Under the pieces are notes generated by a model that saw only the letters and a program-made list of their open reading frames with translations, was not told where the DNA came from and ran no database searches. A stretch of DNA of 64,000 bases from a virus, in IMG/VR virus record IMGVR_UViG_3300005683_000019, positions 65,622 to 129,621 of that record. The stretch is one strand, 5' to 3'. The position numbers and the translations under genes are program-made. This document shows, one piece after another, positions 1 through 64,000 of the stretch (the first letter of the stretch is position 1; each line of letters starts with the position of its first letter).

Positions 1-1
1 A

Positions 2-307
2 ATCTTTAATTGATTTTACGAACCCGCCGTCAATCAATCTGTTTCTATTATACTTGACTTCTTTGTCATGGTTTCCATTAATGAAATGTTTAGTACCATT
101 TAGCCTAGATAGGATCTTTTCTATTTTATCAATCTTTGCGAACGCAAAATCTCCAAGATGATACACGGTATCTGTGGGCGCTACCTGCACGTTCCAATTT
201 TTGATCATTTTTTCAGTCATGTCGTCCACATCAATGAATGGACGATTAGAGTATTGAATAATTTTTTTGTGGTGCCAATGGCAATCGCTTGTAAAATGTA
301 TAGTCAT
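2..307 (-). CDS. Calcineurin-like metallophosphoesterase, runs off window start
   Basis: Hand translation, not in ORF track: MTIHFTSDCHWHH...YHLGDF...INGNHD (DxH, GD, GNHD motifs). Confidence 0.85.
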   Translation of the reverse strand, partial: MTIHFTSDCHWHHKKIIQYSNRPFIDVDDMTEKMIKNWNVQVAPTDTVYHLGDFAFAKIDKIEKILSRLNGTKHFINGNHDKEVKYNRNRLIDGGFVKSIKD

Positions 308-471
308 ATGAATACCATAAATGTTGTTATGACTAGGATGATAGCACAGATTCTAACCCAAAAGAACCATGTGGAATCCAGTAAATGTAAATCTTTGTGT
401 AGACCGACGTAATATAACCCCCAAACGGAGCAACATACTATTACGGTGAATATTAGTAAAATCAATGACAT
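304..471 (-). CDS. Small membrane protein, 55 aa
   Basis: Hand translation MSLILLIFTVIVCCSVWGLYY...; two hydrophobic stretches; overlaps next start. Confidence 0.4.
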   Translation of the reverse strand: MSLILLIFTVIVCCSVWGLYYVGLHKDLHLLDSTWFFWVRICAIILVITTFMVFI

Positions 472-475
472 AGAA

Positions 476-505
476 AAAGCCCGGTGTAGTGATACACCGG
501 GCTTT
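476..505 (-). terminator. Intrinsic terminator
   Basis: 13-bp stem AAAGCCCGGTGTA/TACACCGGGCTTT, 4-nt loop, T-run, after vWA gene. Confidence 0.8.
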
Positions 506-519
506 GCTCCTTTATTATA

Positions 520-1539
520 TTAGTCTTTAACGAAAACAGATGTACCCTTTTCAATCTTGCGATTTACTGAGGTAGACTGCACAAACACTCGCCAATCGCC
601 ATGATCACCGGGAGTTAACTTAAAGCGACCATCTGGAAGACCAAGAATATGACGCGCTTCTGCGCCGCCATACTTCTTACCATCCTTTGCGACAGTGTTT
701 ACAATAACAATATCTTTACCTTCTTGAATCAGTTCAGGCTTGACCAATTCATAATATGCATTACCCTTTACATAAGGGCGATTGGTAACATTTTCAACGA
801 AATCACGAATCTGGATGGGGCCACTTTGACACGGATAGAGCTTTCCAGACACTTCCACGAGTGTTCCTTTGACAGTGCTCTTTGAGAGAGTGGAAAGATC
901 AGTCTTCGCATAGAAATTGACGGAACGAGTTGCGCCGGTGCTACGTGAAGAAACGTAGCTATCATAACCCCTTGTAAAACTATCAAGTGATTCTTCGAGG
1001 CCGCGCGAACTACCCGCTTTCCAAATTTCAATGTTGTCAGCATCAAAGCCGAGATTCTTCGCAAAGAAAACCCCATTGGCATCTGGCACCTGAACGGCGA
1101 TTGTCCAGCGATCATTCAACCGCTTAAGAATTGTCTTAAGATCTGCAACAGAAGTCTTAGACCGATTTTCTTCACCGTCTGTGATGACGTTCAACAGATA
1201 CGCGTGATCTTCTGTTTCCTTATGCTTGACCTGTAGATTAAGACCGTCACGAACTGCCTTGAGAATGCCATCGATAAGCGCAGTCAATCCACCGGTCTTA
1301 AAACTGACGCGAGATAGATCAGCATCTTCGATTGGCACGTCTACACACACCGCTTGAACAGTGTCCGCAAACATATACAGCGAGAAATATGTTTCTTGAT
1401 TCATTGTACGTGCGCTATTCTGCATCGCCTTGAGTGAACCTTCAATTAGCGAGCGCATTTTACCTTCATATGAAGACATTGAGCCTGACATATCAAGCAC
1501 GTATGCGACGTGATTAACCAACTTCTTTTCTTTAGACAT
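520..1539 (-). CDS. von Willebrand factor A domain protein
   Basis: MIDAS motif VLDMSGSM, GGLTALIDG, ITDGEEN. Confidence 0.85.
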   Translation of the reverse strand: MSKEKKLVNHVAYVLDMSGSMSSYEGKMRSLIEGSLKAMQNSARTMNQETYFSLYMFADTVQAVCVDVPIEDADLSRVSFKTGGLTALIDGILKAVRDGLNLQVKHKETEDHAYLLNVITDGEENRSKTSVADLKTILKRLNDRWTIAVQVPDANGVFFAKNLGFDADNIEIWKAGSSRGLEESLDSFTRGYDSYVSSRSTGATRSVNFYAKTDLSTLSKSTVKGTLVEVSGKLYPCQSGPIQIRDFVENVTNRPYVKGNAYYELVKPELIQEGKDIVIVNTVAKDGKKYGGAEARHILGLPDGRFKLTPGDHGDWRVFVQSTSVNRKIEKGTSVFVKD

Positions 1540-1554
1540 TTTTGTTTTCCTTTA

Positions 1555-2358
1555 TTAAGCGTTATATGCTTCAATGAGATACAGAATTTCTTCAACAATC
1601 GAATCGAACTTTACCGGAGCCATCCTGACCGCATCCTTAATGTCGTCACGCGTGATAGACTTCTTTGCGACAACGATTTTTTCAAACTTGGATGAATCCA
1701 GAGAGAACGTCTTAAGACCGATTGATTTTGAATTGAGTTGCTTCTCAATCAAGTTTTCGACAAGCACCGGTGCACCACTATTGACAGTCTTATAAACGCC
1801 TTCCTGGCGCACTGTGCGCCCAATTTCGATACACATGAGATTGATGGTTGCGGCGATTGGATATCCGTCAAATAGATTCGGATGTTTAATGCCGTCAACA
1901 GTTCGACCCTCAAGATTGACCTTGACACCCTTGCAGACTGTAATATTATTACGATCATGGCCTTGGCGAGCAGCGTCAGAGCGATCCCCTTCAAGAGTCT
2001 TCTTCATAGAGGCAATCAGTCGATTCTTACGATCATTGAAAAGATCTTCTGCAACCTTCGCATCTAGGGAAGATAGCTTTGAATCATTCGACTTTTCGAT
2101 GAATTCCTTTACATCGGAGTAAGAAACACTCTCAAGCGCAGCAATCTTTCGCTTATACAATGCTTCGACGGAAATTCGAGTAATGACTTGAACATCCATG
2201 ATGGGCGAAACAGAATAACCGCTGGTCGGCCTGTAGCCATAGATAGTGCCAATGCCGCCAGCGTTCAGTTCCTTTAGAACATCGAGGGTATCGGATTGCT
2301 CCTTGGAACACCAGAACTTTTCACCTGCATCAGTTGTATACAGCACATTATTAGCCAT
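1555..2358 (-). CDS. Hypothetical protein
   Basis: 267-aa ORF with AAGGA RBS, in operon. Confidence 0.75.
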   Translation of the reverse strand: MANNVLYTTDAGEKFWCSKEQSDTLDVLKELNAGGIGTIYGYRPTSGYSVSPIMDVQVITRISVEALYKRKIAALESVSYSDVKEFIEKSNDSKLSSLDAKVAEDLFNDRKNRLIASMKKTLEGDRSDAARQGHDRNNITVCKGVKVNLEGRTVDGIKHPNLFDGYPIAATINLMCIEIGRTVRQEGVYKTVNSGAPVLVENLIEKQLNSKSIGLKTFSLDSSKFEKIVVAKKSITRDDIKDAVRMAPVKFDSIVEEILYLIEAYNA

Positions 2359-2407
2359 GTTTTTTCCTTAGTAGATTGGAAGATTCTACTACATTGGTTG
2401 TAGAAGG

Positions 2408-2977
2408 TCAAGCGCGAATGAAATTTGTTACATTTTTTGGGAGGATATGTTTAACCGCTCTGTAATATAAGATTGAATCATCGTATAGGTTGAAGGTTAC
2501 ATCCTTTTTATGACCTTCTATATTAACCCAATTAAAGAAATCATCCCACATTTCTTTACCAAGTCCTCTACCCCTCAGTTTTGTCTGAACCCAAAAACAC
2601 GCTTCTCGATTTATGTTATTTGACCCACTGTGCCTCGCAACAGTATACCATGCGACAGGGTGGTCATTAATTAGATAGACTTTGATTATATCAATCTGAT
2701 TGTCATCCATTGTAAAGATCTCATACATCAATCCATCGATAATTTTATGATGCATGTTGCCCAATGCCCGTTTATACTTGTTCGGAATTTCCTTCCAAGT
2801 TTTGTAAGTCATTGTTTTCACAAGAGATTTGTCGATCATCGGTTTGCGTTTCTGCATCATAGATAAATTTATAGCGCCCTCTTGATTGGTCCTGAACAAT
2901 CTGTCCAGAACATCCAGGACGTAATGCAGGAGAAAGTAATACCACGTCTGAAAGAGGGATTTTAAATATTGTACCAT
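2408..2977 (-). CDS. GNAT-family acetyltransferase-like protein (start may be 2839)
   Basis: FWVQTKLRGRGLGKEM resembles GNAT motif A (R-G-x-G-x-G). Confidence 0.55.
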   Translation of the reverse strand: MVQYLKSLFQTWYYFLLHYVLDVLDRLFRTNQEGAINLSMMQKRKPMIDKSLVKTMTYKTWKEIPNKYKRALGNMHHKIIDGLMYEIFTMDDNQIDIIKVYLINDHPVAWYTVARHSGSNNINREACFWVQTKLRGRGLGKEMWDDFFNWVNIEGHKKDVTFNLYDDSILYYRAVKHILPKNVTNFIRA

Positions 2978-3035
2978 CGTCTTCGTTCCTAAATAATCCG
3001 GTTTCTTTGAATTTAATTACATAAGTGACGCGCAT

Positions 3036-3224
3036 TTAACGCCTCTTGACAATTTTAGACAATTCTTTCATTTCCTGCATCCACTGTTTGGCTCGTTGGC
3101 GCCTTAGATAGATTCGCCATTCAAAGATTCCAGCTATGATAGCAAAAACTATCAATCCAATGATAGCGTCCATTTTTGTTGCAATGAAAGGTTCCATGGT
3201 TAGTTCTTTATGATCGTGCCGCAC
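3036..3224 (-). CDS. Small membrane protein
   Basis: One hydrophobic helix followed by a basic tail. Confidence 0.5.
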   Translation of the reverse strand: MRHDHKELTMEPFIATKMDAIIGLIVFAIIAGIFEWRIYLRRQRAKQWMQEMKELSKIVKRR

Positions 3225-3390
3225 TTCTTTTCTTTCTCAAGATGAGAATATTCTTCAATATTATTGTTGTATTACTCACTTTTTCATCCTCTCACAGTGG
3301 ATGATCCATCATAACACATATGAAAGGCTTGACACAAGCCTTAGTTTGATTGTATTGTCCTTGCCATGTTCAACAACGACATGACACATC

Positions 3391-3741
3391 ATGTGTGCCC
3401 CGCCCGCTCTACTCCATACGTACAAACCCAAGAATCTTCCGTGGACTGCTCCGCCAACCGCTCTTCTGTATGCATATCAAAACGCCCGGTGTTTTTATTG
3501 TAACAAATATATCGAGTATATTGCTCATTCAGGTGGCGCTAAGGAAGAGAAGGGCTATACTATCGACCATCTGTTCCCGCGTAGCAAGGGATTCCGTAAG
3601 GCGGGTAATTCAGTGCTCGCGTGTCGTCGATGTAATGAGATCAAGGGAAACCGCTGGCCTACTGTTAAGGAAATCACAAAAGCCAGTGAACTATACACCA
3701 TGATGCAACGCACTTTCATTTTGGAGATGAACAATGAGTAA
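3391..3741 (+). CDS. HNH endonuclease (small, McrA-like)
   Basis: CFYC...TIDHLFPRSKG...NSVLACRRCNEIKG. Confidence 0.85.
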   Translation: MCAPPALLHTYKPKNLPWTAPPTALLYAYQNARCFYCNKYIEYIAHSGGAKEEKGYTIDHLFPRSKGFRKAGNSVLACRRCNEIKGNRWPTVKEITKASELYTMMQRTFILEMNNE

Positions 3742-4204
3742 AGGTTACAGTACCCATTATTCAAATAGCATGGACCCTGTAGCTTTGTCACAGATTGCTG
3801 TCAAATTTGCAAAAGATTTGCTGCACCTATTCCCTCGTAGCAACTTCGTGCTATGCTATAGTGGAATGAGTGGAATTTCTTCTGCCACAATTCTTGGTTT
3901 GAAGCTGCAAGAGATTGACCGGCTTGCCGGAATGATGTATGTACGTAAGTACAATGAGAAGTCGCATGGTCAGCAGGTGGAAAGACACTCGTTCGATCTG
4001 AAAAATAAATTCCGTGGCATCCGACCCATTTTCGTAGATGATTTCATTTGTGACGGGGATACACTTAGGTACGTTGTAAGCAAAGTTCGCGAAACCGAAG
4101 AAGATTGCTGGCCTAGCCAGAGTAACTTCCCAAAAGAAAAATGGTGGTGTGCTCTTTTTGAACCTGAAATGGTGATAGAAAAATATGTTGGAAGCGACGA
4201 GTGA
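3734..4204 (+). CDS. Type I phosphoribosyltransferase-like protein
   Basis: PRPP-binding loop IFVDDFICDGDTL; GMSG loop; YVRK. Confidence 0.7.
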   Translation: MSKGYSTHYSNSMDPVALSQIAVKFAKDLLHLFPRSNFVLCYSGMSGISSATILGLKLQEIDRLAGMMYVRKYNEKSHGQQVERHSFDLKNKFRGIRPIFVDDFICDGDTLRYVVSKVRETEEDCWPSQSNFPKEKWWCALFEPEMVIEKYVGSDE

Positions 4205-4311
4205 AAAATTACGAATTGAGATTCCACTTAAGATGTGCTATCTTGATCCAGAACATGCGCAAGAATGTAAGCGCAATCTCAGAAACGATTTAGAAAACAT
4301 GGACTTAGAAG

Positions 4312-4497
4312 ATGACGCTGGGTGATATTATTGTTTTTTTCGAAACAATTCTACTCTCGATTTATGAATTGTTCAGGTCGATTGTGGTAACATATGGAAT
4401 CATTGTGATTGTGGTTCTGGGCACCCTTGCGGTTCTCTATCCATTTGCACTATTATTCAAACTACTGATTAACTCTGTTGACACGTTGATGGACTAG
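4312..4497 (+). CDS. Small membrane protein
   Basis: Hydrophobic 61-aa ORF. Confidence 0.5.
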   Translation: MTLGDIIVFFETILLSIYELFRSIVVTYGIIVIVVLGTLAVLYPFALLFKLLINSVDTLMD

Positions 4498-4578
4498 GAG
4501 TATAAAAATGGGATACACTACAGAATTTTATGGAAAGCTTCCATAAAATCTCCATCAATAAAAAAATATTTATGGAAG

Positions 4579-4617
4579 TATAAATAAGTTGACAGTCATC
4601 TATACAGACTGTAGACT
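4579..4617 (+). promoter_or_regulatory. TATAAATA box plus sigma70 promoter for tRNA-Arg
   Basis: TATAAATA followed by TTGACA-17bp-TAGACT. Confidence 0.7.
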
Positions 4618-4629
4618 AAGACAAAATAT

Positions 4630-4705
4630 GCGCCTGTGGCTCGAAAGGATAGGCTACGGTCTTCTAAACCGATATATGCGGGTTCGAATCCTGCCGGGCG
4701 CGCCA
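4630..4705 (+). tRNA. tRNA-Arg(TCT)
   Basis: Cloverleaf, loop CT-TCT-AA, TTCGAAT, CCA. Confidence 0.9.
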
Positions 4706-4729
4706 ATTCAAACGCACCTAGTGATAATA

Positions 4730-4936
4730 ATGACCTATAAAAAGCCATGCAATTTCAAGCTGGGCGAAGAAATTCGCGTACTAGGTACTGTTGACTTCTT
4801 CATTGTCAAGGGTATAGAAGCAAAAACTGCGAGCAACAAGTATCAGTATCATCTGCTCTACTGTGAAAATGATGAAGGTGTGAAGAAAACGTTCAAGGAA
4901 TGGGAAGTTATTACGAATGAACCAAATTCTGACTAA
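4730..4936 (+). CDS. Hypothetical protein
   Basis: ATG after tRNA; upstream ORF extension overlaps the tRNA and is discounted. Confidence 0.6.
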   Translation: MTYKKPCNFKLGEEIRVLGTVDFFIVKGIEAKTASNKYQYHLLYCENDEGVKKTFKEWEVITNEPNSD

Positions 4937-5444
4937 AGAAGTTGTAGAGAACTTTTACAACTATAATGCCCCAATTGATGATAAGATCACGTTGGAAAAA
5001 ACTCTTCATGGTAAGACTTTGAAAGATATCCTACGCTTCTCTAAGGAAGAACATGAAGAGTGTCACGGGCATGTGCAGATTTTGTTTCCAAACATTGCTC
5101 CGAGCAAAATGAACCCGTTCGCTCCTGTAATTAAAGACTTTTCAGTGTTTGATGGTGTATACCGATCAATTATTGTAGATACAGTCTTTACTTTCTGCAA
5201 GAATTATGGCTTTGATCCAACATATTACTGCGATGGTTGTAATGTTGACTCTATGAGAATCGCGACATGGCTTCGTGGCGGAAATCATAATGTACTGCGC
5301 ATGTCACGTATCATGAACTTCTTGAAAGGTGTCAATTTTAACATTGAATTTGAAACAATGCGCAACATTCTTTTACATGAAATTGATGCACTTGGCAGAA
5401 GCAAGGAACTCGCGTATACTACATACATCTGGAGGAATCTGTGA
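4917..5444 (+). CDS. OGFr_N (opioid growth factor receptor-like) domain protein
   Basis: EECHGHVQILFP...SKMNPFAP...WLRGGNHNVLRMSRIM matches OGFr conserved-region motifs. Confidence 0.7.
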   Translation: MNQILTKEVVENFYNYNAPIDDKITLEKTLHGKTLKDILRFSKEEHEECHGHVQILFPNIAPSKMNPFAPVIKDFSVFDGVYRSIIVDTVFTFCKNYGFDPTYYCDGCNVDSMRIATWLRGGNHNVLRMSRIMNFLKGVNFNIEFETMRNILLHEIDALGRSKELAYTTYIWRNL

Positions 5445-5538
5445 TGGAAACTGTTAAACTGATTGTGTCAGCGATTGTGATGATTATTTTTATCATCCCA
5501 TTTTGGTGGACAGTTGTAATTTGATATATACAATATAT

Positions 5539-5622
5539 GGGCTTGTGGTGTAATGGCAGCCGCGCTACGCTTAGAACGTAGTCCCTTTTGGGGTGTCAGT
5601 TCGAGTCTGACCAAGCCCACCA
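5539..5622 (+). tRNA. tRNA-Leu(TAG)
   Basis: GGGCTTG/CAAGCCC acceptor, CTACG-CTTAGAA-CGTAG, variable arm, CCA. Confidence 0.9.
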
Positions 5623-5785
5623 AATTTTGGAGATTGTTGTTGCCAGTAGAATCGAAAATTTTTGTATTATTCTGGCTAACGACAATGACATTGATGGTAA
5701 TCAAGCCATTGTTGGCAATTTGTAACATTTTAATTGCTCTTTTTGTTATAACATCTTGGCTGAGAAATCAAGACGGCGAAGATGA

Positions 5786-5814
5786 TTGACAACGAAAGCA
5801 AGTGTTGTTAGTAT
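5786..5814 (+). promoter_or_regulatory. Sigma70 promoter
   Basis: TTGACA-17bp-TAGTAT, 8 nt before the tRNA-like RNA. Confidence 0.7.
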
Positions 5815-5822
5815 GAACTCAT

Positions 5823-5958
5823 GGTTGGATGGCGAAAAGAGAGAAAGATGTCCTCATCGGCGATGGCGATGTTTTTCAGGTAGACGCTACGGGTAGCACC
5901 CTAGGGATTGTGATGCTGCAATAATCTCGTCCAAGTTCAAATCTTGGTCCGACCACCA
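5823..5958 (+). ncRNA. Leu-like tRNA-shaped RNA with D-loop hairpin insert and abnormal anticodon arm
   Basis: GGTTGGA/TCCGACC-A-CCA, T-arm CCAAG-TTCAAAT-CTTGG, GGTAGACGC D motif, about 40-nt hairpin in D-loop. Confidence 0.6.
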
Positions 5959-6152
5959 TTTTTCCACAGTAATCGTTTAAACTGTGGCCGTAATCGACGC
6001 GTTGAATGTCGATCCTATAGCGGTGATGGTGAATGCCGTCTTCTCTGAAATATGGTACATATTTCTAGTCACGCTCTTGGCTATATGACGAACGACATGT
6101 TAAGTCATTTAAGTAAAAACGAAACATGAGCAAGAATGATATATAGAATTAT

Positions 6153-6242
6153 GGGAGACGAAAGTAAGGACCATCTGGTGTAGTCGCTTGGCTGTAAACC
6201 AAGTCCCCACGGGGCAAGGCGTTCGATTCGACCCGTTTCCCA
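6153..6242 (+). tRNA. Atypical tRNA-Tyr(GTA), 8/4 type
   Basis: CTTGG-CTGTAAA-CCAAG; 8-bp acceptor GGGAGACG/CGTTTCCC; 4-bp T-stem with bulged A; no encoded CCA. Confidence 0.7.
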
Positions 6243-6250
6243 ATAATTTT

Positions 6251-6467
6251 GAGGTCTTAGCTAAGTAGGTATTTTAAATCTTTACTGATTTAAAAGGCAG
6301 TCGGAGACTTCACAGTTGATCCGATAGAGGCATGTAGTTGGCCGTTGTCAGTGAAAATTTCACTTGACACAAACCCGAAGTTATGTCATTATTGGCATTG
6401 ATTTTGGGAACTATAGCATCGGTGTGAAGAACCGACAGCGCCGGTTCAATTCCGGCAGACCTCACCA
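6251..6467 (+). tRNA. tRNA-Phe(GAA) interrupted by 142-nt D-loop insert (6272-6413)
   Basis: Removing insert gives GAGGTCT TA GCTA AGTAGGTA TAGC A TCGGT GTGAAGA ACCGA CAGC GCCGG TTCAATT CCGGC AGACCTC A CCA. Confidence 0.85.
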
Positions 6468-6678
6468 AGTTTAAAATGTTTATAAACCGAAGAAAGTGGG
6501 TTATCTTATATGATAGCTAGGCCGGTTGTAGAGAGCCTAAAAAGTGTATGATACTGACATGCAAATAAGTGTCATGGCTAGACAAGAATCTAGATCGCAA
6601 CCAACACTACAAGTAAAATTGGAAGTGTGTCGATAGCGAAATATCGACGTCCCATTTTCATAAATTGTTTATAGATAT

Positions 6679-6754
6679 GGCTCGTTAACTCAGTTGGTAG
6701 AGTGTCGCTCCTACAAAGCGAATGTCGTAGGTTCGAACCCTACACGAGCCACCA
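6679..6754 (+). tRNA. tRNA-Val(TAC)
   Basis: Cloverleaf, loop CC-TAC-AA (C33), CCA. Confidence 0.85.
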
Positions 6755-6905
6755 AATTAACATAGAACTTAACAAATAATTAAAACTCTGGCAGGTAGCG
6801 TACCTTACGCCAAAAGTAAAAAAACGTATCAGGGAGTAGAGTTCTCCCAAGCCGTGAAGTTCTATGTTATTCTACTTCTTGACAAATAGAACAAGGATTA
6901 TTTTA

Positions 6906-7481
6906 ATGAATTTCAGGGATACGATGCAGGATTGTTTCTATAGATACCCAAGTTTGTTTCCTCATCCATTGAGCGTGGCGGTCCATCTATTTTTCGTCAT
7001 TGGTAATGGTTATGAATGGGTTGATGGAGAACTGATTGCTTCAAAAAAGAAGCAACCAGCTAAGAGTTTTACACGTCATAAACGTAAAGCTCATATTATT
7101 GAGCTTTCATCGCGCGATGAACTAATCTTGCCGGAATCTGAGAAAAAGGTATTAGAACTACACAACTTTAAGAGACATGAAGATTTTAAAGTCTTCAAGA
7201 AGCTCATTCCGAAAATGTTGGACGTGCCGTGTACAACTGTCCCCGGAATTCCTTTTCCAAAAGATTTTTGTTACTATACGATTAACATTTCGACTCTTGC
7301 TAGCCTGTATACCTTTCCAAGTAATATTAAACCAGATTGGGCGAAAGCATTGAAAGATGCATTGCATTGGGGTATTTGGAACTTGGAGTCATATAAAAGG
7401 GAGCGTTCAAAGGAAAATGTAGGAGAATCCATGGATAGATTGCTTACTACCTTAAAACGCTTGCGCGAACTAACAGGTTGA
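6906..7481 (+). CDS. Hypothetical protein
   Basis: ORF; start moved to MNFRD after AAGGA. Confidence 0.7.
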   Translation: MNFRDTMQDCFYRYPSLFPHPLSVAVHLFFVIGNGYEWVDGELIASKKKQPAKSFTRHKRKAHIIELSSRDELILPESEKKVLELHNFKRHEDFKVFKKLIPKMLDVPCTTVPGIPFPKDFCYYTINISTLASLYTFPSNIKPDWAKALKDALHWGIWNLESYKRERSKENVGESMDRLLTTLKRLRELTG

Positions 7482-7518
7482 CTCGGAGTAACAGATTAGG
7501 TATAGTCATTACACATAA

Positions 7519-7608
7519 GGGACGGTCGTCAAGTTGGCCGAAGACACCGGACTTTTAATCCGACAGGGGGAACCCTCACCGTAGGTTCGAATCCTACTCG
7601 TCCCACCA
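7519..7608 (+). tRNA. tRNA with Lys anticodon (TTT) and long variable arm
   Basis: Loop CT-TTT-AA, variable hairpin AGGG-GGAA-CCCT, class-II-like D-loop, A-CCA. Confidence 0.8.
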
Positions 7609-7634
7609 ATAAATCTGATTCTAGGCATACTAAA

Positions 7635-7904
7635 ATGCATAATGAATACGCAACGCTAGAAGACTTGACTGAAGCTACAAACATTGTTAATATTGCATAC
7701 CAAATCATCAGAATGCACAAAACTATTTTGCGTCAGAAGCAACAAATCATCGAACTTGAAGAATACCGCAAGAATTATATTGAATTGCTGAACAATTCTG
7801 TCGAGCACGGTGATAAGATGATGCATAATATGGTACAGATTCTTATGATCGATGGGGTAAGCGAAGCTATCCTGAATAATGGCCAAACCAAGGATTTCCC
7901 ATGA
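7635..7904 (+). CDS. Hypothetical coiled-coil protein
   Basis: 89-aa ORF. Confidence 0.65.
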   Translation: MHNEYATLEDLTEATNIVNIAYQIIRMHKTILRQKQQIIELEEYRKNYIELLNNSVEHGDKMMHNMVQILMIDGVSEAILNNGQTKDFP

Positions 7905-8185
7905 TCAACGATCCCCTAACGGCAGACATCAATACAGTTCTCGATGATATTATGCGCAGAATTGGCCCAATATCATATCCAGAAGATGAACCTGTGGTTA
8001 GATCGGCTTCCCAATCTCTTTTGGAACGCGGGTGGCTTCCAAGTGAAATTGTCGAATATCAGAAATATTGTGAATCGGTTGACAAATTGATTGACGAAGA
8101 TGTAGCATTGGCACGAATGCAGACGATCATAGATCGTGTTTGCAAGCGTGCGCCAACACTAAATAAAACTAATATGGTAGTCTAG
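7901..8185 (+). CDS. Hypothetical protein
   Basis: Overlaps upstream stop; 94 aa. Confidence 0.65.
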   Translation: MINDPLTADINTVLDDIMRRIGPISYPEDEPVVRSASQSLLERGWLPSEIVEYQKYCESVDKLIDEDVALARMQTIIDRVCKRAPTLNKTNMVV

Positions 8186-8211
8186 CTCTCGGGGAGAGCA
8201 ACACCGTTACA
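8176..8211 (+). tRNA. 5' half of split tRNA (partner at 9092-9146)
   Basis: GGTAGTC TA GCTC TCGGGGA GAGC A ACACC; both strands pair with the 3' half. Confidence 0.75.
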
Positions 8212-8213
8212 CT

Positions 8214-8288
8214 CCTAGTTTGCCTGTCGGTTGAAAGGTCACACCTGATAAGTGTGTATAGTCCGTTAGACTCGGATAACTAGGACCA
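8214..8288 (+). tRNA. tRNA-Ile(GAT), atypical T-loop TTAGACT
   Basis: CCTAGTT/AACTAGG-A-CCA; CACAC-CTGATAA-GTGTG. Confidence 0.75.
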
Positions 8289-8332
8289 ATAAAAAACGAA
8301 CCTTTTTATACACTTTCCATAAATATGGATAT

Positions 8333-9076
8333 ATGAAGGTTCGTTTATTTATGTCTAAATCGTATGAATATGTAAAAAATTGGCGCAAGAGAGTAAAAAC
8401 AATAATAATAGCCTCAATGGGAGGGTCATGCCAGATTTGTCTTTATGCAAAGACTCCAAATGCGTTAGAACTGCACCACATAGATCCTACTAAAAAAGAA
8501 ATATCGTTTAGTTCTAAAACTATTTCATGGAATTCTATGTGTGATGAATTACCAAAATGTATTTTATTATGCGCAAATTGTCACAGAGAAGTCCATGCGG
8601 GAATTGCGGATATTCCGACTGAATATCATGAATTTGATATATCTATTGCAAATACACTAAAACAGGAAATGCTTAACTTCTCTAAAAATAAAAAAATTCC
8701 TCGTTCAAAGTCAGAAATTAAAATGTGCATACAGGAACGTAGGAATTCATTATTAAATAATCCGATAGATTTTTCAAAAAAGGGGTGGCTTGTTGAATTA
8801 TCAAATCTTTGGGGTATACAACCCTCTTCTGCAAAGAAATGGCTTAAAATTCATTATAATGATGTATTTTGCGATGAATTATCAGTGTATAATGACAGAA
8901 AATCTGTTATACACGCCAGCGACATAGCTTTCCACGAGAGAGGCTGGTCAGTTAAACTAGGTAAATTACTAGGAATCTCTCCCGCAAAAGCCGCCATGTG
9001 GATGCGAAAAAATATGCCGGATTTTTATTATTCTGATAACGTTATTAAACATAAAAACAAACTCAAAACACATTGA
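8333..9076 (+). CDS. HNH homing endonuclease
   Basis: CQIC...LELHHIDP...CILLCANCHREVH; C-terminal helical repeats. Confidence 0.85.
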   Translation: MKVRLFMSKSYEYVKNWRKRVKTIIIASMGGSCQICLYAKTPNALELHHIDPTKKEISFSSKTISWNSMCDELPKCILLCANCHREVHAGIADIPTEYHEFDISIANTLKQEMLNFSKNKKIPRSKSEIKMCIQERRNSLLNNPIDFSKKGWLVELSNLWGIQPSSAKKWLKIHYNDVFCDELSVYNDRKSVIHASDIAFHERGWSVKLGKLLGISPAKAAMWMRKNMPDFYYSDNVIKHKNKLKTH

Positions 9077-9091
9077 CACTCTGACTTTACC

Positions 9092-9146
9092 CTGATAAGG
9101 TGTGGCGGAAACGCTAAGGTGAGTTCGAGTCTCACGGCTACCACCA
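9092..9146 (+). tRNA. 3' half of split tRNA (long variable arm)
   Basis: CTGATAA GGTGT GGCG-GAAA-CGCT AAG GTGAG TTCGAGT CTCAC GGCTACC A CCA; no local 5' half. Confidence 0.75.
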
Positions 9147-9175
9147 TAAACTTCAAACATTAAGAGATTATACAT

Positions 9176-9499
9176 ATGAATTTCATTGTTGCTATTTTGA
9201 TGTTTTTGTTCATTGCACTGCCACTTTCTTTCTATAACGGTGTTGTAATTGCGGACGCTTGGAATTGGTTTATCAAAGACTATTTCAATTTGAACACCAT
9301 TTCCAGCTTGCAGGCTTGGGGACTTTTTTTGTGCGCTGGATGCTTCAGAATCTATAAGAGCTTATCCGATGCATTAAATAATCAAACTGCAGATGGTAGG
9401 GATACGCTGGAGAATGCATTTATCCTACAACTTTCATATGCTTTTTCGCTTGTACTCGCGCATGTATGTCTTTGGTTCATTCATACTCTTTTCTTTTAA
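9176..9499 (+). CDS. Membrane protein
   Basis: Three hydrophobic segments. Confidence 0.65.
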   Translation: MNFIVAILMFLFIALPLSFYNGVVIADAWNWFIKDYFNLNTISSLQAWGLFLCAGCFRIYKSLSDALNNQTADGRDTLENAFILQLSYAFSLVLAHVCLWFIHTLFF

Positions 9500-9503
9500 T
9501 AAT

Positions 9504-9677
9504 ATGAGCAGATCATTTAATAATAGAAAAACTCGACGTGACGATTATTGGTCTAGGCGCGGTGAAGGAATCAATCCGAGTATTCCGGGTAAATTCACAA
9601 AAAGGCGCACTTCTAAGAAAGAGCGCGCGTCACAGAAGAAAGAAACGCGCGATATTGGATTCGCTGACAATGACTAA
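9504..9677 (+). CDS. Small highly basic protein, 57 aa
   Basis: MSRSFNNRKTRRDDYWSRRG...KRRTSKKER. Confidence 0.6.
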   Translation: MSRSFNNRKTRRDDYWSRRGEGINPSIPGKFTKRRTSKKERASQKKETRDIGFADND

Positions 9678-9975
9678 CTATTATGAATGTCACATTACCT
9701 TAATCGGTGAAGAATCGACCATTCGACCTAAAGTGGAAGAAATCGGCTGGATTTTCTCTTGCATTAGAGATGATATTTGTCTGGGCGAAGGTATTAAGTG
9801 TTATGCGACTATGCACTATTCCGTTAGTCGGTACTCGTTCGAAAAGGTCGTAGATCTATTAGAAGAATTTGCGGATCAACTTAGAGCACAGGCTTGCAAT
9901 GTGATTCGCACTAAGGTAGAGTTAGTTCTGTACGACTCACGTCAAAAAGATTGCAGAGAGAGAATCAAACTGTGA
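9670..9975 (+). CDS. Hypothetical protein
   Basis: MTNYYECHITL start overlapping previous stop. Confidence 0.65.
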   Translation: MTNYYECHITLIGEESTIRPKVEEIGWIFSCIRDDICLGEGIKCYATMHYSVSRYSFEKVVDLLEEFADQLRAQACNVIRTKVELVLYDSRQKDCRERIKL

Positions 9976-10364
9976 ATAAAAATTACAGAGTCACTTGCGA
10001 TATTAATGGTTATATGCATGAAGTTCGCATTTTTAAAGATGACGTCATTCTTGACGCAAATGTGAACGTCTTAGACGGTAAGAAATATGTCTATGGCAGA
10101 TCAAGAAACCAGTGTGCATGGGTGTATGTTCCATTCGCGCTTTGTGTTGAAGTGAAAAAAGGGAAAGAAGTGGAAGAAGTTCTGTATACTGTGATTTACG
10201 ATGATGAGGTATTCGCATCTGGCATAAAAAAGAGCGGACTCAAGAAAACAATTGAAAAGTTATACGATAATTACGACGACACCGACTATGATCTGATTAA
10301 GATTCTGCAAGAAACTAACATTAAAGTAGAAGTTGTTAAGACAATTAAAATTGTTGGTCTGTGA
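9972..10364 (+). CDS. Hypothetical protein
   Basis: GTG start coupled to upstream stop. Confidence 0.6.
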   Translation: MNKNYRVTCDINGYMHEVRIFKDDVILDANVNVLDGKKYVYGRSRNQCAWVYVPFALCVEVKKGKEVEEVLYTVIYDDEVFASGIKKSGLKKTIEKLYDNYDDTDYDLIKILQETNIKVEVVKTIKIVGL

Positions 10365-10467
10365 CACTTGACAAGCAAGTTGCAACCACCTATCATGGTT
10401 AAAGATAGCGGAGTGATTCAACGATAAGGTGGACATAGGGGCTCACGAATCAAAAGAAAAAAGACGC

Positions 10468-10496
10468 TTGACAAGAAAAAATGAAGTAGGTAAGAT
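10468..10496 (+). promoter_or_regulatory. Sigma70 promoter of the giant ncRNA
   Basis: TTGACA-17bp-TAAGAT. Confidence 0.75.
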
Positions 10497-10502
10497 ACAC
10501 AC

Positions 10503-11417
10503 CATGCAAGACGGGAACCACTGACGAGATCTCCCGAAAAATGATCGAAAGCTCTACACTAAATAGAGCTATGGTTTAGCACTCTAGGGACGAAAGGAAC
10601 TAGTGACCGGATAGAGTATCGCGAGATGCTTAAAGATTGGCAGCCTCCCTAGCCAATCACCAGAAATGGCCCATCTAAACAATGGTACATATCTCCACTG
10701 GAAACAGTGGTCTGATCTAAAAAATCAGATAGATTGAAGATGTAGTGGGACAGACAGAATATCTGGCTAACTGTGGGATATCTGTAGCTCCGCAAGAGTC
10801 TACCACATGCAAATACATTGAAAATCGAAGATGAATACCAAGGTATGAGGTTCGAGCTTTAGCGGGCAAGGGCGCATACGAAGATGTATAAGGTTATGGA
10901 AGCTTTGTGCACCATAAAGGTATACAACAGTGTGAGTAGTCTTAGCGGATGAAAGTACAGGAGGCGTGTGGTATATCGTATAATAAAGTTATACGATGTC
11001 ACGGTGACACGCGTCTTAGGAGGTTACAACTTGGCCTATTGGTTGGGCATTAGTCTTTTAACACTAACGTAAGGTGGTTCGACTCCATCAGTTCATAAAA
11101 ACGCAAAGTTGTCACCGGCTGTAATTGAAAATAGCGTAACACTTGACACTTCGGTGAATCAAGTCAATATAAAGCTCGCAAAGCGATATATTGTTCAAGG
11201 AAAGTTGCACGTAAGGGGTAGCTCCCTGTACTGCTCGCAAGGTAGGCGGTAGACGGAACTTGGAATAGATTACAGTGACACTAGAATTGCCACTAGTATA
11301 AAAAGGCCGCTATGGTTGATACTTCCAAGGTGGAAGTGGATAAGGGAAGAACTTTAAGATTAAGCACCTTAGAGATAATGTCCCGAAAGGCAACCGCATC
11401 ATGCTCTAATCTCAGGC
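10503..11417 (+). ncRNA. Giant structured ncRNA, GOLLD-like
   Basis: About 915 nt without ORF, many hairpins with GNRA/GCAA loops, own promoter, tRNA-cluster context; GTGAGTAGTC, GCTCGCAA, GGGTAGCTCC and terminal TAATCTCAG match my recollection of GOLLD (no covariance search run). Confidence 0.65.
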
Positions 11418-11548
11418 TTGACTAATAGATTTCTTAATGTTGCCAAGGATATGTTTCATACGATTCCTTTTGAGTTCTCCTTGTTATAGCACGCCATTCT
11501 TGGCAACATTAAGAAATTTAGATTGACACAAACACTAAATAGATTTAA

Positions 11549-11623
11549 CGGTCTTTGGGTCATTGGTTGACCACCAGTTTTGGGTACTGGATTAAGTGTG
11601 TTCGATTCACACAGGACCGACCA
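11549..11623 (+). tRNA. tRNA-Pro(TGG)
   Basis: CCAGT-TTTGGGT-ACTGG, CGGTCTT/AGGACCG, CCA. Confidence 0.9.
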
Positions 11624-11655
11624 AACATAAATATAGATATTATGGGGGAACCAAA

Positions 11656-12168
11656 ATGTCTATAACTTGGAAAGAAATTGACTTGTTTGATAAGCTTTAC
11701 TCTGTCTCGGACACAGGCTTATTAAGAAATAATAAAACGAATAAAATTCTGAAGCAAACAATACATAAAACTGGTTATTATTGTGTAACAGTAAAACCAT
11801 ATGGTAGAAACGGTAAGCAAAAATGTTTTAGAGTGCATAGAGAGGTCGCTCTAGCATTCCTTCCGAAAAGCGAAGAACATACCCAAGTTAACCACAAAGA
11901 TGGAAACAAAACGAACAATCATGTATCCAATTTAGAATGGTGTACGGGCAGTGAAAACATCTTGCATGCCATTAAAACTGGATTAATGAAAGTTCGTAGG
12001 GGTTCAGATGTTAGATGTTCAAAACTAAATGTAGAACTAATTAAAAAAATTAGACAAGAGTATAAAGAAACAAAAATAACACTAAGAGAATTAGGTAAAA
12101 AATACGGTGTAGCTCACAACACATTGTGTAATGCAATAAATAAAGTAAATTGGAAAAATGTAGAATAA
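11656..12168 (+). CDS. NUMOD4-HNH homing endonuclease
   Basis: WKEID...YSVSDTGLLR; VHREVALAF...VNHKDGNKTNNHVSNLEW; C-terminal HTH. Confidence 0.9.
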   Translation: MSITWKEIDLFDKLYSVSDTGLLRNNKTNKILKQTIHKTGYYCVTVKPYGRNGKQKCFRVHREVALAFLPKSEEHTQVNHKDGNKTNNHVSNLEWCTGSENILHAIKTGLMKVRRGSDVRCSKLNVELIKKIRQEYKETKITLRELGKKYGVAHNTLCNAINKVNWKNVE

Positions 12169-12252
12169 GTTTTCTAGCCGCTGTCTTTGGATTATCTTAA
12201 TATTATCAAAGAAAAAAAGCCAAGACGTTTTTTGCTAGATTATAAAATAAGT

Positions 12253-12327
12253 GGCTAGGTGGCAGACCGGCGATGCAAACGACTGCAACTCGTTAACAAG
12301 TGGGTTCAATTCCTACTCTAGCCTCCA
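12253..12327 (+). tRNA. tRNA-Cys(GCA)
   Basis: AACGA-CTGCAAC-TCGTT, U73, CCA. Confidence 0.9.
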
Positions 12328-12332
12328 AAATC

Positions 12333-12423
12333 GGAAGAATGGGTGAGCGGCTTAAACCATCATCTTGGAAAGGTGAAGCTCTCTCGCAGAGAGCCGTGAG
12401 TTCGAATCTCACTTCTTCCTCCA
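12333..12423 (+). tRNA. tRNA-Ser(GGA)
   Basis: TCATC-TTGGAAA-GGTGA, long variable arm, T-CCA. Confidence 0.9.
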
Positions 12424-12454
12424 GTTACAGGTAATCAACCGTAGTTATAGGGTT

Positions 12455-12534
12455 ATCGCATTGGAAGCGCTGTGTCCTTGGTTCGAATCCAAGTCACCCG
12501 AAAATGACGGGTGGTACGCCAGTTGGTAGAGCGG
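12455..12534 (+). other. Permuted-order tRNA-Pro(TGG) halves or two remnants
   Basis: Anticodon arm, T-arm and TCACCCG come first; after AAAATGA come CGGGTGG and the D-arm. Confidence 0.5.
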
Positions 12535-12581
12535 GTAAAATATCCTTGACATTTTTGTTGATTAGTTGTATTCTAAATAGT

Positions 12582-12670
12582 GGAAGGTGAAGCTGCAAGG
12601 TGTGGCCACTGTCTTGAAAACAGATGGAGCCAGAGATGGCTTGGATTTCGAGTATACCCGCCTTCCTCCA
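12582..12670 (+). tRNA. Atypical tRNA-Ser(TGA), 8/4 type
   Basis: Loop CT-TGA-AA; 8-bp acceptor GGAAGGTG/CGCCTTCC; 4-bp T-stem with bulged A; preceded by TTGACA-17-TATTCT. Confidence 0.75.
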
Positions 12671-12685
12671 ATTTTAGAGAACATC

Positions 12686-12997
12686 ATGAAAACATTCCTA
12701 TTCGCAATATTCTTAACCTTCTTAACCTTCTTAACATTATCTCCAGCAATGCCTGGAGATTTTTCTATTTCTTACTATGATAATGGGACTCATCTGTCAT
12801 ATAGACAGCGCCATAGTGCGTATGTAGAATGGCAACTTGAAATGCACCGACGAGATAGAGCGCATAGTTACAATAGGGACCGATATTACTTCGACTACAG
12901 ACGTTACCAATTTAGACAAAGAAACTTCTGTAATTGGGTCTGGGTAAAAGACCAATATGGTGAATGGTATAGAATTTGTTATAAGGGATTCAGATGA
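12686..12997 (+). CDS. Secreted Arg/Tyr-rich protein
   Basis: Signal-peptide-like MKTFLFAIFLTFLTFLTLSPA. Confidence 0.65.
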   Translation: MKTFLFAIFLTFLTFLTLSPAMPGDFSISYYDNGTHLSYRQRHSAYVEWQLEMHRRDRAHSYNRDRYYFDYRRYQFRQRNFCNWVWVKDQYGEWYRICYKGFR

Positions 12998-13152
12998 ACG
13001 ATACAACAAAAGAAATGGTGGACGCGCTTGCGCGTGCTCTTTCCGAGTCATTTCAACAATACTCTGATGATACGGGAATCCCACTTCATTTAGTAATAAA
13101 TGACTTCAATAAAGGTTTGCGCATTGGTCCAGAAGTGGAAATAAATGAATGA
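12994..13152 (+). CDS. Small hypothetical protein, 52 aa
   Basis: Hand translation; overlaps neighbours at ATGA junctions. Confidence 0.55.
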   Translation: MNDTTKEMVDALARALSESFQQYSDDTGIPLHLVINDFNKGLRIGPEVEINE

Positions 13153-13403
13153 AAACAATAACTTACGCAATCATGTGCCTTTTCCTATCCGCTTGTATAA
13201 GCGACTATACAGAAGTTGATGGGTGGGTGGTAAATAGTTCGTATGATTTCTGTTCTACGCGCGGCGGCGTGACTCAATTGCGCACTAATGGTAGTGCGGT
13301 AGGTCCATTGGGCGGATATCAAGAAGCACATGAGGTAGTTTGCGCGAACGGAGAAACATTTTTACTCTTTAATAAACGTGTTAAATTAGCGGAGAAGATG
13401 TGA
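13149..13403 (+). CDS. Putative lipoprotein
   Basis: Lipobox-like LSAC after hydrophobic leader. Confidence 0.6.
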   Translation: MKTITYAIMCLFLSACISDYTEVDGWVVNSSYDFCSTRGGVTQLRTNGSAVGPLGGYQEAHEVVCANGETFLLFNKRVKLAEKM

Positions 13404-13774
13404 TGTTCAAAATTATTACTGCAATCCTTGTTATTATATCTCTGATTGGATGGGCTACATATCCGAACCATTTCGATGGTTATGAAACCAAAGAAGTCAA
13501 AGTTCTAGAAAAGTATGGACAACTTGATGTGACTAAGCGCAATCTACACACTGATTTTATTATAGTTTACAGTGTTGACTCATCGAATCTTATTCATTCA
13601 ACTAAAGTATCTCCAGCGACATTTTATGTAGCAAAAATCGGTGAGAAAATCAATCTACAGGTTCCAATAGCCAAAAATAATTGGGAAATATTCTTTCTTA
13701 TCAATGATTTTATTCTAATAATGGGCCTGTTAGCATATGGTATAGTCATATTTTTTGAACAGCTCGTGTCCTAA
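13400..13774 (+). CDS. Membrane protein
   Basis: N- and C-terminal TM helices. Confidence 0.65.
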   Translation: MMFKIITAILVIISLIGWATYPNHFDGYETKEVKVLEKYGQLDVTKRNLHTDFIIVYSVDSSNLIHSTKVSPATFYVAKIGEKINLQVPIAKNNWEIFFLINDFILIMGLLAYGIVIFFEQLVS

Positions 13775-13807
13775 TGAGGTCAGAAATGGAAATTTTAGCA
13801 GATCCTG

Positions 13808-13846
13808 TTGACAAACCAAAAAATAGTGTGTAGACTTCACATAAAT
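13808..13846 (+). promoter_or_regulatory. Sigma70 promoter plus CATAAATA box
   Basis: TTGACA-17bp-TAGACT then CATAAATA, before tRNA-Arg. Confidence 0.7.
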
Positions 13847-13854
13847 ACAAACAT

Positions 13855-13930
13855 ATGCCTGTAATTTCAATGGAAGAATCAATTGCTACGAACAATTGAC
13901 GTGCGGGTTCGACTCCTGTCAGGCATGCCA
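13855..13930 (+). tRNA. tRNA-Arg(ACG)
   Basis: AATTG-CTACGAA-CAATT, G-CCA. Confidence 0.9.
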
Positions 13931-13938
13931 AAAATTAT

Positions 13939-14020
13939 AGCGTCTGAGACATATGGCTGAGTCAGCATCCTTTGAAGTTGTGGGGGAAACCCTTACTAGG
14001 TTCGAATCCTAGAGACGCTG
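13939..14020 (+). tRNA. tRNA with Gln anticodon (TTG) and long variable arm
   Basis: AGCGTCT/AGACGCT-G, loop CT-TTG-AA, GGGG-GAAA-CCCT arm; no encoded CCA. Confidence 0.7.
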
Positions 14021-14698
14021 GAAAGTTCGTTGAAAAGCGCCGGATAATATTTCCGGCGCATATGTTTTTAACCATTTATTTATTTTCTGTGGTTTCTTAT
14101 TCAATAGAATTGATAATTCTGTCACCCATCCATATTTCGAAAAATCAATATTACAATTCTTTAAAAGCTCTAAATCTTTTCTTACTTTTTCTGTCAATCT
14201 TCCTTTTTTTAAGTTAGAAACAAACCATTGTACTTTTTCGGGTTTCTTCTTATAGCTATTTTTTCCACAAAATGTTGTTGTCTGTGCATGACAATTTCTG
14301 CATAGCAATCTTAAGTTTTCTAAACGGTGATCCGTTGGTATACCATTAATATGATCTAAATCTAACGGAATCGGTAAATCATTCCATTGTGACAATTGGC
14401 ACCTTTGACATCTATGTTCAAAAATACCCTCTTTTATTAGTCTCACTCTTAGATGGGATGTCGAATATAAAGGATGTTTACCTATCAAAATATCTTTAAT
14501 ATCTATAGGCGCTGACTGATTTATATTAGTATCTACTTGGAAATGAGATATATCTATATCATATAATTTTATATAATAATTCAAGATTTTATATGAATAA
14601 CTACTTTTTGGGTGCATATTTAAAAGCTTGAAACATTCAATTTTGGATTTACTTGTTTTTACTACATTTTGTAACACGTCTTTTTCTATTTGATTCAT
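14009..14698 (-). CDS. HNH homing endonuclease
   Basis: CQRC...LDLDHINGIPTDHRLENLRLLCRNCH; start moved to MNQIEK (AGAAGG RBS, CATAAATA upstream). Confidence 0.85.
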   Translation of the reverse strand: MNQIEKDVLQNVVKTSKSKIECFKLLNMHPKSSYSYKILNYYIKLYDIDISHFQVDTNINQSAPIDIKDILIGKHPLYSTSHLRVRLIKEGIFEHRCQRCQLSQWNDLPIPLDLDHINGIPTDHRLENLRLLCRNCHAQTTTFCGKNSYKKKPEKVQWFVSNLKKGRLTEKVRKDLELLKNCNIDFSKYGWVTELSILLNKKPQKINKWLKTYAPEILSGAFQRTFQRL

Positions 14699-14819
14699 TG
14701 GAACCTTCTGTAATTTATAGATGTATTTATGCGCTTGGTTCCATTTTGTACTTGACATATGGATCAGAGTAACGTAGAGTGTCGCAAATGCCAAACAATT
14801 AGCTAAACGGGTGAAAAAT

Positions 14820-15056
14820 ATGCCAACCGAAATGGATCTAGTATCATGGTCTAAAATGATCGGAAAGACGGTTTCAAAGCGCAGAGCTTCTGCAGGCAGA
14901 GAACCGAAACCCTTCAAATCTGGCTTTAAGGTTAACACTGTCAAAGGTTTGATTTTTCACCCACAATTAAATGTGCCCGCATTTACATTTGAAGAAGACG
15001 ATTCATATGTAGAGTGTCGCAAATGTATATTGATTGATTTGGAGAATTGTAAATGA
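14820..15056 (+). CDS. Hypothetical protein
   Basis: ORF ending in coupled stop/start. Confidence 0.6.
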   Translation: MPTEMDLVSWSKMIGKTVSKRRASAGREPKPFKSGFKVNTVKGLIFHPQLNVPAFTFEEDDSYVECRKCILIDLENCK

Positions 15057-15175
15057 AATACTTAGCTATTGTTGGAGTTTGGGCCACAGTTGTTGCAATT
15101 GCATATATTGCTCCACACACAATAGGTTCGGCATTGATTTGCGCTTTAATTGCAACATTTGTTATAGCGGAATAA
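15053..15175 (+). CDS. Small membrane peptide, 40 aa
   Basis: GGAG RBS; MKYLAIVGVWATVVAIAYIAPHTIGSALICALIATFVIAE. Confidence 0.55.
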   Translation: MKYLAIVGVWATVVAIAYIAPHTIGSALICALIATFVIAE

Positions 15176-15298
15176 ACTGCTATGGATCGATAGTTCACAA
15201 GTGTAAAGGCTATGCATTTTTGAACTCCAAATTCAAAGGACGGGGATCGTTACCTCGGCGGTCTGCCAAACAAGGTTCAAATCCTCGATGGCCTGCCA
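15174..15298 (+). tRNA. Atypical tRNA-Trp(CCA) with enlarged D region and a second 3' end
   Basis: TTGAA-CTCCAAA-TTCAA; T-arm CGGGG-ATCGTTA-CCTCG; G-CCA at 15268, second T-loop and G-CCA at 15298. Confidence 0.55.
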
Positions 15299-15454
15299 AA
15301 AAATATGCATTTAATTATAGGATTAGTAATTTTATTGATTCCAATACTGATACCATTGACTTTGTTCTTGGCCTTCAGTATAGTTGCCACATTCTTTATG
15401 GCACCATCATTAATATTACTAATAATGATCTTCATAATTGTATTAAAGGAATAA

Positions 15455-15594
15455 GTCTCTTTGGCCGAGTGGTCTATGGCAGCAGGCTGTGGGTGTAGAG
15501 TTATAGGCTCTTTTCAGTTCAAATCTGAAATCACCAAAAGTAACCTGCCGTTGCGAAAGCACAATCGTTGGTTCGAATCCAACAGGGGACTCCA
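15455..15594 (+). tRNA. His-like tRNA (GTG) with 50-nt anticodon-loop intron and long variable arm
   Basis: GTCTCTT/AGGGGAC-T-CCA, D-arm GCCG/TGGC, stem GCAGG/CCTGC interrupted at 15493-15542. Confidence 0.75.
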
Positions 15595-15612
15595 ATTTAT
15601 CAGGATAATATA

Positions 15613-15957
15613 ATGTTAACTCTGCATACAAATGGTCATGGACTTTGGTCTAACGAGGCTAAGAGTGTAGAAATCGTAGAGATCGAATTGCTCTGGCATA
15701 GCGAATGTATACCAGAACTTAGAGTATATTTTGACGCTGATTCTTGGGACGTGGAAGAAGACGGACTGATCTATACAGATCCACTATTCGAAACCGAATT
15801 GCAAGAATTTTTACATGATTGTGGTTTTGAAGACGTAAAAAGTGTTAATGGATCTGAACAAGGCATGCAGGGACGCTATTATGTATCACTTGATACATCT
15901 GAAGCCTTTGCAGAAAGCTATGATCAGAGTACAGTCGATCAACGAATGAAGTGGTAA
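15613..15957 (+). CDS. Hypothetical acidic protein
   Basis: AGGA RBS; upstream ORF extension overlaps tRNA. Confidence 0.7.
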   Translation: MLTLHTNGHGLWSNEAKSVEIVEIELLWHSECIPELRVYFDADSWDVEEDGLIYTDPLFETELQEFLHDCGFEDVKSVNGSEQGMQGRYYVSLDTSEAFAESYDQSTVDQRMKW

Positions 15958-16013
15958 GAGCGCGGGCGGTATCATCAATTCAGAATGTGGGAACTATTCT
16001 TTAGAGATTAAAT

Positions 16014-16334
16014 ATGGCTAAGAAAGCAAAAACAGACGTCGAAACATTTTTAGAAGACGTCTTACATGCAGAAAAGGTTTCTCCAATTTATAGAAACGAA
16101 TTTAGCAAAAATAGTTATATTATTGGCTGCGCGCCACTATATGATGTTAGAGTTGTACCTAAAAACACTGTATATGATACGATTGTGTCTATGCTCGAAG
16201 AAGCATATAATCGCGGTAAAAATGATGGTGTAATCCAAGGCGAAATGTACTTACAAAAGAAATTAAGAGGACTCTTAGGGTTATCTGAAACCAGAACGGA
16301 CGGACACAGCAGAACTGTAGTAATTGATGATTGA
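16014..16334 (+). CDS. Hypothetical protein
   Basis: 106-aa ORF. Confidence 0.65.
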   Translation: MAKKAKTDVETFLEDVLHAEKVSPIYRNEFSKNSYIIGCAPLYDVRVVPKNTVYDTIVSMLEEAYNRGKNDGVIQGEMYLQKKLRGLLGLSETRTDGHSRTVVIDD

Positions 16335-16370
16335 CACGCCGAAAAAACTGATGTAGACTTCGCATAAATA
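16331..16370 (+). promoter_or_regulatory. Sigma70 promoter plus CATAAATA box
   Basis: TTGACA-17bp-TAGACT then CATAAATA. Confidence 0.7.
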
Positions 16371-16379
16371 GAAACATAC

Positions 16380-16416
16380 GCAGGTATCGTCTAACTGGAT
16401 TAGGATACCTGCACCA
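16380..16416 (+). ncRNA. 37-nt tRNA minihelix ending A-CCA
   Basis: GCAGGTATC...GATACCTGC-ACCA with D-loop-like interior. Confidence 0.5.
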
Positions 16417-16666
16417 AATACTCGCCTACTCAGCGAGTCAGGGTGATGCACCGACGCATCAAGGTTCATACATTTGCCCTAAATACCTAATAAAAATGTA
16501 TCCCCAACCTCGGTGGTAAAGGTTATCATTATTGTAGATTGATATAAAATAACTACAACGGGTTGTATATGACGTAACCATATATCCACTACGCTTATAG
16601 TGGTCTATTCTGTGCAACCAGATAGAAAAGGTTAGAGTGACCATAAGCAAGAATTTAGTAATATGT

Positions 16667-16744
16667 GGGGCCATAGTTCAGATTTGGGAGAACGTCTGAT
16701 TTGCGATCAGAAGGTCGTCGGTTCGACCCCGACTGGCTCCACCA
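16667..16744 (+). tRNA. tRNA-Ala(TGC)
   Basis: G3:U70, TCTGA-TTTGCGA-TCAGA, CCA. Confidence 0.95.
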
Positions 16745-16796
16745 TAGAGATTCGAAAATTTAGCCTCCATGATAAATATCCTAAAAAGGAATTATT

Positions 16797-17639
16797 ATGT
16801 GGACTTGTAAATACTGTAATACAACTTTTCATGAGTTTAAAACTTCGCAAAAAGCTAACCATACTAGATGGTGCGATAGAAATCCAAACGCAATTGAAAT
16901 CAGAAAAAATGCTGCTGCGCAGGAAGCGGCAGCTAAAACATTTAATGAGAAGCTCGGCGAATTTAAAGAATATAGTGTAAATTGCTTTAAATGCGATTCT
17001 TCAATAATTGTTAAAGAAAGAACTAAACAACATCCATTAAAAGAATCATATTTCTGCAGTAGAAAATGCGCAAATTCGCACCAAGTATCAGATACAACTA
17101 AGAATAAGATTAAACAAAGTGTTGATAGATTTTTTGAAGCAACTAAAGACGAAAGATTAGCCGCTAATAAAAAATACTCGAAAATTTGTAAAACCTGTAA
17201 TTGCGAGTTTGAATTAACTTATCTATCACGAAAGAGATCTTATTGTTCTGAAAAATGTAAAAAGAATAGAATATTACCATCAAAAACAAACAAAAGAACA
17301 AATGAGTCACTCCAAGAATACAGAAGACTTTGCGCGTTCAAATTCAATCTGGCAGATTATCCGAATGAATTTGATTTTGATTTAATTAGAGAGTATGGTT
17401 GGTACAAACCTAAAAATAAAGGCAATAATTTGAATGGTGTTAGTAGAGATCATTTAATCTCTGTTAGATATGGATTTGATAATAAAATAGATCCAAAGAT
17501 TCTATCACACCCGGCAAATTGTAAATTGATGCAACATAACAATAACGTTTCTAAGTACACAACTTGTGAATTATCCTTAGAACAATTATTAGAAAGAATA
17601 GATCAATGGAACGAAAAATACCCATTGACAAAAGACTAA
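16797..17639 (+). CDS. Zn-finger-rich HNH-like homing endonuclease
   Basis: Several CxxC and YCS/FCSxxC motifs; SRDH...HPANC...HNNNVSK. Confidence 0.75.
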   Translation: MWTCKYCNTTFHEFKTSQKANHTRWCDRNPNAIEIRKNAAAQEAAAKTFNEKLGEFKEYSVNCFKCDSSIIVKERTKQHPLKESYFCSRKCANSHQVSDTTKNKIKQSVDRFFEATKDERLAANKKYSKICKTCNCEFELTYLSRKRSYCSEKCKKNRILPSKTNKRTNESLQEYRRLCAFKFNLADYPNEFDFDLIREYGWYKPKNKGNNLNGVSRDHLISVRYGFDNKIDPKILSHPANCKLMQHNNNVSKYTTCELSLEQLLERIDQWNEKYPLTKD

Positions 17640-17653
17640 ATAACAAGTAGACT
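17625..17653 (+). promoter_or_regulatory. Sigma70 promoter
   Basis: TTGACA-17bp-TAGACT. Confidence 0.7.
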
Positions 17654-17891
17654 GTCAAAAATGACAAGTTCCCTGTCAGCTAACAGGGGCAGTTTGAAGA
17701 ATACTGTAAAAATCTTCAAGTTACTTACGCTTAGGTAAGTCGTGCGCTCATCATGTGAACCTGAGCCGGTAGCCTTCGTGTAAGTCCGTGTCGCGAGCAA
17801 AAAAAGTCACGAACGTAATTGAGCAATAACGGTTGTTTGCTTTAGTTTCAGCCTTAAACTATAAGACTAGCAATCATAGGCAAGAATTCAT

Positions 17892-17966
17892 GGAATCGTA
17901 GCTTAACGGTAAAGCACATGCCTGTCACGCATGAAGACACGGGTTCGATCCCCGCCGATTCCGCCA
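17892..17966 (+). tRNA. tRNA-Asp(GTC)
   Basis: CATGC-CTGTCAC-GCATG, G-CCA. Confidence 0.95.
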
Positions 17967-17988
17967 TTAACATTATCAAATCCATAAA

Positions 17989-18405
17989 ATGAATAAAATG
18001 AATAAAATTACTCTAATGGTTGATTTTGCGGTTGACTCCATTTTCTTCTCATATGAAGACGAAGGAGAGTCGTTCAATTCTGTTAACATGGACTATTCGT
18101 CACTGTCACAGTATCTGAAAAATAATACCGAAGAAGATTTCAACTTGTTGAAAAAGGCGTCGGAAGATTTGATAAAAGCATTCTATCTAGCAGAATGGTT
18201 AGTCGATCTCGCCCATATTTACAATAAGACCGTTGACAATTATTTCAATTATTTACTTGAACAGTTTGCAAAAAAGTTTTACTATATGTTCAATGATGAT
18301 GTAGAACTTTATGTCATCGATAGTAACGAACGCCATTCCCGTCGCCTTGTGTCAAGGACACAATATGAAAATCACACTAAAACCATCCAGTTTAATCTTT
18401 CCTAA
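17989..18405 (+). CDS. Hypothetical protein
   Basis: 138-aa ORF. Confidence 0.6.
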   Translation: MNKMNKITLMVDFAVDSIFFSYEDEGESFNSVNMDYSSLSQYLKNNTEEDFNLLKKASEDLIKAFYLAEWLVDLAHIYNKTVDNYFNYLLEQFAKKFYYMFNDDVELYVIDSNERHSRRLVSRTQYENHTKTIQFNLS

Positions 18406-18679
18406 ACTACGAGGATTTGATTATTTCACATTGGATCTGAAGGAAAATCGGTTGTGTGGGTTTTATGACGATGGATTTGCGAATGGCAATTATTTTCAAA
18501 CATTCGCAATCTCAAATACCACTCGATCACGTTCTATTTGGTCATTTGATAAAAGATATGGTGTCACATTAACTGATGATTATGGCCTTATGTGCTTTAA
18601 GGCGCAGTTGAATAAGCGTACAGTAGCACAAATTTTAGAATTTCTCAATGAAAACAAGACGTTACAAGATTCCGCGTGA
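18365..18679 (+). CDS. Hypothetical protein
   Basis: Start MKITLK with AAGGA upstream. Confidence 0.6.
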   Translation: MKITLKPSSLIFPKLRGFDYFTLDLKENRLCGFYDDGFANGNYFQTFAISNTTRSRSIWSFDKRYGVTLTDDYGLMCFKAQLNKRTVAQILEFLNENKTLQDSA

Positions 18680-18735
18680 TGCACCTTGTACATGTTACTA
18701 TTGTACTGATGATGTAATTGGTTATAGAGAAAAGA

Positions 18736-19029
18736 ATGAATACATTCAATAAATATATTGATGATAGTATGCGGAACAGACTAATAGAAAGTCTACATGC
18801 CATGAAGTTAGAAAAATGGGAAGAAAAGGCTGTTATTGACTTTTTCTATACCGGAGCGTATGATCCTACTCATGTAGACACGATCAAGCGTATTGGTTTT
18901 GCACTCATCAAGAATGAATTTGACAAAGTTTCAAACATTTTCTCAAAAACTATAAATAGCCTTGAGATGATGAATGAAACAAGGAATGTTTCATGTAAAA
19001 CTTACACAAAAAGGTTTGACGCGGGGTAA
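18736..19029 (+). CDS. Hypothetical protein
   Basis: ORF between tRNA blocks. Confidence 0.55.
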   Translation: MNTFNKYIDDSMRNRLIESLHAMKLEKWEEKAVIDFFYTGAYDPTHVDTIKRIGFALIKNEFDKVSNIFSKTINSLEMMNETRNVSCKTYTKRFDAG

Positions 19030-19095
19030 TTTCAAAGGCAGAAGTGCAGTCTCATAAGCTGCTATGTGGATGTTCGAATCATCCCTCCGCTACCA
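19020..19095 (+). tRNA. tRNA-Met(CAT)
   Basis: GCAGT-CTCATAA-GCTGC; C1:U72 mismatch but no triple G-C anticodon stem, so subtype uncertain. Confidence 0.8.
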
Positions 19096-19103
19096 AAATA
19101 AAT

Positions 19104-19178
19104 GCGGGTGTGGTATAGAGGTGGTGCCCCGGTCCTCCAAACCGGAGAACGCGGGATCGTTCCCCGCCACCCGCTCCA
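19104..19178 (+). tRNA. tRNA-Gly(TCC)
   Basis: GCG/CGC-U73 Gly identity, loop CC-TCC-AA, T-loop ATCGTTC. Confidence 0.85.
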
Positions 19179-19185
19179 AGATTAA

Positions 19186-19257
19186 GCGACTGTGGCACAT
19201 TGGTTGTGTGTTTCGTTGCCAACGAAAATTAAGGTGGTTCGATCCCACCCGGTCGCT
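19186..19257 (+). tRNA. tRNA-Gly(GCC)
   Basis: TTTCG-TTGCCAA-CGAAA, U73, followed by CAA. Confidence 0.85.
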
Positions 19258-19270
19258 CAAGATGTACAAT

Positions 19271-19348
19271 GGTAGACGTAGCTCAATTGCGTAGAGCATT
19301 TCCCTGTGAAGGAAACCGTTGCGAGTTCAAGTCTCGTCGTCTACCCCA
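19271..19348 (+). tRNA. tRNA-His(GTG), canonical G-1:C73
   Basis: TTTCC-CTGTGAA-GGAAA. Confidence 0.95.
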
Positions 19349-19359
19349 AAATTAGTTGT

Positions 19360-19447
19360 GCCGCCTTGCCAGAGTGGTTTGAATGGACCTGATTCGTAAT
19401 CAGGCGACGTAAGTCCATCGCAGGTTCGAATCCTGTGGGCGGCTCCA
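19360..19447 (+). tRNA. tRNA-Thr(CGT) with long variable arm
   Basis: CCTGA-TTCGTAA-TCAGG, GAC-GTAA-GTC arm, C2-G71. Confidence 0.85.
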
Positions 19448-19466
19448 ACTTACTTAATTCTGTAAA

Positions 19467-19757
19467 ATGAAAATCATTGTATCAAATCATGCGAAGAAAA
19501 GGTTCATAGAAAGGTTTAGACTTCATTACAATCGTTCATGGTTTATCAACAATAGAGTAGAAGAACTAATCATAAAACTCTTTGATAAGTCCTATAGAAG
19601 TCTTGACTTTGATCAAACCCCATTCTATCGCAATAAATTATCCACAAAGCATGGTAGACCTGTTTGCATCTTCAAAGTAGATGATGTAATATTTGCATGT
19701 ACGATCACAGATAATATTTGTTTTCTATTAACTTGTATGAGGAAAGATTGGTCATGA
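19467..19757 (+). CDS. Hypothetical protein
   Basis: 96-aa ORF, SNHAKKRFIER. Confidence 0.6.
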   Translation: MKIIVSNHAKKRFIERFRLHYNRSWFINNRVEELIIKLFDKSYRSLDFDQTPFYRNKLSTKHGRPVCIFKVDDVIFACTITDNICFLLTCMRKDWS

Positions 19758-19969
19758 TGCTCTTGGAGTACGTAAAATATACCAAACTATTAAAGAGGAT
19801 TCACCGTATTGGGACTGCGGTTCAGACGATGAACGTATCACGGTAGAATTGCGTTTATGCGGTGAATTGATCAGCTCCGATTCTGTAACTATTTGATAAC
19901 ACCATTGACAACCTGAGTCTAACGACATATAGTGACTCCTCCAACGCAATAACATAAAACGGAGGCATC

Positions 19970-20602
19970 ATGTTCGATAAGCTCTTGCTTCGCGCCATTG
20001 TTGTAATGCTTGGCGTAACACAGTGTGGTTTCTTGATTCTTCTTTCCGGTCATAATCTTCATATCGAAAAAAGGATCGAAGGACTGCCCAAGCCGCAAAT
20101 GATCACCGCGAGTGAACTTGAAGAGATTCGTGGTAAGGTTGTAACGGAAACAAAGATTGAGCAGATTGAAAAGGTTAGTTTTATCGATTCTGATCAATTT
20201 GAGTGCTTGGTCAAGAACATTTATTGGGAAGCTCGCAATCAGCCCGTCTCAGGTAAGGAAGGGATCGCAGTTGTGACACTTGAGCGTTCTCGGCGCGAGG
20301 GTTGGCCAGATAATATCTGTGATGTTGTAAAAGAAAAGCGGAAGAATAAAAAGGGTCGTTGGGTTTGTCAATTCTCTTGGATGTGTGACGGTAAGTCTGA
20401 TGAACCGACACTAGAATCAAAAGAAGAACTGGCGACTTGGAAGCGTGCAAACGAAATCGCAGAGCGCGCATTGATGGGACGTGTAAATCCTGTTATTGTA
20501 GGTGCCACGCATTTTCATGCGGATTATGTTAACCCGCCGTGGGCGTCTAAACTCCAACGATTGGCTAAAATTGGCGACCATATCTTTTATAAGGAAATCT
20601 AA
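19970..20602 (+). CDS. Cell wall hydrolase, SleB/Hydrolase_2 family
   Basis: CLVKNIYWEARNQ...CQFSW...GATHFHA...IGDHIFY; N-terminal TM. Confidence 0.9.
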   Translation: MFDKLLLRAIVVMLGVTQCGFLILLSGHNLHIEKRIEGLPKPQMITASELEEIRGKVVTETKIEQIEKVSFIDSDQFECLVKNIYWEARNQPVSGKEGIAVVTLERSRREGWPDNICDVVKEKRKNKKGRWVCQFSWMCDGKSDEPTLESKEELATWKRANEIAERALMGRVNPVIVGATHFHADYVNPPWASKLQRLAKIGDHIFYKEI

Positions 20603-20841
20603 TGAAATTAATTCTGACGAGTAAGAAGGACATTCAACAGGAACTCACTAAAGCAGAAAAGGGCGCATCCTTTTTGAGTATTGATAGTGGTTGCGAAACG
20701 TACCTGATTAAAGACGAAGACCTTTCCAAATTCGTTGAAGGTAAGTTGCGACAAGGTTTCCAGTGTGCTATCTTTAACCCGGTCGAATTACAACGGCCAA
20801 AAACCATTATCGAAACTATTCCATGGAATAATGTATGTTAA
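20602..20841 (+). CDS. Hypothetical protein
   Basis: Coupled ORF. Confidence 0.6.
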   Translation: MKLILTSKKDIQQELTKAEKGASFLSIDSGCETYLIKDEDLSKFVEGKLRQGFQCAIFNPVELQRPKTIIETIPWNNVC

Positions 20842-21179
20842 CTACACGTCAAATCTTTGATAAAGCAAAATCCCATCTTCTAACACAGCGGGCAAAGGCT
20901 GTTAATGAAGATGGTGAATGCGCATATCGCACTAACAACGGTCTACAGTGCGCAGTTGGTTGCCTGATTGAACGTAGTGAATATCGTAAGGAAATGGAAG
21001 GTCTTACGTTTGACGAACTTGACCAAGTTCGTATGGCGTTCAAAAACTTCGACTTGGGCAATCGTGAACATTACGCCCTGTTGGGCCGTTTGCAACACAT
21101 TCACGATCTATATCAAGTAGATGTTTGGGAAGATAAATTAAATGAACTCGAAAATGATTTTTTCGGAAACGCAAACTAA
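20835..21179 (+). CDS. Hypothetical phage protein
   Basis: CAYR...CAVGCLI...LQHIHD motif. Confidence 0.7.
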   Translation: MLTTRQIFDKAKSHLLTQRAKAVNEDGECAYRTNNGLQCAVGCLIERSEYRKEMEGLTFDELDQVRMAFKNFDLGNREHYALLGRLQHIHDLYQVDVWEDKLNELENDFFGNAN

Positions 21180-21208
21180 ACATAAAAATAAAACAGGAAA
21201 TAAAATAT

Positions 21209-21418
21209 ATGAATAACAAGAAGACAATTCTTAAGCGTACCTTTTGGGCATTTTTTAACCATGGTGCGCCTCCGTTTCGCTTCGACCCGAACCAGCGCAA
21301 GCCGTATTATAACGGTGAGCAGGAAACGCTTGGAGCGATTCACAAGGAATTAGCTCGACAGGCTAATAGTCCGTCAGTCTTCATTCTGAACGAACACGGC
21401 GAAGAAGTAATTCTCTAA
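21209..21418 (+). CDS. Hypothetical protein
   Basis: AGGA RBS, 69 aa. Confidence 0.55.
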   Translation: MNNKKTILKRTFWAFFNHGAPPFRFDPNQRKPYYNGEQETLGAIHKELARQANSPSVFILNEHGEEVIL

Positions 21419-21488
21419 AAACGAGGCGGTTGACAAAGCTCCGGTTGAAGTGGTATTATAAAACCACATTCAACCGGAGCTTTCTTCT

Positions 21489-21935
21489 ATGTCTACCTTC
21501 TCTAAAGCCCTCCAGATCGCCACAGAAGCGCATTTTAATACTTATGACAAGGGTGGCCACTCCTACATCTTACACCCGCTCAGAATCGCAATGCGGCTGC
21601 GCACGCATGATGAAGAACTTATGTCCATTGCGGTGATGCATGACACGATTGAAGATAGTGCGGTGACGTTCGAAGATTTGGCCAATTTTGGTTTTAGCGA
21701 ACGGGTTATCAATGCTTTGCGCCTTCTGACTCATCAGAAAGGTCAATCATATGACCAGTATATTGACGCCATGCGCGGTAATATTGATGCGCTTAAAATC
21801 AAGCGCGAAGATCTTCGCGATAACTCTGATATCACTCGTCTGAAAGGAGTTACGGAAAAAGATATTAGACGCATGGAAAAATACCAGCGGTCTTTCATGA
21901 GGGTAGAACAGTTCATCAAGGAACTGGAAAAATGA
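21489..21935 (+). CDS. HD-domain hydrolase, SpoT/Mesh1-like
   Basis: ATEAH...DKGG..YILHP...AVMHDTIED. Confidence 0.85.
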   Translation: MSTFSKALQIATEAHFNTYDKGGHSYILHPLRIAMRLRTHDEELMSIAVMHDTIEDSAVTFEDLANFGFSERVINALRLLTHQKGQSYDQYIDAMRGNIDALKIKREDLRDNSDITRLKGVTEKDIRRMEKYQRSFMRVEQFIKELEK

Positions 21936-22096
21936 AATCAAAAACAAGATTCATGGTAGTGCTTGACTGTCACCTTAAGAACGATGATGATTCAGCCTGG
22001 TTTGAGTCATTAGAAGCCTCAGGGTGGACTATGATTGAAATCACTGATATGGGGTATTTGTTCAAGTCAGATATATAAAATAATCAGGAGAATCAT

Positions 22097-22291
22097 ATGA
22101 ACGAACAACGCGCAGACATTTTATCATTATTTAATATTGATCGTCACGAAATCTTCGCGGCGGCTAATTCACGAATTATGTTAGTAGATAATAAATATGC
22201 GCCTTGCGGCGAAGTGTATTTTAAAAATAATCGCTTTGGCGTTCGTTTTGGCGACTATCATCATTCCTCTTACTATAAAGTGCTATCATGA
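22097..22291 (+). CDS. Hypothetical protein
   Basis: AGGAG RBS. Confidence 0.6.
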   Translation: MNEQRADILSLFNIDRHEIFAAANSRIMLVDNKYAPCGEVYFKNNRFGVRFGDYHHSSYYKVLS

Positions 22292-22404
22292 GAAACCCTG
22301 TCACTAAAAATATGTTGAAACTTAAACGCACGATGAAACATCGTGACCGAAAGAACGACTATACGCGAAAAGAGAAGCATAAGAAAAACAAGAACTTAGA
22401 TTGA
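22288..22404 (+). CDS. 38-aa basic peptide with ArfA-like YxRKxKH motif
   Basis: MRNPVTKNMLKLKRTMKHRDRKNDYTRKEKHKKNKNLD; ATGA-coupled. Confidence 0.6.
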   Translation: MRNPVTKNMLKLKRTMKHRDRKNDYTRKEKHKKNKNLD

Positions 22405-22457
22405 TTACTCTATCTTCTTCTGGCTAAATACACATCCTAACTTTGAGGATATTTAAT

Positions 22458-22556
22458 ATGAAGAAAATGATAGAAACAATTGATACATGGCTCCCGCCAA
22501 TCGTCGCAGTTGCGCTTGGTAGTTTTATTATGATTACAATGTTAAGCGCTATCTAA
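22458..22556 (+). CDS. 32-aa membrane peptide
   Basis: GAGG RBS; one TM helix. Confidence 0.55.
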   Translation: MKKMIETIDTWLPPIVAVALGSFIMITMLSAI

Positions 22557-22567
22557 GATGTAATCAC

Positions 22568-22606
22568 TTGCCCCGCCATCGTAGTTATGATACGATGGCG
22601 GGGCAA
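22568..22606. repeat. 16-bp perfect GC-rich inverted repeat
   Basis: TTGCCCCGCCATCGTA-7nt-TACGATGGCGGGGCAA. Confidence 0.8.
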
Positions 22607-22627
22607 ATCATTTATGGAGTTTGAAAA

Positions 22628-23203
22628 ATGTCAGGCTGGTCATTCCCAGAATTCGTTAATAATTTTAAGCGCAAGCTAAAATTCGATACTTCTAGTGACA
22701 AGAAAAAGGCCGCTACTTTCTTTACACTAAAGACTAGCGCGCAACTGGAACAAGAGAATAATGCGCGCGAAGAACAAGCAAAATTGAGCGAGCGAAATGT
22801 TGAATGGTATATCAATAGATATTTTGGCTATCACATGACCAATACCCGCAAGGCTATTGAAATGGATCAACTGATTCCACAAGCATTCAAAGAATTGTTT
22901 GAAAGGTCGCCCGTAAGATCTGCCGATATCAACCAGAGCCGATGCACATTTGGTATTAAACTCAGCGATACGCTTGAAATTGGGTTACAAGTATGCGCGT
23001 ATCCATATTTCTATCCGGATGAAGAAATTGAACACATGATGATCCCACATGACATCATGTATACGATTGAATATCATTACAGCGATAAGGGCGACATGGA
23101 CTATCATAAGACTGTTGGACCTAAGACTTTCAGCGAATTGATTGAAACGGAAATCCCACCTTGGTTTAAGGAACACTTGAATGCAGAATTCGCACACTCC
23201 TGA
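22628..23203 (+). CDS. Hypothetical protein
   Basis: GGAG RBS, 191 aa. Confidence 0.7.
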   Translation: MSGWSFPEFVNNFKRKLKFDTSSDKKKAATFFTLKTSAQLEQENNAREEQAKLSERNVEWYINRYFGYHMTNTRKAIEMDQLIPQAFKELFERSPVRSADINQSRCTFGIKLSDTLEIGLQVCAYPYFYPDEEIEHMMIPHDIMYTIEYHYSDKGDMDYHKTVGPKTFSELIETEIPPWFKEHLNAEFAHS

Positions 23204-23287
23204 AGAAAAGTTCATCGCCAGTGTAATAAATCTTTATTGGCTTAAAAAGCCAATTCAAGAAATTTTTGTACAACTGCTATAAATAGA

Positions 23288-23500
23288 TTTGTATCTAAAG
23301 ATACAAATCTTCCTAATCAAATAAGTGGAATCTCCACAAGAGGGAAGAAGTTGTAAGTAAAAGCAGTCGGAGACTTCACGGTTGATCCGATAGAGGCATG
23401 TAGTTGGCCGTTGCCAGTGAAATTGTCACTAGACACAAACCAGAAGTTATGTCATTATTGACATTGATTTCAGGAACTATAAAAAGTACCAAAAAGAAAG
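23288..23500 (+). ncRNA. Stand-alone structured RNA sharing a 119-nt core with the tRNA-Phe insert
   Basis: 23363-23481 equals 6297-6415 with 9 substitutions by hand alignment; TATAAATA upstream, terminator downstream. Confidence 0.75.
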
Positions 23501-23526
23501 AAAAGGCGGCCTAGGCCGCCTTTTCT
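23499..23526. terminator. Bidirectional intrinsic terminator
   Basis: Palindrome AGAAAAGGCGGCCTAGGCCGCCTTTTCT at convergent junction. Confidence 0.85.
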
Positions 23527-23545
23527 CATTCAATGAATCCTTCGT

Positions 23546-23818
23546 TTAGCATGGCGCGTCTCCATTTTCTAGAATATTGACACCTGCAATATTCTCATGT
23601 GCCAGAAATTTCTTAAACTCACTTGCGTATGCAGTAATCTGTACTACCCCGATGATCGGAAACACCTTGTAAGAAAATACATCGAAATTATTGAAATAGT
23701 TCTCTGCGAAGATCTTCTTGTCTTCATCAGAAGTTAAATGATTTCGATCTAAGATAATATTAGCTGACACAACATTATCGTCAACTGCCAGTGCTGCTGT
23801 AAGTGTTTCTTTATTCAT
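23546..23818 (-). CDS. Hypothetical protein
   Basis: AAGGA RBS, 90 aa. Confidence 0.65.
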   Translation of the reverse strand: MNKETLTAALAVDDNVVSANIILDRNHLTSDEDKKIFAENYFNNFDVFSYKVFPIIGVVQITAYASEFKKFLAHENIAGVNILENGDAPC

Positions 23819-23829
23819 TAGTTTTCCTT

Positions 23830-24342
23830 TTAAGTTTTATTAACCCAGCCATAATCGAAGATGATTGGCCGTAGTTCCCCATTTTCCATAATAAGCGCGC
23901 AATTATGGCCATAATCTACATCGATATCTCCAATGTTATACTTGTCTTTCAACCGTTCAATAATACTCTTGTGTTTAGGCTTGATAGTGAAAGTTCCTCT
24001 TAAATCATGAAGCGCGTGAACAATCAAGCTTCGACCATCAAAGTATAGCGGCTTAGTAAACCACTTCCTATCCCGTTTGTGGATTTTGTTATACGTGTCA
24101 TACTCACCTTTCGATTGATAAATGGCATTAGGCGTGATATAACCGCACACTGTCGCAAATTTATAGCGACTATCCACCTTTACGATAAAATCCTTTCCAA
24201 AGAATTTCCAACGTGTTCCACATCCATCTGAACCATAATTGTCGGCTCGATACCTAACGCCATTTACAATAATCCTACAACCGCTTAAATGCTTGATCTC
24301 TTTTACATCTGCCCAGGAGATTGATTTAAGAGATACGCTCAT
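23830..24342 (-). CDS. Protein-kinase-like fold protein
   Basis: Gly loop GCGTR, FIVK, GDI..HN, IFDYG. Confidence 0.55.
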   Translation of the reverse strand: MSVSLKSISWADVKEIKHLSGCRIIVNGVRYRADNYGSDGCGTRWKFFGKDFIVKVDSRYKFATVCGYITPNAIYQSKGEYDTYNKIHKRDRKWFTKPLYFDGRSLIVHALHDLRGTFTIKPKHKSIIERLKDKYNIGDIDVDYGHNCALIMENGELRPIIFDYGWVNKT

Positions 24343-24733
24343 ATGCAAAACCTTCCTTCGTGGTATAGAAAACATGTTTGATGCCAGCGGATTCTAGTGC
24401 TGGCATGCATGAAATGCAAGGACGACTGTTGGCGATGTTACCATGCTTGTCTTGTCGATACAGAAAGATTTCGCATCCGGTCAAATCAAAGCGGCCGGAT
24501 TTAATCAATGCGTCCACTTCCGCATGCATACAAGCATTCGGAGCGTAGTAGTTCGACTTGCGGTCGTTGCGGTGCTGAATGGTATGAGATTTAGTTTTAT
24601 TAAATCCACGGGAAACGATGAAGTTTCCGCAGACGATGACACATCCCATCGGCTTTTCATGATTGGATTCTTTAGAAGTCAGCTTGGCTTTTTCATAGTA
24701 GCGAAGCTGGCGAGCAGTAGGTTTAATGTTCAT
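24326..24733 (-). CDS. Zinc-dependent cytidine/adenosine deaminase family protein
   Basis: HAE and PCISC motifs. Confidence 0.85.
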   Translation of the reverse strand: MNIKPTARQLRYYEKAKLTSKESNHEKPMGCVIVCGNFIVSRGFNKTKSHTIQHRNDRKSNYYAPNACMHAEVDALIKSGRFDLTGCEIFLYRQDKHGNIANSRPCISCMPALESAGIKHVFYTTKEGFAYERIS

Positions 24734-24792
24734 GTGATGGATTCTAGATGATACAAAAGAAAAAGGGAAGCAGTTAGCTTCCCTTGTTCATG

Positions 24793-25566
24793 TTATGTTA
24801 ATTTCTTCTGAGATGACTCGTATATATCAAATATTTTTTGCACGTTCTTTCTGTCGCGTGTAAACACGTTAACTGCGCCAGATTTTTTGTGAACTTTGGT
24901 ATAATGTATGCCAAGTCTGTCCAATGAAGAAGTATAAAGATTTATGATATCCATCGATTTGTTTGTAAATTGATATGATGGTAGATCTGTTTTCGAGCCA
25001 TCTTCTTTTATTCTATTACTGGCATTGAAGAGACATCCATCGGTATCAATCAATCCTTTAATAAAGCAATCTGTATGTTCTTCCACTAATTCAGTCTGCC
25101 AATCTGTTAACAGTATATTCCTATCATGCTTTTTCCCTTGACCATGTTGTGGAAAGTATTGATCTAAAGATTTATTGTATACTGTTATTGTATACATGTT
25201 ATATGACGGATGTTTGATACTATTGACTTTATTTTGGTTGAACAATATATTCAGCGAACGTATTTGGTCATCAATGATTGAAGGATGAGCAGAACCGCTG
25301 AATATTTCGAGTTTCTTTGTGCGTGGAAACTGACTAATACAACCATCACCCAAATAACAACCAAGAATATAAACGTAATGGGGTGCGCAGTTTTTACATA
25401 TGTTTATGATATCTTCTTTAGTTGTTGATATTGTTCTTGTGCCAGTTGTAAAATTATTCTGCTTCCAATAAAAGACTGTTGATTCCCCAACGCCAAGTTC
25501 TTTTGCAATTTGACGCAGTGACGCGCCATCTGATATTCTATTTTTTGTGTACTCAAATCTATCCAT
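24793..25566 (-). CDS. HTH plus double-motif LAGLIDADG homing endonuclease
   Basis: LRQIAKELGV; LGCYLGDGC and IKGLIDTDGC. Confidence 0.8.
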   Translation of the reverse strand: MDRFEYTKNRISDGASLRQIAKELGVGESTVFYWKQNNFTTGTRTISTTKEDIINICKNCAPHYVYILGCYLGDGCISQFPRTKKLEIFSGSAHPSIIDDQIRSLNILFNQNKVNSIKHPSYNMYTITVYNKSLDQYFPQHGQGKKHDRNILLTDWQTELVEEHTDCFIKGLIDTDGCLFNASNRIKEDGSKTDLPSYQFTNKSMDIINLYTSSLDRLGIHYTKVHKKSGAVNVFTRDRKNVQKIFDIYESSQKKLT

Positions 25567-25616
25567 AAATACTCCCGTTTTGAAGTATTTATTCGGTTGT
25601 TCGAAATGGTATATAA

Positions 25617-25704
25617 TGGTGGGGTTGGCGGGACTCGGACCCGCACGCCCTTTCAGGCAATTGATTTTGAATCAATGGCGTCTACCAAATTCCGCCACAA
25701 CCCC
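25617..25704 (-). tRNA. tRNA-Leu(CAA)
   Basis: ATTGA-TTCAAAA-TCAAT, variable arm, T-loop TCCGAGT, CCA. Confidence 0.9.
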
Positions 25705-25745
25705 GGTTTATTTTCTTATTTATAACTTTACACATGTTCAATATA

Positions 25746-25821
25746 TGGTGGGTCGAGCGGGGTTCGAACCCGCGACTTGCGACTTAAAAGGACGCTACTC
25801 TACCTGCTGAGTTACCGACCC
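25746..25821 (-). tRNA. tRNA-Lys(TTT), canonical
   Basis: Cloverleaf, CT-TTT-AA, CCA. Confidence 0.9.
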
Positions 25822-25970
25822 ATAAATTTTGGAGAGATTCATTTTTCGACAGAGTACATCATATCTCTCGGAAAGTACCGCTCTGCCGCCATAAGACACT
25901 CTCAACAAAGTTATCTTATGCTTACCGTCTTGTGATGCACAAGGAATGCATGTTGAAACGGTATTATCAT

Positions 25971-26093
25971 TTATACTTTAGTGTTACACTCTACAACCTT
26001 GAATGTCTTGCCAGAGATGATATCAGAAGGACTCTGAACCACAACTGTCTCATTTGTTTCTGTATACACAATTTTCAAAGGAAAGTAAGACAT
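25971..26093 (-). CDS. 40-aa hypothetical protein
   Basis: AGAGG RBS; MSYFPLKIVYTETNETVVVQSP... Confidence 0.5.
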   Translation of the reverse strand: MSYFPLKIVYTETNETVVVQSPSDIISGKTFKVVECNTKV

Positions 26094-26109
26094 GTATAAC
26101 CTCTATTTA

Positions 26110-26185
26110 GTGTCAGTGTCCGTCTTGGATTCGAACCAAGATTATCCCCCTCAAAATGGGGATAGATTACTTATCGTACCGGGCT
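26110..26185 (-). pseudogene. Degenerate tRNA, probably Gln
   Basis: Intact T-arm CTTGG-TTCGAAT-CCAAG, anticodon hairpin with TTTTGA, mismatched acceptor, no D-stem or CCA. Confidence 0.45.
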
Positions 26186-26191
26186 AATTAT

Positions 26192-26848
26192 TTATGCAAT
26201 TTTCTTAACTGGAGTTCCAACGTATGTTCCAGCTTCAGTTATGCTCTTCACAACTCCCGCATTTAATCCTATCACAGCATCATCGCAAATGTCAATCTTC
26301 TCTTTGATGCTGGCATTTGTTCCAATGTAAACTCTCTTGCCGATGTTACAATTTCCAGAAATCTTCGCACCGGGTGCCGTTGTCACAAAGTCTCCGAGAA
26401 CTGTATCATGCCCTACCGTGGTTTGCAAGTTCAAATGAACGTGGTTACCAATACTTACATTCGTTGTAACAATTGTCCCAGGACAGATGATTGACCCTCG
26501 GCCCACTTGAGGGTGAAATCCTGAATAGAATTCATCTGTAGCGATCAGTGTTACATAATTAAACTCTGGATGCGCTTCAACAATTTTTTGTCTTGCCTTT
26601 GGATCACCGATAGCGACCACTACATCTTCAACCTTTGGATTCAATTCACTGAGTGGTTTAATTGTAACTGTTCTAAAATGGGATTTACCGAGAAGAGGAA
26701 TAGTTTTTTGTGAAGAATAAAACTCATCACTAACATACGCGTTAACATGTGCGTAGCCGATCAAGTATGACAAAACTTCTCTTGCGAATCCACCTGCGCC
26801 GATAACTGAAACAGACGGCTTGATTCCTCTTGCGTATAGAATTTTCAA
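26192..26848 (-). CDS. Sugar O/N-acetyltransferase, NeuD/PglD family
   Basis: IGAGGFARE, VAIGDP, HD catalytic site, hexapeptide repeats, GTPVK. Confidence 0.9.
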   Translation of the reverse strand: MKILYARGIKPSVSVIGAGGFAREVLSYLIGYAHVNAYVSDEFYSSQKTIPLLGKSHFRTVTIKPLSELNPKVEDVVVAIGDPKARQKIVEAHPEFNYVTLIATDEFYSGFHPQVGRGSIICPGTIVTTNVSIGNHVHLNLQTTVGHDTVLGDFVTTAPGAKISGNCNIGKRVYIGTNASIKEKIDICDDAVIGLNAGVVKSITEAGTYVGTPVKKIA

Positions 26849-26849
26849 A

Positions 26850-27068
26850 TCATCTTACTCCAATTTCCGGCAACTTCTCAAGTACGAAATTCACGCCACT
26901 AACTTCGTAAGTTGGATAACGATCATAATCGTCTTCCTTACTGGCGAGGGTGAAATCAAGTCGCTTAACCTTATATCCCTTTGGAACATTAGCTAATACG
27001 TAATCTGAGACTACTTTCGTAAGCTCGACCTTGCTTAAAGTTCCAGTGATTTCCCAATTCACGTTCAT
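26850..27068 (-). CDS. Hypothetical protein
   Basis: Coupled ORF. Confidence 0.6.
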   Translation of the reverse strand: MNVNWEITGTLSKVELTKVVSDYVLANVPKGYKVKRLDFTLASKEDDYDRYPTYEVSGVNFVLEKLPEIGVR

Positions 27069-27069
27069 T

Positions 27070-27342
27070 TTACACCTCTCGATACACTTGCACCCATACA
27101 GGGGGGAGTCCAACAGACAGATTTACGGTAATATCAAATCCATTGTCGCCATAAATGTCGTCGCGGGTCAACCGATAACCATAACGGCTAACACTGGTAG
27201 AACCACTTTCAACCGCTCTTCGCATATCATTCTCAATTTCATTACGAAGCTCATCTGGTGTCAGACGTTCTGCTGATGGATTCGCATTGCGTAGAAATTC
27301 TATAGCCAAATCCATATCGTTTCGATCATAATTAATTTCCAT
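27070..27342 (-). CDS. Hypothetical protein
   Basis: AAGGA RBS. Confidence 0.65.
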   Translation of the reverse strand: MEINYDRNDMDLAIEFLRNANPSAERLTPDELRNEIENDMRRAVESGSTSVSRYGYRLTRDDIYGDNGFDITVNLSVGLPPVWVQVYREV

Positions 27343-27366
27343 ACTTTTTCCTTTTAGTTTTATACG

Positions 27367-27549
27367 TTACTTACAAGTCCAAACCGTGCCGTCTGGATGA
27401 TACTTCACCGTGGCACCGGATGCAAACTGCAAGTATGTGACACCGTCAACACATTGTTCTGAATAGCCGGTCCAATTAGCTTCAATGCGACCGACTTGAC
27501 CGCAGCCAGTTAGCATAATAGCCATTACAACAAAAATGATCTTCTTCAT
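27367..27549 (-). CDS. Small lipoprotein
   Basis: Lipobox LTGC. Confidence 0.7.
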   Translation of the reverse strand: MKKIIFVVMAIMLTGCGQVGRIEANWTGYSEQCVDGVTYLQFASGATVKYHPDGTVWTCK

Positions 27550-27956
27550 GAGAGTGCCTTAGTTTGTTCTTTATTATGTTGAATCGATGAAATCTTTCGA
27601 TTATCATATGGTAGTTCAGTCAACGTCATCTTTAGTAGATAACGCTTAGAATCAACACGACTCATCATTTTATCGCTTAGGTAATATCCGATACAATTTG
27701 CGGTCAATGCGTAATTCTCTGGATCTGACAGTTTCAAACCATAAACAACCTTTTCAATTTCAATGACTTCAGGTTCTTTTGGCTTAACACGGTAACATTC
27801 CGGACTATGCGACAGATCAGTATATACTAAATTAAGCCATTGACCTTTGAGCGTGTCATATAATTGGATTGTTTTCCCCTCCTTGATCGCATCAATGATG
27901 TGCGCGTGTGTTACAAGCGCCGATGATGGAATATACTCTGATAATTCTGTTGGCAT
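27546..27956 (-). CDS. Hypothetical protein
   Basis: 136-aa ORF. Confidence 0.6.
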   Translation of the reverse strand: MPTELSEYIPSSALVTHAHIIDAIKEGKTIQLYDTLKGQWLNLVYTDLSHSPECYRVKPKEPEVIEIEKVVYGLKLSDPENYALTANCIGYYLSDKMMSRVDSKRYLLKMTLTELPYDNRKISSIQHNKEQTKALS

Positions 27957-27960
27957 TATG

Positions 27961-28728
27961 TTAGTTCCAATTCAATTTTAAGCAATTCTGACAAATTACA
28001 ACACTGTCTTTTAAAGCGTCTGAATATTCTTTGTCAAAGTGTATAGTATTCTTTCTCTTAACACCTTCGGGTAATATAATACACAAAGAACCTTTGTATG
28101 TATTGTACCCACAATTTTCACAACAATCTTTTCCAGTCGCTTCAAGATGTAATTGTTTTGACAAATTCCAGCGTTCTGAATTATCTTTAATTTTGTTAGT
28201 GTACCCGGATTCTTCTACGATTTCGTGATGAATCTCATGGTGACAATTGTGGCATACTAAGATGCACTTGTCTAGTTCTGGCTTTATTGTTAAAAACGAA
28301 GCACTTCGATACTCTGAAATATTGAAATCTTTCTCTTTTGGGTCTAAATGGTGAAACGCGTATTGCGCGAGTTCAAATTTACCATGACATCTAGAACATT
28401 TCCCACCCATATAGTTGACACAGGTTTCTTTCAATAAATCTTCTGCTTGCATCGAATGCTTTATCAGGCACGGCTTACAAGTTGGATTATATCCATCTCT
28501 ATCTTTTCTTTTATAAAACTCTTCAATAGGCTTTTCCGCATTGCACATCCGGCAAACTTTCTTTCCGTTGACAATTGGATTCAATTCCCTGCCACCGCCT
28601 CTTCCTGAAGTTTTTAGATTATGTGTCTTTAGTATTGTCTTTATTTTAGCCGGCGTACTATTGAAATGCTTTGCTAATTCGTTTATTGACTTACCATCGG
28701 CGACTAATTTTTTCAGTTCTTCTAACAT
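27961..28728 (-). CDS. HNH homing endonuclease
   Basis: CRMC...CKPC; CSRC...FHHLDP...CILVCHNCHHEIH. Confidence 0.85.
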   Translation of the reverse strand: MLEELKKLVADGKSINELAKHFNSTPAKIKTILKTHNLKTSGRGGGRELNPIVNGKKVCRMCNAEKPIEEFYKRKDRDGYNPTCKPCLIKHSMQAEDLLKETCVNYMGGKCSRCHGKFELAQYAFHHLDPKEKDFNISEYRSASFLTIKPELDKCILVCHNCHHEIHHEIVEESGYTNKIKDNSERWNLSKQLHLEATGKDCCENCGYNTYKGSLCIILPEGVKRKNTIHFDKEYSDALKDSVVICQNCLKLNWN

Positions 28729-28792
28729 TTACTTTCTCCTAGTATGTTATTTCTATTTATAGGAGAAACAAAAAAGTGTAAAAGTGTTGATT

Positions 28793-28868
28793 TGGTGGGC
28801 ACAACTGGATTCGAACCAGTGACCGGACGATTATGAGTCGTCTGCTCTACCGACTGAGCTATATGCCC
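28793..28868 (-). tRNA. tRNA-Ile2(CAT), lysidine type
   Basis: AGAGCAGACGACTCATAATCGTCCGGTC closely resembles bacterial Ile2; G1-C72, A73. Confidence 0.75.
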
Positions 28869-28946
28869 GTCCACTTCAATCTTCACTACATGAATCGTAC
28901 TCTACACACTTCCAAAACCGTTTGCAAGCACTTCTTTTCTCATCGA

Positions 28947-29237
28947 CTAATACTTAATCGTACCACGAAAATCCCATGTTGTTACACCCTTTTCTTTTGA
29001 CTGTAAGACATATACAGTCTTCGCTTTATATCGACCTTCGGTTATATCCTTATCCGTCACACGCTCATTCATTTCCCATTCACACGCATTTTTATAGTGG
29101 CGTTTGATATTAGCGATACGCTCTTCTGGTAACTGATATTGCCAGTCTTGCCTAGCAACACATTCGTTAATCCGAATCATTTCTAGGTGATAATTAAATT
29201 CATGGCGGCAATACGATTTTTGTAGGTATGTTTCCAA
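28947..29237 (-). CDS. Hypothetical protein
   Basis: TTG-start ORF. Confidence 0.5.
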   Translation of the reverse strand: METYLQKSYCRHEFNYHLEMIRINECVARQDWQYQLPEERIANIKRHYKNACEWEMNERVTDKDITEGRYKAKTVYVLQSKEKGVTTWDFRGTIKY

Positions 29238-29277
29238 TCCAACTTATCTATAATAATAGCAATTAATTTATCCATGA

Positions 29278-29550
29278 TTACCCCCATTGGTTTGCCATTG
29301 CTTGTGCGATGCCCTCATACGTCCTAGAACGCTCTTTCCAGCGATATTCGCTTGGAGGTAGACGGTTCTGGCCGGAATCAGTCTGATTGCCCCAGCGAGG
29401 CTTTCCGTCGATCATACGGGCACCTACCATTTGTGTTGGTACTAAAGGTACAAGGTTCTTGAGCCATAAGCAAGTCTGTTTGCTGGCGTCATGTCCAAAT
29501 TGATACGGTTGAATCTTTTGATCGAATTTACGAATCCTTGTAGAAATACA
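29278..29550 (-). pseudogene. C-terminal remnant of a widespread phage DNA-methylase-like protein
   Basis: CISTRIRK..QPYQFGHDASK.TCLWLK...RSRTYEGIAQAMANQWG; no in-frame ATG upstream. Confidence 0.7.
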
Positions 29551-29686
29551 TTGGATGCCAGTGAGGCTCGTACCATTCAGGATCGTCCTTGTTAGCAGGA
29601 CACTCCATCCAATAGTATAGATTTTGATTGTCTCTCGCGTCTAGCACTCCGAGCAATGTAAACACTGGCCATATTTGTCTGTCCAT
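29528..29686 (-). CDS. 52-aa hypothetical protein
   Basis: Hand translation, GGAG RBS. Confidence 0.45.
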   Translation of the reverse strand: MDRQIWPVFTLLGVLDARDNQNLYYWMECPANKDDPEWYEPHWHPMYFYKDS

Positions 29687-29862
29687 TACCTATCTCCAGC
29701 GATGTACCTATTAAAGTATTCCAGACTTTCTTCGTCTTGTCCAGACCAATCGTCATCGCTTTCGTAACAATCATCTAACTGCTTGATTTGATTCATGAAT
29801 TCAATGGAATCGGGATGATCATGTGGCAGATGTTCGATATCAGCGTAGGTGAGCTTTTTCAT
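29686..29862 (-). CDS. 58-aa acidic hypothetical protein
   Basis: Hand translation MKKLTYADIEHL... Confidence 0.5.
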   Translation of the reverse strand: MKKLTYADIEHLPHDHPDSIEFMNQIKQLDDCYESDDDWSGQDEESLEYFNRYIAGDR

Positions 29863-30171
29863 TGGTTAGTTCCGATGAGATAGAAGACGTTCATTGTGTA
29901 CAAGTATACGCCAACTGCCGCCAAAATGGTGGCAGTGGTTACAATTTTACAAAAGAGCTTCACTTGCGCGGCTTCCCGTGACGATTCAATAACTTATGCG
30001 CAATTTCACGTCGTGCATTACTGAGCTTTCGACGCTGCTCCGCGATCTTGAGACAATGTGCAACACTCTTAGGAGTTTCATACTCCGGATACACATCCTT
30101 CAGCTTATCCTTACCGCTATTTTCATTATCCATTTTATTATTCCTTATTCATTTTTAGTTGAGTTAAAAGA

Positions 30172-30417
30172 TTAGGCGCTTGCCTGTTCCATAATTGAAA
30201 GAAGTTCAGATACTACACTATATGCCGCTCCAATGCCATCGTTTGAAATGTCACGATCAATGAAGCCGACACCGCCATCTTTGAATGGAACTAAATTAAT
30301 CCATTCAATTGTCGAGAAAATTGTGGCCTGTTCTTCGGTGCAGGCCACAAACATAACATAATCATCTGAATGTTCAAGACCAAACTTTTCCACATTCGGA
30401 TATAATTCAATAATCAT
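30172..30417 (-). CDS. Hypothetical protein
   Basis: Coupled ORF. Confidence 0.6.
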   Translation of the reverse strand: MIIELYPNVEKFGLEHSDDYVMFVACTEEQATIFSTIEWINLVPFKDGGVGFIDRDISNDGIGAAYSVVSELLSIMEQASA

Positions 30418-30851
30418 TCGAACACCGTAATTGTTTTTTGCTGTGGGTGGACTTCACGAAAATTTAGATAGTGTTTAGTGTCGCCCCAAGGATTCCACGG
30501 ATAGATACTACCATAGGAGTTAGTGTAAGCATCAAAAGAAATGTAAAAATCGAGGAAAGAAATCACAATACTAGCGGTGCCATTGCTACCCTGTGAAATA
30601 TAGCCATTTTTGGCTGCCGCAAGAATTGGATTTTCATTTTTTAAGACGTGAATGTTAAAATGTTTTCGAAAATCGACCAGTAGATCATTCATATCCGGGT
30701 CAAGTAATCCAATGATAATACTAGAAACATAATGTTCTTGATCATCTGAATAATCATCTAACGAATAATCATCGGCCAGTAGTTCACGAATATCTTCGTG
30801 TTCCGTTAGATATTCTTTAATCACGTTAATAAACTTTTCCACGTTATTCAT
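30414..30851 (-). CDS. Hypothetical protein
   Basis: Ends REVHPQQKTITVFE. Confidence 0.65.
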   Translation of the reverse strand: MNNVEKFINVIKEYLTEHEDIRELLADDYSLDDYSDDQEHYVSSIIIGLLDPDMNDLLVDFRKHFNIHVLKNENPILAAAKNGYISQGSNGTASIVISFLDFYISFDAYTNSYGSIYPWNPWGDTKHYLNFREVHPQQKTITVFE

Positions 30852-31092
30852 TTGTGCTATCCTTTAATTTATTAATTGCACGTTGAACACATGCATCGAT
30901 ATATTGTTCTAATACTTGCTCTGCGGATGTCCTTGCCCTATCAACCGCATCAATATAGTCAGAACCGTGCCAATCCCATGAATACCCGTTATATTTCTCG
31001 CGGGCCGCATCATGTATACTCTGCGCATTAGCATAGTCTGCCATGGCAGACATAACAGCGTCAATTGATAAAATTTGTGATCCCATTGTCAT
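30844..31092 (-). CDS. Hypothetical protein
   Basis: Coupled ORF. Confidence 0.6.
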   Translation of the reverse strand: MTMGSQILSIDAVMSAMADYANAQSIHDAAREKYNGYSWDWHGSDYIDAVDRARTSAEQVLEQYIDACVQRAINKLKDSTNE

Positions 31093-32198
31093 TCATCCTC
31101 ATTATGAATTTCGTTAATACCAAACGCTCGATAGTTTTTCATCATCCATTCCTTCAAACCAATATCCTTTCCGAGATATAAATTCATTCCAAGAGAGAAC
31201 ATATCTCCTAGTTCCTTCTGACCCTTGATCGCAAAATCCTTACGAATCAATGACTTATTGTCGTCATAGAACTTCTGAAGGAGCGCAGAACGATGATTAT
31301 ACTCTCGACGAACCAGAGCTTCCATGCTTGAAATTTGACTGAGTGCCAATTCGTCGTCATGGAACATTGAACGAAGGTCGTCAGAAGTCTCAAACAAACA
31401 TGCTTGAAATAGCGCCTTAGGATTGTTCACACTATCTTTCATACGATGAGCGATACAATATGAAGTTGTCTTGACTTTGCAGACACGACCATCTCGAAAC
31501 ACTACCACGAATCCTTCAATACCAGTCATCTCAAGGATTTCTTCATAAGTTCGACGAACGGTATCATACGCCACTACATACTCTTGTAGACGAATTTCAC
31601 ACTCGTCAGGATAATAAGTTTGACCATTACGATTGTCGCGAATATTCAGAATGCACAGTGAATGTTCTTTATACCCAATAACAATACGATTGGACGGCCC
31701 GGTCCACTCAAAATTTACAGTGTAACCAGCGTATACATTATTTCGAATGAGTGTCAGGAAGCGTTCATTTTCAGGACGCAAAATCCAGTTATACGCGTCG
31801 ATGGCCTGTTGGGAAGTGAATGAAGTCTTAGACTTGAAACGAAAACCATGCGGCATCGTATGGTCTTTGACTGTCGAAATCAAAGATCCATCTACCTTAT
31901 CCATATAAAGAACCGCTTGTGAAAAATCCAAGTCCATGACCATCGGGTTTTCATACGCGTTGAAAAACTTGGCTGGCGGCATCGAAACCAACTCAGTTGG
32001 AATGTAACCATTCATCAAAAATGTATGACCGCGACATTCCAGTGCATTTGGCTTACAGAAATCAGTGTATGACGCTAGACGATAAGTGAACACGCGGAAC
32101 ACCTTACCATCTACATTTTGATCGACATAATAAAAAGCCTCTGACTGATTGCAGAGGTTCATGAGATCGTTGTACAAATTTTGCTGGAAGGTATTCAT
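31089..32198 (-). CDS. rnlA: RNA ligase 1 (T4 RnlA-like)
   Basis: ECRG, PPAKFFN, motif I KVDGSL, FEW, EGFVV, KVKT..Y. Confidence 0.9.
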   Translation of the reverse strand: MNTFQQNLYNDLMNLCNQSEAFYYVDQNVDGKVFRVFTYRLASYTDFCKPNALECRGHTFLMNGYIPTELVSMPPAKFFNAYENPMVMDLDFSQAVLYMDKVDGSLISTVKDHTMPHGFRFKSKTSFTSQQAIDAYNWILRPENERFLTLIRNNVYAGYTVNFEWTGPSNRIVIGYKEHSLCILNIRDNRNGQTYYPDECEIRLQEYVVAYDTVRRTYEEILEMTGIEGFVVVFRDGRVCKVKTTSYCIAHRMKDSVNNPKALFQACLFETSDDLRSMFHDDELALSQISSMEALVRREYNHRSALLQKFYDDNKSLIRKDFAIKGQKELGDMFSLGMNLYLGKDIGLKEWMMKNYRAFGINEIHNEDE

Positions 32199-32211
32199 TT
32201 CTATAGTGAAA

Positions 32212-32243
32212 CTGCCGTAGGTGTTATGTATCCTACGGCAGTC
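32212..32243 (-). terminator. Hairpin upstream of rnlA
   Basis: ACTGCCGTAGG-10nt-CCTACGGCAGT. Confidence 0.6.
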
Positions 32244-32277
32244 TTTATCCTATGTCAAGGCTAGAATTGTAAATTTC

Positions 32278-32832
32278 TTAGTCGTAGATCACAACTTCTA
32301 CGGTCTTCGGGGTGACTTCACGCATGCTAGATAGAAAACACTCCCAATAATAACCGTCATATGATGAATATGAATAGGTACACTTGAAATACTTATTATC
32401 GAGCATGAAGATAACTTCACAATCCCCTGTACCGCCCTCGCCTCCACCCTCTTGTTGGATGCATGACGTCGGAGCAAGCGGAGCGCCACGGGCACGCGCT
32501 GCATGACTACGAGCAATCCTCCTGGCAGCGTCCACAGAACCGGGGCCAGCCGCGTGGTGCACGATGGCACCATTGTCGAGAAATCGGCCTCCTGCATGTT
32601 GGCAATCAAGCCGTTTAGAAATGTCCTCCATGGTCCGGCACCCCCATAGGCGGACCACCTCTACGCCACCAGATAGCCCGAGGTCAGCATGGCCGCACCT
32701 TGCGTCACAGGTTGCGCAGCTTTCGTGACGCTCCCCGTTCTTTGAAAGCACGCCAGCGCCTTGCTGCACACACCGGCCGTTCAGCGCGCGCACAAGCGCC
32801 TGCTGAATCGCAATAGCCGGGACGCCGCTCAT
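32278..32832 (-). CDS. Chimeric ORF: GC-rich N-terminus fused to native AT-rich C-terminus
   Basis: Sharp composition switch near 32425; C-terminus ends REVTPKTVEVVIYD. Confidence 0.4.
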   Translation of the reverse strand: MSGVPAIAIQQALVRALNGRCVQQGAGVLSKNGERHESCATCDARCGHADLGLSGGVEVVRLWGCRTMEDISKRLDCQHAGGRFLDNGAIVHHAAGPGSVDAARRIARSHAARARGAPLAPTSCIQQEGGGEGGTGDCEVIFMLDNKYFKCTYSYSSYDGYYWECFLSSMREVTPKTVEVVIYD

Positions 32833-33059
32833 GCGGCGGCCCGCCGCATGTATTGGAGTGCGTAGCCCTTGCTGGAAAGATTAATGTTGGCTTCCATGTA
32901 TGCCAGGTCATTGATTGCCTGGTGGTCACGCCCGAACACAACGAAAGATCCCAGCCACTCGCCGGTGTGTGCCGAAAGTTCAACCAGCGCGCGGCAAACC
33001 GACCGGCCGTTGACGATGGTGTTCGGAAGCATTTCGATGGTGGCGGTGGCGTTGTTCAT
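32829..33059 (-). CDS. Hypothetical protein of GC-rich insert
   Basis: MNNATATIEMLP..., high-GC codon usage. Confidence 0.6.
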   Translation of the reverse strand: MNNATATIEMLPNTIVNGRSVCRALVELSAHTGEWLGSFVVFGRDHQAINDLAYMEANINLSSKGYALQYMRRAAA

Positions 33060-33070
33060 TTTTGTTGGCT

Positions 33071-33128
33071 CCGTGCTGGTGTGGGTGAATCCGTGCTGGT
33101 GTGGGTGAATCATATATCCGGATATATG
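33071..33128. repeat. 20-bp tandem repeat plus 18-bp palindrome
   Basis: CCGTGCTGGTGTGGGTGAAT twice, then CATATATCCGGATATATG. Confidence 0.9.
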
Positions 33129-33255
33129 TCCGCGCAACTACCGTTCGTCTGCTATTTCTAGCCGCTACCATAGTCTAATTTGATGTAAGAGGTCTGGCCT
33201 GTTGCGCGCTAACCATGCTGGCCAATTTTCTGCCAATTCTTCCAACATCAATCTT

Positions 33256-33861
33256 TCACTGAGTTTTATTTAAATATTTATATTTTTTCCGAATAACTGT
33301 TTTAAGACCGGGATTAACGTGGTACAGGTGCTGTACGATATTAGCACGCATGTAGTTGCGCATCAGGGACAAATCCTTGTTGCATTCGTCTTCTACGGGA
33401 TCTAAGTTATTGTTTTTACAGTAGTTTATAAAAGTTTGCTTCTCTGTTGTAAGAAATGGGCGAATAATATTACCGCTTTCAACTGGAATCAGCTTACCTT
33501 CGCCGTGGAGCGAAGACCACACCCACGTCTCTACCGCATCATCTAAATGATGTCCAGTAATAATCTTTTGATCGAAAGAGCGCAAGAACCTGTATCTGGC
33601 CCTACGCCAAACGTCTTCGATTGATCTACCTTTAGGGATATCGCCGCTGAAACTATCAACTACGATTTTCATATGTAGTAAGTCAGCGAGATGGCAACAT
33701 TTATATTCAATCTCTGGAGAATATTCATCCATGTGATTGAAATGGTACAATGTTACGTTTTTCTTGCCCATTTTCAAGAAATGTGCAATCGCTAAAGAAT
33801 CGACCCCGCCACTGAAGGCGAGGCCGATATCATTAGGAATCTTAGTTAGGATTTTGAACAT
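33256..33861 (-). CDS. tilS: tRNA(Ile)-lysidine synthetase-like, catalytic domain only
   Basis: SGGVDS PP-loop, HFNH, RRARY, TGHHLDD.VET, IRPFL, RNYMR. Confidence 0.85.
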   Translation of the reverse strand: MFKILTKIPNDIGLAFSGGVDSLAIAHFLKMGKKNVTLYHFNHMDEYSPEIEYKCCHLADLLHMKIVVDSFSGDIPKGRSIEDVWRRARYRFLRSFDQKIITGHHLDDAVETWVWSSLHGEGKLIPVESGNIIRPFLTTEKQTFINYCKNNNLDPVEDECNKDLSLMRNYMRANIVQHLYHVNPGLKTVIRKKYKYLNKTQ

Positions 33862-34123
33862 TGTTTCCTGTAAAGAATTTTTCTACTTGCTCATCCGTAT
33901 AGAAGCGTTCAAGTGTAATGCCATGTTTTTGACACGCCCACTGCACTTCATCTGGTTCGTCACATTTCACAATATAGCGGTCGCGCTCGATTATACTAAA
34001 TCCGTTTTCATCGTGTGAACATTCTAAAATTTCTTCCAGATTCATTTCTTGAATATGATCTTCCATATCATACGGAATTAGAACTTCTAAAGTAATTATA
34101 ACTTTCTTCAAGCCAATTTTCAT
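33842..34123 (-). CDS. Hypothetical protein
   Basis: Coupled ORF. Confidence 0.6.
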   Translation of the reverse strand: MKIGLKKVIITLEVLIPYDMEDHIQEMNLEEILECSHDENGFSIIERDRYIVKCDEPDEVQWACQKHGITLERFYTDEQVEKFFTGNNVQNPN

Positions 34124-35106
34124 TACACTTCCTCGTACACTGCGATAGTTTTTGTAACTGGCTTAACTGGAATAAGCCATTCAGAACATTCATAACTGAT
34201 ACTGTTACCTAAACGATCAGTCATGTCATACGCTTTATAAAACTGACCGGATTCATCTTGGTGAACATATTCTACTATGGCATGCCCCGTCTTGCAATGG
34301 ACAGTAGTTAGTTCGCCATCAATAATAAATGATGGAATTTCCTTTCCAGTAGCAGTTAGAAAGTTATTGAAGAACTTACGATCAAAGTTATTCAGATACC
34401 ATGAAAGATTATCAAGAATGAACTGAGACGCCCAATTCTTTGTGAGATTAGTGATTGTTTTCTGAACTGCGTACAAATACGCAAGAGCCGGATGAATTTT
34501 TCCATCACTAGGAATTACCCAACGCTCAAGGGCAATTACACACATTTCTTCACGAAACATGTTCAACTTCGATTCAAAAGGTAGCTCGTCAAATTTAGCA
34601 CGGTCAATCATGACTTCCGCGTTATCCGACAGCGCAAATGTATACAATGGTGGGTTAGGACTCGCCACGACTTCATGAAGCCAGTCGTGATCATATTTCT
34701 TTACAACGGCATCATTGAAAAAATCATCCTTTGAACGATCAAGAGATAGACGACTCTTATAGCCATGAGTCTTCTTCCAAAAATCTTTAAAAGCATAATA
34801 CAATTCATCAATCCTGTACGCTCCGTGACGCTCCAACATAATTACATCGATAGCGTGTTTAAACCAAAAGATATCCCACTCAAGATGCGATTCCTTGATC
34901 GTGTAAAGAGCACACTTGGACACATGATACAGGTTTTCATCGAGCTTAATGCAATACTTCAAAAGAAGATTGAACAAATCAGGCGGCAATGCATGGCTAT
35001 CACCATTGGGGCGTTTGTCACCCTCAATATAAAAATAGTCCAAATCATTGACTTTAATATAAAAACCCATCAGATTAAGTGCGCTGCTACCAATCAAGAT
35101 TTTCAT
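34123..35106 (-). CDS. Phage nucleotidyltransferase-like protein
   Basis: MKILIGSSAL...NDLDY (GS..DxD); start corrected. Confidence 0.65.
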   Translation of the reverse strand: MKILIGSSALNLMGFYIKVNDLDYFYIEGDKRPNGDSHALPPDLFNLLLKYCIKLDENLYHVSKCALYTIKESHLEWDIFWFKHAIDVIMLERHGAYRIDELYYAFKDFWKKTHGYKSRLSLDRSKDDFFNDAVVKKYDHDWLHEVVASPNPPLYTFALSDNAEVMIDRAKFDELPFESKLNMFREEMCVIALERWVIPSDGKIHPALAYLYAVQKTITNLTKNWASQFILDNLSWYLNNFDRKFFNNFLTATGKEIPSFIIDGELTTVHCKTGHAIVEYVHQDESGQFYKAYDMTDRLGNSISYECSEWLIPVKPVTKTIAVYEEV

Positions 35107-35107
35107 T

Positions 35108-35290
35108 TTACCAATCCTTTTCGGACCCGTCGCCATATTCTTCGTTCTGAAGCTCTTCAATTTCGTCTTCCAAGTCGAAGATTTCGTCTTCCAGACGTTC
35201 AACAAGCTCTTCATCACCATCATTACGCGCCGCAACAAGCTCGCGACTCTTCTGCGCCAGACGGGTCTGGAGATTGATTAGATTGCTCAT
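35108..35290 (-). CDS. Acidic coiled-coil hypothetical protein
   Basis: Start MSNL. Confidence 0.55.
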   Translation of the reverse strand: MSNLINLQTRLAQKSRELVAARNDGDEELVERLEDEIFDLEDEIEELQNEEYGDGSEKDW

Positions 35291-35396
35291 TTTGTTACTT
35301 TGAAACCTCTCTGTGGTTGGTGTAACCATACTACAAAAAAGAAGGGGTGCCGTCAAGCACCCCTTTAATGTTACACCAGTCATGTTTATTGTTTGT

Positions 35397-35891
35397 TTAG
35401 TTGCATCCGACCGGTGGTACTACTACTGTAAATGGTTGTAATGTATCTCTAGAGAACGTGTAGTTCCCATTTAAAGCCGCAGTGGACGACACTATATTAA
35501 CGACTAGGTATTGGTTTAACGCGTCATATGACACCAATTTAGCAGTTCCGGCAAATGAAAAACCGGAATATATATTATAGCTAGTGCCTAACACGAAGCC
35601 TGTATTGGTAGAATCTACATTTCCAAATGAGCCATGGAAAACCGTGGTCGTAGTTCTAGGTAGAGACAATACTCCTCTGATGGCTTTTCCGCAAGTAGAA
35701 GGAGCGCCCATTCCAGACGCGGAATAGGTTCCAATATTAAGTGTAAGTCTAAGTGCACCAGGCCCTATCCAATTACCTGACACTGATTCGCTCACAGTTA
35801 ATGGTACTGATGGGTATGTGCTATACGACTGTTTTGCTTCTAAATTAATAGAAGATAAAGCTAAAATGGCTGCAAATATGTATTTCTTCAT
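35397..35891 (-). CDS. Secreted beta-rich protein
   Basis: Signal peptide MKKYIFAAILALSSINLEA; GGAG RBS; TATAAATA upstream. Confidence 0.7.
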   Translation of the reverse strand: MKKYIFAAILALSSINLEAKQSYSTYPSVPLTVSESVSGNWIGPGALRLTLNIGTYSASGMGAPSTCGKAIRGVLSLPRTTTTVFHGSFGNVDSTNTGFVLGTSYNIYSGFSFAGTAKLVSYDALNQYLVVNIVSSTAALNGNYTFSRDTLQPFTVVVPPVGCN

Positions 35892-36164
35892 AAAAATATA
35901 CTCCGTGTATATTTCTATTTATAAAGATTCCGACCACACGCCCATTTTAAATGGGTCGCACTGAACAAACAATGAAAGGGCTTAAGCCCTTTCATTGTTT
36001 GTGAGCAATTGTAAACAAAGTTGTGCTAACGCTTGGTTAACTGTTAACCCACCATTAAGACAAGACACCATTAGCGAAGAATTTTCTTTTGAAGAAAAAG
36101 CGGGGAGATTTAACTCCCCGCCCATCATGACTCTAAACGAATCATTTAGATGCCTAACGTACAC

Positions 36165-37181
36165 TTACTTAACCCAAGTGTACGTTTCGCCGTCCCAAAT
36201 GCGACCTACAGTGCGTGCACTAACATCATATAGGCGCCCGACTGCGGCCTTTGAATTTCGCCCATCATTTGCTTCACGAATGGCACGAACCGTAGCCGGG
36301 TGTAAATCGCCGGGACCAGTAACTTCGATTTCATCTTCTTCTTCGATAGAAACTTCATCCTCTTCATCTTCATCCGAAGGCTGGTCATCCCAAAAATTAA
36401 TTTCTTCGTTTGAAATGAAGTTAGCCTTGATACGTTCATCCCATTCGATTTCACGAAGTACCGTATACTTCCATGCGCGTCCCTTGGAATTATTGTAGTC
36501 ATATGGGATGGAAATAACGTCTGCGGGATCGATTTCGAGAACAACTAGACGATCTCCCCTATCTGCGGCACCGTAACTACCGTTCAAAACGTAATTCAAT
36601 GAAGCAAAATGCAAACCTCTAGAACAGGTATTGTCTCGATGCGGGTCAACTTCATCCGGCGATTCCAGTGACACAAGTGCACCAATACTATTATCCATAG
36701 TACCAGTATACTTATCCTTGTAATCGCTACGGATCATCTTATAAGCTAGAAACTTGCCATCTTCTGTGATCGGGCACTCACCATTCTCTAAAAACAGGTA
36801 AAGCTCATCCTGAAACGACTCAGAGTATAGCGAACTATTCTTATCCATGCGAGGATTCGCCGCAACACGATTCAAGAATCGCAGCAGTGGCAGAAAGCCA
36901 AAACCTTCCGAGAACATCGTAGCAACGCGGACGGCAAGCGCCCCGGCTAGTGGCGAGCCATCGAAATACAGGCTTCCATCGACGATTTCGGCGCGACCTT
37001 CCGTAACACTCGCAATGTAATCGCGAATGTTTAAAACCTTTTTGAAGGTTGCTTCATCTGCATTATCTCGAATCGCAGCCTTTAAATCTGCGAAGTTGGG
37101 AGCAGATGCTGGAACCATGTAGGTGTAACCATCAATATAAACTGTGATGGCGGTCTTTCCATAAAGAAAAGGAACTGGCAT
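36165..37181 (-). CDS. rIIB: rIIB-like protein
   Basis: ELYLFLE...PITEDG.FLAYK...CSRGLH...DPADVISIP.DY..KGR; C-terminal HTH. Confidence 0.85.
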   Translation of the reverse strand: MPVPFLYGKTAITVYIDGYTYMVPASAPNFADLKAAIRDNADEATFKKVLNIRDYIASVTEGRAEIVDGSLYFDGSPLAGALAVRVATMFSEGFGFLPLLRFLNRVAANPRMDKNSSLYSESFQDELYLFLENGECPITEDGKFLAYKMIRSDYKDKYTGTMDNSIGALVSLESPDEVDPHRDNTCSRGLHFASLNYVLNGSYGAADRGDRLVVLEIDPADVISIPYDYNNSKGRAWKYTVLREIEWDERIKANFISNEEINFWDDQPSDEDEEDEVSIEEEDEIEVTGPGDLHPATVRAIREANDGRNSKAAVGRLYDVSARTVGRIWDGETYTWVK

Positions 37182-37235
37182 TGTGTTTCTCCTGTTGGGT
37201 AGTTTTGTTTATTGTAACTGTGTTTTTGACAACCG

Positions 37236-39395
37236 TCAAGTGATGAATTTCTTGACGGCATCAAAATTTAAAACATCTGTGATATCAATTTTATCACCAT
37301 TTTTTTCATCGATCATTTCAATATATTCCTTTAATCCGGGTAGATCATCGTTTAAATCATATGAATTGATCGAACGAAGTAATGGATAATTAGTATGTAA
37401 TTTTTCATTCACTTTGATCATTGTAGCACGAAGCTCATAATGAAGTGAACGAAAACATTCGCCATAAATTACTCTCCACGCTCCACTATCTTTTATAGTG
37501 CCAGCCACTTTAGTAGCGCCAAAGTGCTGAATGAGTTCTTTCTCGATATTACTAATATGTCCATTGATATCATAATGGCTATAGTAAAATGAAGCTATTG
37601 ACGCGGACGCCGCTGACCGGATTCCATCTACGACTTGATAATACTTTGAAAACACCAGATTGTCATCATATAGCTTCTGATAATCAAACGTGTCAAGATA
37701 TTTTTCAAAATCTGACCATTCATCATCATCCTTTAACTTTGCTGCTGACTTCTCGGGGAACACATGAATAAATGTCACGTCGTCCTTGATTATTCCAGCC
37801 GCCTTGTATAACGTATATTTTTCCAGCTTCGCGATGGCATGGACATCTCCTCTATGCGAGCTTAAATAATAACCCGGCTCAATATCTGCTTTATCCGTAA
37901 TACGCTTGGCGCCGCCCATATCGCGTAGCAATTGATTAAAAATACGACGGGTGACGTCTACACGATACCCCTCAGTTGTGAGATATGAGTAATTCTTTTC
38001 AGATTTCACCGGCTCAAATTCAGACAAGAGTTTGAACCCTATCTGATGGGTATTGAATAGCGCCTTTAAATCATCGATCTTTTCATAATCGATTGTGATT
38101 AAACCAGTGCCGCTCGGTACATTCTGTAAGCGCCTCTTAATGAATTTACAATTGTCAATGAGAATGACAGGAAATTCATCATCCTTAAATGAATTTGTAG
38201 CAGACTTGCCATATCTATACGTATTTGTAAATGAGACGGGTGTATTGAGTTCATCCGTCAGTTTTTGAGAAGAAACATAAAATGTAATGCTTCCGTAAAG
38301 ATTAACTTCCCAGATTCCAAAATCATACGAACTTAAATCGACCTTTCCGACAAGATTTCGGATATTATTATGATTGGTCTTAAGATAATTCTTACGCTCT
38401 TCTACTGTGCTACACACCGCCATGTTATCATGGAACGATTTTACCATTGATTCATACAGACCATCCAACGCCTTTTCAAAAGCGGGGAATGTACGCTTTT
38501 CATCATATGAAAGTGTTTCGCGGGAGGGCGTTACCGACACTTCACCAATATCAAAATCAAACCTAATGAAAATGCCATACTGATTGCGAAGATGACTCAG
38601 AAGCGTGGCATGCTTGGGAAACCGCTTAATCAAGAGTTCAAAGTTAATCTGATAGCCGACTGGACCCATAACCGCATAGATACCAGAATACACATTGTTC
38701 GCGTCAGAGTAAATCTTAACTCGATTATGCTCCGAGGTTAATTTAGTCGGATGATTTTCCCAAACAAAACCACCATAATCACCGCCGACGACGTTCGGAC
38801 GAACACTAAAAAACTTCAATTGATTCTGAATTGCAGTCTTAAAGTTAGATCGGTCATATTGATCGTTAACTGGTAGGATGATTTCTACACCATTTTGTTC
38901 GCTAGTTTGCTTAGATCCAATCTTTGAGCAGCACGGCAGCCCGTCTTCGTCCTTATGCATTGCATAAGAGGTTTCTGTACCATCCTTTCGAGACACTACT
39001 GTAAATGATTCGGTATAGGAAAACGGAGTCTTTGCGCCAAGACCGAATGCACCAACGGTATCATTGCTCTGTTCTTTTGTGGAAGCAAAAAGAACCGTAA
39101 AGACGCGCTTAACAGTATCCTCATCCATTCCGATGCCATAATCCTTAACGGAAAAATATGGCTCGAAAACACTTGGAAGGTGAATAGAAAAAGGAATATC
39201 CGCCTTCCCAGCTTCAATATGCGAATCCAATGCATTACAAGACAATTCTCGAACGATTGAACCGATTTTGTCCTGATACAAAGAGCTTGACAATGTTTCA
39301 AAAGCCTTTGCATTGGCTTCCATCATAAATTGCCAGCTTTGGTTCTTATTGATATTGGAGACTACACCATCATACGTTTTTTCGGTCAGAATCAT
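37236..39395 (-). CDS. rIIA: rIIA-like protein (GHKL ATPase N-terminus)
   Basis: LYQDKIGSIVRELSCNALDSH, VKDYGIGM, GAFGLGAKTPFSY; adjacent to rIIB. Confidence 0.9.
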   Translation of the reverse strand: MILTEKTYDGVVSNINKNQSWQFMMEANAKAFETLSSSLYQDKIGSIVRELSCNALDSHIEAGKADIPFSIHLPSVFEPYFSVKDYGIGMDEDTVKRVFTVLFASTKEQSNDTVGAFGLGAKTPFSYTESFTVVSRKDGTETSYAMHKDEDGLPCCSKIGSKQTSEQNGVEIILPVNDQYDRSNFKTAIQNQLKFFSVRPNVVGGDYGGFVWENHPTKLTSEHNRVKIYSDANNVYSGIYAVMGPVGYQINFELLIKRFPKHATLLSHLRNQYGIFIRFDFDIGEVSVTPSRETLSYDEKRTFPAFEKALDGLYESMVKSFHDNMAVCSTVEERKNYLKTNHNNIRNLVGKVDLSSYDFGIWEVNLYGSITFYVSSQKLTDELNTPVSFTNTYRYGKSATNSFKDDEFPVILIDNCKFIKRRLQNVPSGTGLITIDYEKIDDLKALFNTHQIGFKLLSEFEPVKSEKNYSYLTTEGYRVDVTRRIFNQLLRDMGGAKRITDKADIEPGYYLSSHRGDVHAIAKLEKYTLYKAAGIIKDDVTFIHVFPEKSAAKLKDDDEWSDFEKYLDTFDYQKLYDDNLVFSKYYQVVDGIRSAASASIASFYYSHYDINGHISNIEKELIQHFGATKVAGTIKDSGAWRVIYGECFRSLHYELRATMIKVNEKLHTNYPLLRSINSYDLNDDLPGLKEYIEMIDEKNGDKIDITDVLNFDAVKKFIT

Positions 39396-39488
39396 TATTT
39401 TTTTCCCATGTCTTCAATGTGTCTACTATAACGCAAAACGGGGACAGTTGCTAGTTGCCCCCGTTTTTGTGTTCATGTTGCGTTTATG

Positions 39489-39902
39489 TTATGTAGTGGG
39501 TGCAGAAGATGTAGCCACAGCCTTAGGCTTCGCCTTCGTCTTTCCAGTTGCGGCATTGTGAACAACGTGGTAATACGTGTTCGCGGTGTCCGTGGCCACA
39601 CCTGCCGCGATGAATTGCTTGACTAATTCTGAACGCGGGGCATTGGGGTTCTTCTCGTACAAACCGCGACAAATGTTCAGCCCTGAATCGACCTTGCGCG
39701 GGCGACCCGGACGCTTCGGGCCGGTGACAGTGGCGGGAGCATTGCTTGCTGCTGACGTAGATGCGGATGCTACTGCGGCAGAAGTGGTGTCTTCGACGGA
39801 AGTCGTGGAGGAGACCGCAGTAGAAGTGTCTTCAGTGGAGGAATTTGAAGCGGAAGTATCTTCAACAACGACATCATTTGAAACTGTTTCGGTTGTGTTC
39901 AT
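39489..39902 (-). CDS. Ser/Thr/Ala low-complexity protein with AT-hook-like KRPGRPRK and helical C-terminus
   Basis: Composition; AAGGA RBS. Confidence 0.65.
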   Translation of the reverse strand: MNTTETVSNDVVVEDTSASNSSTEDTSTAVSSTTSVEDTTSAAVASASTSAASNAPATVTGPKRPGRPRKVDSGLNICRGLYEKNPNAPRSELVKQFIAAGVATDTANTYYHVVHNAATGKTKAKPKAVATSSAPTT

Positions 39903-40138
39903 AATTTATATCCTTAGTGTTTTTAGTTGGTTTGTGGTGATCCACGATTGTTAGGTTACTGCGGTTTCATTGTGTTGTCAACTACTATTTTTGTATGTTC
40001 TATTGTTTTAATGTCCATCGAGCTAATATAATTGGAGAATTATAATTATGTTCGAATCTGTCATAGAAATGTTCATACATCCATTCACCATGACTTACGT
40101 CCAAAATCATTTGATATACTTCTCTAACGGAAGTCATT

Positions 40139-40873
40139 TTATGCGCCTAATTTATAATCTAATTGTTTAACAAACCCACTCGCATCGCGACGAGCCTTGC
40201 CCTTCGCTGTCAATAGAATAAACTTACCGGAGCCGTCAATAAAACGAACGTCACTTTCATCGCCATCAATGGCGTCACGACCAGAAAATGTTTTAGGCTT
40301 TTTTGCATTGCGTTTAATATTGACTACAACGGCAACATTCATTCCCATATCTAAGGCTTTCAATGCGTCTTCGTCATTATTTTCGGAGAGAGAAAAAGTT
40401 AAGTGGTAATTACTGATTAGCCGTGCAGACTTCCTATTGACTACCTTAGTATATTCATAAAATTGGACGCCTGGAAATAGTTCAAAGATATTGTGCCGCG
40501 AATCGCCCACACTAAATTTAATTTTTTCCCAAGCAATATCAGAAGTTCCGTTAAGACGGACCACTGGAGTAAGATTACCCCAAGACGCTTTTCTAATAAG
40601 AGCTTCAATATCTTTGGTTAGTTCGTCCATAAAATTCTGCCGGTCTTCAAAGAAGCGTTTAGTCTTCTTGATACGAGCCTGTTGGACTCTATTATAAATC
40701 CCGCGTCCTGCCGTATTAAGGCAGGCGGCTTTACACCCATCGGTCGCTTTTGGGCACGTTTGATAGCCAGCCAACTCCGCAGGAGCTAGATACAACACGC
40801 CTGTTAGATACCCCAGCTTTTCACCCTTATATGTTTTTGCATCTGCGGATACGGAAAGCAGCTTGAATGCCAT
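40139..40873 (-). CDS. Gp88-like phage protein (Cys-containing)
   Basis: LYLAPA..CP.A..GC...CL..AGRG, RLNGTSDI.W, FYEYTK, YHLTFS, DGD.SD.RF. Confidence 0.65.
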   Translation of the reverse strand: MAFKLLSVSADAKTYKGEKLGYLTGVLYLAPAELAGYQTCPKATDGCKAACLNTAGRGIYNRVQQARIKKTKRFFEDRQNFMDELTKDIEALIRKASWGNLTPVVRLNGTSDIAWEKIKFSVGDSRHNIFELFPGVQFYEYTKVVNRKSARLISNYHLTFSLSENNDEDALKALDMGMNVAVVVNIKRNAKKPKTFSGRDAIDGDESDVRFIDGSGKFILLTAKGKARRDASGFVKQLDYKLGA

Positions 40874-40938
40874 TTGAAATATCCTTGTTAAAGATATTAT
40901 TATATCATTGATACATGAACGTAGACTGAACCAAATTA

Positions 40939-41139
40939 TCAATCTCTATATTGTTCAATATCGTCGCTGTGATCATCACTGTCGTAATGTCCAGTAAATA
41001 GCGCACAGATTAATGACAAAAAGAAAAACAGAATATGGAATCCGTAATGGAAGTTCAGACCTACTGATCCTAAGAAAGCAATCATGAAGATGAAAGTAAA
41101 ACAGAGCCAAAAGTAAAATTTATTCATAATGAGCAACAA
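40939..41139 (-). CDS. Small membrane protein
   Basis: Two TM segments. Confidence 0.5.
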   Translation of the reverse strand: MLLIMNKFYFWLCFTFIFMIAFLGSVGLNFHYGFHILFFFLSLICALFTGHYDSDDHSDDIEQYRD

Positions 41140-41546
41140 CTATATTGATTAAAAAACAAAGTGGAGCGCCTGTGTCGAATTGAATCGTTGTATTTAACGG
41201 CATAATCAGTATCTAGTTTAGCACGAAGCAAACTGGAGATATTCTTCGGCATTGACTTTGATCTTAAAATTGTACGAATGTTCATGAATTCCTCATGCCG
41301 CAACCACTTATGATTAGCAAGTTTCATGCTATAACGAAACATTTCGATTTCATAAGACTGGTCTACGAACAGATAAGACTTACCTTCAGCTTCAATCCAT
41401 ATCATATCAGTCATTCTATCATAAACAATAATAGAGCGGCCTGGGAACATCACCCATTCTTGCTCCACTAGAGATTTTTCTCTAATAAGATATTTTAACA
41501 AGTATAACTTAAATGGTAAAATCTTAAATCTATTTTTATTGTTCAT
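41124..41546 (-). CDS. Hypothetical protein
   Basis: Coupled ORF. Confidence 0.6.
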   Translation of the reverse strand: MNNKNRFKILPFKLYLLKYLIREKSLVEQEWVMFPGRSIIVYDRMTDMIWIEAEGKSYLFVDQSYEIEMFRYSMKLANHKWLRHEEFMNIRTILRSKSMPKNISSLLRAKLDTDYAVKYNDSIRHRRSTLFFNQYSCCSL

Positions 41547-41833
41547 GATTCGCCACCATTAAGAATTTTTGCATAATAATGTGCGTCAGCGTTTGCTATC
41601 GCATCTATGCGGGTGTCAAAATATGGACCGTAATAAGTTTTAGCATTCAAGTGTTTATCGAAATAAGTGTAAACAAACCTATATTGCGGATCACTATAAT
41701 AGTTTGTTTTAACCTCAATAACATAACCTCTCTTACGAAGACGATCATTAGTCTTTTGAGTTGTCAGTATATCAGCAAGTAACATTCCAGACACAAATGA
41801 AACTATACCAGTAATTGTGAGTTCAATTAACAT
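41543..41833 (-). CDS. Hypothetical protein with N-terminal TM
   Basis: Coupled ORF. Confidence 0.6.
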   Translation of the reverse strand: MLIELTITGIVSFVSGMLLADILTTQKTNDRLRKRGYVIEVKTNYYSDPQYRFVYTYFDKHLNAKTYYGPYFDTRIDAIANADAHYYAKILNGGES

Positions 41834-41927
41834 TATGTTTTTTCAGTATTACGAATATAGGAAACATCTTCATCTTGGCCATACGCCTGAACATGATCGT
41901 AATAGTCCTTAAATTTTGAATAAATCT

Positions 41928-42263
41928 TCATACACGTCTATTCCAATTATCAATGGCTTCGTATGGAGTTGTGCCTAAAACCCGCGCATCGCAACCGCCT
42001 GCAGAGAACGAACAACCGGCCTGCCACAAGTCTCTAGACCTGCCGACAGGATAGATTGTATCTGGATCATATGGGTCAGGATGATGCCCGCAAAATGGAC
42101 ATTCTTTGAATTCTCTATGAGACAATTTGACGTCGAAGCATTCGCCTTCGCGTTTCAAGGTGTTCATAATAATTTCTTCGATTTCTAGCTTGACATCATG
42201 GATAGGACATTCGATACGGTCCATAATATCTTCTAAAGCAGCACGAAACCATAAAATTTTCAT
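41928..42263 (-). CDS. Lar-like zinc-ribbon protein (restriction alleviation family)
   Basis: KECPFCG...C...GGC.A......AIDNWNRR. Confidence 0.6.
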   Translation of the reverse strand: MKILWFRAALEDIMDRIECPIHDVKLEIEEIIMNTLKREGECFDVKLSHREFKECPFCGHHPDPYDPDTIYPVGRSRDLWQAGCSFSAGGCDARVLGTTPYEAIDNWNRRV

Positions 42264-42264
42264 C

Positions 42265-42447
42265 TCAAAAATGTTCCACTTGACGGACAAAGTAATACTT
42301 GGAAGAAAATTCTCCAGTTGGTTTTCTATTAAAAATCGACACGCAAGCCAACTTCCAACCGCCACACCCCCGCTCCTGCAATAGCTTATATTCCGCGTCT
42401 TCATCATACGGCTCTAGTGCTACGGTATCGTATTCAATCGCACTCAT
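42265..42447 (-). CDS. Hypothetical protein
   Basis: AGAG RBS, 60 aa. Confidence 0.5.
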   Translation of the reverse strand: MSAIEYDTVALEPYDEDAEYKLLQERGCGGWKLACVSIFNRKPTGEFSSKYYFVRQVEHF

Positions 42448-42614
42448 GTTATTTCTCTTTTGACAATCATTTCAAGGATGTAATAACTATACAGTAGTGT
42501 AAGGGTGATTGCAAGAACTATGTTTAGATATGGAACAAAACTAAAAATTTCCTACCAGCCTTAAACGCTTGCATCACTTCAATCATTTCATCAATAGATT
42601 TATTAGACATAATT

Positions 42615-43028
42615 TTATCCTACCACCTCACCGAGTACCACTTCAACGATTTCCCAGCAAACATTTGGGGCTTTGGGTTGCACGTTCATCTTGTATGTCT
42701 CTAACCTATCATAAGTACCTAATGTAGCACCAAGTAAAGAATTGCATCCGCAAGGATATCCACCAGACGGTACATCAATGTGAATGAATTGTCCAGAAGT
42801 TATTCCGTTACAATCCCCGCGCTGCACAATAACATAAGTACCATTCATTTCTTCCACCCAATAACAAAGAGACGCCCAATCCCAAACAGGCTCGCCGAGA
42901 CGATCTTTGATATTCAGTCGAATTACATTTTCATGATCAGAATACCTCGAATCCGAGCGGCAGCAAATGGTTCTACCATCCAGATATGCCTGCATAATGT
43001 CAATCTTTTCTTTCGTAGTTAGTTCCAT
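42615..43028 (-). CDS. Hypothetical protein
   Basis: AAGGA RBS. Confidence 0.65.
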   Translation of the reverse strand: MELTTKEKIDIMQAYLDGRTICCRSDSRYSDHENVIRLNIKDRLGEPVWDWASLCYWVEEMNGTYVIVQRGDCNGITSGQFIHIDVPSGGYPCGCNSLLGATLGTYDRLETYKMNVQPKAPNVCWEIVEVVLGEVVG

Positions 43029-43037
43029 AAATAATCC

Positions 43038-43949
43038 TTAAAGGATTTCCGCCCGTTTCACACGAATCTTACCTTCTTGGCAAGCAATGATATCATCAAT
43101 GTGGACGCGCGCTACTAGCATTCTCTGTTTTGTCTCGTCTTCTATTGGCCAATATTCGTTTGTAGAGAAATGCAGTCCTGATGCACATGATTTGGTTGGA
43201 TCTGAATCGTACTCTTTTGCTTCCACTAGACCACTTTGCGGATAGACAAATGTATTGTCGTGCTCGGATGTGTAATCAATATTTACACGCTTGTAGACAT
43301 AAATGTATCCACTAGCAGTTGGATTTACACCTAGCGAGCACCTAAGCAGATCGACTAATGTATATTTTGTACAATAGCCAAATCTAATCCATTGTCGTTC
43401 GCATATCCGCGCACTTCCATGGACATGTGCACTTCCATAGACCTGCGCACCACCAAAGACACGTGCATTGTCATAGACCCGTGCACTTCCATGGACCCGC
43501 GCATTGCCAAAGACATGTGCACTTCCATAGACATGTGCATTGTCATAGACCCGTGCATTACCATAGACCTGCGCACCACCAAAGACACGTGCACTTCCAT
43601 AGACATGTGCACTTCCATGGACCTGCGCATTGCCAAAGACATGTGCACTTCCATAGACCCGTGCATTGTCATAGACCCGTGCACTACCATAGACCTGAAC
43701 ATTACCATGGACCACTGCATCACCATAGACCAGTGCACTTCCATGGACCTGCGCATTGCCAAAGACATGTGCACTTCCATAGACCTGCGCAGCACCGTAG
43801 ACCCAGCAATTTCCGTCATGCGACAAATTATCTTCGGCGGCTACAAATCCACCTAAATCCCCGGCTTTTACGTCTGAGAAATCTTTTAGTGCCCTGATTC
43901 TAAACAGAAGTGTGTTTTCTTGTGGTACTAATTCGAATTTTTTGTTCAT
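43038..43949 (-). CDS. Hexapeptide-repeat (left-handed beta-helix-like) protein, paralog A
   Basis: Repeats of A(H/Q/R)V(Y/F/H)G(S/N); C-terminal CASGLHF domain. Confidence 0.8.
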   Translation of the reverse strand: MNKKFELVPQENTLLFRIRALKDFSDVKAGDLGGFVAAEDNLSHDGNCWVYGAAQVYGSAHVFGNAQVHGSALVYGDAVVHGNVQVYGSARVYDNARVYGSAHVFGNAQVHGSAHVYGSARVFGGAQVYGNARVYDNAHVYGSAHVFGNARVHGSARVYDNARVFGGAQVYGSAHVHGSARICERQWIRFGYCTKYTLVDLLRCSLGVNPTASGYIYVYKRVNIDYTSEHDNTFVYPQSGLVEAKEYDSDPTKSCASGLHFSTNEYWPIEDETKQRMLVARVHIDDIIACQEGKIRVKRAEIL

Positions 43950-44019
43950 TTGATTATTAGCTCGATTGGTTATACTTACTCATCATAGCACTTTTCCGAC
44001 CAGAGTCAATGAAAAAATC

Positions 44020-44925
44020 TTTAGTTCCCTAGGGCCAAACCTAATACATTAGGAAAAGCTAATATACAGTTTCCTTATAAATCAATGACTTAGCAAAAAT
44101 GGCCAGGATTCGGGCGCGCATATTCTCCCAACCACGCACCCATTTTAATACTTTTGGGCTGAATAATGCCTGAATTTTGAAAAAAGTCTTTAGTTCCCTA
44201 GGGCCAAAGTGAACCTGGAAATTGACGATTCCTTATAAATCAATGACTTAGCAAAAATGGATTTCTTTAGTTCCCTAGGGCCAAAGTGAACCCAAAGCTT
44301 CCGACCACGCACCCATTTTAATACATGGACACTTAACCGCGCCTGAACAGTTACGGGTAATGTTATTTAAACGGTTTCTGAATTAACATAAAAAACCGAT
44401 GGATGGTACTTGCATGTAGCATAATTCTTTGCTAAGATAGGGATGCGGCAAGTCTGTTTTAAAGAAAGTGGAGGTAACCGTATAACAAAATTATCAGAAA
44501 AATCAATTATTTACAGCATTTTGTATAAATATAAACATACGCTGAACGTTTATGCTGCGTTCAGCTAAGGGTATTGACAACCATGGAGGTTTTATGTTAT
44601 ACTAAAGGGTTTTTTGGCACATTTTGTAGACCATTTTGGTCAGATTGTGACGATTTTTGACAATTTTGAGGAATGGTTTAGAAAAAATCCTTATAAATCA
44701 ATGACTTACGTGCGGATTATACCAATGATTTTCTAAAATTTTCTGAACAACATCCTAACATAAATTGTAACCAAAAATCTTTCCAAAAATACTCAACAAA
44801 AAAATCAAACAAAATCAATAGTTTACATTTTTGATGAAAAAAGTATGTCTAAATTGATTTTTATATACCATTCAAGCTACTACCTTAAAATATTCTTAGT
44901 AAATTCCCCTAAAATCAACACTTTA
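44020..44925. repeat. Noncoding repeat and IHF-box region, putative origin or packaging site
   Basis: Six WATCAANNNNTTR matches, TTTAGTTCCCTAGGGCCAAA three times, CCTTATAAATCAATGACTTA three times. Confidence 0.7.
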
Positions 44926-45092
44926 CACTTTACAAACATCATTCTCACCCCTCCTTAGGTTCCTAAAATATACACATCCGAAAACCTATCCGAAAATCTT
45001 ACCAATATTTTTTACTACTTTTTACCACTTTTTCTACATAACTTATTGATATACCTCAACCAGCCATTGTGACGCTCAGTGTCAATAAACCA

Positions 45093-45122
45093 AGAAACCC
45101 TAACGCTAGCGTTAGGGTTTCT
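45093..45122. terminator. Palindromic terminator
   Basis: AGAAACCCTAACGCTAGCGTTAGGGTTTCT. Confidence 0.8.
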
Positions 45123-45212
45123 GTATATGCCCTCTTATATTTCATTGGTGTGGCTTTTTTATACCACTCTCTTACTATTAATACATTACTGTAACTATAG
45201 ACAAAAATAAAA

Positions 45213-46220
45213 TTACGATTTTGATCTTTGGCTTCTATTAATAATATAGGCTTTCTTTACTCTGATCTTTCCCTCTTGACAAGCGATAATATCGTCTATA
45301 TGTACTTCCGCAAGTAACATTCTCTGTTTTGTCTCGTCTTTTATTGGCCAGTATTCATTTGTAGAGAAATGTAGACCTGCATCACAAGAAACGGCTGGAT
45401 CGGGGTTATACTCTTTTGCTTCTACCAAACCTTCCTTCGGATAAACAAATGTATTGTCGTGCTCTGATGTATAATCAATGTTCACTCGCTTATAGACATA
45501 AATGTATCCGTCTTCTGTTGGATGGACGCCTAAAGAACATCTAAGTAAATCCACTAAGCTATTTTTTGTGTAATGGCCGAATTTGATGTGTTGTTTTTGG
45601 TTGACGTGGGCTTCTTTATATACTTGAACCGATCCATACACTCGCGCATGGTTATAGACTTGTGCATTCCCGGACACTTGCGCGCCACCAGAAATCAGTG
45701 CTGAGTCATAGACTTGTGCATTCCCGGACACTTGCGCGTCTCCAGATACGTGCACGTAATCTTTTATTTTAGCATTTCCTGAAATGATTGCGTACTTGGT
45801 GATTTTAGCATTTCCACTGACCAGTGTATTTCCATAGACCCGTGTATTTCCATAGACTTGTGCATTGTTATAGACCCGCGCATTGTTATAGATCAGTGCA
45901 TTGTCATAGATCAGTGCATTGTTATGGACCTGCGCATTGTCATAGATCAGTGCATTGTCATAGATCAGTGCATTGTTATAGACCCGCGCATTGTCATAGA
46001 TCAGTGCATTGTTATAGACCCGCGCATTGTCATAGATCAGTGCATTGTTATAGACCCGCGCATTGTCATAAATCCAACAGGTGCCATCGTGGGACAAGTT
46101 CTGTTCTTTTTCAACAAATCCGCCTAAATCACCGGCTTTTACTTTTGCGAAATCTCGCAGTGCTCTGATTCTAAAAAGATGCGTGCCTTCTTGTGGTACT
46201 AATTCGAATTTCTTATTCAT
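45213..46220 (-). CDS. Hexapeptide-repeat protein, paralog B
   Basis: Same N- and C-termini as 43038 gene; repeats A(R/L)(V/I)Y(N/D)N. Confidence 0.8.
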   Translation of the reverse strand: MNKKFELVPQEGTHLFRIRALRDFAKVKAGDLGGFVEKEQNLSHDGTCWIYDNARVYNNALIYDNARVYNNALIYDNARVYNNALIYDNALIYDNAQVHNNALIYDNALIYNNARVYNNAQVYGNTRVYGNTLVSGNAKITKYAIISGNAKIKDYVHVSGDAQVSGNAQVYDSALISGGAQVSGNAQVYNHARVYGSVQVYKEAHVNQKQHIKFGHYTKNSLVDLLRCSLGVHPTEDGYIYVYKRVNIDYTSEHDNTFVYPKEGLVEAKEYNPDPAVSCDAGLHFSTNEYWPIKDETKQRMLLAEVHIDDIIACQEGKIRVKKAYIINRSQRSKS

Positions 46221-46271
46221 TTATGGTTTCTATCTGTGTTTTGATGACTATATGAGAACATCTGATCTGTG

Positions 46272-46637
46272 TCAACCCTCTGTTTTAACACTATATTTAA
46301 TTCCCCATTCAACGAAATAATGGTAATCGTTTGCCTCTATAAACTTTTTACAAAAACTTAAACGCGAATCATCAAATATCATCATGACTTCGATGTCATC
46401 ACCTTTAAAAGTTAATATTATGTTGCCGTTTGATACTCTTTTTACATGAATTGTTTTAAACCCATTATATGGCGAATCTAATAACTCCCCATTCTCACTC
46501 ACATTATTAAAAAGAGTTGGTTCGTCATAAATTGTAATATGCAATAATTTTGCAGCTTGAATGCAATAATTAAAATATTTCTGCGTTGATACGCCATGAT
46601 TGGCTAAAAAACTTTTTAGGTTCATAAAATTCTCCAA
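46272..46637 (-). CDS. Hypothetical protein
   Basis: GGAG RBS. Confidence 0.6.
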   Translation of the reverse strand: MENFMNLKSFLANHGVSTQKYFNYCIQAAKLLHITIYDEPTLFNNVSENGELLDSPYNGFKTIHVKRVSNGNIILTFKGDDIEVMMIFDDSRLSFCKKFIEANDYHYFVEWGIKYSVKTEG

Positions 46638-46643
46638 ATATTT

Positions 46644-47225
46644 CTATACTATTTTTTCTTGTATCACATCGTACCTATCGGATTGTATCAAAAGAACACC
46701 ACTATCTCTATTATATGTGTGATATATTTCTTCGATTAATGGAACAGTAACTATTTTATCATTCACTATTATAGTTCGCTCTAAAATATCATAATTGGTT
46801 TTTGTTTGGTATAGAAGAATTTTATTGTCATTGTCTGTGATGTAATACGATTTTGATGTGTTTCCATCCGGAAAATTGATGTGAACATCGTAAGTATTTG
46901 CAATAATATTATATAATTCTATTGTTTGGTTTATATCATTCGTTACTATGGTGACAATTTCCAATTTTTCATCTAAGAAGAACGCACTAATGTCCTGTTT
47001 ATTTTTACCATTCCAAATAAAACTATTAATTAGATACCCTTCATTGTCTTTATTTTTTACATCATGGTAAATGCGTAAATCTCCATATGTAAAACTAAAT
47101 TTTGTGACATGTGTATTAGACGTGTTGCATTCTATAAAACCGTCATCTAAGAAATCGCATGGTTGTTTAGAAAAACGTTTAATAGCGCCAATAACAGCAT
47201 CTAATATATTTTTACTCGTCTTCAT
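46644..47225 (-). CDS. Hypothetical protein
   Basis: GAGG RBS. Confidence 0.65.
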   Translation of the reverse strand: MKTSKNILDAVIGAIKRFSKQPCDFLDDGFIECNTSNTHVTKFSFTYGDLRIYHDVKNKDNEGYLINSFIWNGKNKQDISAFFLDEKLEIVTIVTNDINQTIELYNIIANTYDVHINFPDGNTSKSYYITDNDNKILLYQTKTNYDILERTIIVNDKIVTVPLIEEIYHTYNRDSGVLLIQSDRYDVIQEKIV

Positions 47226-47247
47226 TTACATCCTCTTTCTGAACTGT

Positions 47248-48078
47248 TTAAGTCTCTGATTGATTTGGAATTTCATTCATCCTTAATTTTAAAAATTTGC
47301 CGCAGTTGGACATAGCTTCTATATTATACATTGCCCCATTATAATGGATTTGTAATTTTTCACCTTTGACTATTTCAACTGTTATTTCTTCCAAGTTTTT
47401 AATAGCTTTATGTAATTTTACTTCTGTGCATCTGATGTCAAAAATGGTATTTTCAGTTTTAAGATGATTTAAAATGCTATCCTCTGGAGCGTTTGTAATT
47501 TTTAGCCACTCTAATTTGGTGAATTGCGAACCATTTAAAAAATAACGTTCGTCAACTTGTAATTTATCGGCACCATCTTCATCTTTATAAAAGGAGTAAT
47601 TTTTAGAGGCCACACCAAACTTATTATGTAATTTTCCTAATAATGTATAGCTGGTAAGTACATCTATAGCGTCTCCATTTATTTCCACTTTTATATTTGG
47701 TACGATAAGATCGTATCCTTCATTATCATTCTTCTGGAAGAATGAGTTTTTTCGGTATGACTTCTTATTGTAGCAGACTGGAACTACCTTAATTACCGTT
47801 TCATTTTTTAAATATTCAACCGTCAGATAAAAATTATCAAATGTGATCACATATAAACAGTTCTTAGCTATATGATAAGTCACATGGCCTGTCACATCAA
47901 CCGGCATATTATATTGTATTTTAAATGTATCTAAATATTGTTGAATTTTATTCAATAATGAATTGATATGAGTGAAATCGCTTATTATATCAAATGTAGT
48001 AAAATTTGTGACATGATAGTTATAATAAGAATATGACTCAGATACTATATCTTTTAATTGATTTAAAGTTAAGTTCAT
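47248..48078 (-). CDS. Hypothetical protein
   Basis: 276 aa; LGKLHNKFGVA...ERYFLNG resembles a WG-repeat. Confidence 0.65.
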   Translation of the reverse strand: MNLTLNQLKDIVSESYSYYNYHVTNFTTFDIISDFTHINSLLNKIQQYLDTFKIQYNMPVDVTGHVTYHIAKNCLYVITFDNFYLTVEYLKNETVIKVVPVCYNKKSYRKNSFFQKNDNEGYDLIVPNIKVEINGDAIDVLTSYTLLGKLHNKFGVASKNYSFYKDEDGADKLQVDERYFLNGSQFTKLEWLKITNAPEDSILNHLKTENTIFDIRCTEVKLHKAIKNLEEITVEIVKGEKLQIHYNGAMYNIEAMSNCGKFLKLRMNEIPNQSET

Positions 48079-48139
48079 ATGTTTTGCCCATGGTGTCTTT
48101 TCATGGTAAGCTTCTAAATATCTGAAGTCAAGGATTCAT

Positions 48140-48766
48140 ATGAAACTAATAGCAACTAGTGACACCCATTTCGTTATACCGCATAATATAATTCCAGAGG
48201 GAGATGTATTCATTCATGCCGGGGATTTATTATATGGAAACATTGAGAAAGAATGGTATGATAACATAGAATGGATCGCCCAGCTACCTCATAAAACTAA
48301 ACTATATACCCCCGGCAATCATGATCACTATGTTTGGGAACATCCACAACGCGCTATAAAAGAGTTAAATGACCGGGGTATTACCTTGCTAGGGTATCCG
48401 GGTAATCCGGTCACAGAAGTCGACGGAATTCGTTTTCTTGGCATACCTTTTGTGACTGGTTTAATGGGATGGTCTTTTAACGCGACAGAATCTTTCATAC
48501 AAAATTATGTTGAAGATGTCTATAAAAACACTGAAAAAATAGATATAGTAGTAGCACATTCTCCACCATATGGGATAATGGATTATGGTTACGGTGTAAT
48601 GTATTTTAATAGTCTGTTAGAAAAATATAAACCGGAATTATTCATATGCGGGCATGTTCACGAGGGTTATGGAATATTCGATTATGGGCACGGGCATGTC
48701 ATAAATGTTTCAATGTGCGATGAGCGATATAATATTAAAAACGCGCCGATGATTATAGATATATGA
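48140..48766 (+). CDS. Calcineurin-like metallophosphoesterase
   Basis: SDTH, HAGDL, GNHD, HSPP, GHVHE. Confidence 0.9.
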   Translation: MKLIATSDTHFVIPHNIIPEGDVFIHAGDLLYGNIEKEWYDNIEWIAQLPHKTKLYTPGNHDHYVWEHPQRAIKELNDRGITLLGYPGNPVTEVDGIRFLGIPFVTGLMGWSFNATESFIQNYVEDVYKNTEKIDIVVAHSPPYGIMDYGYGVMYFNSLLEKYKPELFICGHVHEGYGIFDYGHGHVINVSMCDERYNIKNAPMIIDI

Positions 48767-48957
48767 ATTTAATTTTTAACATATCACTGCTCACATCTAT
48801 CGTAGTAACGATGGTTAGCATATTTGCTATTGTATATTCTAACTTTGACGCACTTACTATTCCAATAATGCTTAATTCTGCGATTATGTGGTTAACCGTT
48901 TTTCAACTATATCTTATAAAGGAAAAATATGATAGCAATAATAAAAATAAAAAATGA
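48763..48957 (+). CDS. Small membrane protein
   Basis: Two TM segments. Confidence 0.5.
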   Translation: MNLIFNISLLTSIVVTMVSIFAIVYSNFDALTIPIMLNSAIMWLTVFQLYLIKEKYDSNNKNKK

Positions 48958-49120
48958 CACCCCAGATAGAATTATAATCCCACTGGACACCTATCAATCC
49001 GTCCAGAACGTAATTACATTGGTACTAGAATATATAAATATTGGAAAAAAAATAAGTTTTCATGTATATGAAGATGACGATTTCTTTGAATTAGAAAACA
49101 CAATGAAATGCGAAGAATAA
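48929..49120 (+). CDS. Hypothetical protein
   Basis: AAGGA RBS. Confidence 0.5.
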   Translation: MIAIIKIKNDTPDRIIIPLDTYQSVQNVITLVLEYINIGKKISFHVYEDDDFFELENTMKCEE

Positions 49121-49314
49121 AATTGTGGTTTGCTTTTATTATAGTTTTTTATATTTCAATATTCATGTATATTGGATTTAATATATTATTAAATTTTCAA
49201 TTAACTAATAATATAATTTTTACAATTTCCTCATGCGCATTTTTATTATCATTAACAGTTTTTGTTATATATGAAATAATATCACTTTATAAAAGATTTA
49301 ACAATTCACCTTAA
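49108..49314 (+). CDS. Small membrane protein
   Basis: Two TM segments. Confidence 0.5.
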   Translation: MRRIKLWFAFIIVFYISIFMYIGFNILLNFQLTNNIIFTISSCAFLLSLTVFVIYEIISLYKRFNNSP

Positions 49315-49756
49315 TATACGGTTTATCTGGAAAATACCCAAGCAGATGACAATCTAACTTTATAGGGTCGACTATGTTACCAACTTTATCTTTTATAAAT
49401 CCATCTTGGTCCACCGTCCACCCTAAATCTAATAGAAATTGTTTAAATGCCTTGTCATGATTATTTTTTTCTAAGAATACTTTAGATTTGAACAATTCAA
49501 AAGATTTTAAATAACTATTATCCAATTTAAATGTCATTTCTTCAACATTTTGTTGAACAAATGAATCCATAATTATCCTTGATGATGCTAGTTTGTCATC
49601 CGATAATGACAAAATTTCATTATAAGTATTATTTTGTAATACTGGCGTCGTCGTTGTGGTATTAAGCATAACAACTGACCCTAATATTATAACTGAAGCT
49701 ATCAACCAAATGGCGCCCGAAATTGAATGCTTAACTTTAGCTTTTGTCATTAACAT
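49298..49756 (-). CDS. Membrane-anchored hypothetical protein
   Basis: N-terminal TM; GGAG RBS. Confidence 0.6.
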   Translation of the reverse strand: MLMTKAKVKHSISGAIWLIASVIILGSVVMLNTTTTTPVLQNNTYNEILSLSDDKLASSRIIMDSFVQQNVEEMTFKLDNSYLKSFELFKSKVFLEKNNHDKAFKQFLLDLGWTVDQDGFIKDKVGNIVDPIKLDCHLLGYFPDKPYIKVNC

Positions 49757-49819
49757 TATTCAATTATATCTCCATTTCAAAATATTTATGGATAAATAAG
49801 TGATCTGTTTTGGATTATT

Positions 49820-50113
49820 ATGAAAAAAATTATTTTTATTTTTATGTGTATGATGTTAACCGCTTGTAAAGAAACGTATGACATAGACTTTAACAAGCCG
49901 GTGGAAATTTGTATTAACCAATACGATAAGAAAGATTTTATTTTATTTCACTCTGAAGATAAATCTAGTTTTGTATCGCAAAGTGTAGGTGTGACTCAAT
50001 TCACGTTTATCGACTATAAACAAGATAGACGTATGCTGAATGAATATGAAATGGAATATTATAATTGTCAAACTGTTGTATCTAAAGAACATTTAATGAG
50101 TATTATACAATGA
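49820..50113 (+). CDS. Putative lipoprotein
   Basis: Lipobox LTAC. Confidence 0.65.
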   Translation: MKKIIFIFMCMMLTACKETYDIDFNKPVEICINQYDKKDFILFHSEDKSSFVSQSVGVTQFTFIDYKQDRRMLNEYEMEYYNCQTVVSKEHLMSIIQ

Positions 50114-51783
50114 AAGTAAGTTTCAAAAACGGGATAGTACAAATACCAACAGAGAAATTTCTCGTAAAGAATGGTAATAATATAGGAATAAACTGTAAAG
50201 ACGGCCCACTTGTATTAACGTTCTCGGATGGTAATAGAGATTACCTATATTTTATAACTGAAACAATTAAAAATGCATGGACTTTAAAATTTAATAAGTT
50301 AAAGGACTCATACTTATACATAGATATTAACAAAAAAACTGGTAATATATCTTACGGTTACACTACGCTTAAGCCAGCTTCATCGAACGGTTTACCTAAT
50401 ACCGCTGAGACTGGACAACACATTTTTGACTACAAGAATAAAAAATTATGGGCTAAGAATCCAAGTATTAAATCTTGGCAACATGTACTAAGAGTATTTT
50501 TAGGGGTTTTCAGAAAAGATTCCATTTTGATATCGAATGTAGTCGGTTCAAATTTTAACTTAACATTTGCAAATAATTCAGGTGAAATATTGTATTTTGA
50601 AAATGCCCCCGTTACAAATATAAATGGTCAATTTATAACTACAGAAACTCTAGTCACCGATGGTGTTATGAACTATGAAAAAATAAGCTCACCATTGACC
50701 AGATTTAAAGCAGCACAAGATATACCACAATTTTATTGTGTTAGCAAGAGAGATAATGATTATGACTACTTGACAATAGCAACAGATGGGAAAAACTGCA
50801 TTGGATTAGCAAGACACTCTGGAAAAACTGATAATTTTATTATACATGTTGATAGAGGTGAGTTATATAATGAAAAGTGGAATTGGAAGGAGTCTCCTGG
50901 AACTCCCCTTTATGTTGGTAAATACGGTGAAGTTTCAACTACACCATATAAATATGTGATACAGGAAATAGGCTTCATAATAGACAATAAAACAATTTTT
51001 TTAGATATAAAACCGCAATTATTTTTAACCTTTCCTAAGATTACTCCGACCCCGACAAAAACAGTCATAACAACAAGCGCGCCTACGATCACTCCAACAA
51101 TTACTCCGACTACAACAAAAACACCTACGGCAACACCGACGCCGACGACTACACCTACGCCGACAAAAACTAGTACAATTACTCCGACTGTCACTACAAC
51201 GATTACACCTACGCCGACAAAAACTAGTACAATTACTCCGACTGTCACACCTAGTGTTACTGTAACTAGAACGATTACACCTACTATAACAAATACGGTT
51301 ACACCAACAGTTTCTATGTTATCCGATACACCAGTTCCAACACCGGAACCGACACCAACAGTTACTCCGACGCTGCCACCCCCATTTTCTAGAGTCAATG
51401 TAATTTACAATTTTATTGGATCAGAACCATTTGAATTGTATGACAATTTATGTACAATCAACACTGGTTTTACATATGCTGATATCACAAGTGGTTCTGC
51501 AGATGTGTATGATGGTAATAATGGTTGCGGGTTTAATTACTACACGAATGATTGTTCGGTTGTATATGGCGTAGATCCAGGTTCTGAACTACCTAATTAT
51601 ACCAGTTCATTTAGCATATCTCCGCAATCATTAGCAATTTCAGGAGGAAAACCTGAAATTGACATATCCATATTAAACCCTCCAGCAGAAGGCGGCTCTA
51701 CAGGGGGGATTATCTACACCATAGAAATAGATACTAATTTGGGCAGTTTTACTTGGAAAATTGTATATAACTCATGCGTATGA
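50110..51783 (+). CDS. Probable virion decoration/fibre protein with long Pro/Thr-rich linker
   Basis: About 120-aa TPT-rich tract; decoration-like segment WNW...GTPLYVGKYG. Confidence 0.65.
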   Translation: MKVSFKNGIVQIPTEKFLVKNGNNIGINCKDGPLVLTFSDGNRDYLYFITETIKNAWTLKFNKLKDSYLYIDINKKTGNISYGYTTLKPASSNGLPNTAETGQHIFDYKNKKLWAKNPSIKSWQHVLRVFLGVFRKDSILISNVVGSNFNLTFANNSGEILYFENAPVTNINGQFITTETLVTDGVMNYEKISSPLTRFKAAQDIPQFYCVSKRDNDYDYLTIATDGKNCIGLARHSGKTDNFIIHVDRGELYNEKWNWKESPGTPLYVGKYGEVSTTPYKYVIQEIGFIIDNKTIFLDIKPQLFLTFPKITPTPTKTVITTSAPTITPTITPTTTKTPTATPTPTTTPTPTKTSTITPTVTTTITPTPTKTSTITPTVTPSVTVTRTITPTITNTVTPTVSMLSDTPVPTPEPTPTVTPTLPPPFSRVNVIYNFIGSEPFELYDNLCTINTGFTYADITSGSADVYDGNNGCGFNYYTNDCSVVYGVDPGSELPNYTSSFSISPQSLAISGGKPEIDISILNPPAEGGSTGGIIYTIEIDTNLGSFTWKIVYNSCV

Positions 51784-51795
51784 TAAATAATTGAT

Positions 51796-52068
51796 ATGAA
51801 AATTAAAGATATTACTGAAAGTTTAAAAGATGAGAATAGAAATTTAAACACTGCGCCATCTTCACCCGAAAATGGACAAATGTCTACTGCGCAGGCTGCA
51901 AAATTTCTAGGAGTTACTATGGGTCGTATTCGACAACTTATACGCGATGGCAAATTATCGTCAGATGAACCTGAAAAGGGCAGACGCGACCATAAAATTA
52001 AAGCAAAAGACGTAAAAGATTTTAAAAAGAATAGAAAACCGGGTAGACCGAGTGGAGAAAACACATGA
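51796..52068 (+). CDS. Excisionase/MerR-like HTH protein
   Basis: MSTAQAAKFLGVTMGRIRQLIRDGKL; RKPGRP. Confidence 0.75.
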   Translation: MKIKDITESLKDENRNLNTAPSSPENGQMSTAQAAKFLGVTMGRIRQLIRDGKLSSDEPEKGRRDHKIKAKDVKDFKKNRKPGRPSGENT

Positions 52069-52286
52069 TAAGAGTTATTACCGATTTCGGTACTATAAAT
52101 GTCGACCCATCATCATTATCATTTCTAAACATCAATGCTGACATTGATTCTATGAAATATGAAGTAACTTTTTATTTCAAAGATACTAATAATTCATTAA
52201 ACACCAGCTTTTCAACAGTGGAAGAAGTTGTTAAACTATTGAAGTCTATTGAGTTACAAAAACCTTCAAAAATAATTAAAAAATAA
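52065..52286 (+). CDS. Hypothetical protein
   Basis: Coupled ORF. Confidence 0.55.
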   Translation: MIRVITDFGTINVDPSSLSFLNINADIDSMKYEVTFYFKDTNNSLNTSFSTVEEVVKLLKSIELQKPSKIIKK

Positions 52287-52299
52287 TAGGAGACATTAT

Positions 52300-52536
52300 A
52301 TGAAGATTGAAGTCTATTCCAAGGACGGTTGTCCTTATTGCGTGCGTGCAAAAAATCTATTAAGTATTAAAGGTATGAACTACACCGAATTTAGATTAGG
52401 CGAAAATGGCGTGGATAAAGATTTTATTCAAAAGAAAGCGGGTAAGTCTGTAAATACAGTACCGCAAATATTCATCAACGACCAACATATTGGTGGATTT
52501 ACAGATCTTGAAAAATATCTTAAGGAGGCTAGATGA
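52300..52536 (+). CDS. grx: Glutaredoxin
   Basis: CPYC, TVPQIF, IGGF. Confidence 0.95.
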   Translation: MKIEVYSKDGCPYCVRAKNLLSIKGMNYTEFRLGENGVDKDFIQKKAGKSVNTVPQIFINDQHIGGFTDLEKYLKEAR

Positions 52537-52814
52537 GTTCCACATTTATCGCCGGTTTATGTTTTTTTACCTTTGTGGTTTATGCTGTCTACACTAAATT
52601 AAATAGAAAGAAATTCATTCCATCAGAAGTTATAATAGGAAACAGGAAATATTATAACCCTGAAGATAGAGTATACATAAATGTTTTGGATTTTGATGGT
52701 GTTTATGTATACTTTACAATAGAAGACGAATCTGAATTGGCAGAACAACAGGTGTTGACGAAAGAAGCATTTTTGGATAAATTCATCAAAATTCCATCCA
52801 GACTAAATGATTAA
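52533..52814 (+). CDS. Membrane-anchored hypothetical protein
   Basis: N-terminal TM. Confidence 0.6.
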   Translation: MSSTFIAGLCFFTFVVYAVYTKLNRKKFIPSEVIIGNRKYYNPEDRVYINVLDFDGVYVYFTIEDESELAEQQVLTKEAFLDKFIKIPSRLND

Positions 52815-53282
52815 ATGATTAAATATATAAAAAAAGATGTAACAACAATCACTGAAAATTGTATTATAGCTCACGGCGTGAACTGCTTGGGCGTTATGGG
52901 CTCCGGAATTGCTCTGGCCATTAAAAATAAATGGCCAGAGGTATTTACGGTTTATTCAAATTATCTTAATTCATTACAAAAAAAGCAATTGGCGCTTGGT
53001 CGTGTTAAATTCTATACACCAGTTTCTGGACCTATAATTGCCAACTGTTTCACACAAGTTAATACTGCTAGCTTCAAAGGCGAAAGAGTTGCCGATGTAG
53101 ATGCTATCCGTCTATGCTTATATACGTGTGCAAAACTCGCAGAGGGGCATGAGCTAGATTTATATCTACCAAGAATTGGTTGCGGTCTAGGAGGTCTTTC
53201 TTGGGAAAACGAGGTGGAGCCCATAGTTCAACAGATTTCAAAAGACTTTAATTATATAAATATATTTGTTTGCGATATTTAA
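52815..53282 (+). CDS. Macro domain protein (ADP-ribose hydrolase-like)
   Basis: HGVNCLGVMGSGIA; PRIGCGLGGLSW. Confidence 0.9.
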   Translation: MIKYIKKDVTTITENCIIAHGVNCLGVMGSGIALAIKNKWPEVFTVYSNYLNSLQKKQLALGRVKFYTPVSGPIIANCFTQVNTASFKGERVADVDAIRLCLYTCAKLAEGHELDLYLPRIGCGLGGLSWENEVEPIVQQISKDFNYINIFVCDI

Positions 53283-55156
53283 GTTAAATGCCATGGACGG
53301 CTTTTAATTCCACAATATTCATCAAATGCCGCGCCAATATCTAATTGAATTAAATTTTTATCTTTAAAATCATGTATCAATCTCTTGGCAGCAAAAGAAC
53401 AACAGTACAATAATATTGTGCCGTCTTTAACACATGTTTGTATGTTTGTAAATAACTCATCATATTGGTTCCATACTTTATCAGTAGTGATAATGTGTTT
53501 AAAATTTAAATGGCTATTTAAACTTTTTAAATATTCTGGACCAACAATTATAACATCTTTATCTTTTAGGACATTCAGAAACTTATCAAGTTCTCCTGTT
53601 ATGGACCATCTGGCGAACAATCCGCCATCAAATATATCCAGGTCTTTTATATATTCGTAAATATTTTTACTTATAGCGGGCTTCTTGAATACTTCGGTTG
53701 ATATTCCTATGGGATAATCTATTTCGCTAAGTATTGGTTTTATCTTCGTATCTACGAAATTTTGCCCATCTTTATCCCATTTTACGGAATGTATTTTATA
53801 CAGATTATTATCTTTTATGTATAATAATGATATCCATTCTCCATCATTATATCTAGCCAAAGTTAATTTTTTCCCATCTTTAATTGAACCAAAAATTAGA
53901 TCTGTAATATCATCACAGACATCTATAACATTAGATTGTTCTATAAGATTAGTTCTATTGTGCAGGATATTAAAAATTTTATTATCTATTATACTCGCCG
54001 GACATATCTGACGATAGATATTTATTTTTTCCATATTGATTGAAGAATTAAGAAAATCAAAAATTTTCTGTTGCTGATTTTCATATGAAAACATTTTAAA
54101 AGAATGTTTTTGTATATTACTAGACATGACTTGCAATAAATTACGATCATCGTGTAATTTTTTTATATGTCTAATAATATTCCTATAATCATCTTTTTCC
54201 ACTATGAACAATGAATTTTCAGGGTATTGCATGTACTTATTAGTGTCATGCACATCGGTAGTAATTAATACTGCACCTTCTAGTGCTGCCTCTATACCAA
54301 GAGGCCAGCCGTTGAAAGCCTTTCCATCTTCAAGATTTAAAACAATATCTATTTTATCCCTATAGAATTTCTGCAATTGTTTTATTGGCATTGGTTCTAT
54401 AGGAATAATGTTCTTAGAATGTTTACAATTTCCTATTCCTATGAACTCAATATTATCACTTGGATACATCTCTTTATATTTTTCAGCTATTAGTTTAAAT
54501 AATGGGGCGCCCTTTCTATCTGGAGATCCTAAGTTACTAAAAGCTATTTTAATCGTTTGATTATTTTTTTTCTTTAAATGTGGAATATCATTTTTTTGTA
54601 ATTGCGTGCTACCTAATACTTCTATATTATTTCTATGATTTATATCTTGTAGCCATTTTGTTGTTATCGGATTAGTTGAAATAATTCTAGTGGCTTTATC
54701 CATTCCTTGTAAATCGCCCTTTGCGGCTAATCCTCCGCCTGGGTACAAATGTATAAATTGTTTATTTTTAGGCACTTGAAAACTTTCATTAAATTTCTTA
54801 TACATTGACAAAAATATATGATATATTATATTATATTTTTTTATATCAAATGTTGTCTGTTTTGTGAATAGATAAGAAAAATTATTATTTGTATTAAACT
54901 TTGTACCATCAATTATTTTATTGTATTTATTTAAGTAATTGAATTTACTATCAAATATAATTATATTATAATTGTTTAGTCGAAATTCCTCTTCTGTATC
55001 TTCATAATCTACATCATATTGCACACCAGCATAACTGTTAATTTTGTGGACTAAAAAATCTGTAGAGTATTCATTTATAAATGATTTACATTCTTCAGTT
55101 CTCCATTTTGCATATTTACTAGGGAACAATATATCAGTTATTAGGATCATATTCAT
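53279..55156 (-). CDS. Two-domain glycosyltransferase (GT-B-like plus GT-D-like)
   Basis: RKG..L, GWPLGIEAALEG.VLITT; C-terminal ARYNDGE...LDIGAAFD. Confidence 0.7.
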   Translation of the reverse strand: MNMILITDILFPSKYAKWRTEECKSFINEYSTDFLVHKINSYAGVQYDVDYEDTEEEFRLNNYNIIIFDSKFNYLNKYNKIIDGTKFNTNNNFSYLFTKQTTFDIKKYNIIYHIFLSMYKKFNESFQVPKNKQFIHLYPGGGLAAKGDLQGMDKATRIISTNPITTKWLQDINHRNNIEVLGSTQLQKNDIPHLKKKNNQTIKIAFSNLGSPDRKGAPLFKLIAEKYKEMYPSDNIEFIGIGNCKHSKNIIPIEPMPIKQLQKFYRDKIDIVLNLEDGKAFNGWPLGIEAALEGAVLITTDVHDTNKYMQYPENSLFIVEKDDYRNIIRHIKKLHDDRNLLQVMSSNIQKHSFKMFSYENQQQKIFDFLNSSINMEKINIYRQICPASIIDNKIFNILHNRTNLIEQSNVIDVCDDITDLIFGSIKDGKKLTLARYNDGEWISLLYIKDNNLYKIHSVKWDKDGQNFVDTKIKPILSEIDYPIGISTEVFKKPAISKNIYEYIKDLDIFDGGLFARWSITGELDKFLNVLKDKDVIIVGPEYLKSLNSHLNFKHIITTDKVWNQYDELFTNIQTCVKDGTILLYCCSFAAKRLIHDFKDKNLIQLDIGAAFDEYCGIKSRPWHLT

Positions 55157-56144
55157 TAACTATTTTAATCATATATTCTATTTGCTCGTCTGTCATTGTA
55201 TCATATATTGGCAGATTTATAATTTTGTCATAAAGATTCATTGAAAGTGGAAGTGGCAATAACGGCTTATAATACTTATTAGCTTCTATACTATTATCTC
55301 TAAAATAATCCACTTGTATATTGCTGTTAAACACTAATGGTATATTACCATAAAAAACGCCATCACTGTAGTTAAATATATTAATATTTTTGTTACATAT
55401 TCCACTTAATATATGATTTTGTATTTGCAGATGCTTTGAAATGGAATAATTATCTATATGTTGTAATATTAATGCTGCTGATACATCTGACATTTTAAAA
55501 TTAGAAGAATTTATCTTAAATTGTTTTTCTAGATTAAATCCAAATCCTATTATACGCTGTATTTCATTGTACATGTATTCATCCAACACTATAAACCCAC
55601 CTTCGCCGAAACCCAAGGTTTTAGTATGATGTAAGGAAGAAAACGATATATCGCCCATTAAACATATATTTTTTCCAAAATTATCAATGCTCATAAAAGA
55701 TGAAGCATTATCATATATTGTAAATTTATTCGAGTGTACGTTAGAAACTAATGTTCCGAATAGATTTGTTAGTATTACCCCAAAAAACGGTTCAGAATCA
55801 AAATCGTGGTTAAAACCGTATGTATTTTCATCTATATCAAATATTTCTGTGTTAGAATAATTTACAACGCATGATGGAAATGTAAAAGCTGGCGTTGCCC
55901 ACTTTACGATTTTACCATGTATCTCATTAAGATAGAACATTATCGCATGAAGGGCTGTTGTACCGTTATTAACACATAAGACTTTTTTCCCAATGGGTAA
56001 GTTTATCATTTCTGATAAACGATCTTCTAATATCTTTTTAACTGGCCCATTGTTTGTAAAATGATTTGCATTAGATGAATAATTTAAATATTTTTCAACT
56101 TTATTATAATCTATTCTTTTATTTTGTATGTAATTAATTTTCAT
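55134..56144 (-). CDS. DegT/DnrJ/EryC1/StrS PLP sugar aminotransferase
   Basis: NNGTTAL, YDNASS, SLHHTKTLGFGEGG, NFKMSD. Confidence 0.9.
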   Translation of the reverse strand: MKINYIQNKRIDYNKVEKYLNYSSNANHFTNNGPVKKILEDRLSEMINLPIGKKVLCVNNGTTALHAIMFYLNEIHGKIVKWATPAFTFPSCVVNYSNTEIFDIDENTYGFNHDFDSEPFFGVILTNLFGTLVSNVHSNKFTIYDNASSFMSIDNFGKNICLMGDISFSSLHHTKTLGFGEGGFIVLDEYMYNEIQRIIGFGFNLEKQFKINSSNFKMSDVSAALILQHIDNYSISKHLQIQNHILSGICNKNINIFNYSDGVFYGNIPLVFNSNIQVDYFRDNSIEANKYYKPLLPLPLSMNLYDKIINLPIYDTMTDEQIEYMIKIVNEYDPNN

Positions 56145-56895
56145 CTATTAGACAATGTCCTTGTATATTATCCCTATTAAACCAACTACGACTCTTGATG
56201 CCGGACCATGCATCTAATGTTGCGCCCATATCTATAGCTATTTTACTATAGTCATTTTTTAATATAACACCCAAATCTTTTGCAGTTAAACTTACACCAT
56301 ATAATACTATTTTTTGTTTTATATTTTTTATCTCTTGTAAAAGATCAATTCTGTTATTATTAACTAATGTGGTAGTAACATCACAACGCAGTATATCTGA
56401 TAATTTATTGCAATTAATTGATATATTTGGAGTTATTATATTTATTGGCTCTCCATTTATTATATTCGATAAATTATGAGGATCGCCTAATAGTTTTCCG
56501 CGAGTGATTTGATGATCGCATATCATATTTCGCGTCGTTAAACTATTAACATATGATTTCTTTATGGACCATGTAGTTGGTGAGCAATTTATTTTTTGAC
56601 ACACTTCATTATTCTTATCAATTATACCTATAATATCAGAATATTTTATCGCATTATCAATCTGTTCTTTACATTTTAATCTAAATGTATTGTAGTCTTT
56701 TTCCTTTATATCCCACAATCTGCATATTTTCTTGACCAAAAATTCCGGAGCATTGTCATTTAAAATATATATTTCTCCATCTCCTATTCTAGAGAGCGAA
56801 AATGGAATTGATTTTTTGATGCGTGTTTTCATTATTTCTACTGTATCTGATTCTGTTAAATTTGGTTCAATATATTGGTCTGAATGGACATGCAT
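56134..56895 (-). CDS. GT-D-fold-like glycosyltransferase
   Basis: SLSRIGDGE; AIDMGATLDAW. Confidence 0.7.
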   Translation of the reverse strand: MHVHSDQYIEPNLTESDTVEIMKTRIKKSIPFSLSRIGDGEIYILNDNAPEFLVKKICRLWDIKEKDYNTFRLKCKEQIDNAIKYSDIIGIIDKNNEVCQKINCSPTTWSIKKSYVNSLTTRNMICDHQITRGKLLGDPHNLSNIINGEPINIITPNISINCNKLSDILRCDVTTTLVNNNRIDLLQEIKNIKQKIVLYGVSLTAKDLGVILKNDYSKIAIDMGATLDAWSGIKSRSWFNRDNIQGHCLIDEN

Positions 56896-57646
56896 TATAC
56901 AATTTCTTTAAATCTATATTTATGTCATATTGTTCAAAACTAGCCAATATATCTTTTATGTTAGTTTGTTGCTCAATCTTATAACTATTACAATGCTCTC
57001 GACCAACAGAGGAGAAATAATCTCTAAACTTAAACCCGCCGCCTATTACTTTATCGGAATATTCTAACCATTTTGACGGAACACCATATGCATCTGCGGC
57101 AATTAAACCGTGCAATGAACTAGAAGCAATCATTTCACATTCTAGTATTCTATCTATAACATTGTTTATACCAGATAATATATCTATAACCTGAACCTCT
57201 TTTGATTTATTATGTTTAAACCATTCATTATTTTTATCTATATAATGGGGGATTATTCCCAATTTATATTTTTTTCTGATGTTTTCAGGTTTATAATATT
57301 TTGGATATAATAACGCCGGATCTCCGTAAATTTCCGGGCAATCAAATCCCTGTGATAATATTATATCTCGTGTTAATTTACCTCTAACTGCACATATATT
57401 TTTAGGTTTTTGTTTTAGTTGTCTGGAGCCTGAAAGAAAACCAGCCCCCCATATAATAGAAGATGCATCTGCTCTCTGTAGTATGCTACCTATGCAAATA
57501 TATTTTTCAATAGAATTCCCATGATTTATCCAAACTACTCTTTTTTTCGAGATTTTTTCTATCAAAATCTTGTTAAGCGCATCGCCCCAATTATTTCGTT
57601 CAGCCGAATTCACCGGATTGAACCAGAAAGCATTAATAGTATTCAT
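56867..57646 (-). CDS. Polysaccharide pyruvyl transferase family protein
   Basis: NWGD, GSIL, AVRG.LT, GDPALL, SSSLHGLIAADAYGVP. Confidence 0.9.
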   Translation of the reverse strand: MNTINAFWFNPVNSAERNNWGDALNKILIEKISKKRVVWINHGNSIEKYICIGSILQRADASSIIWGAGFLSGSRQLKQKPKNICAVRGKLTRDIILSQGFDCPEIYGDPALLYPKYYKPENIRKKYKLGIIPHYIDKNNEWFKHNKSKEVQVIDILSGINNVIDRILECEMIASSSLHGLIAADAYGVPSKWLEYSDKVIGGGFKFRDYFSSVGREHCNSYKIEQQTNIKDILASFEQYDINIDLKKLYNACPFRPIY

Positions 57647-57653
57647 ATATTCC

Positions 57654-58535
57654 TTACATTACAAGAATTTTACCATACGCACTATTGCAGAGAGAATCAA
57701 ACCAATAATGTAACGTGTGTGAAAGTGCATTTAATATATCATTGGCGGTTTCTTCATCTTGAAGATTAAGAAATCCCCTTCCAAACTTTAATCTCGTCGG
57801 CGCTCGGTTGAATTGTATTCTACCGGTGACTATATATTGGGCAAACAATTCATTTAGTATTTCAAACCATTCGCGTATCTTTCCATCTCTAGCGGATTTA
57901 AACGTGCACACTTGGCTGCCGATTTGTTTAAATAATAATTGTTTTTGTCTATCATTAAGATTAAGATATTGTTGCGCATTAGTATCTGAAATATGTTTGC
58001 TAAACGTCTGTGTTTGTATGCCATAACATTCAATCAAATCATTAAAAGCTTCTCTTAGACTATTTCCAGCCTCTCTATATTCTTGAAATTGTGCATGCGT
58101 TTGGCCATATCTCGTATAATCATTTTTAGAAAGTGCATGCGCAATTCTGTGAGATATTATCCACGGTGTCATCGGAACTCCCTGCTCGCCTTTATTATTC
58201 GTGAATATTACATTTATCGCATCTTCTTCTAACTTATTAAAAATATAATTATAAATTTCATCTCCGAGATTTTGTTTAACCCAATTTAAAGATACAACCC
58301 CAATTTCGGTATGCCGGTTAGCTTCTTTCGAATTAATAAAATACAAATTTAAATTATGCTCGGTCTTTCCAAGTTTTTGTTTTGTATTATTGATAGATTT
58401 AGGCGAAGTAATTATTGCCCTGTCGCGCTTTTTAAATGAATGGGATTTACTAAAATCGCCAAATGTTTTATAGTCAGTTACAGGAGCTTCTGTCAAATAT
58501 TCTATAAATGATTTCATAGTATTATATGTTGACAA
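57654..58535 (-). CDS. Hypothetical protein, possibly internal head protein
   Basis: N-terminal MKSFIEYLTEA. Confidence 0.65.
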   Translation of the reverse strand: MSTYNTMKSFIEYLTEAPVTDYKTFGDFSKSHSFKKRDRAIITSPKSINNTKQKLGKTEHNLNLYFINSKEANRHTEIGVVSLNWVKQNLGDEIYNYIFNKLEEDAINVIFTNNKGEQGVPMTPWIISHRIAHALSKNDYTRYGQTHAQFQEYREAGNSLREAFNDLIECYGIQTQTFSKHISDTNAQQYLNLNDRQKQLLFKQIGSQVCTFKSARDGKIREWFEILNELFAQYIVTGRIQFNRAPTRLKFGRGFLNLQDEETANDILNALSHTLHYWFDSLCNSAYGKILVM

Positions 58536-58891
58536 TTCATTTCGACTTTAATTTGAAGTGACTCATAATTTGAATATGATGACTCCGAGGTTACACATTT
58601 AATTTTTGCGTTATGTATATAAAATATTCTAGCGGGATTTAAATCATTATCCAAATATTTAATTTCAATGTTAAGATCACTATTTAATATTGAATTAATC
58701 GCTTCTAAGACCAACCCTTTATTATCGATTTCGAAGTCAGCATATACTTTTGAATCTTTTTCTTGTTTTTTTAATGCCACGCTTATGATTTGTAATGATA
58801 AAATTTCCGCATATTCTTCCTGGATATTCTTTATTGAAAATCTAAATTTATGTGAAAAAATTGGTGGTATTATGCTTGACGTACTGTCCAT
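58514..58891 (-). CDS. Tail-tube-like fold protein
   Basis: PPIFSHKFRF...IKYLD pattern; weak. Confidence 0.4.
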   Translation of the reverse strand: MDSTSSIIPPIFSHKFRFSIKNIQEEYAEILSLQIISVALKKQEKDSKVYADFEIDNKGLVLEAINSILNSDLNIEIKYLDNDLNPARIFYIHNAKIKCVTSESSYSNYESLQIKVEMNCQHIIL

Positions 58892-58904
58892 ATAGTTACT
58901 CGTT

Positions 58905-59384
58905 TTAAATATTTATAGATCTTGATATGGATTTAAATGAATATGTTAATTTATGTGTAACTAACGCAGAAATCGCATAATTACCAGATGTTCTATTTAA
59001 TATCAATTCACAATCGTTCAATTTTGTTACTGACAATATTCCTGCATCGCCGTCTAGATATTTTATAATAAAACTTCCACGGTTAATTTTTGGGATCAAT
59101 GACAAAACTTTATTTGTAACATCTTCTTCTATTTCTAAAGTGAATAAATTGCTAAATTGTGATACAAAACATTCTTGAATATTAAAATTTGTAACTTGAT
59201 TTTTAAATATTACTTTTTCTTTTTCGTCCAATACATCATTTATAATATCTATACAGAATCGATTACTTGTTTTTGGATGAAGAATGCCTCCATATAATTC
59301 AACCTCTTTTTTTCTTCTATCTTGCATAGATTTTTGGATTTTTGTTAATTCTTCGGCTATGATATTCTCTGATATGTATGACAT
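58905..59384 (-). CDS. Tail-tube-like fold protein
   Basis: NRFCI...QV...IKYLDGD...L.DC; apparent paralog of neighbour. Confidence 0.45.
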   Translation of the reverse strand: MSYISENIIAEELTKIQKSMQDRRKKEVELYGGILHPKTSNRFCIDIINDVLDEKEKVIFKNQVTNFNIQECFVSQFSNLFTLEIEEDVTNKVLSLIPKINRGSFIIKYLDGDAGILSVTKLNDCELILNRTSGNYAISALVTHKLTYSFKSISRSINI

Positions 59385-59473
59385 GTTTACATCCTTTTTG
59401 GCATATTTATGGTTGACGGTTGATGTAAAACCGGGTATGGTCGATGTTTGTGGAATCCGAAATAGGATCTCTT

Positions 59474-59617
59474 ATGATCGAAGAAAACAATATAATTCTA
59501 GAATTAGATGAGCAAGAATTCCTTTATCTTGCGCGCAAAGCTCATGAAAAAGATATAACATTAAATAAACTAATAGAAGAAATTATAATAAGGTACATGA
59601 ATGAAAAAGCTCAATGA
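59474..59617 (+). CDS. 47-aa ribbon-helix-helix-like protein
   Basis: LARKAHEKDITLNKLIEEII. Confidence 0.55.
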   Translation: MIEENNIILELDEQEFLYLARKAHEKDITLNKLIEEIIIRYMNEKAQ

Positions 59618-60104
59618 AAATTATACAATATATCTTGACGCCGATGGCGTACTATGCGATTTTGAAAAAAAGGTATCAGAAATAAATGGACTACCTTTTC
59701 ATAAAATTTCGCGCGGTAAGTTATGGTCTTCAATAGAAAAATATGACAAAGAAGTAGAACCTTTCTTTGAAAATCTGGAAAAAATGCCTGACGCCGATGA
59801 ATTGCTAAATTTTGTAAATAACAATTTTATCAATATTTTCATATTAACTGCATGCGGCAATACTCCCAAGAACGCCGCACAGCAGAAGAGAAATTGGTTT
59901 AGAAAGAATTATCCTAATCTTATAGTGAAGACTGTGCAGGATAGCAAAGATAAAGCTAAATTTGCTAATTCTAACTCTATATTGGTGGATGATAGATCTA
60001 AATCTATTGATCCTTGGAAAAGTGCGGGTGGTATAGGCATTTTACATACATCTGCAAGAAATTCTATTGAAGAAATAAACATGCTGTTAGATCTATGTAT
60101 CTAA
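59601..60104 (+). CDS. HAD-family 5'(3')-deoxyribonucleotidase
   Basis: LDADGVLCDF; ILTA; LVDD. Confidence 0.85.
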   Translation: MKKLNENYTIYLDADGVLCDFEKKVSEINGLPFHKISRGKLWSSIEKYDKEVEPFFENLEKMPDADELLNFVNNNFINIFILTACGNTPKNAAQQKRNWFRKNYPNLIVKTVQDSKDKAKFANSNSILVDDRSKSIDPWKSAGGIGILHTSARNSIEEINMLLDLCI

Positions 60105-60118
60105 CAGCATTTTTAAAC

Positions 60119-61249
60119 TTAAACTGTATTAATTGTGATATTTAATACTTCACCGACGCTTAAATTAACATTATATGGTTTTGGCGTAGAACATTCTTTA
60201 AACCCATCAAACCCTGCACCAAATCTATAACCATAAAGTCTTATTTCGCCATCTCCCGTCGATGGGGTAGATATACTTTCTGCTAAAGTTATAGTGGTGA
60301 TATCTGAAACAGTATCATATGACTGACCAGATATTCTATATTCTACCACATCATTTATATCTGGATTAAAATGCCAAACTCTTCTCGGTGCTATAAGTCC
60401 AGTGCGCAATTGAATTGACCCATGGACAGTGCCGTTCAAATGGTTGAATATATTATTGTTTCTTATTTCTATTTCTGTGTCGCCATTTACCAAGGTAACT
60501 GTTTTGACTTGATAAACGCCATTATTTTTATTTGGACTTGATACATTTATATAACCAGATATCAATGTCGTATTAAGCTCGTCATTTACTATTATTTCCG
60601 TCCGATTTGTTGATGGATTGTATCTAACTATTGAGGTGGCATATACGCCGTCATTGTATCTGCTTCCACTGACTCTAAAATCTTTTTTAGATTGTATTTC
60701 CGACACTTTATTTCCACTAATAAAAAAACTATTTTCAGTTATATCTACTATATTTAAAGTAAAATAAGGCACTACCAAAAATAATTTATGCGTTTGAAAC
60801 GTAGAAACATGATCTCCCTCTAATGTTATTTTAGAGGATGATGGGATATTTTTAATCTGAATTCTTCTATCAAAAGTGTGATCGCCTGCTACTTGAATTT
60901 CATCTGCGGAATCATTAATATTTAAAATTGTCTCATTTACCAATAAATCAGAATTATCAAATATAAGACCGTATCCGCCTATACATTCGAATAAATCACA
61001 ACATTCAACTGCGTCAAAACCACATTCTTCATCCCATATCAGACCGAATCCGACTGGTCCACATAAGGCTCTATTCTTTTTAGTTATATCTATAGTATGG
61101 TTTTCATCAACGGTTATTGTAATATATTCATTAAATCTATACTTCTCCACAACTTCCAACAGTTTTGTGTGATATGGTTTTACTTCCAAGAAATATTTTA
61201 TTAATGCATCTATTGGTTTAACTAAACCGGGTCGCAATTCACAAGTCAT
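60119..61249 (-). CDS. Probable virion structural protein
   Basis: LIKYFLEVKPYHTKL motif; beta-rich. Confidence 0.55.
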   Translation of the reverse strand: MTCELRPGLVKPIDALIKYFLEVKPYHTKLLEVVEKYRFNEYITITVDENHTIDITKKNRALCGPVGFGLIWDEECGFDAVECCDLFECIGGYGLIFDNSDLLVNETILNINDSADEIQVAGDHTFDRRIQIKNIPSSSKITLEGDHVSTFQTHKLFLVVPYFTLNIVDITENSFFISGNKVSEIQSKKDFRVSGSRYNDGVYATSIVRYNPSTNRTEIIVNDELNTTLISGYINVSSPNKNNGVYQVKTVTLVNGDTEIEIRNNNIFNHLNGTVHGSIQLRTGLIAPRRVWHFNPDINDVVEYRISGQSYDTVSDITTITLAESISTPSTGDGEIRLYGYRFGAGFDGFKECSTPKPYNVNLSVGEVLNITINTV

Positions 61250-61278
61250 TTATTGTCCAAATTATGAATTATTTATAG

Positions 61279-61497
61279 TTATGCGACTGTCTTTTCTGGG
61301 GGTGGAGCCTCGTCTACCATATTCTGCAATCTATTTAATTCTTCTACTAAGAGTTCTAGTGATTGCCTAGTCGTCAATGCCATTGTTCTTAGTGTTGCGT
61401 CGCCAATTCGTTCTAATGGAAAATTTCTTAAAAAATCAAGAATATTTGAATCGTGTTTATAATAATCTCTAACTTCTTGAAGAGAAATAATTTTCAT
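61279..61497 (-). CDS. Hypothetical protein
   Basis: Coupled ORF. Confidence 0.55.
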   Translation of the reverse strand: MKIISLQEVRDYYKHDSNILDFLRNFPLERIGDATLRTMALTTRQSLELLVEELNRLQNMVDEAPPPEKTVA

Positions 61498-61682
61498 TTC
61501 GAGTCCTTTTTATGTTTATCCGCTGTATCTGTTATGATTATGCCAACTTTTTCTAAAAAATCCGAGTGAAATGATTTACGCGGTTTAAGCTTTTTCTTTC
61601 GAAGCATATGTGCTGTTTCGGTTAAAAACAATATTTGTTCATCTAGCACTTCAGGGTCGGAGATTTTTTCTAATTTCTTCAT
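61494..61682 (-). CDS. Hypothetical protein
   Basis: 62-aa ORF. Confidence 0.5.
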   Translation of the reverse strand: MKKLEKISDPEVLDEQILFLTETAHMLRKKKLKPRKSFHSDFLEKVGIIITDTADKHKKDSK

Positions 61683-61702
61683 GGATAATCCAAATTATGT
61701 TT

Positions 61703-62695
61703 TTATTTATTCATTATTTGGAAATTTACATAAGCTTCTCCTGCTGTCATGGTGGAGTCTACGACTAATCTACTAGTATATAGTATACCATTTTTTATTA
61801 CGGAGTCCGTTATATCTTTAACGTCGTCATCATATCTAGGATAACATATGTTCCATCCATGTGAAATCCCTATATCTACCATTCTATCGGAAGTACCTGA
61901 TTTATCTGACACTAATATTTTAATTTTTTTACATTTAGATAACAATTCTATTTGTTCATTTGTTATATGATTCTCCATTAGCGCCACACCTTTAAGATGA
62001 AAGGCGTCATAGAAGCCTTCCGTCACATACAAGAATTTATTAGAATCATACAACCTATCCATAAAATACATGGAACCAAGTCTTGGTCTATCAACCGATA
62101 CATATTTTTTTCCAATTCCTAATAAGTCTCTAGACTGATAATATATCATTTTATTGTCATGATAAGCAGGTATTATTAATCTATTTTTCATGAATTTTGC
62201 TTTTGCATTTTCATCTACCGAATCTGCGGATTTTCCACTGGACAAATAAAATGTATAATCTGAAATCGCTATAGCTTTGGATGCCAGATGATCTAATGCA
62301 ACATTGTATAGAGGATGACTGTAAGCCTCTGACAATTTTATAAAATGGTCAGGTTCTTGTATATAATTGAAATATACTTTTGTTTTTTTGGGCAGAGCAT
62401 CTGTTTTACATAAAAAATTATTTAAGTGAATAATTTTATTAATAGGTATATTGAAACTTGAAAGGATTTCTTTCGCCTTCTTCCCTATAATATAAGGCGG
62501 TTCCAAGCGAAGACTTACGCCACAATTAAAACAATGGTATGATGCGGTATCGTCGTCTAAGTTCCATGCTCCTCTTGGTCCTTTTGTCCTACTGCCATCG
62601 CCACAGTATTCACAATAAACTTTCCTCCACCCTTTAGATGATGGAGATCTGAAGTGAACTGAATCTGATATGATGTCTTCTAAAGTTTCATTCAT
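61703..62695 (-). CDS. DNA primase, T4 gp61-like
   Basis: CEYCGD...HCFNCG zinc finger; TOPRIM VTEG.YDA, SDK, KDITD. Confidence 0.85.
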   Translation of the reverse strand: MNETLEDIISDSVHFRSPSSKGWRKVYCEYCGDGSRTKGPRGAWNLDDDTASYHCFNCGVSLRLEPPYIIGKKAKEILSSFNIPINKIIHLNNFLCKTDALPKKTKVYFNYIQEPDHFIKLSEAYSHPLYNVALDHLASKAIAISDYTFYLSSGKSADSVDENAKAKFMKNRLIIPAYHDNKMIYYQSRDLLGIGKKYVSVDRPRLGSMYFMDRLYDSNKFLYVTEGFYDAFHLKGVALMENHITNEQIELLSKCKKIKILVSDKSGTSDRMVDIGISHGWNICYPRYDDDVKDITDSVIKNGILYTSRLVVDSTMTAGEAYVNFQIMNK

Positions 62696-62730
62696 GAAGA
62701 CATCATATCACTCTTAGTCACTGAATACAA

Positions 62731-63393
62731 TCATTTTTTCTTTTTTGACTTACTATCTAAAGCTGTAAGTTTTTCTTCTTCTTTTTGTATGTTTGCTTGA
62801 CGCTCTTCAAGAATTTTATTGCGGTGATTTAATCTTTCTAGTACGTCGTCGCTATCTAGCCAAATATCTTTACCTTCAAGAACATCTTTTATTTCCGAGT
62901 CTTCTAAAAATCCTGCATATAGATCGTAAGTAAGCTCTTGGAACCAGTCCTTTGCGTGAAGAACTCGCGCCCATATTTCATTTCCTTTTCCTATAACGCC
63001 TTCAGAATAATTATGTATCATAAAACTACAATGATCATTGATAATATATTCATGTCCTGCTAGAAATATTAGAGTGGCCGCCGAACATACTTGTCCATCG
63101 ATAGACGTTACTACAGTGGCCCTAGATGACTTTATAGCATTAATAATTTGTATAGTGATATTTAAATCACCACCTGGACAATTCAAGTAAATTATAACTC
63201 TATCATGCTCTTCTGCTGTTTTCAATGTGTTGATTAAATCAAGGTATGCTCTATAATCTTCTATCTCTGAATTTATATAAAAATGATATATGTTGACTGG
63301 AATTGTCTGTTTAAAACATTTTATTGAAACTGGATCTTGCTGTGGAAACATTATTACTTCATGTGATGCCGGAAAGTCATTTTTCTTCGTCAT
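62731..63393 (-). CDS. ClpP-like serine protease
   Basis: IYLNCPGG, CSAATLIFLAG, MIHNYS; start corrected to MTKK. Confidence 0.85.
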   Translation of the reverse strand: MTKKNDFPASHEVIMFPQQDPVSIKCFKQTIPVNIYHFYINSEIEDYRAYLDLINTLKTAEEHDRVIIYLNCPGGDLNITIQIINAIKSSRATVVTSIDGQVCSAATLIFLAGHEYIINDHCSFMIHNYSEGVIGKGNEIWARVLHAKDWFQELTYDLYAGFLEDSEIKDVLEGKDIWLDSDDVLERLNHRNKILEERQANIQKEEEKLTALDSKSKKKK

Positions 63394-63447
63394 TATTTTT
63401 TCCCTTTTGACCAACGTATTTATTACAGAATCAGAAAGATGCAAAAG

Positions 63448-63477
63448 AAAAATGGCAGCCAAAAGCTGCCATTTTTT
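63448..63477 (-). terminator. tmRNA terminator
   Basis: AAAAATGGCAGC-loop-GCTGCCATTTTT. Confidence 0.75.
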
Positions 63478-63743
63478 AATCAATTGGATAATAAGGATGA
63501 TCAGTCCCCAATGGTTCATGCCGCTAGGGCAGTTTCACCATAAAATGCGTCATTGCTTGCATTTATATTTTTTATGCTGATTAGGTCAGTCATCTATCCA
63601 GTTGTCCATTTGTTTACTCTTCTTCCCGTCGAAGCCTTGCCGACCCATCAACAGAAAACTTAATACACAAATTTTCTCTTGGTGGATCGGACGGGAATCG
63701 AACCCGTGTCCGCGAAGCCTTTCGACTTACTTCATACAACCAT
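63478..63743 (-). ncRNA. ssrA: Two-piece (circularly permuted) tmRNA
   Basis: Acceptor piece ...GGACACGGGTTCGATTCCCGTCCGATCC-ACCA precedes coding piece GGGTCGG...TTCGACGGG; G3:U70; tag ASNDAFYGETALAA-stop at 63516-63560. Confidence 0.9.
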
Positions 63744-63747
63744 ATTT

Positions 63748-63954
63748 TTATTTATAACTATTAATCTTATCTTCTAAACGTGCCATTTTTAACTGAATTT
63801 GTTCATAAACTTTATCATAACCAAAAATTGTAGCCATTTGTTCCATCATGATGATCACATCTGATATTTCACTAATCCAATCTTCGACAGTATCCCTATT
63901 TTGAGCTTTTCTTCCCACTAAAGTTAGAAACTCTCCACATTCTCCAACCGCCAT
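63748..63954 (-). CDS. MazG-like nucleotide pyrophosphohydrolase (5' end uncertain)
   Basis: ECGE...EISDV; homology-like text WGVADQIN continues upstream to an in-frame TAA. Confidence 0.6.
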   Translation of the reverse strand: MAVGECGEFLTLVGRKAQNRDTVEDWISEISDVIIMMEQMATIFGYDKVYEQIQLKMARLEDKINSYK

Positions 63955-64000
63955 ATTTATTTGATCCGCTACTCCCCACGTATTTTAAATCTTTATTAAT

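Follow-up and report, generated by a model that had tools for sequence, protein, structure and literature searches.

A circularly permuted, beta-type tmRNA gene next to a ClpP-like protease gene in a large, T4-related, uncultured phage

Introduction

tmRNA is the RNA that frees stalled ribosomes and tags unfinished proteins for destruction. We wanted to know whether a stretch of viral DNA that a first-pass annotation, made from the sequence alone, had read as carrying a phage-encoded two-piece (permuted) tmRNA holds a functional gene of the phage, and what this gene and its neighbors reveal about the virus. The window (the whole stretch that was analyzed, 64 kb) is the last part of a 129,621-bp IMG/VR viral record that is an estimated ~60% complete (GC 36.9%), and the tmRNA gene lies 228 nt from the contig end.

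Results

A permuted tmRNA gene is identified by two detectors

ARAGORN, with which the first-pass annotation had proposed a comparison, called a permuted tmRNA ('tmRNA*') at 63425-63772 (-) with the tag ASNDAFYGETALAA. Two Rfam models also matched, RF04321 (tmRNA_permuted) with 118.2 bits (cut-off 47; E 1.9e-22) over the full model (1-213) at 63741-63516, and RF01850 (beta_tmRNA) with 93.9 bits (cut-off 84; E 3.9e-27) over model positions 1-331 at 63787-63446. The beta assignment denotes the best Rfam match after clan competition, ~10 bits over the RF01850 gathering score. The match to a permuted tmRNA is far beyond chance and, with two independent detectors and covariation among 16 phage homologues (described below), the reading of the locus as a phage-encoded, circularly permuted two-piece tmRNA holds. 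The gene consists of the following parts.

63680-63741 (-), acceptor piece, 62 nt (ARAGORN 3' tRNA domain at 63718-63680; RF04321 alignment)
63647-63679 (-), intervening segment, 33 nt, a hairpin (sequence; minimum free energy (MFE) fold)
63446-63646 (-), coding piece, ~200 nt, with G1 at 63646 (ARAGORN 5' tRNA domain at 63646-63621; RF01850 alignment)

The order is permuted in that the 3' half of the tRNA-like domain (T arm, acceptor strand, and CCA) lies upstream of the 5' half. The acceptor piece holds the 3' strand of helix 2, the T arm, the 3' strand of the acceptor stem, the discriminator A, and an encoded CCA (63682-63680), and the coding piece runs from the GGGUCGG acceptor strand through the D-loop analogue, the 5' strand of helix 2, PK1, the tag frame, and PK2 to the terminal hairpin. 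As read from the sequence and paired by ARAGORN, GGGUCGG and CCGAUCC form a 7-bp acceptor stem with G3:U70, which is the alanine identity pair, followed by the discriminator A and the CCA end. The intervening segment presumably closes the acceptor stem in the precursor and is absent from the mature RNA.

On direct reading, all of the landmarks claimed earlier (the CCA end at 63680, G1 at 63646, the 33-nt intervening hairpin, G3:U70, and ATAAAT-GCA) are where they had been placed. The gene is also present within the extent first assigned to it, 63478-63743, but the lower end of that extent falls short, because the terminator spans 63476-63448 and the gene thus reaches ~30 nt past 63478. Further, it had been predicted that tRNA scanners would miscall the gene. 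Neither ARAGORN nor the Rfam tRNA model called a tRNA here, but public records of related phages do give the homologous gene as 'tRNA-OTHER', as a 'hypothetical protein', or without any label.

The gene is bounded by a promoter-like box and a terminator

Two elements mark the ends of the gene.

63749-63756 (-), TATAAATA box, an exact match to the T4 late-promoter consensus, ending 7 nt before the acceptor piece begins
63448-63476 (-), intrinsic terminator with a 13-bp stem and a T tract (terminator scan)

The TATAAATA motif occurs 14 times in the window compared with 8.8 ± 2.8 expected, which is no significant enrichment, and a scan of the same strand upstream of the tmRNA found no σ70-like promoter. 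Similar TAAATA boxes stand 5-7 nt ahead of the tmRNA in phage XacN1 and in two IMG/VR loci (L038 and L047). We infer that the box would work as a late-type promoter. The terminator, which matches the terminal hairpin of RF01850, probably doubles as the 3' hairpin of the coding piece. When the precursor was folded, the MFE was -92 kcal/mol (z -4.1), and the fold contained the acceptor stem capped by the intervening hairpin, as well as the outer helix 2 and the terminator; the intervening hairpins of the homologues measure 28-118 nt.

The two pieces are linked by conserved helices

Homologues were collected from the cultured Stenotrophomonas phages DLP_6 and Marzo, the Xanthomonas phages XacN1 and Xoo-sp13, and IMG/VR, where a search with two DNA patterns returned 49 and 56 contigs. 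ARAGORN called a permuted tmRNA at 96 of the 103 IMG/VR loci. No near-identical relative came to light: a megablast search of 24 kb against cultured phages gave no match, nor did a search of IMG/VR for the exact T-arm/acceptor/G1 pattern, and no related loci were found via the ClpP protein of the window.

Sixteen phage tmRNAs were aligned with MAFFT for the covariation analysis. The overall covariation in this 16-sequence alignment was 0.429 compared with 0.150 in shuffles, a value reached by none of 500 shuffles, and slid controls on the same alignment all scored well below it. The outer helix 2, formed by GGUUGU (63741-63736) and ACAACU (63605-63600), was 91.7% paired, with compensatory changes at 5 of its 6 pairs. 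The inner helix 2 (P2a) was 99% paired in the same alignment, likewise with five of six pairs compensatory, and the T arm was paired in 100% of cases across the 16 homologues. The middle of helix 2 in the window copy is without standard pairs, two of them flagged by Infernal. The acceptor stem was 51.8% paired on the MAFFT alignment, a low figure that results from a one-column MAFFT shift at the shorter D-loop region of the window and not from a real defect, since ARAGORN finds the full 7 bp in every sequence. The pairing between the pieces that had first been suggested, ATGGTT with AACCAT, lacks conservation and is rejected; 44.9% of its cells are paired, which does not exceed the shuffles. 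We conclude that the two pieces are held together by the acceptor stem and a covarying helix 2.

A conserved pseudoknot and a candidate PK1 in a compact RNA

Because of the small size of the coding piece, the first-pass annotation had seen little room in it for pseudoknots. One conserved pseudoknot and one candidate were nevertheless located.

63477-63510 (-), H-type pseudoknot following the tag (script search, with the register compared by eye among relatives)
63577-63596 (-), candidate PK1, UAG/CUA plus CUGA/UCAG, upstream of the resume codon (script search)

In the post-tag pseudoknot, S1 is formed by UGGGGA (63510-63505) and UCCUUA (63497-63492), and S2 is formed by UGAUCA (63503-63498) and UGAUUA (63482-63477). 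Its counterpart in RF01850 is the first 3' hairpin, and 12 of 14 relatives form it from different sequences but in the same register, where compensatory examples of S1 include CACAGC/GCUGUG (DLP_6), ACAGGA/UCCUGU (Marzo), and CCAAG/CUUGG (XacN1). The PK1 candidate is weak in the window copy (3 + 4 bp; score 17 compared with 15.8 ± 4.4 in shuffles) and stronger at homologous positions in the relatives (4-5 bp plus 3-4 bp). A small PK1 in the window copy is plausible. Given the conserved pseudoknot after the tag, the view that pseudoknots hardly fit does not stand. The RNA is, as predicted, compact (~62 + 200 nt), yet it has room for pseudoknots.

The weakness of PK1, the noncanonical middle of helix 2, and a beta score near the threshold could also be expected of a decaying, non-functional copy from a bacterium or another phage. 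We regard decay as very improbable, as all of the defining elements are intact, the tag frame is open and ends canonically, the helices covary with those of the homologues instead of gathering mismatches, and the gene comes with a promoter-like box and a terminator of its own.

The tag reading frame is open and its tag belongs to a family seen in viral contigs

Translation of the tag would use the following frame.

63516-63560 (-), tag frame, with the resume codon GCA at 63560-63558 and the stop codon TGA at 63518-63516 (ARAGORN)

The resume context is UAUAAAU-GCA (ARAGORN consensus tataaatGCA). The tag ASNDAFYGETALAA has 14 residues, ends in ALAA before the stop codon, and is not in the internal tag list of ARAGORN. 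A 21-nt stretch of the tag, AATGACGCATTTTATGGTGAA, is identical in viral contigs bearing the tag ANDAFYGEDRLAA, and homologous tags are found in ~100 viral contigs. When metagenome contigs were searched for the 21-nt string, only two contigs, both already known, were matched, and it was found in none of the bacterial genomes searched (185,579 species genomes).

Such a frame also bears on whether the RNA tags proteins at all or serves mainly as a decoy or inhibitor, which would titrate host SmpB or compete with the host tmRNA and so block or redirect trans-translation in the host. An RNA of mycobacteriophage DS6A that consists of the TLD only does inhibit endogenous tmRNA (PMC4131195, PMC11915505), and no smpB is encoded in the available 129.6 kb of the phage record. 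However, a pure decoy would need neither a tag frame with its resume context and ALAA end nor the two pseudoknot regions, all of which are present here and conserved across diverged homologues. We therefore give this explanation a slim chance and favor a tmRNA that tags.

The gene belongs to a large T4-related phage

We examined the surroundings of the gene, which include an ORF on its upstream side.

63748-63954 (-), MazG-like ORF, 68 aa (phrog_2245, with only the C-terminal third matched, profile positions 140-206 of 218)

This ORF, of the NTP pyrophosphohydrolase family, is a miniature form or a remnant, and the contig ends 46 nt beyond it. Downstream of the tmRNA are genes for ClpP, primase, and rIIA, and elsewhere the window encodes ribonucleotide reductase and RNA ligases, with 20 tRNA genes and a GOLLD RNA within the 64 kb (ARAGORN, Rfam). 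The best matches of ClpP, primase, and rIIA (33-49% amino acid identity) are in the Xanthomonas and Stenotrophomonas jumbo phages XacN1, Xoo-sp13, CM1, and RAS14, and the ClpP-primase order is common to the window and the XacN1-type jumbo phages. We conclude that the carrier is a large, T4-related, uncultured phage whose closest cultured relatives are XacN1, Xoo-sp13, CM1, and RAS14.

Other features of the window were also recorded. The GOLLD RNA (RF02032, 201.8 bits) lies at 10961-11418 (+), inside the tRNA cluster, and encloses a tRNA-like match (11028-11093). At 15455-15591, the Rfam tRNA model matched an interrupted tRNA. Several sugar-modification genes, uncommon cargo in a phage replication region, follow one another at 55134-57646 (-) in DNA of 30% GC; their products are a DegT-type aminotransferase, a GT-D-like glycosyltransferase, and a polysaccharide pyruvyl transferase.

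With only 228 nt between the gene and the contig end, and with tmRNA genes frequently serving as integration targets (ssrA is a known site, PMC4383910), the locus could conceivably be the ssrA of the host at a prophage attachment site. Several observations make this exceedingly improbable. The phage-type MazG-like ORF lies beyond the gene toward the contig end on the same strand, and the downstream genes are syntenic with those of lytic jumbo phages; phage genes on both sides indicate that the tmRNA belongs to the phage and not to the attachment site of a host. In addition, the late-type box precedes the gene, the local GC content of 33% equals that of the surrounding phage DNA, and both the tag string and the signature described next were absent from the 185,579 bacterial species genomes, the signature being present in viral contigs.

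The tmRNA subfamily may be restricted to viruses, and its type gives no host assignment

We derived a signature of the subfamily, GTATGANG-N7-AAAGG-N6-GGAC-NN-GGGTTCGATTCCC, which matched 56 IMG/VR contigs, in many of which the gene sits deep inside contigs of 100 kb or more, and 0 of 185,579 GTDB bacterial and archaeal species genomes in a scan that had no positive control. From this distribution, the tmRNA subfamily with GUAUGAAG in helix 2 may, provisionally, circulate only among viruses. Separately, we note that the conserved GUAUGAAG on the 5' strand of helix 2 faces a conserved (G)AGUA (63736-63700 (-); 56 IMG/VR loci, L068-L121), an arrangement that resembles a loop-E (bulged-G) motif.

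The permuted form had been taken as a hint of an alpha-, beta-, or cyanobacterial host. This hint fails, as the closest homologues with an annotation come from phages that infect Stenotrophomonas and Xanthomonas (Xanthomonadaceae), a family whose members are described as having a one-piece tmRNA. The beta-type RNA is here carried by a phage and not by one of the Betaproteobacteria. Because a beta-type RNA is found in a phage, its nearest annotated homologues are in Xanthomonadaceae phages, and the signature matched no GTDB species genome, the type gives no host assignment, and the permuted gene form is unusable for guessing the host of a phage. A phage with a two-piece ssrA that mismatches the lineage of its host has already been documented (Buchholz et al., PMC9004378).

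A ClpP-like gene follows the tmRNA

The first gene downstream of the terminator is the following.

62731-63393 (-), ClpP-like serine protease gene, 220 aa, ATG at 63393, 54 nt after the terminator

Its product matches phrog_1827 ('ATP-dependent protease'; E 3.5e-60) and the Pfam family CLP_protease (E 8.6e-15), and alignment with solved ClpP structures shows that it keeps the motifs of the catalytic Ser (GQVCSAA) and His (MIHNY). Ahead of the gene lie a separate AATAAATA box (63424-63417) and an AAGGGA ribosome-binding site. The phage record encodes no other ClpP, and no ClpX is encoded in the available 130 kb.

At 22 of 59 viral loci, a stand-alone ClpP gene (~185-205 aa, PF00574) follows the tmRNA within 3 kb and in the same orientation, the denominator being the fetched IMG/VR loci with ≥3 kb of downstream sequence. 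The loci with ClpP after the tmRNA are listed below.

L032-L037, L044, L049, L069, L074-L079, L081, L084, L088
Further loci: L091, L094-L096, L105, L108, L114, L115, L119

The usual order in those loci is tmRNA, small ORFs, a cell-wall hydrolase (PF07486), ClpP, and then gp32 or gp59. Judged from this gene order, the tmRNA-ClpP neighborhood is a replication module and not a head module. The order of tmRNA and then ClpP persists even though the tmRNAs share ~55-70% nucleotide identity and the ClpPs 30-39% amino acid identity. Because T4-related phages generally keep their gene order and the contigs are interrelated, the 22 of 59 loci show a conserved module and not repeated independent assembly. 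We found no paper describing the tmRNA-ClpP linkage, and this order is the only part of our observations that may be undescribed.

Discussion

Proposed function of the phage tmRNA and its ClpP neighbor

Taking the detector matches, covariation, and open tag frame together, we believe that the locus is very probably a functional ssrA gene, circularly permuted and of the beta type, of a large T4-related uncultured phage. Late transcription would run from the TATAAATA box, which lies a few bases ahead of the acceptor piece, to the terminator. Host RNase P would then cut 5' of G1, and 3' trimming to the CCA would remove the 33-nt hairpin, to yield a 62-nt acceptor piece and a ~200-nt coding piece joined by the 7-bp acceptor stem and helix 2. 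The RNA would be charged by host AlaRS and delivered by host SmpB and EF-Tu to ribosomes stalled on broken or non-stop mRNAs; because the 129.6 kb contain no smpB, activity would depend on the host SmpB accepting the RNA. Translation would resume on the tag frame, the ribosome would be released, and the ASNDAFYGETALAA-tagged, ALAA-ended product would pass to a protease of the ClpX/ClpA-ClpP type, of which the downstream ClpP-like gene may supply the proteolytic subunit. The likely benefit to the phage is that ribosomes are kept available late in infection, while host and phage mRNAs are cut.

It is possible, though doubtful, that the tmRNA and ClpP form a phage-borne 'tag-and-degrade' module that works with host SmpB and a host unfoldase. 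Were this so, the phage would supply both the RNA that writes the degron and the proteolytic subunit that destroys the tagged products, and a coupling of the two would mean that large phages take over the whole pathway of ribosome rescue and clean-up during infection.

Comparison with known systems

We compared the gene with the bacterial beta-type structure as given by the Rfam model and PMC11915505. The likeness to RF01850 extends over the full model length, with acceptor piece, intervening segment, and coding piece in the same gene order, and includes the tRNA-like domain, the helix 2 link, the tag frame, a post-tag hairpin with a CCUUnUUAnCCAA loop, and the terminal hairpin. The two differ in the 5' strand of helix 2, which here has GUAUGAAG...AAAGG, whereas the bacterial consensus is GUauuCCggcaaccuGgAGGC.

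The Stenotrophomonas and Xanthomonas phages (DLP_6, the Marzo/Mendera/YB07 group, XacN1, and Xoo-sp13) also have beta-type permuted tmRNAs, which score 65.7-136.8 bits (ARAGORN, Rfam) and carry tags of the same family as ASNDAFYGETALAA, namely ANDDSFAPMAIAA, ANDDSYTVRIAA, and ANANTFDYALAA. Over the tRNA-like domain and helix 2, they are 68-72% identical to the window tmRNA, which has thus diverged in sequence from the cultured-phage homologues, in a genome with a GC content of 36.9%. The settings differ as well: the Marzo tmRNA is preceded by a tRNA, whereas that of the window is preceded by a promoter box, and in XacN1 and Xoo-sp13 the tmRNA is tens of kilobases from ClpP, whereas in the window the two adjoin.

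Among more distant phages, the Methylophilales phage Melnitz has a two-piece ssrA, described in a study that counted 53 two-piece tmRNA structures in a set of 18,146 genomes of phages (Buchholz et al. 2022, PMC9004378). Like Melnitz and the pelagimyophages, the window carries a complete, permuted ssrA in a T4-related genome without smpB (PMC9004378). However, the Melnitz ssrA is reported to be of the alphaproteobacterial type and to come with a glutamine riboswitch (PMC9004378), whereas that of the window is of the beta type and Rfam found no riboswitch; ClpP is not mentioned in the Melnitz paper (PMC9004378). Listings of phage tmRNAs go back to the Bxz1-type mycobacteriophages (PMC4131195). 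Those of the Bxz1 group and of Bacillus phage G resemble the present one in belonging to tRNA-rich large phages but are one-piece and unpermuted (PMC4131195). The 2025 tmRNA database holds 79 unique phage sequences (PMC11915505).

In GenBank, the homologues of Marzo, Yut2/3, and Bhz51 are annotated as tmRNA or ssrA. The homologue is unannotated, labeled 'tRNA-OTHER', or placed under a 'hypothetical protein' CDS in KU682439.2 (DLP_6), OL702939.1/NC_070951.1 (vB_SmaM_Ps15), and ON758385.1 (BUDD), and the same labeling problem affects the records of YB07, BUCT608, IME-SM1, Mendera, and Moby. In Marzo, ARAGORN also makes a spurious, overlapping one-piece tmRNA call (tag APDLGSDASA). Because homologues in GenBank are often unlabeled, called 'tRNA-OTHER', or overlaid with a hypothetical protein, the divergent window tmRNA is useful for annotation. 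Overall, we conclude that the two-piece tmRNA of phages is a kind already published, to which the window gene is a divergent addition with a new tag.
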